Made by a program: the position numbers and the translations under genes. A stretch of DNA of 63,058 bases, filler included, from Reclinomonas americana ATCC 50394 (lineage: Eukaryota): NCBI GenBank assembly GCA_048213135.1. It is 6 parts of 5 records of this genome, joined end to end, with 100 filler letters (N's around TTAATTAATTAA, not from the genome) between each part and the next. Parts side by side here need not be neighbours in the genome. Positions count along the whole stretch, not along the records: positions 1 to 31,526 come from PS015651.1; 5 more parts are not named here. One strand, 5' to 3'. Positions 1-63,058 of this stretch are shown here, piece after piece; the first letter of the stretch is position 1, and each line of letters begins with the position of its first letter. The notes under the pieces are model-generated. The model ran no database searches, was not told where the DNA came from, and saw only the letters and a list, made by a program, of their open reading frames with translations.

Positions 1-3000
1 GGTTAGTGGTGTTGCGCGCATGCAGACAAACAGACAGAGCAGCCTCCAACACGTGCCTTGTTCGCCTTGCGGATTCTTGTCGAGCAGTTCGCGACCGACA
101 CGCTCGACCTCACGGTGTCGGCCCTGCTTTTGCAGAATCTGCATGAGCACCAACTGCGTCTCCACTGCATCCGGATGTCTACGCCACGGCACGAGTTCGT
201 GAGCGACTGGCAGCACGCAGAAGAATGGCGATCACAAGCACGCAACGTTGGTCCGAGAATTCGGATGCGGTCTTCGACGCATTCACGACACTCACGCACG
301 CCCTCGCCCAGTCGACCCGTGATGAGCAAGCACTCGGAGAGTGCGTGCCGTGAGGCCAATACATCGGGATCGGTTGGCTGGAACTGGCGCTTGCGCTGTG
401 TCAGCACTTGACGCAACACGATCTCCGCCTGCCAACGCAGTGAGTGACCAGTGACACACACACACACACACACACACATCAAAGAAGACGATTCGCGTGG
501 CTGACCTCGGCGTGCTTGCCCTCCGCAAAGATGCACAGGCCGAGCTCGTGCTGCGCCTGCAGCGTGAGGCGATTGCTTTCGCCGAGCACTCGAATACGTC
601 GCACGACGAGGTCTTCCAGCAGCACACGGGCCTCGGACGGTCGCCCCAGCTTGCGCCGAGTCGTGCCCAGGTCGCACATGGTGCTCAGGGTCGTGGGATG
701 ATCCTTGCCCATCTCGCGCTCCATAATGGCCACGCACGCCAGCTGCTGCGCCTCACACTCGGCCAGCGCACCCAACAGGCCGTGCAGGCGAGCCAACGTG
801 GACCGAATGCGCAGCACCTCGGCACCCTCGGTCGGGCCCGTCTTTTCGGCGTGTTGCAGCAGCACCTGTGTGTGCGCACACAACCATGTTGGAGACTGAC
901 GACGCGATCACGCGCACACGAGAAGCACAAAATGCGCACCTGATAGAGATCTCGTGCACGGCCATAGTTGGCCGTGCTCTCGTACATTTGCGCCAGAAGC
1001 GACCGCGTCTCCATGGTGTCCTCGTCAATGAGTATGCCTTCCGCCACCAGCTCCAGGCGCGCAACCAGACACGCCTCGGCCAACTCAATGGCCTCTTGGT
1101 TGCGTCCGAGTGAGCGCAGTGTGAGCGCCAGGAAATGCATGGTCGTAAGCGTGTGCGGATGCTGTGGCGCCGCATGTGTGAGAATGCAGGAGCGATCAAC
1201 TGATGCCACAACTGCACAGACCTTGGGTCCCAGCAGCTCGCGTCGGTGTTTCAAGAGTTGTCGCTCCAGTGTTTCGACCTCCGCGAACCGACCTTGTGCA
1301 TCCAAGTTGACGGCCAGCTGGTGCAGTACGGCGAGTGTATCCGGATGAGCGTCGCCCAGAGTCTCGCTTCGTGCTATCGGCGCAGGCACACATGAGCGAG
1401 CGGGCTCAGCAGGGCATGGTGCATGTTGTGTGTGTGTGAGCAGAATACCTTCGTGGCACTGACGATGCAGCGTCTCGGCCTCCTTCAGCTTGTTCAGCGC
1501 CTGCAGCACAGAGGCCAGTGCAAACTGCGTGTCGAGCAGACTTGGATCGCGCGGTGGGAGCAGGCGGAGACGCGCCTGTAAAAGAAGCAACAAGACAAAC
1601 GTTTAAGCATTACGACCGATATCAAAAGAAATCAACCAGTTGGCATAACCTCGAGACACTTGCGCAGATTCCGCTCAGCGGCCTGCGGCTCGGCCAGCGA
1701 ATGCTGCGTGACTCCGAGCGAGTGTAGGGCTCCGAGCGTTTGCGCGGCATCGTCGCCATACACTCGCGTCGCCTGTCGTGCGTACGTCTCCAACAGCGGT
1801 CGCACCTCCTTGAACTTTTTCTGAATGCAGAGCACGCGGCACAGATCACTGCAGAAGAGAGACTCAGTCATCATGCGATGCAGAGAGAGAGACACAGAAT
1901 CATACTGTCTCACCCCAGCGCCTGCACAGTGTCTGGGTGGTCTTCGCCTAATCTCTGTTGCCGCTCGTTGTACGTCGCCGTCAGACTCTCCACGGCACCA
2001 GGGCCGCGTCCGAGTTGCACGTAGAGTGCGTTGAGTGCATTTTCCGTCATGGTGGTCAGGTCGTGCGACGGGCCGTGCAGCTTTCTCCGCGAGTCCAAGC
2101 ATTCCTGCCACCATCAACATGGTAAGATAAACATGCCGAGACCGTGTCCGGCGCTTGTACAACAACACCTTGAGCTGCTCCACCGCCTCGTCGTGTCGAC
2201 CCAACTCGTTGAGCACCAGGGCATAGGTGAACATGGTCTGCAACGTGAGCACATGCTCCGGTCCGAGAGCGTCCCGTCTGCAGGTTGGTGGGGTCAGCTT
2301 CCTCCGTTGACACACATCACTGCAACCTACGCACAGCTTTACGCACCGCATCTGGAGGACCTCCCGTTCCGTCTGCTCGACTTCCACGTGTCGGCCTTGT
2401 GCCTCCAATGCCAGCGCTAATGACTCCATGGTGTGAAGTGTCTCCTCGTGAGTTCGACCCAGCGTCCGTATTTGTGAGGCAAGAGTCTCTCTGCAACGAC
2501 AATAAAAAAGAGTATCACTTTTCTGCTCCACATATCACCCCGACTTCGACGTGTGGTGGAGGATGCACTCACCGCAAGTGCGTCTCCGCCGACGCCGGTT
2601 CGTTGTTGGCCAGAAACGTGTTGGCCAAGCTAACACGACAGCGCACGGTGAATGGGTCGTCGGGGCCGTTCTTGTCCACCAGCGTCTTGAGCGACTGGCA
2701 CTGCAGCACAATAGCCTCACTGTAGCGGCCTGTGTAGAAAGCAAGAGTGTTGGCAACCAACCCCCAGCCTGCATGGATGATCGCCAAGAAGAGACGAACC
2801 GAGTTCCGCCAGCACAGCGGCGAGATTGTGACGTGTCAACAGCACACTGGTGTGGTCTGGCGCGTACAGTTGCTGCTGCGCCTCGAAGCAGTCCTGATAC
2901 ACGACAGCGGCCTCGATGAACATGCTCAACGCCTGCAGTGTGGAGGCAAAGTTGTGCTTGGTGCGGAGAGTTTGCGGGTGTGTGGCTGACACGAGGACCG

Positions 3001-6000
3001 AGCGAGTGAGCACCAATAAGGAGAATGTGAACTCTCAGCGTGCGCTCACCTCCCAGCACTTCCGACTGCAGTGCAACTGCCTTGCGCAGTACCGGTTCGG
3101 CCTCCTCAAATCTGCGCAGCGGCGTGTGAGAAACAACCAAGCTGATGTGCGCAGCGTACGTGTGCAACGAAACTTGGATTGCGCCCACAGAGTCTCCGCC
3201 AGATTCGACATTGTGATGAGTGAGTCCGGGTGGCGCTCACCAAATCGTTCCACACACGAGCTCAGGCAGCGACGGAAGAGCGCCTCAGCCTCGGGGGATC
3301 GCCGTAGTTTCTGTAGCGTCGTGGCGATGCAGTGCAAAGTCGCCACCGTGTCTTCGTGCTTCTCCCCGAGAACCTGTTCACGACCCGCCATGCACTGCTT
3401 GTACTCCTGCATCGCGCAATGAAAAACGACCGTACGCGTGAGCAGGCCATGGTGTGTCGATACCAGCACCTGCACAACGCCACGCTACGCACCTCAAGTG
3501 CCTCTGGCAGATGCCCACAGGCGGCGAGTGAACCAGCCAGGAAATGTCTACTTCTCAATGTTTCCACATCACGGTTGCCCAGCGCACCCACTTGAATTCG
3601 CACACAGTTGGCCAGCACTCGCCGCGCCTCCTCATTTAGTCCCAGATTCCGCGCCAGCAATCCCCACTCGCGCAACAGCCACCACCGTCGGTCCTCCAGC
3701 TGCGATCATCAACGTGGTACGTCAATTGACAAGCCCCTACGAAAGAGAGAGTCCCCACACACTTGTTCACACACAGCGCACCTCGTCAGCCATCACATTG
3801 CTACGTCTCGGCACGAGAGCCTGTCCGTCTTCGTCGTCGGGGTCGAGGATTCGAACACATACCTGCCGGAAGCACAACGCCAGCGGACGATGTCTCTCCA
3901 GATTCCACGCCGACACCAGCCGGAACGTCCACATGGCGCGCGCCCACCGTTCACTCGACATGGATCGTGGATCCAGCTCTGCACAAATGTGACGATGAGT
4001 GCTAGCGATGATCCGTAGTGATGGGGGGTAGAAAGGGTGGTGCGAACCGGCCAAGATTCGCCACAGTCCGTCAAGGTGACGAGCAAAGAGTGCACGACGA
4101 CGTGCGTGCGTCTCCAGTCCGCCTTCAACCAGCCGCACAGCCCACTCGATCATCAGCATTGCCAGTTCACATCGAGACTGCTCATGCGAGTAAGCAGCAG
4201 CGCGCTTCGCAACTTCCCGAGAGACATCACCGGTGCGCAACTATATCAAACGCCTCCACAAATCGTCGCTGCACATAGTCCACCAACATGGGATGCAAGG
4301 CGAATCCCACCAGCGATCGCCGCTCTGCTGGCACAAAATCTCCCACATTGCTGTCGGCGTCGTGGTCGGTGTCGAGCTGCAGCCGTTGCACACGGATCAG
4401 TTGTCTCGTTCTCGACCTGCTGCGCACCATTCACCTACCTCATCACTCTCTTCATCGGCTAGCCGCAATAGTGCGGCATCCTCCTCATCGGAACCTACCG
4501 GGTACTCATCGCGCGGAAGCACATGCGACTCCACCAATCGCTCGACAGCCTGCGCACACCACCACTACAGTGTCAGCGACGAGACATGTGCATGCGTACA
4601 TGAACATCAATACACACACACCAGTCGCTTCAAACAGGTCAAGTAATCGATTGCCGGTAGCGCGAGAGGCTCGGTGGGATCCGGGGTGTGCGATGCAAGA
4701 GCATGCAAACTGCGCACGCCGAGCAGTGGCAAGCCAGCGGCGGCGGCCAACGCCACCAGAATGCGACGCTCGGCCGACTCCAACCGAACAAAGCACGAAT
4801 CAAAGCCGAAGGTGGTCCACGGTGACAACAAACGGGTCAACACGCGTGGTTTTGGCATCTGTTTGCATCGGCTAATGGCGGAGAAGGCCGTCACAAAGCG
4901 CACTGCCAGTCGCACGTCACTCGGCTGATCGTCGGGGAGCGGCGCCACACTGGAGATGGTGCTCTGCGTGGAACTCTGCAGATCCGACTCGGCATCCACT
5001 TGCAGGTCGCACAACACCTGCCGCTGCTCGGGCGTCGCTAATGACAGTCCACCGACAGTCTCCTGGTGCGCCACATACGCTTCGCGATCGCCATCAGTTA
5101 ACAATGACGGCACCTCGAGCATGGAAACCGTGGCGGCAAAGTCAATGCTGCGCAGATCCTCTCGCAGTTCCTCCACCGCCGACGTGGTGACAAAGATAGT
5201 GACGGTGTGCGAATTCATGGTCGACGACAAGGTGCGCGGAAGGATGCCGGCCAAGTCCGACACCTTGGACACACCAAGGACGGTCAGCACAATCTCTGCA
5301 TGTCACATGCACACACACAAAGGATGAGTATCCACACAGCAGTGCCTGGCAGCGAACGCGTCGCTACCTTGCTCCGACGGTCCATACAAGTGAGCGTGAA
5401 TGGCATCACGAATGGCGTCCTCGGTCGACTCGCGCAAGTGGTGTGCACGGAACGGATTCAACAGCGCCAACAAATGCAGCGACTCATTGACGATCTGTGA
5501 GACAGCCCAGATGAGACACGGCATCGCAGTGGCAAACCCTGCGTCGGAGGCCGTCAAACCTGGAATTCCAACGCCGGCTGGCACCTGAAGAAAGTGACTG
5601 CTGGCGGAACACTCGGCTGCAGCGACGCCCCAATGTGTGCCACATCGCGCGCCAACGTGCGTGCAATGGTGGCCTTGCCACAACCAGAATCTCCATGCAA
5701 AACCACGATACGCACCGATCGTCGCGCCTCTGCAAGTGCACTCACAGGCGTGAGAACGACAAACCAAGCTCTCGTGCCTGCCGCACACAAACGCAACCTC
5801 GCAGCTGCTGCAGGCAGTGCTGACGAATGGCCTCCCACGTTGGATACAGAAACAATACCGGCGCCTCCACTGCCGCATGGCCCGTCAACTCGCCCAGCCC
5901 AGGAATGTCTGCACCACACACAATCAGAAGATCTTGACCACACTTGTCTCGTCCGCTCCAAACGACGCAACTGAGCGACGACACCGAGCTGGCATCGAGC

Positions 6001-6380
6001 GCACTGAGTCCCACACCCTTCGTCTTCTCCCCATTCAACGCCGGTGGCGCAGCCGATCGCGAGCTCTGCGGCCTCCGCATCACGGTCGTCCCCGACGGAT
6101 CGTGAGTGGCCGAGGCCGCGACCACCACTCGCCGTCCCGCAGACGACACCGATCGCGGCCGTGATGGTGGTGGCCCAGGCACCGCCAGTGCCAGTGGTGA
6201 CTGTGTGGCACATGAGATGGAGTGAGCAGCGGGGTGACCAACGACAAGCGACACACACGACAGACGGACCACTGCTTCATCCGCCTGTTCGCTCGGCGCC
6301 AACAGCATGTCCACTGTCGTCACAGCCGTGCTCGCGCCAGTCGCACGTGGCGCCACAGGCACAAACGACTCGTCCTCCAT
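1..6380 (-). CDS. STAND/NB-ARC-like NTPase fused to a long array of kinesin-light-chain-type TPR repeats (NLR-like); multi-exon, 3' end lies beyond the window start
   Basis: Spliced exons give a P-loop IVVLHGDSGCGKATIARTLA (~5650-5710), a degenerate Walker B region VLTVLGVSKVSDLAGILP, IFVTTS, AGLPL, and a winged-helix-like LHPMLVDYVQ. These are followed by many 42-aa repeats such as LGEKHEDTVATLHCIA, FGERHPDSLITMSNLA, LGEDHPDTVQA, LGDAHPDTLAVLHQLA and MGKDHPTTLSTMCDLG. Confidence 0.8.
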
Positions 6381-6627
6381 CGACTACACGAGAATGATGA
6401 GTAACAGTCATCTGCTTTCTTGACAACTGTATGAGCGATTTTTCTGTTGTATACCATATTACGAGGTAGAGGCGCGACAGCAGCGACTGCCGAGGACGCG
6501 GCTGTCTTGCTGCAACCACTGCCCATGGTGGCCGAGAAACAAAGTGTTTTTTGTCCGGAGTACTAGTGCGAAATCAGGTGAAATTTCGCCCTCTTCTCAC
6601 TACTCACTCACTTGTTTTTTTCCTGCC

Positions 6628-8881
6628 ATGACTGCGCGTGTTGTGTTGCTTGTGGTGGCCATTGTGGCAACACTGACGATGTCAGTGGCGGTGCAGGGTG
6701 CGTGACAAAAGAAAGAGAGAGAGAAAGGGCAAAGAATGAGAGAGTGTGTGTCATGCAGAGAGTGTGCGTGTGTGTGTGTCACAGTGTGTGTGTGTGTGTG
6801 CGAGAGATAGAGTGCAAGAGTGGGTGAGTGAGTGGCGGGATTCCGAGGTTCTCTGTGTCACTGTCTAATTTCGCAAGCAGGGCATGTTTTCGCTGACGCC
6901 TACAACCCCGCCGAGGCCAAGATCGGCGCCTACCTCTCCTCCTGCTGCATGTGCAACAAGGACACGATTGAGAGTTGGTCGGGGTGAGTTCCGACTGAGA
7001 AATGGGTGAAAGGAGATCATGAGAGAGAGAGAGATTGAGGAAGAGTTCTCCCTCCTCCACCACCTCCTCCTCCTCNNNNNNNNNNNNNNNNNNNNCTCTC
7101 TCTCTTCTTCTTCTTCTCTCTCTCTTCTCTCTCCTCCTCCTCTCTTGTTCTTCTTCTTCTTCTTCTTCTTCTTCGTCTTCTTCTTCTGCTCCTTCGCCTT
7201 CTGCAACATGGAGAGAGACTGAGTGCTGACCTCTCGCTTATGTTCCCTCAGAACGGCGTGCAAGGCGGTGCCTGGAGTCTCCGAGGCGGTGGTGTTTGAG
7301 AAGAAGTCGGCAATCTACTCCAGCTTTGGATTCGTGGCCTACGACGCCTCTCGCAACACCATCATGATTGTGTTCCGGTGCGTGGGTTCATGTTGTTGCT
7401 ATTGCGCTCTCGTGTTTTCTCCCTCACTGCGTTCACAACACACCACGACGATCAGTGGCACTGATGATGTCGCTGACTGGATCACCAACATTGACGTTGC
7501 GTGCACCTCTCATCCCTTCACTCGGCGTCGCGTTTTTCTCTGACGCCTTGTGGCTGGCTGTGTGCAGTTCATCAAGACGAAGCTGTGGGACACGGTTCGT
7601 GCGGTGCCGCCTGTGCTGCGTCTCCTTCTCCGCTTCTCCATGTGACGACCATGTGTGTGAACAGGGTGTGACGGTGCATGCGGGGTTCCTGCGCTCGTAC
7701 GAGGTGTGCCGCGACGACTGGAAGGTTGATTTCGATCGCCACAATGCCACGCACCCCAACGCCAACATCATGATTGTCGGGTGCGGGGTGCCCCGTGCTT
7801 GTGTTTCGGTGTGCTGTGAGCGGCCACTGAAGAAAGCCACTGTGCTCGCGCAGACACTCGCTGGGCGGTGCGCAGGCGACCATTTGCGCCGTCGATCTGA
7901 CCTACCGCATGGGCATTAACGTGCGTGCGAAGAGAGGGCGAGTGTGTGTGTGTGACGTGTATGTGGAGCACTGATTCTTTTGTACATACCACACCACAGC
8001 CGAACCGCATCATGCTGTACACGTTCGGTGCTCCGCGTGTTGGCGCCGACAACTCCTTCTACCCGTTCTTTGTCAGCGAGGTCCCGCTGGGTCGCTCGTG
8101 GCGTGTCGTGCAGTTGCGTTTGCACAGTCCCCTCTTTCGTTCTCCCTGTTCGCAGAGCTCACTCATACGCGTGCACACAGCAACCACGACGTGGTGCCGG
8201 ATGTGAGTCGTCCGCCCTCTGCGATCGGCATGCACCGTCTGGTACTCACCGTTTCTGTAAACAGCTGCCACCGTCCTACCTGCACTTTGAGCATGTGCCG
8301 ACTGAAGTGTGGTACAATGAGGTTCGGGGGCTGCGCCATTTATTTGCGCTCCGCCATCCATACTCACCTTCGTTTCGTCCACCCGAGCAGGACAACACCG
8401 AGTACAAGGTGTGCCAGCCGACGGAGGTCAGTGTTGATGCTGTGCATTTGCTTGTTCATTGCCGTCGTGCTGTGTGACTCACTTGAATACCACGCAGGAT
8501 TGCGGACCTCGTGCGTAAACTCAATTGGCATGCTCTATCTCTGCTTCTTCTTCTTCTCCTCACCATTGCTCTTGTGCCTAACGCCAGAGGTGAACCTGTC
8601 CACGGCCGGTGAGTGCACGCACACACCATCGTCGTCCATTCACTCTCGCCGAGTTGATTTCATGACGCGTCGTCGACACAGATCACGGATTCTACGTCGG
8701 CGTGCACCTCTCGTGCAACCTCAATGTGCGTTCCTCGCACACCCGTTTTTCACCGCCTCACTCATCTCTCACTCACGCTGATGTGCAGGGTTCGCCGCTG
8801 GAAAAGGACGACGGCTTGGTGCTGCGCCTGCTGCCCAAGGACAGCCGCTTCGACCTGTCTCCCGAGGAGGTGCAGGAGTAA
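6628..8881 (+). CDS. Secreted class-3 lipase (alpha/beta hydrolase), about 13 exons
   Basis: Signal peptide MTARVVLLVVAIVATLTMSVAVQG; motifs IVFRGT, DWITNID, VHAGF, GHSLGGA (nucleophile elbow, split by an intron), YTFGAPRVG, HNHDVVP and EHVPTEVW. All introns are GT-AG; stop TAA at 8879-8881. Confidence 0.93.
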
Positions 8882-9063
8882 TTATGTCTCCACTTTCTGC
8901 ATCCCCTCCCTTCCCTCTCTCTCTCCCCTTTCCCCACACGCCCTCGCTGCACGCGCATTGATAAACACCGCAGGAGCATGTTGGGTTGCGATCGTGTCAA
9001 ACACACTTTTTACTGCATACTCAAAAATCGCTCGGCGCTCGCCGGCGTCACACAAAACACAGC

Positions 9064-11208
9064 TTATTCAGCTGAGGGATCGTCGTCCACGCTGAGATGC
9101 TGGGCCGTGGCCCAGGTGGCAAACTGCGATGCACATTGTCCACATGAGAACACGCTCACTCTCACATACACACTCAATTCTTCTACTCACCTCCTGGAAC
9201 ATGATGCTTCCACCGCCGTTGCGATCAATCTCAGCAAACGCGGCACGAGGATCGCTGGTGCTGTAGCCCCACTTGCTCAGTTGCGGCAACATGCGCTGGA
9301 ACTCAGCAAAGTCGATGCGACCATCGTCGCCCGAGTCCACACGATCAAACATCTGTGTGAGTCACAGTCAGCACCACCAGCAACATGCCCGAATACTGTT
9401 TGCCGGCCCAACGCAACATCGAGCAGCTCGAGGTTCTGCTGCAGCGCCACCAGGAACAAGCGGAACTCGGGCTTTTGCACGTAGTCGTCGCGGTCGAGCC
9501 CGCCCGCTCGCGCAGGACCGCTCGCCTTGACGGCATCCTTGGAGACATTGTAGGATCTCATGATGGCCGGCTTGAGGATCTCCGCCTGGTCCTGCGTCAG
9601 CTGCCAGTACGCACGCATGCCAGACTGCGCACAGCAAGGAAGAGTGTGAGAGAGGCAGGCCTCCACGCACTGCCGTCAGAGCGAGAATGTAGCGTACCTC
9701 GAGTTCCGAGAACGACAAATGGCCGTTGCCATTCGGATCGAAGCGCGAAAACATCTGCTGGCGCTTCGCCTGGTCCGCAGCATTCTTGTGCCACGGCAAG
9801 CGGCCGGCGAGGTCCATGTAGTCGACGCCGGCCTTGTTGTTGGCCTTGCGGGGCGGGCGCGCCGGCGAAATGACGTCGGGGTCGTGCGCAGGCGTCGGTA
9901 CCGCTGCGGGTGCCGGGTGGCGATCATGCTGGGGGCTGCCCGGCAGCGGAGCAGGGGCATGGCCAGGCGTCGGCGTCGGCGCCGGGGTCGTCTTCTTTGG
10001 AGTGCGGTCGTTGGCAGGCGTGTATTGCTCACCGGTTTCCACATCGGTGTCGATCGAATAATTCACCGCCGACGGACTCAGGAGACCACCGGTACCGGAA
10101 CCGGTCGCCGTCCGCCGTTCGCCACCGCCACATTGGGTGGCCACCACAAGGAGAATGACCACTGCAAACAGGAGCCACACGCCGAGCCTGCGAGACGGGG
10201 AGAAGGACCACAATTCAGTAGCTGTGCGCGCGCATCAAGTCGATCGCGAGAGGCAAAGCACGGCACCAGAAGATGATGAAGCCCCAGTCCCAAGCCTGTG
10301 CAACCAAAGCGATAAGCCAACAGGTGTGCAGCAATGAAAGGGGGAGTGAATGGGCGCAACAGCCTTGCCGGTGCCGACCGTGCACGCTTCCAGCTTGTTC
10401 TTGCTGGTAAAGTACGCCACAGCCGCCAAGCAGAGCTGCTCGCATGCAACACAGTGAGGATCGACCTGTTGAACTTGGACAAGGCGCGCACATAAAGACT
10501 CACCGCAAAGGCCACAAATGCAGTGACCTGTGTGCAGCGCAACACATTAGTGCTCTTCCCGACATGGAAAACAGTCGAATACAGAAAAAAACAAACCACA
10601 CAAATCCACTTCAACGCCTTGCTCGTCGGCCGCACGACATACACAATGAGCAAGATAAAGAGCAGGCAAATGACGGCGGTTCCAGCGGCACCCACACCAA
10701 TGGTCTAACAATTTTTTCGATATGTGAGAAAATGGCAGACAGAGGAGGGAGCAGTTTACAAGTCGGACGGCGACGTCACCGTGCGATTCACATCCAAGTC
10801 ACCCAGACTCGACGTGTAACACACAGGGCCGTTGACAGAGTCATCGTAGTTGGTGCACAACCATCTGCACACGCACAAACACACACATGCACAGTGTTAA
10901 GCCGGAGTTTCTTCACTCACGCACACGCACACACACTGTCTGCTTCTTTCTCTCTGTGTGTGTTGTGTGTGACACGCACCCATTGCGCAGGCCAATCTCG
11001 TAGTAATACGCAGGCTTGCAGTCGGCTTTGCTGATCATGCAGAAAGCAACGCAGAGAAGAGTAAGAGAGAGTGAGTGCGCAAATGAGGAATGCATCACTG
11101 TGCACGCAACATCCAGTGCCACGACTTGAGCGCGAGGATGCACGAGGCAACAGCGCCCGCAGTGAGCACCAAGCAGATGACGCCAATGATGCGCGCAGCT
11201 TTGCTCAT
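9064..11208 (-). CDS. Four-TM claudin/PMP22-like domain fused through a Pro-rich linker to a flagellar calcium-binding protein (calflagin/FCaBP)-like EF-hand domain
   Basis: The 5' exons give TM1, W..GL..W.C...C, TM2, TM3, WDWGF and TM4. An in-phase intron (TG|gtgccg...tcgcag|G) joins FIIFW to LGVWLLFAVV. The C-terminal part (FSRFDPNGNGHLS, EFRLFL, MFDRVDSGDDGRID, LSKWG, FAEIDRNGGGSIMFQEFATWA) follows trypanosome FCaBP motif by motif. Confidence 0.8.
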
Positions 11209-11431
11209 TGGGACTCTTTCTCACTCTCTGTGTGTGCAATGAGGAGAAATGCAACACGGAAGAATGAGCACACGCAGGGAGCGAGCGAGCACACAGAGGG
11301 AGGAGGCCAGACGTGCGCGCGGTCACCTTCTCTTCTCTCTTCGCTCACTCACGCGTTTGAATGAGTCGCGAATAACGCGCGCGAGCCGCTCAGAAACTGT
11401 CAGGAATATCGAAAAGGACTTTATTGCATTC

Positions 11432-11790
11432 TCAGCACCCCGGTCGTGAAGCCTCTAGCTCCACGGAAGCTGAAAGTTGCCCGAAGCTTATGAGCTGCAT
11501 GTGGGGTGCGTTCTGGCTGGTACATGTGTTGCTGTTTGGATGTAAACTTTTTGTTGATGCGCTGATCATGATCAGTAGGGCGCGCGGACAACGAAGAACG
11601 AACAACAGGAAGAGAGTTGACGCACACGCCGCGCTGGCCATCAGAGCGCGCTCCAGAAACGCTGCCTGCTTCTCCGCATGCTCCTCATCCAGTGGCGGCT
11701 CGATCTCATCCTCTTGCTCCAACTCGTCGTGATCATACTCGCCCTCGAGCTGCATGCATGCATATGCGCAAGGATGATCTTCGTTGCCAC
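11432..11790 (-). CDS. Acidic coding-like segment, either a 3' extension of the EndoVII-like gene or a small separate gene
   Basis: Reading frame LEGEYDHDELEQEDEIEPPLDEEHAEKQAAFLERAL with flanking splice-like sites; I could not resolve how it connects to neighbouring exons. Confidence 0.3.
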
Positions 11791-11897
11791 AGCACCAGCT
11801 GTGTGGCGGCGAAGACTCGGAACAAGCAGTGCCTTAGCACAGTGTTGAATGCAGGCTTCAGTCAGGAGTTCACAATCTGACATCTTTATTCGATATC

Positions 11898-12983
11898 TCA
11901 GAAACCCGAGTTCGCCACCCGCAGATAGGCGCGCGCTTCGGCATTGGGCAGATCGTCGTCGATCGACATCATGATATCGCGGAGCATCACGCGCGCCACT
12001 TCGCGGTCGCCTTGCGCCTCGTCTTGCAGCATGTACAGTGCCGCGCGCGTGTACAACTCGGGCGTGCGTGGCTCCACCACCACACGTCGACAGCACGTGC
12101 GGCACAGCAGCCCGCGTACTAGATTGTCGCCTTGTCGGCTGTAGTCGATCAGCGGCTCCTCCCACATGCCACCGGTGTCGTCGGCGGCGTCGACGTGGTC
12201 GGGCGAGATTGCGGCGCGACACACGGCACAGCGGTAGTTCTGCTGCTGCATGAACCAGTTCCAGTCGTCACGAGTGAACGGGTGGTAGCCGTCGGTGGTG
12301 GAACGGTTGCGGACTCGGAAGGGCTGCCGGTGCACGAGTGTGCCGTCCTGATATCGTCTCAATGAGGCTCATGGTTGCCGAGTTTGTCACATGCGCACAC
12401 ACACTCACACATACCGCGCGATGAATGGTGCATCCCGTGGCGCCAAGCTGGCAGATGACGCAGCGACGAGCAGGTGCGCTCTCGCCGGGTGCACACGTCA
12501 CAATGGTGCTGCACACCTCGCAGCGTGGTTCACTGCTCGACGACGATCGAGAGGACTGCTGTTGCGCTTGCTTGAGTCGCTCGAGTGTGCGTCGCACCAG
12601 ATCACTCACACAGTCCAGGCAGTGTGAGTATCGCTGTGTGTGTGTGCGGCGAGGAGTGTGAGCACACAGCGACATGATCTCTCTCTGCGCATGATCATCA
12701 TCACCTTGAAGGTGGCGCGCGCTGCCGCCCGCAGCTCTCTATCCATCTCCTCTGGCAGCTTGAGTTGCCGACGCATGGTGGAAACCACCGCGTCTGTGTC
12801 GTGCACCATGTGATCCACACAGGCGTGTTGTCGGCATCCATTGCACGCCGTCTGTGTCGACACCGCCACCATTCTCTCACAGTCGACATTGGCGCATTTA
12901 CTGCTGACTGTCTGTTGTTGCTGTTGCTGTTGCTGTTGTGATGATGACGATGGCGACGTGGGTGGTCGCCACACATCGCTCAT
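11898..12983 (-). CDS. Cys-rich Zn-finger protein with a C-terminal recombination endonuclease VII-like (HNH) domain, probably inactive
   Basis: N-terminal CxxC pairs (CANVDC, CNGC, CLDC, CEVC, CVIC). The last exon reads QQQNYRCAVC...LIDYSRQGDNLVRGLLCRTCC...ELYTRAALYM, matching the EndoVII pattern Q..RCAIC...VDH....G.VRGLLC..CN...RA..YL. Two GT-AG introns. Confidence 0.7.
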
Positions 12984-13072
12984 GTTGTCGTCGTGCGCCT
13001 GCTCTCCTTCTTGCAATTATCAAAAAAAGGTGCCAGTCCGGTTTCGTCCGGAGTGCAACGGCGGTCATGTAA

Positions 13073-16000
13073 TCACCGATCGCGAGGCGTCCAGTCTGCT
13101 CCGTAAATGGCGCGCAACTGGCTCATGAGCACTGTAGGAAGAAAATGACAGTGAGGAGAGCGCGGGGGGCAATTTGCTTGACGAAAACATGTCTGCATAC
13201 CGATACGGATGTCCGCCAGCAAAGCCTCCTTCTCTGTATCGGTCTCTGGCGCCAGCTCCGGCGCCGCGGTGAGAACGTGCTCGAACTCCTGCTGCACCAA
13301 CTTGTCGACATCGGCCGTCGACGGCGCCTCCGACTCGGCCACCGCGTCCAGCAGCCGTCGGGGACGACGCTGAGCAAGACGTTGCGACAGGGCGTGCGAG
13401 GCCAGTGCATGCACGGCGCGGCTGATGCCAACCAACGCACGCAGCAGCGTCTCCGAAAACGACGTGGGCAGCTCGGTGGGTGGTGGTGGCGGTGGTGGTG
13501 GTGGAAGTTCGGCCTCCGCAACTTCCCACACGGCGCTCAGCAGTCCACCAGAGGGTCTGCCACCACCACCGCCTTCAGTCACTTCGAGGGCGGCGGCCAG
13601 CAGACCACCCCTGCTGGCCGGGCGAGGCTCCTTCAGCGGCCCCACCACTTCGAGTGTTGCTGCCAGGAGGCCTCCGGCGCGAGTCGGCGACACGGGCGGT
13701 TGCAAGTCGCCCGTGACCTCCAGCACGGACGACAGCAGATTTGACGATGCAAGACGTGGCGGCTCATCGACCAGCTCCAGAGCGCCGGCCAGCAGTCCCT
13801 TGCGTGCACTTGTGGATGCTGGTGACGGCGGCATCACCACCACCTGCTTGTCGGCGTCCTCTGCAATCTCCAGCGTCGCCGCCAGCAAACCCCGTGTCGG
13901 CGCAGGCGGTGGCGGCGGTGGTGGTGGCGCCGCCGCGGCCGATCCCATGAGCATGTCCAGCATGCCACCACCGCGGCTGCTCTCGGACGACGACGGGGTG
14001 GTGGCTTCGGAGAGTGCGCCCATCACAGCCTCCAGCATGGAACTGGCCGGCTGACTGCTGCCGCTGTCGCCCACCGACACCGGCACTGCCAGTGTCACAT
14101 CGCCACCAACCAGTGGCGGCGGCTGGGACGGCGGCGGCGGTGCCATGAAACTGTCGAGGAAAGAGCTGCGTCGTGTATCGAGGGCCGCGTCCGACGGGTC
14201 ACTGCTGTGACTGCGAAAACTGGCAAACGACAGCGTGTCTCGTGCACTTGTGCCATCCGCTTCTGACTGGTCGGCCGGGGCCAGCAATGATCCAGAAGGT
14301 GCGACAGAGCCTCCATCTGCCAGCGACGCGAAGCTGACTCCAAGCAGTGACGACATGGCTGCCGGTTGTTTCGGCGACACTGGCGACGGTTGCGCATCGA
14401 CAAGATCGGCAAACAACTTGGAGGAGACACTGCTGGTCGCCTCCTTGGGCGAGACTGGCGGTTGTCCGTCGGGCATTTCACCGGCTGCGAGCTCAGCAAA
14501 TCCGACGCCCAGCAGCTTCGATGCGGCCGGTGGGCCTTTCGGCGAGCGCGCCGACGACCGCGCCGACTGCTTCGGTGACAGCGCAGGTTGTCCATCGGCA
14601 GCGAGGTCGACGAAACTCACACCGAGCAGTGTAGACGAGGCGGACTTGCCAGCCGGGGCGTGGTCGTCGCCGGCCAGCACAAGATCGAGCAGCACATGGC
14701 TGCGACCGGACGGGCGATCCGATCGGGCCGACATTGACGAGGCGTTCCCGATGTTGAGCAGTGCGTCGACACCACTGCCACCAGCACCGCCAGCACCGGT
14801 CTCATCCAGAAGCGTGAAACGGCGCTTTGTTGCCGCCGGCGGTGCAATAAACAGTGGCGCAACCAGCATCTGGAACAGCGCGTCAAACACGGTTCCGTCG
14901 CCGTCGCCCGCGCGAAAGAGCGCCTCAATGGTCTTGAGCGTGGCCATTGTAGCGACTCGCGAGAGATCACGGACGAAACGACCCCCGCGCTACGTATGTA
15001 GGTGAGGTTGTGTCATGAAGCCAATGAGCAAACGACAAAGACGACGCACCAGAACCGCGTCCTTGAGCAGACCGCGTGTGAGTTGGCCTTGCTCGGCCTC
15101 GGATGGGAATCGAATGAGGCCCATCAGCACTTGGGCCAAGCGTAGCACGTGGTCGGCGCCCTTGGAGATGGGTGCGGCGAGAAACTCAAACACGCGCATG
15201 ACAGACTCCACATCGGCCGTGTTAATGGAGCCGTCTTCGTCTCGATCAAAGAGTACACAGAGGGCGCGGAAGAAGTCGGCGGCGCACTCCTGCTGCACGT
15301 GTTTCCACTCGGCATCGAGTTGCACAAACAGAGCGCACACCACCTCGGCAACGTGCTTGTTCTACAAAGAGAGGCAAGGAAACGGAAGGCAGATAAGCAC
15401 TTGCATGCACCACGCCACTGCCAATGGCGAAGCAAAATGATTCACCTTGAGCCACTGATCGAAGAACCGGTGGTGCACGTCGGCAGACTCAGCATACGCC
15501 TTGACCACGGCGTCGACGAGATCAGTGACGCGACAGCGGCCGTCGGGGCACTCGGCAAGAGCCGCCAAGAACAACTTCTTAATGGGCGGCAGCAAATGGA
15601 GCTGCGGATCGGTGACCGCGGTTGCCAGCTTGGAGACAGCAGGCAAGTGCGCTTCGAAACCCTCGTTCAGCTTCTTGTACAACTCGGCCGGTACGAGAGC
15701 ACAGGCTTCCTCGATGGTAAAGTACCCGCTGCGATGACACGGTGAGGGACGCGAGGGAGGCGGCGAGACGTGCATTTCCAACACACCGGCCCTGGCCATC
15801 GGCAAACATTGCAATGACATCCAGCTGCCGTCCGAGTGTGTCGTCCATGCGATCCAACAGCACGTTGGCGTACTGCGCAGCTGATGCACCAACGACACCG
15901 ATCCACTGCCTCACCGTCGGTGAGTGACTGGATGATGGGTGAAACGATGCACAAGAGGGGGGGCAACTCACCGGCTCAACCGTGGCCCGGACGAGCTGCC

Positions 16001-19000
16001 AAGCGTCTCCCAGAAGCGCACGCAAATCAGCGGCAGAAAAGTAGCCGTCACCGTCGGCGTCGAGAACATACAGCCACTTGTCAAAGTTGAAAACTCCCTG
16101 GCTCTCGAAATCGCTCCACACATCCTATCACACAAGTTACGCGTCGGCACATGGAGAGCGAGCGAGAGTGAGAGAGAGGCAAGAAATCTCATGACGCAAC
16201 ATGCACATCGAGACCCGAATGCAACGACTCGAATACCGCAGACAGTACAANNNNNNNNNNNNNNNNNNNNNNNNNNNNNNNNNNNNNNNNNNNNNNNNNN
16301 NNNNNNNNNNNNNNNNNNNNNNNNNNNNNNNNNNNNNNNNNNNNNNNNNNNNNNNNNNNNNNNNNNNNNNNNNNNNNNNNNNNNNNNNNNNNNNNNNNNN
16401 NNNNNNNNNNNNNNNNNNNNNNNNNNNNNNNNNNNNNNNNNNNNNNNNNNNNNNNNNNNNNNNNNNNNNNNNNNNNNNNNNNNNNNNNNNNNNNNNNNNN
16501 NNNNNNNNNNNNNNNNNNNNNNNNNNNNNNNNNNNNNNNNNNNNNNNNNNNNNNNNNNNNNNNNNNNNNNNNNNNNNNNNNNNNNNNNNNNNNNNNNNNN
16601 NNNNNNNNNNNNNNNNNNNNNNNNNNNNNNNNNNNNNNNNNNNNNNNNNNNNNNNNNNNNNNNNNNNNNNNNNNNNNNNNNNNNNNNNNNNNNNNNNNNN
16701 NNNNNNNNNNNNNNNNNNNNNNNNNNNNNNNNNNNNNNNNNNNNNNNNNNNNNNNNNNNNNNNNNNNNNNNNNNNNNNNNNNNNNNNNNNNNNNNNNNNN
16801 NNNNNNNNNNNNNNNNNNNNNNNNNNNNNNNNNNNNNNNNNNNNNNNNNNNNNNNNNNNNNNNNNNNNNNNNNNNNNNNNNNNNNNNNNNNNNNNNNNNN
16901 NNNNNNNNNNNNNNNNNNNNNNNNNNNNNNNNNNNNNNNNNNNNNNNNNNNNNNNNNNNNNNNNNNNNNNNNNNNNNNNNNNNNNNNNNNNNNNNNNNNN
17001 NNNNNNNNNNNNNNNNNNNNNNNNNNNNNNNNNNNNNNNNNNNNNNNNNNNNNNNNNNGAGCAGCGTTCGCAGCAGCTCCTCCAAGTCCCCTGCCGACGC
17101 CTCTCTGCGCACCACCACTGTTTAGAACACTAGAAACAATGCGAGAAGCAAGTCGCGCACGCACGTGTCTTCGCCGGCCTGCACCTGCAGCCCCTTGCTG
17201 ACAGCAGTTCGACACTCGCGCAGTGTTGAATCGAGAAAGGCTTCGTAGCCCGGGTTGGGTGCACTGGAGTCCTCTGTCAGTCGTCCGAGAATGGCGTCGG
17301 ATGCCACACTACCCTGCCGACACACAGTGACGCTTGCCAGCGACAGCGGTTCGTCGACTACGCTATTGCTGCGCAGTCGGAAGACGGCCAGCACTGCGTT
17401 TCGCAATGGCCCGGCAAACTTTTCCACTGCACCCTGCGCGCGGTCGAGTTGGCACCTGTTACACGCACGCACTCAAACATGGTGTACGCACCTCCTCGAC
17501 GCTGTCGCCGATGTACTCGTTGAGTTGTGACGGATTCACCTGCACGGTGGTCATCAGCGAAACATGTGAGGGTGCGTGCGTGCATTTCTCACGCACCCCA
17601 GAGCCCACAAACAGTGACAGCTGCATGGCATCGTCGACGAGAACGACTGCAGATGAGGCAAGACTGCTGCGAGTAGGCGTCAACAGTTGCACCTGTGCAC
17701 CACTTGCCGATGAGAACATGTTGTCGTAGGCAGCATCAACATCATGGCTTCGGTTCACCTCATCGCCTTCACTCTGCATGGCGAGACGACGCAGTGAGTA
17801 CGACACAGAGATGCAACGCGGAGTGGTCATCTTCAAGTACCGCAGGAAGGAGTTTGATGAAACGCGGATGGAGCCACGTGACACAGTCGGCCACACCGGC
17901 GGCGGCAACAAACTGCTTGAGAAGACGAATGTCCAGTGGAGTCATGCGCTCATGCGGCATCAGCAGTGGCGACTGTGCACCCTCGCAATGTGAACACACA
18001 CACAAGGAGACGGGGGGAGGTACCGAACCCCATTCCTAACAAAACACACCCGCAAGAGTGCGTGAATGTACAACGGCAGGAGCGCCAGCTCTGGCGGAGG
18101 TCGCGGCACGGTCTTGTCGACGCCCGGTTTCTGTGTAAAGTACAAGCGCAGTGTCTGCTGCAGAGTGTCGGCGAGGAGCTGTTGCACGAGTTCGGGGCCG
18201 TTCTCTTGGTCTTGGAGGCGAGAACCTGGGCAGATGTGGATGTGGGTGCTTGCACACAACGGCGTGCAAAAGAAAGAGGGACGGAGACGGAAGAGGCGAA
18301 ACAGCTCTTGGCCAGCGATGCGGCGCATGCGTGGACATCGACGTGATCGAATAATTCGTACGACTGCGCCACGATCGGCAGTCGAGCGTTGAGAACGCGT
18401 ACACGCCGATGTCCCTGCACCGACGAGTACCTGTCCCACGCGCGGGATATGAGGCAACAGAGACAATGTGCACATAGAGCAGGATCACGAAACAGATACA
18501 CGACTTGCACGTGGACGTGTTGGAATTCGAGCGGCAACGAGGTGTGTCCAATGTCAATGGTCACCGACTGCGATTGTAAACGAACCATCGGTGAGCGCGG
18601 AGTGCGGCCGAGGCAGCATGCAACATTCAATACCTGATGCGGCTTGAGTGTGGTTGCAGTAATCACGTCTCCCGACCGCACATGGTAGGGTCCGTAGACT
18701 GCACAAACGGCGAGACCCGACACTCGCACGCGGATTACGCCGTCCAGTCCAAGTGGCCCGGTGAGCGTGTGCATCATGCAGCGCTGCAACCGTGATGCAT
18801 CGCGCAGTGGCTGGAATCGCGGAAAATAGAACGTCTGACCTGCCGTGGTCTCTGGCAGCTCTGCGCGCCGCCGAGTGGCAAGAGCAGTGAGCGACGTTTT
18901 CCACTGTGGGGACAGAGACAATCGCACACGCACGCACCGAGCATGGCGGGATCCAACGGTGGAGCAGATTCGTGTGGACTGAGAAAGAGGTGACAGGAGA

Positions 19001-20592
19001 CTCCATTGCGCGCCAGATTGACTCCCAGGGTTGGCCAACTGCCCAGCGCACCACACGACAGCTAGTGAGCATCTCACCGGCACAACCCACATTGGTGGTC
19101 TCGCAACTCAATGGCCTTCAGTGGGCGAGCGAGGAAAAACGACGCGCAGCCACCAATCGGTCGCTGCACAGCAGTGTGAGCAGCAGCAGCAGGCACCACT
19201 CACACGCGCACATGTACAGCTCCCGGTACTCAACAATTAGACGATCGACCATGTAAAACAGCAGCTCGCTGTCGATTTCGGTGGACGAGGGCGACGCCGA
19301 CTGTTCCCCGTCGATCACGTGCAGAATGCTGTCGAGCATGTGCGCCACTGTGATCACCAGCATGCAACTGAGAAAGAGTGATCCAACAAAGGGACGAATG
19401 GAGACGCCGGCACGAACCGATCGGCTTCGGATCCAGACCACTCTGCGACACTCGCATCATTTCGTGAAAGGGCGCAACCAGCGGCACCTCGGCAGAGGTC
19501 ACACTCAGAAAGAGCGTCTCGCTCTGTGTACACACACCATCGTGAGGTGCACGATGAAAGAGCGTGCGCCGCCAGCACGCGTACCGAGGATGCCGGTGGC
19601 AGCGGCTGATAGACGCGCAACGAGTTGTCCGGATGGACCGTCAACACCGTCAGCAGAGTGCGCGGATTCAACAGCACCTGCGGCAGCACTCCGCGCAGAA
19701 ACTCGACCACTCGCTGTGCGTACCCTGTGCACGGCTCGGTCATCAGTGACGAGTCGCAAGCAAGTTCTCTCTCTCGAAATTAATGCACACCTGAGCGTGC
19801 AGACTCGGGCGACACATCGATCACCAGCAGGAACGCCGGCGGTGGTGGCGGTCGAATGACCAACTCGGGCGGAGCCTCCACCTCGAAGCTGCGAGCCCGC
19901 TGTTTCAGGAGCAAGCAACCCTCCACGTCGCAAAAGACCACACAACGCACCACGCCGACAAGAGCTCCGGTCGCGTCAACACATCGACTCGACGACCGCG
20001 TCCATCCACCGGCGACATGTACTTGGGCGGCACTGCACACATTCCCGCGACGAGCGACTAAGCACACTACCCTCTCTCACACAGACAGACAGGCAGGGCA
20101 CGCACCCTCGTTGGGCGACGCACACGAGGTGCACATCCACTGCTTGCCCTCGCGCACAAACTTGGTGAAGCAGTTGACAAAGGCGCGACACTGGCGACAC
20201 CGTGGCACCTCGCCGGCGACCGACGGCACCAGTGTGGAGCCGGGTACACACGAGGCCGGGTGCAGTGGCTGCACAGTGATGGAGAGTGGCAGACGCCACT
20301 GTCGACGCGCGGCACTCGAGCGCGGCATCGCATTCACTGTGCATCGCAGCAGGCGGCGATCGCAGGCCATCTGGAATGGATTACCCTGTGTTGTTATGTG
20401 AGAGAGCGAGTGGCGTGTCAGAGAGAGAGAGGAGAGAAGGAGGTGGCGCACTGGGATCTCCACATCTGAGAGCTTGTACGGCACTGCTGAGCCTCCGTCC
20501 AAGCCTGTGGCCACCACCACGTCGGCAGTGCCAGTGAGGCGAGGCACAGCAGCGGAGCGCGATGGAAGGGCGGCTGCGGCGGAAGCACTCAT
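13073..20592 (-). CDS. Divergent Sec24 (COPII) apparently continuing across an N gap into an EF-hand region and a long low-complexity tail
   Basis: Sec24 motifs: LRCTVNAMP, Zn finger RCRQCRAFVN...WMCTSC, FLLVIDVS, TAGQTFYFPRF, GLDGVIRVRVSG, GHRRVRV, LLPLYIHALLR, LTED...GYEAFL. Coding sequence continues to both edges of the gap at 16251-17058. EF-hand loops DADGDGYFSAAD and DRDEDGSINTAD follow; stop at 13073. Confidence 0.75.
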
Positions 20593-20705
20593 CGCGCTCG
20601 ATATCTTACTTTGGCAAGGCGGCACGGGACATACGGACTTCGTTCATTCTCTCCCACTCTCTGTGCGTTTGTATGTGTGGTGGTGGTGGTGGTGGTGGTG
20701 GCCTC

Positions 20706-21986
20706 TCACGCCAGCTTCTCCTTGTGCGATCGCTTCGACAATTTCTTGAACTCGTGGAACAGGCTGTTCTTGATCGGATGCCACGCAGCGCGAAGCTCCT
20801 CTCTGCCACCGACGCAGTGAGCACGGGGTCGCATGAAAAGGCAGCGAACGACAATGCTGAGAGAGACGCAACAGTGACTCGGTGCGGTAATACGTCTTGC
20901 CTGGGTGCTCCAGCAGCGCGGCCAGCGACACGGCCTCGACAAAGAGCCGATGCGGCGCCAGCTTCTGTGGTACGAAGCCGATCGGCAACACAGCAGGCGT
21001 CGCGAACGCCGAGCGGAACCCTGCCGCAGCCGGCAGTGGCTGCACGCAAGACACGAACCCGGTCAGACACACACGCATGATACGACCCTTGACCCCCTTG
21101 ACACGACGCAACAGCAGGCACGAATCGACGCGAACTCCTCGCACGCACAGCCTCCTCCTCGTCGCTGTCCTCGGCCGCTGCCGCCGCAAAGTTGAAGCGA
21201 AACACTCCCGTCGACTCCTCCTCGGCCGGCAAGTCATCGCCCTCATGCGGAGGCTCAGGCGACTCGTCTGCAAACATGTCAGGAAAAAAAAAAGGCCGCA
21301 CTAGCGCATAGACACGTGCGCGCACCTCCTCGCCCACTCGCTGCATCATCCTCCGACGAGCTCTCGCTGTCCGACTGACTGGCCTCGTCGCTGGAGCTCA
21401 CCGAATCATCGGAAGCACTCGTCGGCTCACCTGTGCAAGTCGCATTCAGGCAGGCCTGGAAGGAAAACTCGCACAAGCAACTCACCATCCGCATCACTCT
21501 GCAACACCTCCTCATCCGTCGACGTCTCATCTGCGACATGCTCTCAGAAAAAAACGCGTGTGAGAGGCAAAGAGAGCGCGCGCGCACACCTGCTGGCTCT
21601 GTGTCACTCGACGCACCACCCTCCGCTGCACACACACACACACACACACAGTGAGCACAACGAGCACAACGAGCGAGCGAGCGAGCGAGAGAGAGACGCA
21701 ACACTCTTCATCTCCATTTCCCGAATCCGCCGTCACCACCACCACCCTCTCTCTCCTTCTTCTTCTCCTCCTCGCGCTCTTCTCCTCTGCTTCCTCATCC
21801 TCACTCTCATCACTGCTGACGGCGTGCTTGGCGCGCTTGTGCACAGGCGCCAACTCATCATCATCCTCTATGAGAGCGAGAGAGAGATCAAATGAGCACA
21901 AAGAGACAATTCACGCGACAGTGTGTTCAACTGGCACTACCGTGTGCGGGATGCTCGCGTCCACGGCGGTGAGACGAAGAAGGCAT
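20706..21986 (-). CDS. Acidic/low-complexity nuclear protein with a NOL8/Nop8-like C-terminal motif
   Basis: Start MPSSSHRRGREHPAH spliced to EDDDELAPVHKRAK; D/E/S-rich exons; C-terminal FMRP...EELRAAW...LFHEFKKLSKRSHKEK resembles the NOL8 C-terminus (weak, from memory). Confidence 0.5.
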
Positions 21987-22092
21987 CGCGCGCTCTGCGT
22001 GAAGGCTAGGCCTATAGGCGGGTTCGGTGAAATCGCCGCCATTTCACTTGTTCTTTTACTGTTTGCTTTTGCGGGAGAGCGCACACCGCCCG

Positions 22093-22138
22093 ATGGCGTC
22101 ATCGTCGTCATCAACGCCGCCGGCATCTGCTGCTGCAG
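22093..22138 (+). CDS. Probable first exon of the cytosolic isoleucyl-tRNA synthetase gene
   Basis: ATG, MASSSSSTPPASAAA, then a GTCAGT donor and an intron running into the gap; same strand as the IleRS 3' end. Confidence 0.45.
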
Positions 22139-23079
22139 GTCAGTTGGCATGCCTTGTGTGCGCGTGCGTGTGTGTGTGTGCATGAAAAAAAGTGTGTGTT
22201 TTTTCCCGCGCGCGCACACTCACTTTTTTTTTATGTGTGCGCACAGATGCAAGTGAGAGCAAGAGCGAATTGCACGTGTCGCCTTCCGGTCTCGAGGAGG
22301 GTGCGTGCGTGCGTTTGTTTGTGTTTGTGTGTGTGTTTTTTTNNNNNNNNNNNNNNNNNNNNNNNNNNNNNNNNNNNNNNNNNNNNNNNNNNNNNNNNNN
22401 NNNNNNNNNNNNNNNNNNNNNNNNNNNNNNNNNNNNNNNNNNNNNNNNNNNNNNNNNNNNNNNNNNNNNNNNNNNNNNNNNNNNNNNNNNNNNNNNNNNN
22501 NNNNNNNNNNNNNNNNNNNNNNNNNNNNNNNNNNNNNNNNNNNNNNNNNNNNNNNNNNNNNNNNNNNNNNNNNNNNNNNNNNNNNNNNNNNNNNNNNNNN
22601 NNNNNNNNNNNNNNNNNNNNNNNNNNNNNNNNNNNNNNNNNNNNNNNNNNNNNNNNNNNNNNNNNNNNNNNNNNNNNNNNNNNNNNNNNNNNNNNNNNNN
22701 NNNNNNNNNNNNNNNNNNNNNNNNNNNNNNNNNNNNNNNNNNNNNNNNNNNNNNNNNNNNNNNNNNNNNNNNNNNNNNNNNNNNNNNNNNNNNNNNNNNN
22801 NNNNNNNNNNNNNNNNNNNNNNNNNNNNNNNNNNNNNNNNNNNNNNNNNNNNNNNNNNNNNNNNNNNNNNNNNNNNNNNNNNNNNNNNNNNNNNNNNNNN
22901 NNNNNNNNNNNNNNNNNNNNNNNNNNNNNNNNNNNNNNNNNNNNNNNNNNNNNNNNNNNNNNNNNNNNNNNNNNNNNNNNNNNNNNNNNNNNNNNNNNNN
23001 NNNNNNNNNNNNNTGGTGACACAGCGTCAGCAACGGATGGTGCGACATGCACATGTCGTCGTGGCGCAACTTGGCTCAC

Positions 23080-24376
23080 GCTCCTCTGGCGGCAAGAGGT
23101 TGCGCAGGTTCTGGTACATGAGCTCGGTCATGAACGGCGTGAACGAGGCCTGTGGAAGACAAAAACACTTTAAGTCACCTAATCCTCGTCCGTGTGCGTA
23201 TGCGCGCGCGCTGAAGACAAACCATAAGACGGCAAAGCAGCATCAGGACTTCGAACAGGGTGCTCAGGGCCTCGCGGCTGTCCTCGACGCCGCCCGAACC
23301 CTTCATGCGATCGCGGTTCAACTTGACGTACCAGTTGGTGAACTGGTCCAGGAACTGCATCAACCGCGGGATCACAGTGTACAGGCGGTATGCTATTGCG
23401 GGAGCGATGATGAGCAAACACACGTCACATGGTGGCAGCAGACACAACAACACGCGCTGCGTACCCTTCATCTCGGCGTGGACAAAGAAAGTCAGGCGGT
23501 GGGCGGCCGCGAGGATCCAGTGATCCATCAGGTTGTGTCGGCGGCCAGTGGTGCACGTGAATGTCTCGCCGGTGCTCTGTGTTGTCGAGTCAGTCATCAC
23601 CAAGTCTTGCAGATAAAGACGAGATAAAGTGGAAAACCAACTCACCCTCTCCAGTCGGTGCACGTTTTGTACAAAGAACCGGTAGGCGTTGTACCAGGGG
23701 AGGAGGGTGTCCTTGACCACGTTCTTGACACCATCGTCCACAAAGCACAGCTCCTCGGCTCGCACCACGGGGGAGTTGATCAGGTAAACACTAAACACGG
23801 GACACACAACAGTGAGCGTCGAGTACATGGGACACGTGGTCACGAAAGAGATGAGACAGGAGACGCACCGCAGCGCATCTGCGCCGAATTCGTTGATGAT
23901 GAGATCTGGCGCCGTGTAATTCTTCAGGCGCTTGCTCATCTTCTTGCCGTCACTGAAAAGACACAAAACAGTTCATGAGCAGCACGACAAAATGAAAAAA
24001 AAATGTGTCACAAGCAGGTACGCAACGCGGCAAGGACCAGGCCGTTGACAATCAGATTCTTGAATGGCGGCTTGTCAAACAGGGCGGTCGAGAGCACCAG
24101 CAGAGTGTAGAACCATCCGCGCGTCTGGTCAATGCCCTCGGCGACGAAATCGGCGGGGAAACCCTGTGGCAAAGCCGGAGGTGAGCAACTGAATCAGAGA
24201 TGAATGAAAAGGGGGCACCACGCACCTTCTCAAACGACTCGACATTCTCAAACGGATAGTGCTTTTGTGCGTATGGCATGCTGCCGCTCTCGAACCAGCA
24301 GTCAAACACTTCCTCCGTGCGCCGCAGAGGCGGGTATGCGTCACCACGTGGATCGGGCATGGTCAGACCGTCGACA
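23080..24376 (-). CDS. IARS1: Cytosolic isoleucyl-tRNA synthetase, central exons, on a gap-flanked contig in inverted orientation
   Basis: [69 protein letters not shown]. Confidence 0.95.
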
Positions 24377-24841
24377 CTGCGAGGAAGAGAAAAGCGGTCA
24401 ATACATGAGGGAGGTGCACTCACACGAGCACGAATCAATGAGCGAGCAAGACGCAACAANNNNNNNNNNNNNNNNNNNNCTGTTCTGTGCTCTCCCTTTC
24501 CTTTATCTGTCCCGACACTTCGAAGCTGTCCGGCGAAAGCTCCTCCATTTTCCGGGCAGTCAAAAGTAGTCGGAGAATGAGTAGTGCCAGTTTAGTTTGC
24601 TGAAGCAGCGTTTGATTTTCTGTCGCTGAAAACTTCGGCCAGATGGCTAGCACACATTTTTTGCCCCTCCCCTCCCCTCCCGATGCTTGCTCTCTTCTCT
24701 GCTTGATTGCTCTCCTCCACCACTGCCACCACCACGATCTTGCTACCTCGTGTTGCCGCTGCTGATGACTGACTCGTGCGCTGTGGGGTGTGTGTGTGTG
24801 TTTTGTGGTTTGCGGTGTGTTAGTTTGTGCGCCGTGCCAAG

Positions 24842-25329
24842 AACGAGAAGTCGTGCAACACGGACGGCGCCGTGCTGATCTCACTGGATCTGGAACTGAC
24901 GCCGGCCTTGCGCGAGGAGTACTACTCGCGCGAGTTTATCAGCCGTGTGCAAGCCCTGCGCAAGAGCGTTGCGTCATTCTATTCTTTTGCGGGTGATTTG
25001 TGTGTGTGTACGTGGCGACTTACTATTGTCATTTGATACAGTCGGGACTGAAGCTCTACCACAACATTGACATTGAGTACACGACCGAGGAGCAGGAGCT
25101 GGTGAATGCGGTGACGGCGCAGACCGACGCCATCTCGAGTAAGCTGCGCACGGTCCCACGACGTGTCAGCGAGGTGCGCTCAGCATGCACTGGCCATGTC
25201 GAGGCGGTGGTACGTCTACTTGTCTTGTTCTGTCTCTTGTTGTCGATGAATTTCTACTCACACTTCTGTCTCTTGCTCGTGCAGATTGACGGCAAGAGTG
25301 TGGTGGTGACTATCAATGTGGTGCCCTGA
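24842..25329 (+). CDS. IARS1: Cytosolic isoleucyl-tRNA synthetase, C-terminal exons
   Basis: LISLDLELTPALREEYYSREFISRVQALRK-SGL matches the eukaryotic IleRS C-terminal motif LD......EG..RE...RIQ..RK..GL; stop at 25329. Confidence 0.8.
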
Positions 25330-25368
25330 GTGGTGTGTTTGTGAAACAAATGTATATTGCCAACTGTT

Positions 25369-26064
25369 TTAGCAAGCCCAGTTCTTCAACGTGCCCACCA
25401 CCTCGTACTGCTTGTTGAACTTGTCGATCCACTCTTGCAGCGTGCGTCGCTTCTTGTCGTCGAGTGAATCCTGCGCCACTGCCACGTTAGCGAATGACAC
25501 GCACACACGCACGTAGACCGCAAACTGCTCACCAGGCGACCGTGTACATCGTTGAGCTGCACAGAGGGAGAGAGAGAGAGCGAAGGGTGAACCACATGCA
25601 AACGTGATTTGGAGGCCGCACACGCAACTTCGTAGCTGAGGTTGGCCAGCGCATGCGAGCACTCTCGCCCACCAAACACACGATAGGGCGACTCCCCAGA
25701 GTAGATGTGTCGCCTCGGCGAGACGTCATACACCACACCCTTTACGCTCAGGTACAGCTGCACAAAACAAACACGTCAGAGTGATCATCGTGCGACTGAT
25801 GCATTTTGTGTGCACCCGCACCGGCTTCGCAGTGTCGACGCCGTCAAACTCGGCAAGTTCGGCGGCCGTGAACTCGCGTTGCTTGCTGCTGCTGCCGCCC
25901 TTTGCTGCCGCACCGTCGCTGTCAGCAGGCGCAGGCGCAATCCCGTGCGGCTGCTGGGCCGGCAGCTTGGCGCGAAACAACAGGCGGTTGAGCAGGAGAG
26001 TGAAGAGCCAGCCGGTCACCAGAATGCCAAGTGCCACGGGCAGAATGATGCTCAGGTCCAACAT
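25369..26064 (-). CDS. Membrane-associated progesterone receptor (MAPR/PGRMC-like) cytochrome b5-like heme/steroid-binding protein
   Basis: N-terminal TM helix; REFTAAELAEFDG, LYLSVKGVVYDVS, PYRVFGGRECSHALA, LQEWIDKFNKQYEVVG. Confidence 0.92.
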
Positions 26065-26166
26065 CTGCGTGTGTGCGCAACGATGACAGACGGATGACGA
26101 GGGACAGTGAAGAGGACGACGATGGAGACAACTCAGCAAAGTCAAGTCACTTCACTGCGATGGTCT

Positions 26167-28904
26167 TCAAAAGCGGAATGGATCACCTGGTGCCCCCGAG
26201 CTCGACAGCGAACGCCACGGATTAAAGTCGCGATTGACGTCGCCGGCCAGATCGACACGTAATCTCAGCACGCGCTTCAGTTCATCCTCCGACAGTGGAC
26301 AAGACGATGGTTCGGTTGCCGAGTAGTACTCGCTGGCGTCGTCCACTCGCTCGAACGATAGTGCCGTGCAAATCTCCGACAGGCGGGCAAACTTGTCGCG
26401 CACGGTGACTTCGCATTCCTTGGAGAAGAACGTGAGCAGCGTGCGAACGTCCTTGTCCAGCTGCAGCGCGCCGAGCTGTCGTGCACCATGTGTGCATGTG
26501 TGTGTGAATGATCGATCGTCACCGACAAAACAAGCTTACAACAACAAACAAGCACACGCACACACCTGATTGTACCGTTTCCGCATCACCTGCTGCTCAA
26601 ATTGCATCACCACCACACCAATCACGTGCACCATCACCGCATCCATGTTGGTCTTCGAAAGCTCGGTCTTGAGCGGCGCAAACAGCTGCGACACGCGAGT
26701 GATAAAATTCCACGCGAATGGATCGTTGACCTCGTACGACGTGAGCGTGGTCTCGTCAATCCGATCGTACGGCAGCTGCCCGAACGGCTTCATCAGCTGC
26801 AACAGGCGACTCTCCAGTGGCTCCACCAGCGTCGCAATGCAATCCTGTGCATGCATGCGCGCGTATGAGGGCGTGATGGTGAAGTGCACAAAAAGTCGCT
26901 CCACCGATGCGCAACATTCAGCGAGCGCTTCATGTTGGCCGAGGTGACCTGCAAGTCCACACCGGCGGCGCTGATTTTCGAGGTTTGCTGGGCGTCGAAC
27001 ACATCGTGCACGGAGGCGTCGAATTGCTGGCGCAGTCGCCGAATGTACTGCACGCACGTCTCCATTTCGTTGACGTAGCACTGTGCATAAGCAGTGAGAC
27101 ACGAGTGCAACAACACGCATGTGCATGAAGCATACCAGCGCGACACGGAACACGGGATCCATCTGGCCGACCTCGTAGAACCGCGTGCTCGCCACACCTT
27201 CCTTTACACGCGATTCGACGTACTGTGTGCATCCTCGTCAGCGGCAGATAAAGTGCAAGGCAAAGCATTCCGTTGCTCACTCGCCTCAGCACAGGGACCC
27301 GACAGCACGCTGTTGATGTGGCTCATGACCGAAATCACCGTGTGCGGCGACAAGGTCTGCACCGACCGATTGGCCACGTTCTGCATGACAAAGAGCACGT
27401 TGTCGAGCACGCCACTGGTCAACCCGCCGTCGCCAAACGTGCCCTGCTCCTCCAGCTCCACAGCCTTGCGTAATGATTCCCGCAGAAAGCGTTCCTCCAG
27501 TGCCGCATACGTGGCCTGCACCTCTTGCACATACACAGAAAAGTCGCCGGTGCGCCCAATGTTCCACCCGGCCGACTCGGCACCGGCGGTGCGCTTGGCC
27601 TCCTGCCGCACCAAAGCTGCAATCAGTACGACGGCCCCCCCCCCCCCACGACACACAAACAATCCGCGCAGTACCTCGACTTTGGCATCGAAAAATGCGC
27701 GAAACTGTTCGCTGCGCTGACAGAGGGCGGCGAGCTCTTCGAGAATGGCGTCCAGTTCACGTGGATCCATTCGCACTTGCAATGCTCTCCGAGTTGTCTG
27801 TGCACGAATAACAATGGAGGTCAGATGATGACGGAGAGATGCGCGAGACAACGGGCACGCACCAGCTCCTGTGCCTTCTTCGCCGTCATGAACGAGCGCA
27901 GAATCGGCAGAGCGACTTCGTCGGTCACACTCTGCACCTCGCGCAGCAGCGGGCCGAGACTGGCCGGGCCAAAGTCCTCGATGATCTGCGGCGCCTCGGT
28001 TTCAATGGTGCCGGCCAACACATCCAACACCGATGTCAACCGGTCCACCACATCGTCCACTGCAGCGCACACATCGAGTGAGCGACATCATCGGACATGG
28101 AGAGCTCCACGAGCCGCACCAAGAATGGACTGCGCTTGCACGAGTGCGTCGGCGCGCACTGCATCGCGAATGTGCTCCACATACGTCTGCAGCGACTTGA
28201 CACTCTCGCCGAGTGGCGCCAGCAGCTTGGCAAAGCGCAGCACGCCACGCGATTCTCGCTTGTTGACACACTCGCGGAGGCGCGCCTGCAGGGTGATTCG
28301 CAGCTCGCGTTCCCGATCGCGAAGTACAGCGCAGGCTGGATCGTCGGGCACCGCGGCCTCGAGTGCGTGAAACTCTTTGAGAAAGTTGACAGCCGCCTCA
28401 TAATCCGTGTGCGCAATGGCCTCGTTGACGCCCTCGACGCATTTCTGCCACTCATCCACATGAGCACACAAACACACGCACACGCACACACATCCTTCTC
28501 CCTCTCGTACCCGCAAGTTCATGACGCCATCGGTGCGATCCAGAGCTGCGCGCGCATTCGTCTGCACCAGGCAGATGAGCGAAAACGAATGTGAAGGCAG
28601 TCGTCATCATCTCGCAACTTGCACTCGATCCAAGTGTCGCACACGCGTGGACACTGTGCTGGCCACTTCACACACACTCTGCGCCGCCGTCTGCAACTGG
28701 TCGACTTTGGGGGCCACAAGCGCGCTCAGTTCACCACTGTGCACAGCGTGTGAGATGAAGGACGGTGTGTGTGCGTGCGTGTTTGGCTGCTGCGCGTTGG
28801 CACCTAATGTCGGCCAGTTCGCGCTGGTGTGCGGTCAGTAGAGCTGTCAGCTTGCGCCGTGTCTCGGCACATCGCCGTTGTGCGTTCTCCAGCTCAGTGG
28901 ACAT
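26167..28904 (-). CDS. COG4: Conserved oligomeric Golgi complex subunit 4
   Basis: VSTRVRHLD, CVEGVNEAI..DYEAA, LRFAKLLAPLG, DPRELDAILEEL, YEVNDPF, QLDKDVRTL, VRDKFARLSEI..L, LSEDELKRVLRLRVD. Confidence 0.92.
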
Positions 28905-28926
28905 GGCAGCGGATGGGACGCGTTCT

Positions 28927-30679
28927 TCACTTGTCCGTCTCGCTGGCTACTTTTCTTCGTTTTCTATGTCTAGATGACGACGAAGTTGTCGTCGTCGTCG
29001 CTGTGGTGGTGTTGGTGGCGGTGGTTGCTGATTGCGATGCTGCTGTCGTGGTGGCCCCGGCCGGCTCATCGTCGTGACTGCGGGTCGGATTGCCACTGTC
29101 GGATTCCGATGCACGCCGCTCACGCTTTCGATCGCGCCGCTTCCGGTCTCGGTCCTTGTCGTGGCGACGGCTCTTGTGCTTGCTCTTGCGCTTTCCGTCC
29201 TTGTGTTTGCTGCGATGGTGATGCCGACTGTGCCGATGGCGTTCGTCGCGTTTCGACTTGCGCCTCCTGGCTGTGCTGGTCGATCCATCGCCGCTGGAGC
29301 TCGACGACAAGCTGACGTCGTCACTGTCGTCGAGGCTGTCGCTGTCGCCGAGACTGTCGCTGTCGCTGGCACTTGAGTCGCTCGACGACAGTCGCTTGTG
29401 TTGTTTCGCCAGCGCTCGCCGCAAGCGACGCTCGGCGGCGGCCAAGCGATCCAACTCCTCCTGCTCCTTCTGCTGCTTCGCGGCCTGTCGCTCCTGCTCT
29501 TCCTGCAACTTCCGCGCCTCCAGTTCTCTTTTCTCCCGAATCTGGCCAGCACATCACAGTGAGTACTCGAGATGTGCATGTGTAGTGTGGCGTCGAGTAC
29601 GCACAAATTTGACAGCGGGCTCCGTCGCAGTCATCACATGTGCACTGCCGCTCCACGCATTCCGCGCTCGAGTCGCGAACGTCTCTGCTCGCTCAAGGTC
29701 ATTTGCGAGATAGTAGCTGCGCACGGCACGAGTGAGTCAGCACGACGAGCGATGTGACAAAGACACCGCTCCGACGCACTACTGAGCAAGGCCAGTGAGG
29801 GCGCCGGGGTTGCGACTGTCGAATTGCAGCGCCTCGTTGAGTAACCGAACGGCTTCGCGTGGATGACCGCCGCGCATCTTGTCGGCGGCAATCGTCACTC
29901 TGTCTCCACGATCAGAGGAGAATGAAATCGCGAGACAAAATCAACACACACGCAACAGTCCGTTGGCGTATGCGATGGTTTGCAGCACACGCAAATGAGC
30001 AGCAGAGTAGGGGAATTCTGAGCGCTCTTTGACAATTGGTCTTCGACTCCGCAGGGTATCACTGCAGGCTGGCGTTTTCAGAGACAGCCGGGAAAACGCA
30101 TCACAGGCATCCGACGTGGACGCAACACGACGCAACTGCAGCAGCGGCAGATAGCTATCGTACTCATCAATGCCCAATCCGTAGCACATGGCTTCTACCG
30201 CCGTCGGATTGGTGAATCCACGGTCGTAATGCGGTGCTGGATTAACTGCCGCGGCTTTCTCTCTGGCTTCACTGCCGTCACCGTAGCGGCCCTCGACATC
30301 GCCTGGTAGGGTCGGTGACGCACGCTCATCTCTCGCGCTGAGGAGAATGAGCACATGAGTTGGCGATGACAGCTGGAGTGGGAGAAGAAATAATGCACGC
30401 ACCGCGGAATAAAGGCCACCGGGTTGCTGTAAACTGGGCGAAAGTTGTCTTCGTCGGCGTCGATGAGCACTCCCTGCGAAGTGCACAAGATGAGATACTC
30501 GCCGCTAGACAGTCAACGAAACCCAAATCACTGCGCGCACCATCGTGAAATCACGAGGCACGTGGATATCGATTGCATGGCGGACGACGTCTTCCTTCAC
30601 CGTCAACAATTCATAATCCACGTCCGGAGATCTAACCTTGTTCTGAATGACACCTGCGTGCGTGCGTGTACAGGCGGAC

Positions 30680-30710
<31 letters not shown>

Positions 30711-31469
30711 GAGGAGTGAGGCCAGCAGCTGTCGAGGCATGCAACCCCAGCGGGATCGCACCTTGAATAATCGCACCCGGGCAGTACTGGTCCGGGTACT
30801 CGTCCTTGGCAATTGCCTCGCTGAGCACGTAACCCTGCCAGAACGCATGCACACACACCAATTAATACACGCCAGTGCACTGATACGTACACACTGCAAC
30901 AATCACACCTCGATCCTCACGTGCGAAACGTCCACATCCCGCAGTTCCGCACTCAATCCCAGCGTGCCGTCATCTTTCGGAACTCCGTACAACTGCTTCA
31001 GCACGACGCTCACTCCCTGCGGATACACTTTCGTGACCGTCACACTAGCCAAGCCCTGCAGCTCCTGCTCGTGCACGCTGCTCAGCAACCAGCACGCACA
31101 CAAACACGACAAGACACTCACCCGCAGCACAGCCGATCGAAGCGTCTTTCGTGCGTCAGACTCATCCATCTCTGGTCTTCGCTCTCGCGGCTGCGTTTCC
31201 GTGCGCCTCCCGCCCTGCCTTTCCGCGTTGTCGAGCGCGAAACTGGTCATCTGAATCGTCCACGAAAATCCGAACCGATCAGCCGCAGCGACTGTGCATG
31301 TGTTTGATGTTCAGAAACGCAGTTTGCAGTGCCGCTACTCCGCCCACCAAAATGCGCAACGATCAGCCTGCGAGGGCACAAAAGCCGGCGCCGGCTCATC
31401 GGCAGTGACCATCATATTGAACATCGTTCTGCCGTACTTGGCTGCCAGGTCGCACAGGTTGCTGTACAT
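28927..31469 (-). CDS. TTC14: TTC14-like protein (S1-like domain, TPR, Ser/Arg/Lys-rich tail); the 5' end may lie in the gap
   Basis: S1-like VTVTKVYPQGVSVVL...YCPGAIIQ; GFTNPTAVEAMCYGLGI; HLRVLQTIAYA followed by the TPR AADKMRGGHPREAVRLLNEALQFDSRNPGAL; coiled coil and S/D- then K/R/H-rich tail. This is the domain order of animal TTC14. Confidence 0.7.
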
Positions 31470-31570
31470 ACACCCCAATAAACAAAAAATGCATGCAACT
31501 GTCAAACGCCAGTCGACACACACACANNNNNNNNNNNNNNNNNNNNNNNNNNNNNNNNNNNNNNNNNNNN

Positions 31571-31582
31571 TTAATTAATTAA
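31571..31582. other. Artificial scaffold spacer TTAATTAATTAA inside N runs (also at 46905, 57276, 59996 and 61477)
   Basis: Identical 12-mer with stops in all six frames, centred in N blocks. Confidence 0.95.
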
Positions 31583-31667
31583 NNNNNNNNNNNNNNNNNN
31601 NNNNNNNNNNNNNNNNNNNNNNNNNNGTCACGGCTTGAGCTCACCCCGCATGATGTGCACTCTGCAG

Positions 31668-33473
31668 GTGCCACCGAACTCGGCCGATGTCCGCGAGATT
31701 GGTGCCCGCCTGCAGCATCTGGACTTTTCCAAACTCAAGTCGTTCTCGCCTCAGCTCCTGCTGCAGTGCATCACTGGCGAGCCCATCAGCGCCGCTTTCA
31801 GCAGCACAGGATCGTCGGGTACGTCTATTAGGAAACGAGGCTGTGGGACATCAATGGATTCACATTGCAGTGCAGGTGCCACCAGTGCCGCCCCTGAACC
31901 GCTTTCGTTTGACGGTGACGCCAGTGCCTCTTCATCAGGAGAGGGTGCGTGTGTGAGAGAGAGGGAGAGGGAGAGGGAACATTGGGACCATAAGCTGACC
32001 CGTTGGTGACTGTGCAGAGTTGGTCGCCACACTGATGGAGCAGCTGGATGTGGAGGACTCGACTGGCCCCAACATGCGATTGGCTGCAGCACGAGGTAAG
32101 CATCTGCTTGTGGTGGTGTGTGTGTGTGACCTGTGTTGAGGCTAAAGGCGACCCGCATCTTGTGAACAGGCAACAAGGATGTGGCCATGGCGCTGACGCT
32201 GGCCGGGAAGACGCAGTACGACTCACTACACAAGTACACGTACAAGGGCGTCGCTCCGGGCAACTCCAACTTTACGGGTACGCTGGTGAACGAGTTGACA
32301 GCACCGAGTGGCGGCGAGCGCCGTCGAGGTTCGTCATGCGTGTGATGCATCACACTTGGCACAATGGCATTATTAACCCACATATACTCACGCAGGACTC
32401 CGTGAGGCTCTGATCATGCTGCGCGAGGCTCAGGCCAATGCACAAGTGTACTCTGAACGGTACGTGGAGGCCCGGCACCAGGTGCACGAGACGCAGCACG
32501 AGAACGAGACGCTGCGAGAGGTCATCGGCAAGCTGAACAAGGAGAACACGATGCTGAAGCAGCGAATCCGGTCATTTGCACGTGGTAAGCATACTGTCGC
32601 TCGTCACCACACTTGTGTGTGTGCGTGTTAACTTGTTTCACGGCCGACCGCAGTGTCCACTGGATCGTCATCCGGTGCTGCCGGCTCGCCTGTCGGTCTC
32701 AGCTCGCCACCTTCAGCTGCGGCCACACCTCGTGGCTCCTCGTCTGGTGCTGCGGCGGCCGCCGCCGCTGCGGACTTGCCGCACGTGGTGATTGCTGCCA
32801 ACAAGAAGAGCTCACCAATACATTCACCGAGGTCTCCTGCCGCGACAAAAGGCACGAGTGGTGGCGGCCTGTTGCGTTGCTCCTCGGCACACACGCGCGC
32901 ATGTCTTTTTCTCGCATTCGCTCATTCTCAATTCTTTTGTATGCAGTGGCAGTGGAGGCAAGGCTCCGCTTTCACCTCGCTCGGCTCTGGCGTCGGTGAA
33001 GCAGTCATTTGCGCAGGCATTTGCCGCACGTGGTGCCGGCGGCCAGCCGCCCTCTGCACAGGTGAACGCTCTGGTCTCGCCTCGACAGCCCTCCGTACGG
33101 AAACACCAGAATCCGGCATCCGGTGGCAGCGCAGCTCCTCGTCCTCTGCAATTGAGCGACTTGTCCAGTCCGCCGTCCGCCCCCGTGTCGGCAAGACGCG
33201 GAGAAGCAAGCAATGGCAGTGGTATGCGGCATCGCTTATTGTTGGTGTCGATGCTGATGCATTTCTCACACTCCTTTGCATGCAGCTTCAGCACGCGGAA
33301 CCGGCTCACCTCGCATGTCGCGCGAGGCATTTAAGGAATACTTGGTGAGTTATTTTACTCTTGTCTCGTAGCTTCCGACATGTGGCACTGATGGCTTGTC
33401 TGGCTGGCTGGCTGGCTTGCAGGAGCGTCGCTCACGGGAGGACACGGATATTTTGTTGAACATGTCCTTGTAA
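31668..33473 (+). CDS. Hypothetical protein with a short coiled coil and Ser/Pro-rich tail (5' end in gap)
   Basis: Spliceable exons including LREAQANAQVYSERYVEARHQVHETQHENETLREVIGKLNKENTMLKQRI; last exon ERRSREDTDILLNMSL then stop. Confidence 0.65.
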
Positions 33474-33503
33474 AGAGAGTGTGTTGTCTGTAGGTGTGTT
33501 TCG

Positions 33504-35886
33504 TCAGTCGTCAGTACCACCGTCGTCTTCATCGTCGTCGACAGGCTCCACTGGACCCTCGATACTCCAGCTGCTCGTACTTCTGCTGCTGCTGCTACTG
33601 CCGCTGTTGACATTTGTGCCGGTGTCACCCCCAGTCGTCGCTAGGACAGCGTCGATATCAAACAGCGGTTTTGTCGGTCTTCGCACGTCGGTGACGCGAC
33701 CCGCGTTGTGACGACGGCCATGTGCAGCATGGCGAGCCACTTGCACGTGATGAGGTTCTGCGGGTGGAGCTCGTGAGGTTCAAGGAACGGAAGTGGAGAG
33801 GAGGAGAGGGAGACGCAACTGCGGAGAATCACGTTTCGAGCGCGGCGGTACTGCACAGGGTCGTACTTTTTCGACATGTCGGTGGCGTTCTGGATGAGGG
33901 TATTCATCTCGGCCGCAGTATTCAGCTAGTTGTGCGCGTGTTGGTGGTGTGAGAGTCACAGGGTGCAGGTACGCTGATGACACACACAGACACACACCTT
34001 GACAAGGACTTTGGAGGTGTGCCGATCCGGCAACAGGAAGAGCCAACTTTGCGACGATCCATCGACTTTGGGGTCGGTTGCTCGCACCTGACCGCCCATT
34101 TGAGTTACGAGAGGCGCACTTCCTACGACCCGTACACACTCACCTTGGCATCCATCCGCCAGATTCTGCGTGCGATGAGAGCGAATGAGCAACCGCGTGG
34201 TTTCGCTGAGAACAATTGATGGCGCACGCGCACGAAACTCATGTACGACTGCCAATTGTGCCACCTGCGCCACATCGCGTTCGCGCTCTTCAATGGCCGC
34301 ACGCTCGTCTGCCACCTGCGAGATATCGTCAGTGAAACGCGCTTGCACCTTGCGAGACTGAACACGAACCGCGGCGGCCTCAGCGGCATGCTTCTCGTGC
34401 AACGCCTGCAGCGACAGCGCCCGTCTCAGCTGCTCCAGCTGCACACGCAGACTCTGCACGACGTCGGCGCACTCGGTCCGCACACGCTGCAGTTCCTCCT
34501 CGTATCTCTCGGTCAGCTTCTGACAGTGGTCCCGCGTCTTTTCCACCTCAATCATCGCAGACTGTCGCTGACGACTCTCCGACTTGAGTGCCACTGTCAG
34601 CTGGCTCAGCTGTGACATACAACGGACAGGTTTTCCTTTAGCTCCCGTGAGTTGCGTGCACGAAACGGCAAGTCCAAACCTGCGCCGTCTGCCGATGAAT
34701 CAGTTCCGCCTGCGCAGCGTGTGTAATCATGTTTTGCTTCTGTTGCCGCGATAGCTGCCGGTACAAGTCGAGGAGCGTCTGGCGTGCAATATCGCTGTCC
34801 ACCTTGCGTACGACCTGCAGCACGCTTTCGGGAATGTCCACAATGTTGCTCTCCAAGGCGTCGTAATCGCCGTCGTCGAGAAGCTCCGGACCGTGCTCGC
34901 TGCTGGCCACGACGTCGCCAGACAGGGTGGCGATGGCCGATGGCGGCCGAGTCCTGCTGACGACGAAGCGACTCACCGATGCAGCCGAGTTGGGCCGCGA
35001 TACACCTGCGTACGCCAGTCGTGAGGTGGCGCCGGCAGAACCCAACACTGCCGATTGTGGCCGTCGGGGCACAACGACAGGAGTCGGAGACAACTCCAAC
35101 GTCGACGCTCCCCCTTCGGTGGTCTCGCCAAGTCTCTCGGGCGTCGGCGACTCGCGATCAGCACCGCCGCCGCGGTCGGCTGCTGTCATGCGTGCACTGG
35201 CACCGGCACTCGCCGGAGCAGCGCCAGTGTCGCCGCCGTCTTTTTTCGACAAGTCGACGTGCAGCTGGGCAATTTGCCACAACATCTTCTTGCGTTGCTC
35301 CTCCCACAGCACCTCGCGTCGCCGAGCGTTCATGAAGAGTCGCTCGACCTTGTCGTCGTTGGCCTTTAGTGCCGCACGTGTCTCCTGTGCACATGCACAC
35401 GCTCATCAGCCGGGAGGGAGAGGGAGAAGGCAGTATTTCTGTGGATACGAACCGTCAGTTGTCGCCGCAGGGTTTGATTCTCGTCAGTGATACGTGAATA
35501 CTGCGGTTACGCACAGGCGAGCGCAGCGTCAGGACCTCACGCGCACACATGAAGACAATCATCGATGTCTCTCTGCTCACATCAAACTGCAAATCGGCAA
35601 TCGCTTGAGTTTGCCGAGCCACCGTGTTCTTCAGCATGGTGATCTCCACTGCCGCACTCTGCGGTATCGACTCGCCACCAGCTGTGGTTGCCGCACTCGA
35701 CGGCGACTTGACCGACGCGGACGACTGCGGTCGGACAGAGCCCCGTCGCATCGGCGACACCAACAACATCGGCGACTTGTTCGGCGACGACTGAAGGTCG
35801 CTGTTGCCTGTCATCCGGTAGTCGTGAAGCATGTAGTACTCATCGGCGCTGGGCCCACGTGATCGCTCACGAGGCAGCGACGCCAT
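33504..35886 (-). CDS. Hypothetical coiled-coil protein
   Basis: Long exon ORFs at 35455-35886, 34638-35333 and 33956-34618 with heptad-rich segments; in-phase GT-AG introns lead to an acidic end DDDEDDGGTDD then stop. Confidence 0.7.
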
Positions 35887-35984
35887 GCGAAACGCACTGA
35901 AACGGCCCGATTGTGCTCTACAAATGTGGCCGATCGACTGATTTGGAGCCGCTGACGAGACGTACTCACGACCGAAGTCTTATC

Positions 35985-38900
35985 ATGCGACGAGGTGTGC
36001 CGGCCATTGCGGCGGTGGTGAATCCCGACTATGCACGCGCCGAGACACGGCGGTCGCTAGCCGAGCGCTCCTCGCGGGAGCAGAGTCGGGCCCGATCGCT
36101 GGAGGAGAACGTCGACCGCAAGATGCAGGAGTGGAACGAGGTCCGCGCACTGCGTCGCCAGTTGGACGACAAACTCAAGGACTACAAGGTGCGCAATGGC
36201 GCTGGAGTGAGCGCGTGTGTGTGTGAGAGAGAGAGGGAGTGAGAGTGGGGGATCGCGTCATCGACGACCCATCGCCGCACGTGAGAGACACACGCACACA
36301 CGCGCACGCACGCACGCACACGTGCATGCACACGCACGTGGAAGCATCGCTTGCTTACAGTCGTACGAATGTGTGTTGTTGTTGTGTGTGAGCAGTTGCG
36401 CAAGATGGAGCAGCGTCGAGAGGAGCGGAAACAGGACCCGTATGGCATCAAGCGCGCTACGCAGAAGCAGACTCGAGCGCTGGATGAGCGCTCCAAGCTG
36501 CTCGTCAATCAGCACCAAGAGACGCTGGTGAGGAGGATGTTTCTCTCGCTATGTCTCGTTTTTCATGTCGTGGAGCTGATGTGTGTGTGTGTGTGTTTGA
36601 AGGACTTGATGTTCACCGAGTTTGCACGTGTGCGGCTGCTTACACGAGAGCGACCTGACCTGGCGAACAAGATTGCGCGGCGACTTGGACGCATTCGCGA
36701 TCAGCTGTCGGTGCTCTTTCGTGAGGTGATTTCCGTGTGGTGTGTTTCTTTGCGTGCTTGCTTGCTTGGTGCTGAATTGCGGCGTGGGGGTGCAGGCGTT
36801 GCCGGTGGAGGAAGACCTCAAGTTTATGATTGACCAGCTGTTTGTGCTTGTGCGAGAGCATCCGATGTTCCGTCCCGAGGTCCACGACGATGGAGTGCAT
36901 GACGATGATCTGTTGCGTCCCGGGAGGCGGAGCGAAGAAAGAGAGTGTGACAGCAGTGGCTCATTCCATCGTGTCTCTTCCCCCCTGACGACGCAGTTCG
37001 TACGACCTGTCGGCGATCGGCAGCACTGCGGGATGGAGTCCAGAGGGCGCGTTGCAAGGGTACGACGATGGGGTGCAACAAACACAACTACTTTCGTGAT
37101 CCTCATCTCGTTTCTTCGTCGACTGTGTGCAGCGTGTCAGGCGATGCATCGACTCTGCGCGACTTGCGTGCGCTGGAGGAGATGAGTGCGCAACGGGGCA
37201 GAGGAATGGAGAACGGAGGCCAGCGTGGACAGGGCCAGTCGGCCGATCTGCGCTCGTTGTCGTCCACGGGTTCCTCCGGCATGCACTCCAGCTCGCTGCA
37301 GGGTCGGTCGTTGCGGGAAGTCATTGATGACATTCGTGCTCGTGCGGAGCGTTACGGTGCGCTGTCTGCCGGATCGGAGACACAGAGTACGCACAGTGGC
37401 CTGGCACAGGCCAGTGATGCACAGCAGCAACAGCAGCAGCAGCAACAACAACACCTGGGCGATGATGTTGCGTGATGCTGCCTGGGAGGATACCATCGCA
37501 TCGCAGAGTCGTCTGACGTGTGTGTGTGTGTGTATGCACAGGACTTGGAGGCGTTGCGGCGGGTGCGCTCACAGGTGGAGCGCAGTCTGCAGACTTCGGA
37601 GCGGTACTTGACTCGAGCAACCGAGCCGAACGGCACGGCCGAGGCGCATGCAAGCGAAGCTAACGGAGTCGACGAATATCAGCAGCAACCGCAACAGGGA
37701 GACGAGGATGCCGTACGCGCTGGAGCCGGCTCGGTGCACAGTGCACAACCGTCGCTGTACGAGGATGTGGAGTTGATTGCCAATTCCGAGTTGCTTGGTC
37801 GCATGTCGCCGACGCGGCTGGCGGCATTTCTCGAGATCGAAGAGCAGCGACGAGCGTTGAGACTGAAGCGCAACATTGAGGTTCAGAAGGTTCGATCCGT
37901 GGAGAAAACACCTTTGCCGTGTCGCTCGCTTAATTCCGTCTCCGGTGCGCAGATCCAGTCCGTTCTCAATGCCGCCAACCGCAAACGGCTGCACAAGGAG
38001 TGGGAGGAGGAGGAGCAGTACTTGAGTCAGGAGCTCGGTGATCTGCGATCGGCACTGAAGGTGCTGCAACAGGTACGATGTGCACGACATCTTCATGCAC
38101 ATGGTGGCCTTTGTCGCGTGACTCACACTTGTGTGTACGCAAACAGCCTGGCGCGGCAGTCTCGCACGCCACTGGCTCAGGATCCGACGGCGGCATCATG
38201 GAGGCGCTGTTGCGCATGCAGGCCCGTGAGCAAGCACGGCAGCACGGCCCCGCCGACAGTTTCGCCTCCTTCCATTCCATCATTGATGTATTCTCTCCCG
38301 TGTCTCAGTGTAACCTCCCGCAGATGCTGTGCTGCACGGACTGCAGATGAAGTTGGCGATGCTGGCAGTACCGCACATGGAGGTGCGGGACGACGAAGTG
38401 ACGCGAAGTGGCGAAGATCCGCTGTCGGTCGCCATCATGTCGGCCTCATCCACGGCCTCCGATCCGACGTTGGATGAGCGCTCGCCGCTTGTCAGCGCGT
38501 CGGACCATGCGCTGCGTGTGGAACTTGGCCTGTCATCGAAGGCGCACGAGTTGCTTCAGGATCCCTCTGGCGCTGCGCTGGTATCGGAATCCGAGCGCGC
38601 TCTGCTCGAGGACGAGGAGGCCACGGCCGGCGCACGTGCCGCCGCCGCACACCCGCTCACCAAATCTCTGCGGACTGCGCACGCATCGTCGCTGAGTGCA
38701 GTGCTGAATGGTGGTCAGATGGCCGCCGGATCGGCGGGGACGTCAACAGGTAACCCCCCTTTCACGGTACCGATGAAAGTCTCTGCGCATCTCTCATTGT
38801 TGCGCGCGATTTGTGTGCACAGATATCACGGTGACCGCACCAGCTCCGGCTGCAGCTCCTGCCGTCTCAGAGTCTCCGCGAGGTCTCCATTTTTTGTGTT

Positions 38901-63058: not shown

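Follow-up and report, generated by a model that had tools for sequence, protein, structure and literature searches.

A predicted four-pass membrane protein with a C-terminal calflagin-type EF-hand domain in Reclinomonas americana

Calflagins of trypanosomatids carry an N-terminal acylation signal (Gly2/Cys, myristoyl plus palmitoyl), and flagellar targeting of the flagellar Ca2+-binding protein (FCaBP) depends on this acylated N-terminal sorting sequence; in Lotmaria, the EF-hand part is also said to aid flagellar localisation (PMC10939215). In Trypanosoma cruzi FCaBP, EF3 and EF4 are the competent sites, and the dead EF2 was attributed to a Gly at position 3 (PMC4824491). Knockdown of calflagin in T. 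brucei did not reduce motility and lowered parasitaemia (PMC6027440).

Claudins and amastins share a layout with a first outer loop of about 50 aa and a second one of 16-33 aa, and amastins, which are claudin-like by predicted structure, have been proposed to act in membrane contact (PMC4671664). The claudin loop-1 signature is W-GLW-C-C (PMC3875640), and the corresponding amastin signature is C-[IVLYF]-[TS]-[LF]-[WF]-G-x-[KRQ]-x-[DENT]-C (PMC4671664). Fungal Fig1/FigA proteins have the loop-1 motif G-phi-phi-G-x-C(n)-C; FigA, a four-pass protein with a claudin motif, controls Ca2+ influx and is reported to have no Ca2+-binding motif (PMC5962676).

In this study, we analysed a window of 63,058 nucleotides (the whole stretch of Reclinomonas americana DNA under examination, filler included), the source of which is intron-rich eukaryotic DNA with a GC content of about 58%. 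On the minus strand (11208->9064), between an ATG at 11208 and a stop codon at 9066-9064, we identified a gene whose 11 exons and 10 GT-AG introns give a stop-free predicted protein of 462 aa; an in-frame stop lies immediately 5' of the ATG. A preliminary description had proposed one spliceable frame with the ends 9064 and 11208 that no assembly gap crosses. Our model recovered the same coordinates with all 11 exons open, and the region 8800-11500 contains no N. The predicted features, all on the minus strand, are as follows.

Exon 1, 11111..11208 (-), aa 1-33: start codon, 6-residue basic N-tail, TM1 (aa 7-27), Trp30
Exon 2, 10980..11030 (-), aa 33-50: loop 1 with Cys37 and Gly46-Leu47; codon score +9.3 bits in frame
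Exon 3, 10780..10864 (-), aa 50-78: loop 1 with Trp51, Cys53 and Cys65
Exon 4, 10597..10704 (-), aa 79-114: TM2, short basic inner loop, start of TM3
Exon 5, 10504..10527 (-), aa 115-122: middle of TM3
Exon 6, 10361..10435 (-), aa 123-147: end of TM3, loop 2 with Cys140
Exon 7, 10267..10295 (-), aa 148-157: W-D-W-G-F, TM4 (first part); in-frame codon score +9.0 bits
Intron 7, 10188..10266 (-): 79 nt, phase 2, critical for the fusion; a rival acceptor ends at 10222
Exon 8, 9698..10187 (-), aa 157-320: TM4 (second half), linker rich in Pro/Ala/Thr, first part of the FCaBP domain, EF1 loop
Linker, 10129-9827 (-): Pro/Ala/Thr, about 100 aa, within exon 8
EF1 loop, 9739-9704 (-), aa 307-318: D, N, N, E at positions 1, 3, 5, 12
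Exon 9, 9418..9624 (-), aa 321-389: FCaBP-specific helices, degenerate EF2, PF22592 match
EF2 loop, aa 362-373 (-): degenerate
Exon 10, 9191..9352 (-), aa 390-443: EF3 and EF4 loops; top PDB matches 3cs1 and 2lvv
EF3 loop, 9337-9302 (-), aa 395-406: Gly at position 3
EF4 loop, 9226-9191 (-), aa 432-443: Gly at position 5
Exon 11, 9064..9123 (-), aa 444-462: conserved F-x-x-W-A helix, acidic tail, stop

The model was obtained by a chain search over all GT-AG paths from the ATG (introns of 40-125 nt), with splice-site, intron-length and codon scores. Scoring matrices were trained on 18 introns, 6 from the isoleucyl-tRNA synthetase (IleRS) gene, 9 from a lipase-like gene and 3 from the FCaBP part of the target gene, and the control exon borders were set by eye, checked only by an open, recognisable IleRS and lipase translation. 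The best path placed introns 1-7 at 11110-11031, 10979-10865, 10779-10705, 10596-10528, 10503-10436, 10360-10296 and 10266-10188, and introns 1 to 10 measure 80, 115, 75, 69, 68, 65, 79, 73, 65 and 67 nt. Two donors are ambiguous: for intron 3 (10779, score -0.5, chosen; 10791, -0.9), the former leaves an N-glycosylation sequon at residue 76 of the protein, within exon 3, and the latter removes 4 aa; for intron 6, the donor at 10360 (2.3) was preferred to that at 10378 (-4.2). All four combinations of these donors are stop-free and give four helices in 452-462 aa. Under the codon model, several TM exons score near zero against introns (exon 1 +0.1, exon 4 +3.0, exon 5 -1.6 bits) and the TM4 part scores -6.2 bits, with the modelled frame still the best of the frames.

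Two variants of the model were rejected: a micro-exon within the 115-nt intron 2 (strong donors 10930-10920), whose first intron would be about 44 nt, and retention of the 69-nt intron 4, which is in frame on paper and would break TM3. The extra length of intron 2 is a simple dinucleotide repeat. Introns starting with GTTGCG are common in the window (7496 and 8113 on the plus strand; 24026, 11110, 10360 and 9417 on the minus strand), amounting to 4 of the 18 controls and two more in the TM part of the target gene.

As for the surroundings, an intron-rich gene at ~6628-8881 (+), with a G-H-S-L-G motif in its spliced translation and two exon pieces without Pfam match, is convergent with the target gene, the stops being about 180 bases apart; we take it to be class-3-lipase-like. 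The 5' neighbour, an ORF at 11901-12368 (-), matched Pfam Endonuclease_7 (recombination endonuclease VII) above the cut-off with 25.2 bits; a phage-type nuclease domain within an intron-rich eukaryote gene is possibly noteworthy, and the ORF could alternatively encode a Cys-rich zinc finger of another kind. Further upstream, a 638-codon open frame of low complexity at 13076-14989 (-) contains repeated units of the 'G-[LV]-L-x-x-x-L-E' type and had no Pfam match. Ordinary eukaryote genes in the window include a TPR_12 repeat protein (~6-3700, -), an AAA/NPHP3-like P-loop protein (5557-6276, -), IleRS (23013-24460, -, recognised from its translation) and COG4 (about 26200-28600, -).

A family HMM of 177 relative domains, built with the target gene excluded, matched the model with 209.6 bits over profile positions 9-191 of 196, which bears out the earlier proposal of a complete FCaBP-like EF-hand domain. 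Two exons matched PF22592, exon 8 with 25.5 bits (E 1.7e-5) and exon 9 with 19.8 bits (E 0.001); neither reached the 27-bit cut-off by itself. In PDB, the top two matches of exon 10 were 3cs1, which is T. cruzi FCaBP (E 6.5e-12), and 2lvv, which is T. brucei Tb24 (E 2.7e-9). When a profile combining 11 relatives with three exon pieces was compared with PDB, only 3cs1 and 2lvv were retrieved at E<=1e-12; a PDB search with exon 9 gave chance-level matches only, and exon 8 fell to FCaBP clusters in the Atlas at 0.82, which is a lead only. The family layout is present, with the N-terminal half defined by PF22592 followed by an EF-hand pair over about 175 aa, and there are four EF-hands with a degenerate EF2, as in the FCaBP/calflagin family. 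The protein thus resembles trypanosomatid FCaBP/calflagins (3cs1, 2lvv) in having a complete four-EF-hand domain with degenerate EF2. Unlike in calflagins, this domain is C-terminal, behind four TM helices and the linker, and the protein has no N-terminal Gly/Cys acylation signal.

The first Asp and last Glu are kept in EF1, EF3 and EF4, and the ligand positions match the family consensus. Over the 177 domains, conservation amounts to 88-99% for the EF1 ligands, which are intact here, and to 98-99% for the Asp that opens and the Glu that closes EF3 and EF4; the Gly variants of EF3 and EF4 occur in 37% and 89% of these domains, respectively. In trypanosomatid calflagin the situation is different, since here the EF3 and EF4 ligand sets (positions 1, 3, 5, 12) are incomplete and that of EF1 is complete instead; likewise, EF1 is the most canonical loop, unlike in T. 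cruzi FCaBP with its working EF3 and EF4 (PMC4824491). It is likely that the domain binds Ca2+. EF1 is a likely binding site and EF3 and EF4 are uncertain ones, because the EF1 ligands are complete whereas EF3 and EF4 carry the Gly residues for which T. cruzi EF2 provides a precedent.

The N-terminal part contains four hydrophobic helices at about aa 7-27, 79-102, 111-133 and 151-176 (Kyte-Doolittle peaks 2.6, 2.8, 2.6 and 3.1) with both ends predicted inside, as expected from the 4-TM domain noticed previously; the corresponding stretches free of charged residues are 7-27, 78-102, 111-133 and 151-179. The N-tail (6 residues) and the inner loop (8 residues) are basic, outer loop 1 (~50 aa) contains Cys37, Cys53 and Cys65, and outer loop 2 (~17 aa) contains Cys140. 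By hydropathy and charge only, this is the layout of the claudin/PMP22 superfamily (amastins, Fig1/FigA, TARP/GSG1L): four TM helices, a short inner N-tail, a short inner loop, a loop 1 of ~50 aa with Trp, Gly-Leu and a Cys pair, a loop 2 within 16-33 aa and a cytosolic C-tail. We presume that the Trp created across intron 7 lies in the place of the conserved TM4 Trp of PMP22-like proteins, which follows aromatic-x-aromatic-Gly-aromatic.

Measured against the residue spacings of the claudin W-GLW-C-C signature, the strict motif is absent from the protein (W30, G46-L47, W51, C53, C65), the L-to-W gap being 3 residues longer and the gap before C one residue shorter. A relaxed W..GL..C..C is present in loop 1, a pattern that was chosen after the sequence had been seen and that also occurred in 125 of 20000 shuffles. 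Loop 1, read by eye, does not contain the amastin signature, and it misses the Fig1/FigA motif, having G-x3-G-x2-C with either gap one residue longer. Searched one by one, exon-derived pieces 24-72 aa long (three from the TM region plus exon 8; further sets of 8, 1 and 2) had no claudin-clan match in Pfam, PDB or the Atlas, a weak negative for such short pieces. PDB searches with exon 3 and with exons 4-5 gave chance-level matches only, and in the Atlas the TM2-TM3 piece went to Bax1-I clusters at 0.81 with low recognition, again only a lead. The claudin-like character suggested in the preliminary description is only partly supported, through the topology and the loop-1 pattern set afterwards; the strict signature is absent and no exon piece had a clan match. 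Unlike the superfamily, the protein has a deviating W-GLW-C-C spacing and no PDZ-binding end, and the likeness is one of layout without a search match. We regard the domain as built like a claudin-superfamily tetraspan with membership not assigned; a claudin-superfamily fold is rather probable. FigA (PMC5962676) differs in that it is the C-tail of the protein described here that carries an EF-hand domain.

To place the C-terminal domain, relatives were collected by searching the full library with exon 10 (753 proteins with E<=0.001, the best 150 of which were used) and from a profile search of proteins of 427-2000 aa (139 among 8000 candidates, 120 used). The 259 distinct proteins pooled include 116 with a near-complete domain, and the counts below disregard the other 143, which are fragments or generic EF-hand proteins. 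The closest sequences to the target domain are members of this wider FCaBP-like family, with 30-46% identity (177 domains in 108 proteins, among the matches listed) and the same EF3 and EF4 Gly variants. Exon 10 is up to 59-60% identical to listed relatives, and 24 of 54 residues are identical to 3cs1. Hydrophobic segments are lacking in 111 of the 116 listed full-domain relatives and single in the remaining 5, so that the four TM helices of the protein compare with at most one such segment in the family, and none of the 116 resembles the four-pass N-terminal domain. In this survey, tilted to multi-copy proteins and limited to 427-2000 aa in its profile search, 51 relatives have one domain copy and 65 have 2-5. 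A Met-Gly start was seen in 11 of the 116, some of which may be fragments.

FCaBP-like domains are fused to caspase, PDZ, C2, SH3, ankyrin, TPR and other domains (Pfam on 46 of the 150 proteins plus precomputed lists), examples being P0056, P0183, P0153, P0195, P0200 and P0242, with caspase-like, PDZ, C2, ankyrin and SH3 partners; the caspase fusion suggests a Ca2+-sensing protease. Named sources include a euglenid, a diplonemid, whose domains are weak at 55 bits, and a Bacillariaceae MAG, whose single relative stands in a record with a possibly wrong label. To our knowledge, Bacillariaceae are pennate diatoms without flagella. A multi-copy FCaBP-like protein labelled as Marinobacter MAG (P0161) is probably eukaryotic contamination. 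Judged on these sequences, the FCaBP domain is a general, mobile protist module, and such widespread, shuffled fusions mean that the domain alone is no flagellar address. They also lower the surprise of one more fusion.

No database protein among the relatives listed has the four-pass plus FCaBP build, and word-index searches with exon 8 (proteins of 287-2000 aa) and exon 9 (122-2000 aa) found no match, both weak negatives. A metagenome scan with exon 10 gave 14 loci and no match to the N-terminal domain below E 8.8; prokaryote genome contigs contained no relative of P0053, and the window holds no paralogue of the target gene. In the literature, searched mainly through titles and abstract openings and outside most subscription journals, no fusion of a claudin-like and a calflagin domain was found, nor did any paper among the matches listed have a calflagin term beside a claudin or four-transmembrane term. 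These searches agree with the earlier remark that the architecture has no described example, and the four-pass membrane domain plus calflagin-type domain is probably a new domain combination.

With regard to function, one gene would encode an integral membrane protein that carries its own Ca2+ sensor on the cytosolic side. Both termini would be cytosolic, with the EF-hand domain below the membrane on a flexible tether, and this domain would need no acylation because the TM part tethers it. The four outer Cys residues may form two disulfides in a claudin-type beta-sheet cap. EF1 would be the most likely Ca2+ site, with EF3 and EF4 possibly weaker and EF2 dead, and a local rise in Ca2+ may switch the binding of the domain to a neighbouring membrane protein or to its own copies. 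Its most likely role would then be to serve a channel or a membrane-contact complex of the cell surface as an accessory subunit that provides Ca2+ feedback. Comparable proteins are the claudin-fold Fig1/FigA and the claudin-type accessory subunits TARP and GSG1L, which have no sensor of their own. Our best reading is therefore a Ca2+ sensor, tethered to the membrane, by which a partner protein or a membrane contact is regulated; we would put its chance just short of even. Only tentatively do we consider a lineage-specific family of claudin-fold surface proteins, Ca2+-switched via the fused calflagin domain, in which paralogues would have kept or lost sensing.

Another possibility, proposed in the preliminary description, is a flagellar-membrane or adhesion protein, in which the TM domain takes the place of the acyl anchor and the outer loops would attach the flagellum, depending on Ca2+, to the cell body, to a substrate or to another cell. 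The sole characterised FCaBP relatives are flagellar, the EF-hand part is said to contribute to flagellar localisation in Lotmaria (PMC10939215), and a membrane-contact role was proposed for amastins (PMC4671664). However, the predicted protein begins with Met-Ser followed by TM1 and has no N-terminal Gly/Cys for myristoylation or palmitoylation. Because this acylated targeting sequence is absent, a flagellar location is possible but without direct support. Moreover, the FCaBP module is widespread and promiscuous, and exon 10 is nearer to unnamed listed relatives than to 3cs1. The flagellar assignment of the preliminary description was not upheld given how often the module is repeated and fused to other domains. 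Nor was its idea that a TM domain replaces acylation supported as a specific account, only 11 of the 116 relatives starting with Met-Gly. It is doubtful that the protein is mainly flagellar, and this flagellar-membrane or adhesion reading as a whole is somewhat more doubtful still.

A Ca2+-insensitive docking or scaffold role, with the FCaBP domain binding for example the submembrane cytoskeleton and the four-pass part being a plain anchor of uncertain family, is unlikely. EF2 is degenerate, EF3 and EF4 are each short of one side-chain ligand, the domain occurs in tandem arrays of up to five among the relatives listed, and the exon pieces are without claudin match, all of which would suit such a role. 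The conservation of the EF1 ligands (88-99%, intact here) and of the first Asp and last Glu in EF3 and EF4 (98-99%) argues against it.

That both halves belong to a single gene is very probable under the predicted splicing. A single exon, exon 8, runs from the last part of TM4 through the linker to EF-hand 1. The chain search picked the fused TM plus EF-hand path, although it is not neutral on this question because its scoring rewards paths that stay coding. The 123 codons 5' of the first internal Met are stop-free (as in 346 of 5000 shuffles), reach +53.6 bits in frame, compared with -23.5 and -16.8 when read out of frame, and have a GC3 of 0.73 (training 0.79), whereas non-coding DNA flanking the gene has a negative codon score in every frame. 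The family motif [IV]-D-W (55%, 54% and 72% of the 177 domains at its three positions) aligns with V-D-Y just 5' of this Met.

The preliminary description had named a rival acceptor (cacag before ctactga, stop at ~10215) that would split the gene; it is disfavoured in our model by its 45-nt intron and the 123 coding-like codons left stranded. All 18 control introns span 62-79 nt, so the rival intron is 5.2 SD short (z = -5.2), and internal AGs at positions 37-56 are passed over in 5 of 15 introns of the neighbouring genes. The intron 7 donor is weak (-0.4, lower than all 18 control donors). Two genes or products, namely a membrane protein ending after a truncated TM4 through acceptor 10222 and a separate 182-aa FCaBP-like protein from ATG 9817, are very unlikely: acceptor 10222 outscores the one used in the fused model (7.1 vs 2.2 bits), the product from Met 9817 is nearly equal on the family HMM (207.3 vs 209.6 bits) and the relative P0110 starts at the position matching the internal Met, but the short intron would be needed, TM4 would be halved by a splice reading Cys-Tyr-stop, 123 in-frame coding-like codons would become spacer, and the stand-alone FCaBP-like protein would lose V-D-Y.

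If the single fused gene encodes a Ca2+ sensor of the kind proposed, outer claudin-type loops for membrane contact or channel regulation would be switched directly by Ca2+ in a unicellular eukaryote, in a single-chain version of what elsewhere takes two proteins, a tetraspan and an EF-hand protein, and the fusion would offer a handle on the binding partners of calflagin domains. Claudin-fold proteins of unicellular eukaryotes are little known, and the fusion would add a case. Such a natural fusion suggests that the calflagin domain works at the membrane beside tetraspan proteins, which may serve as a hint for its partners.
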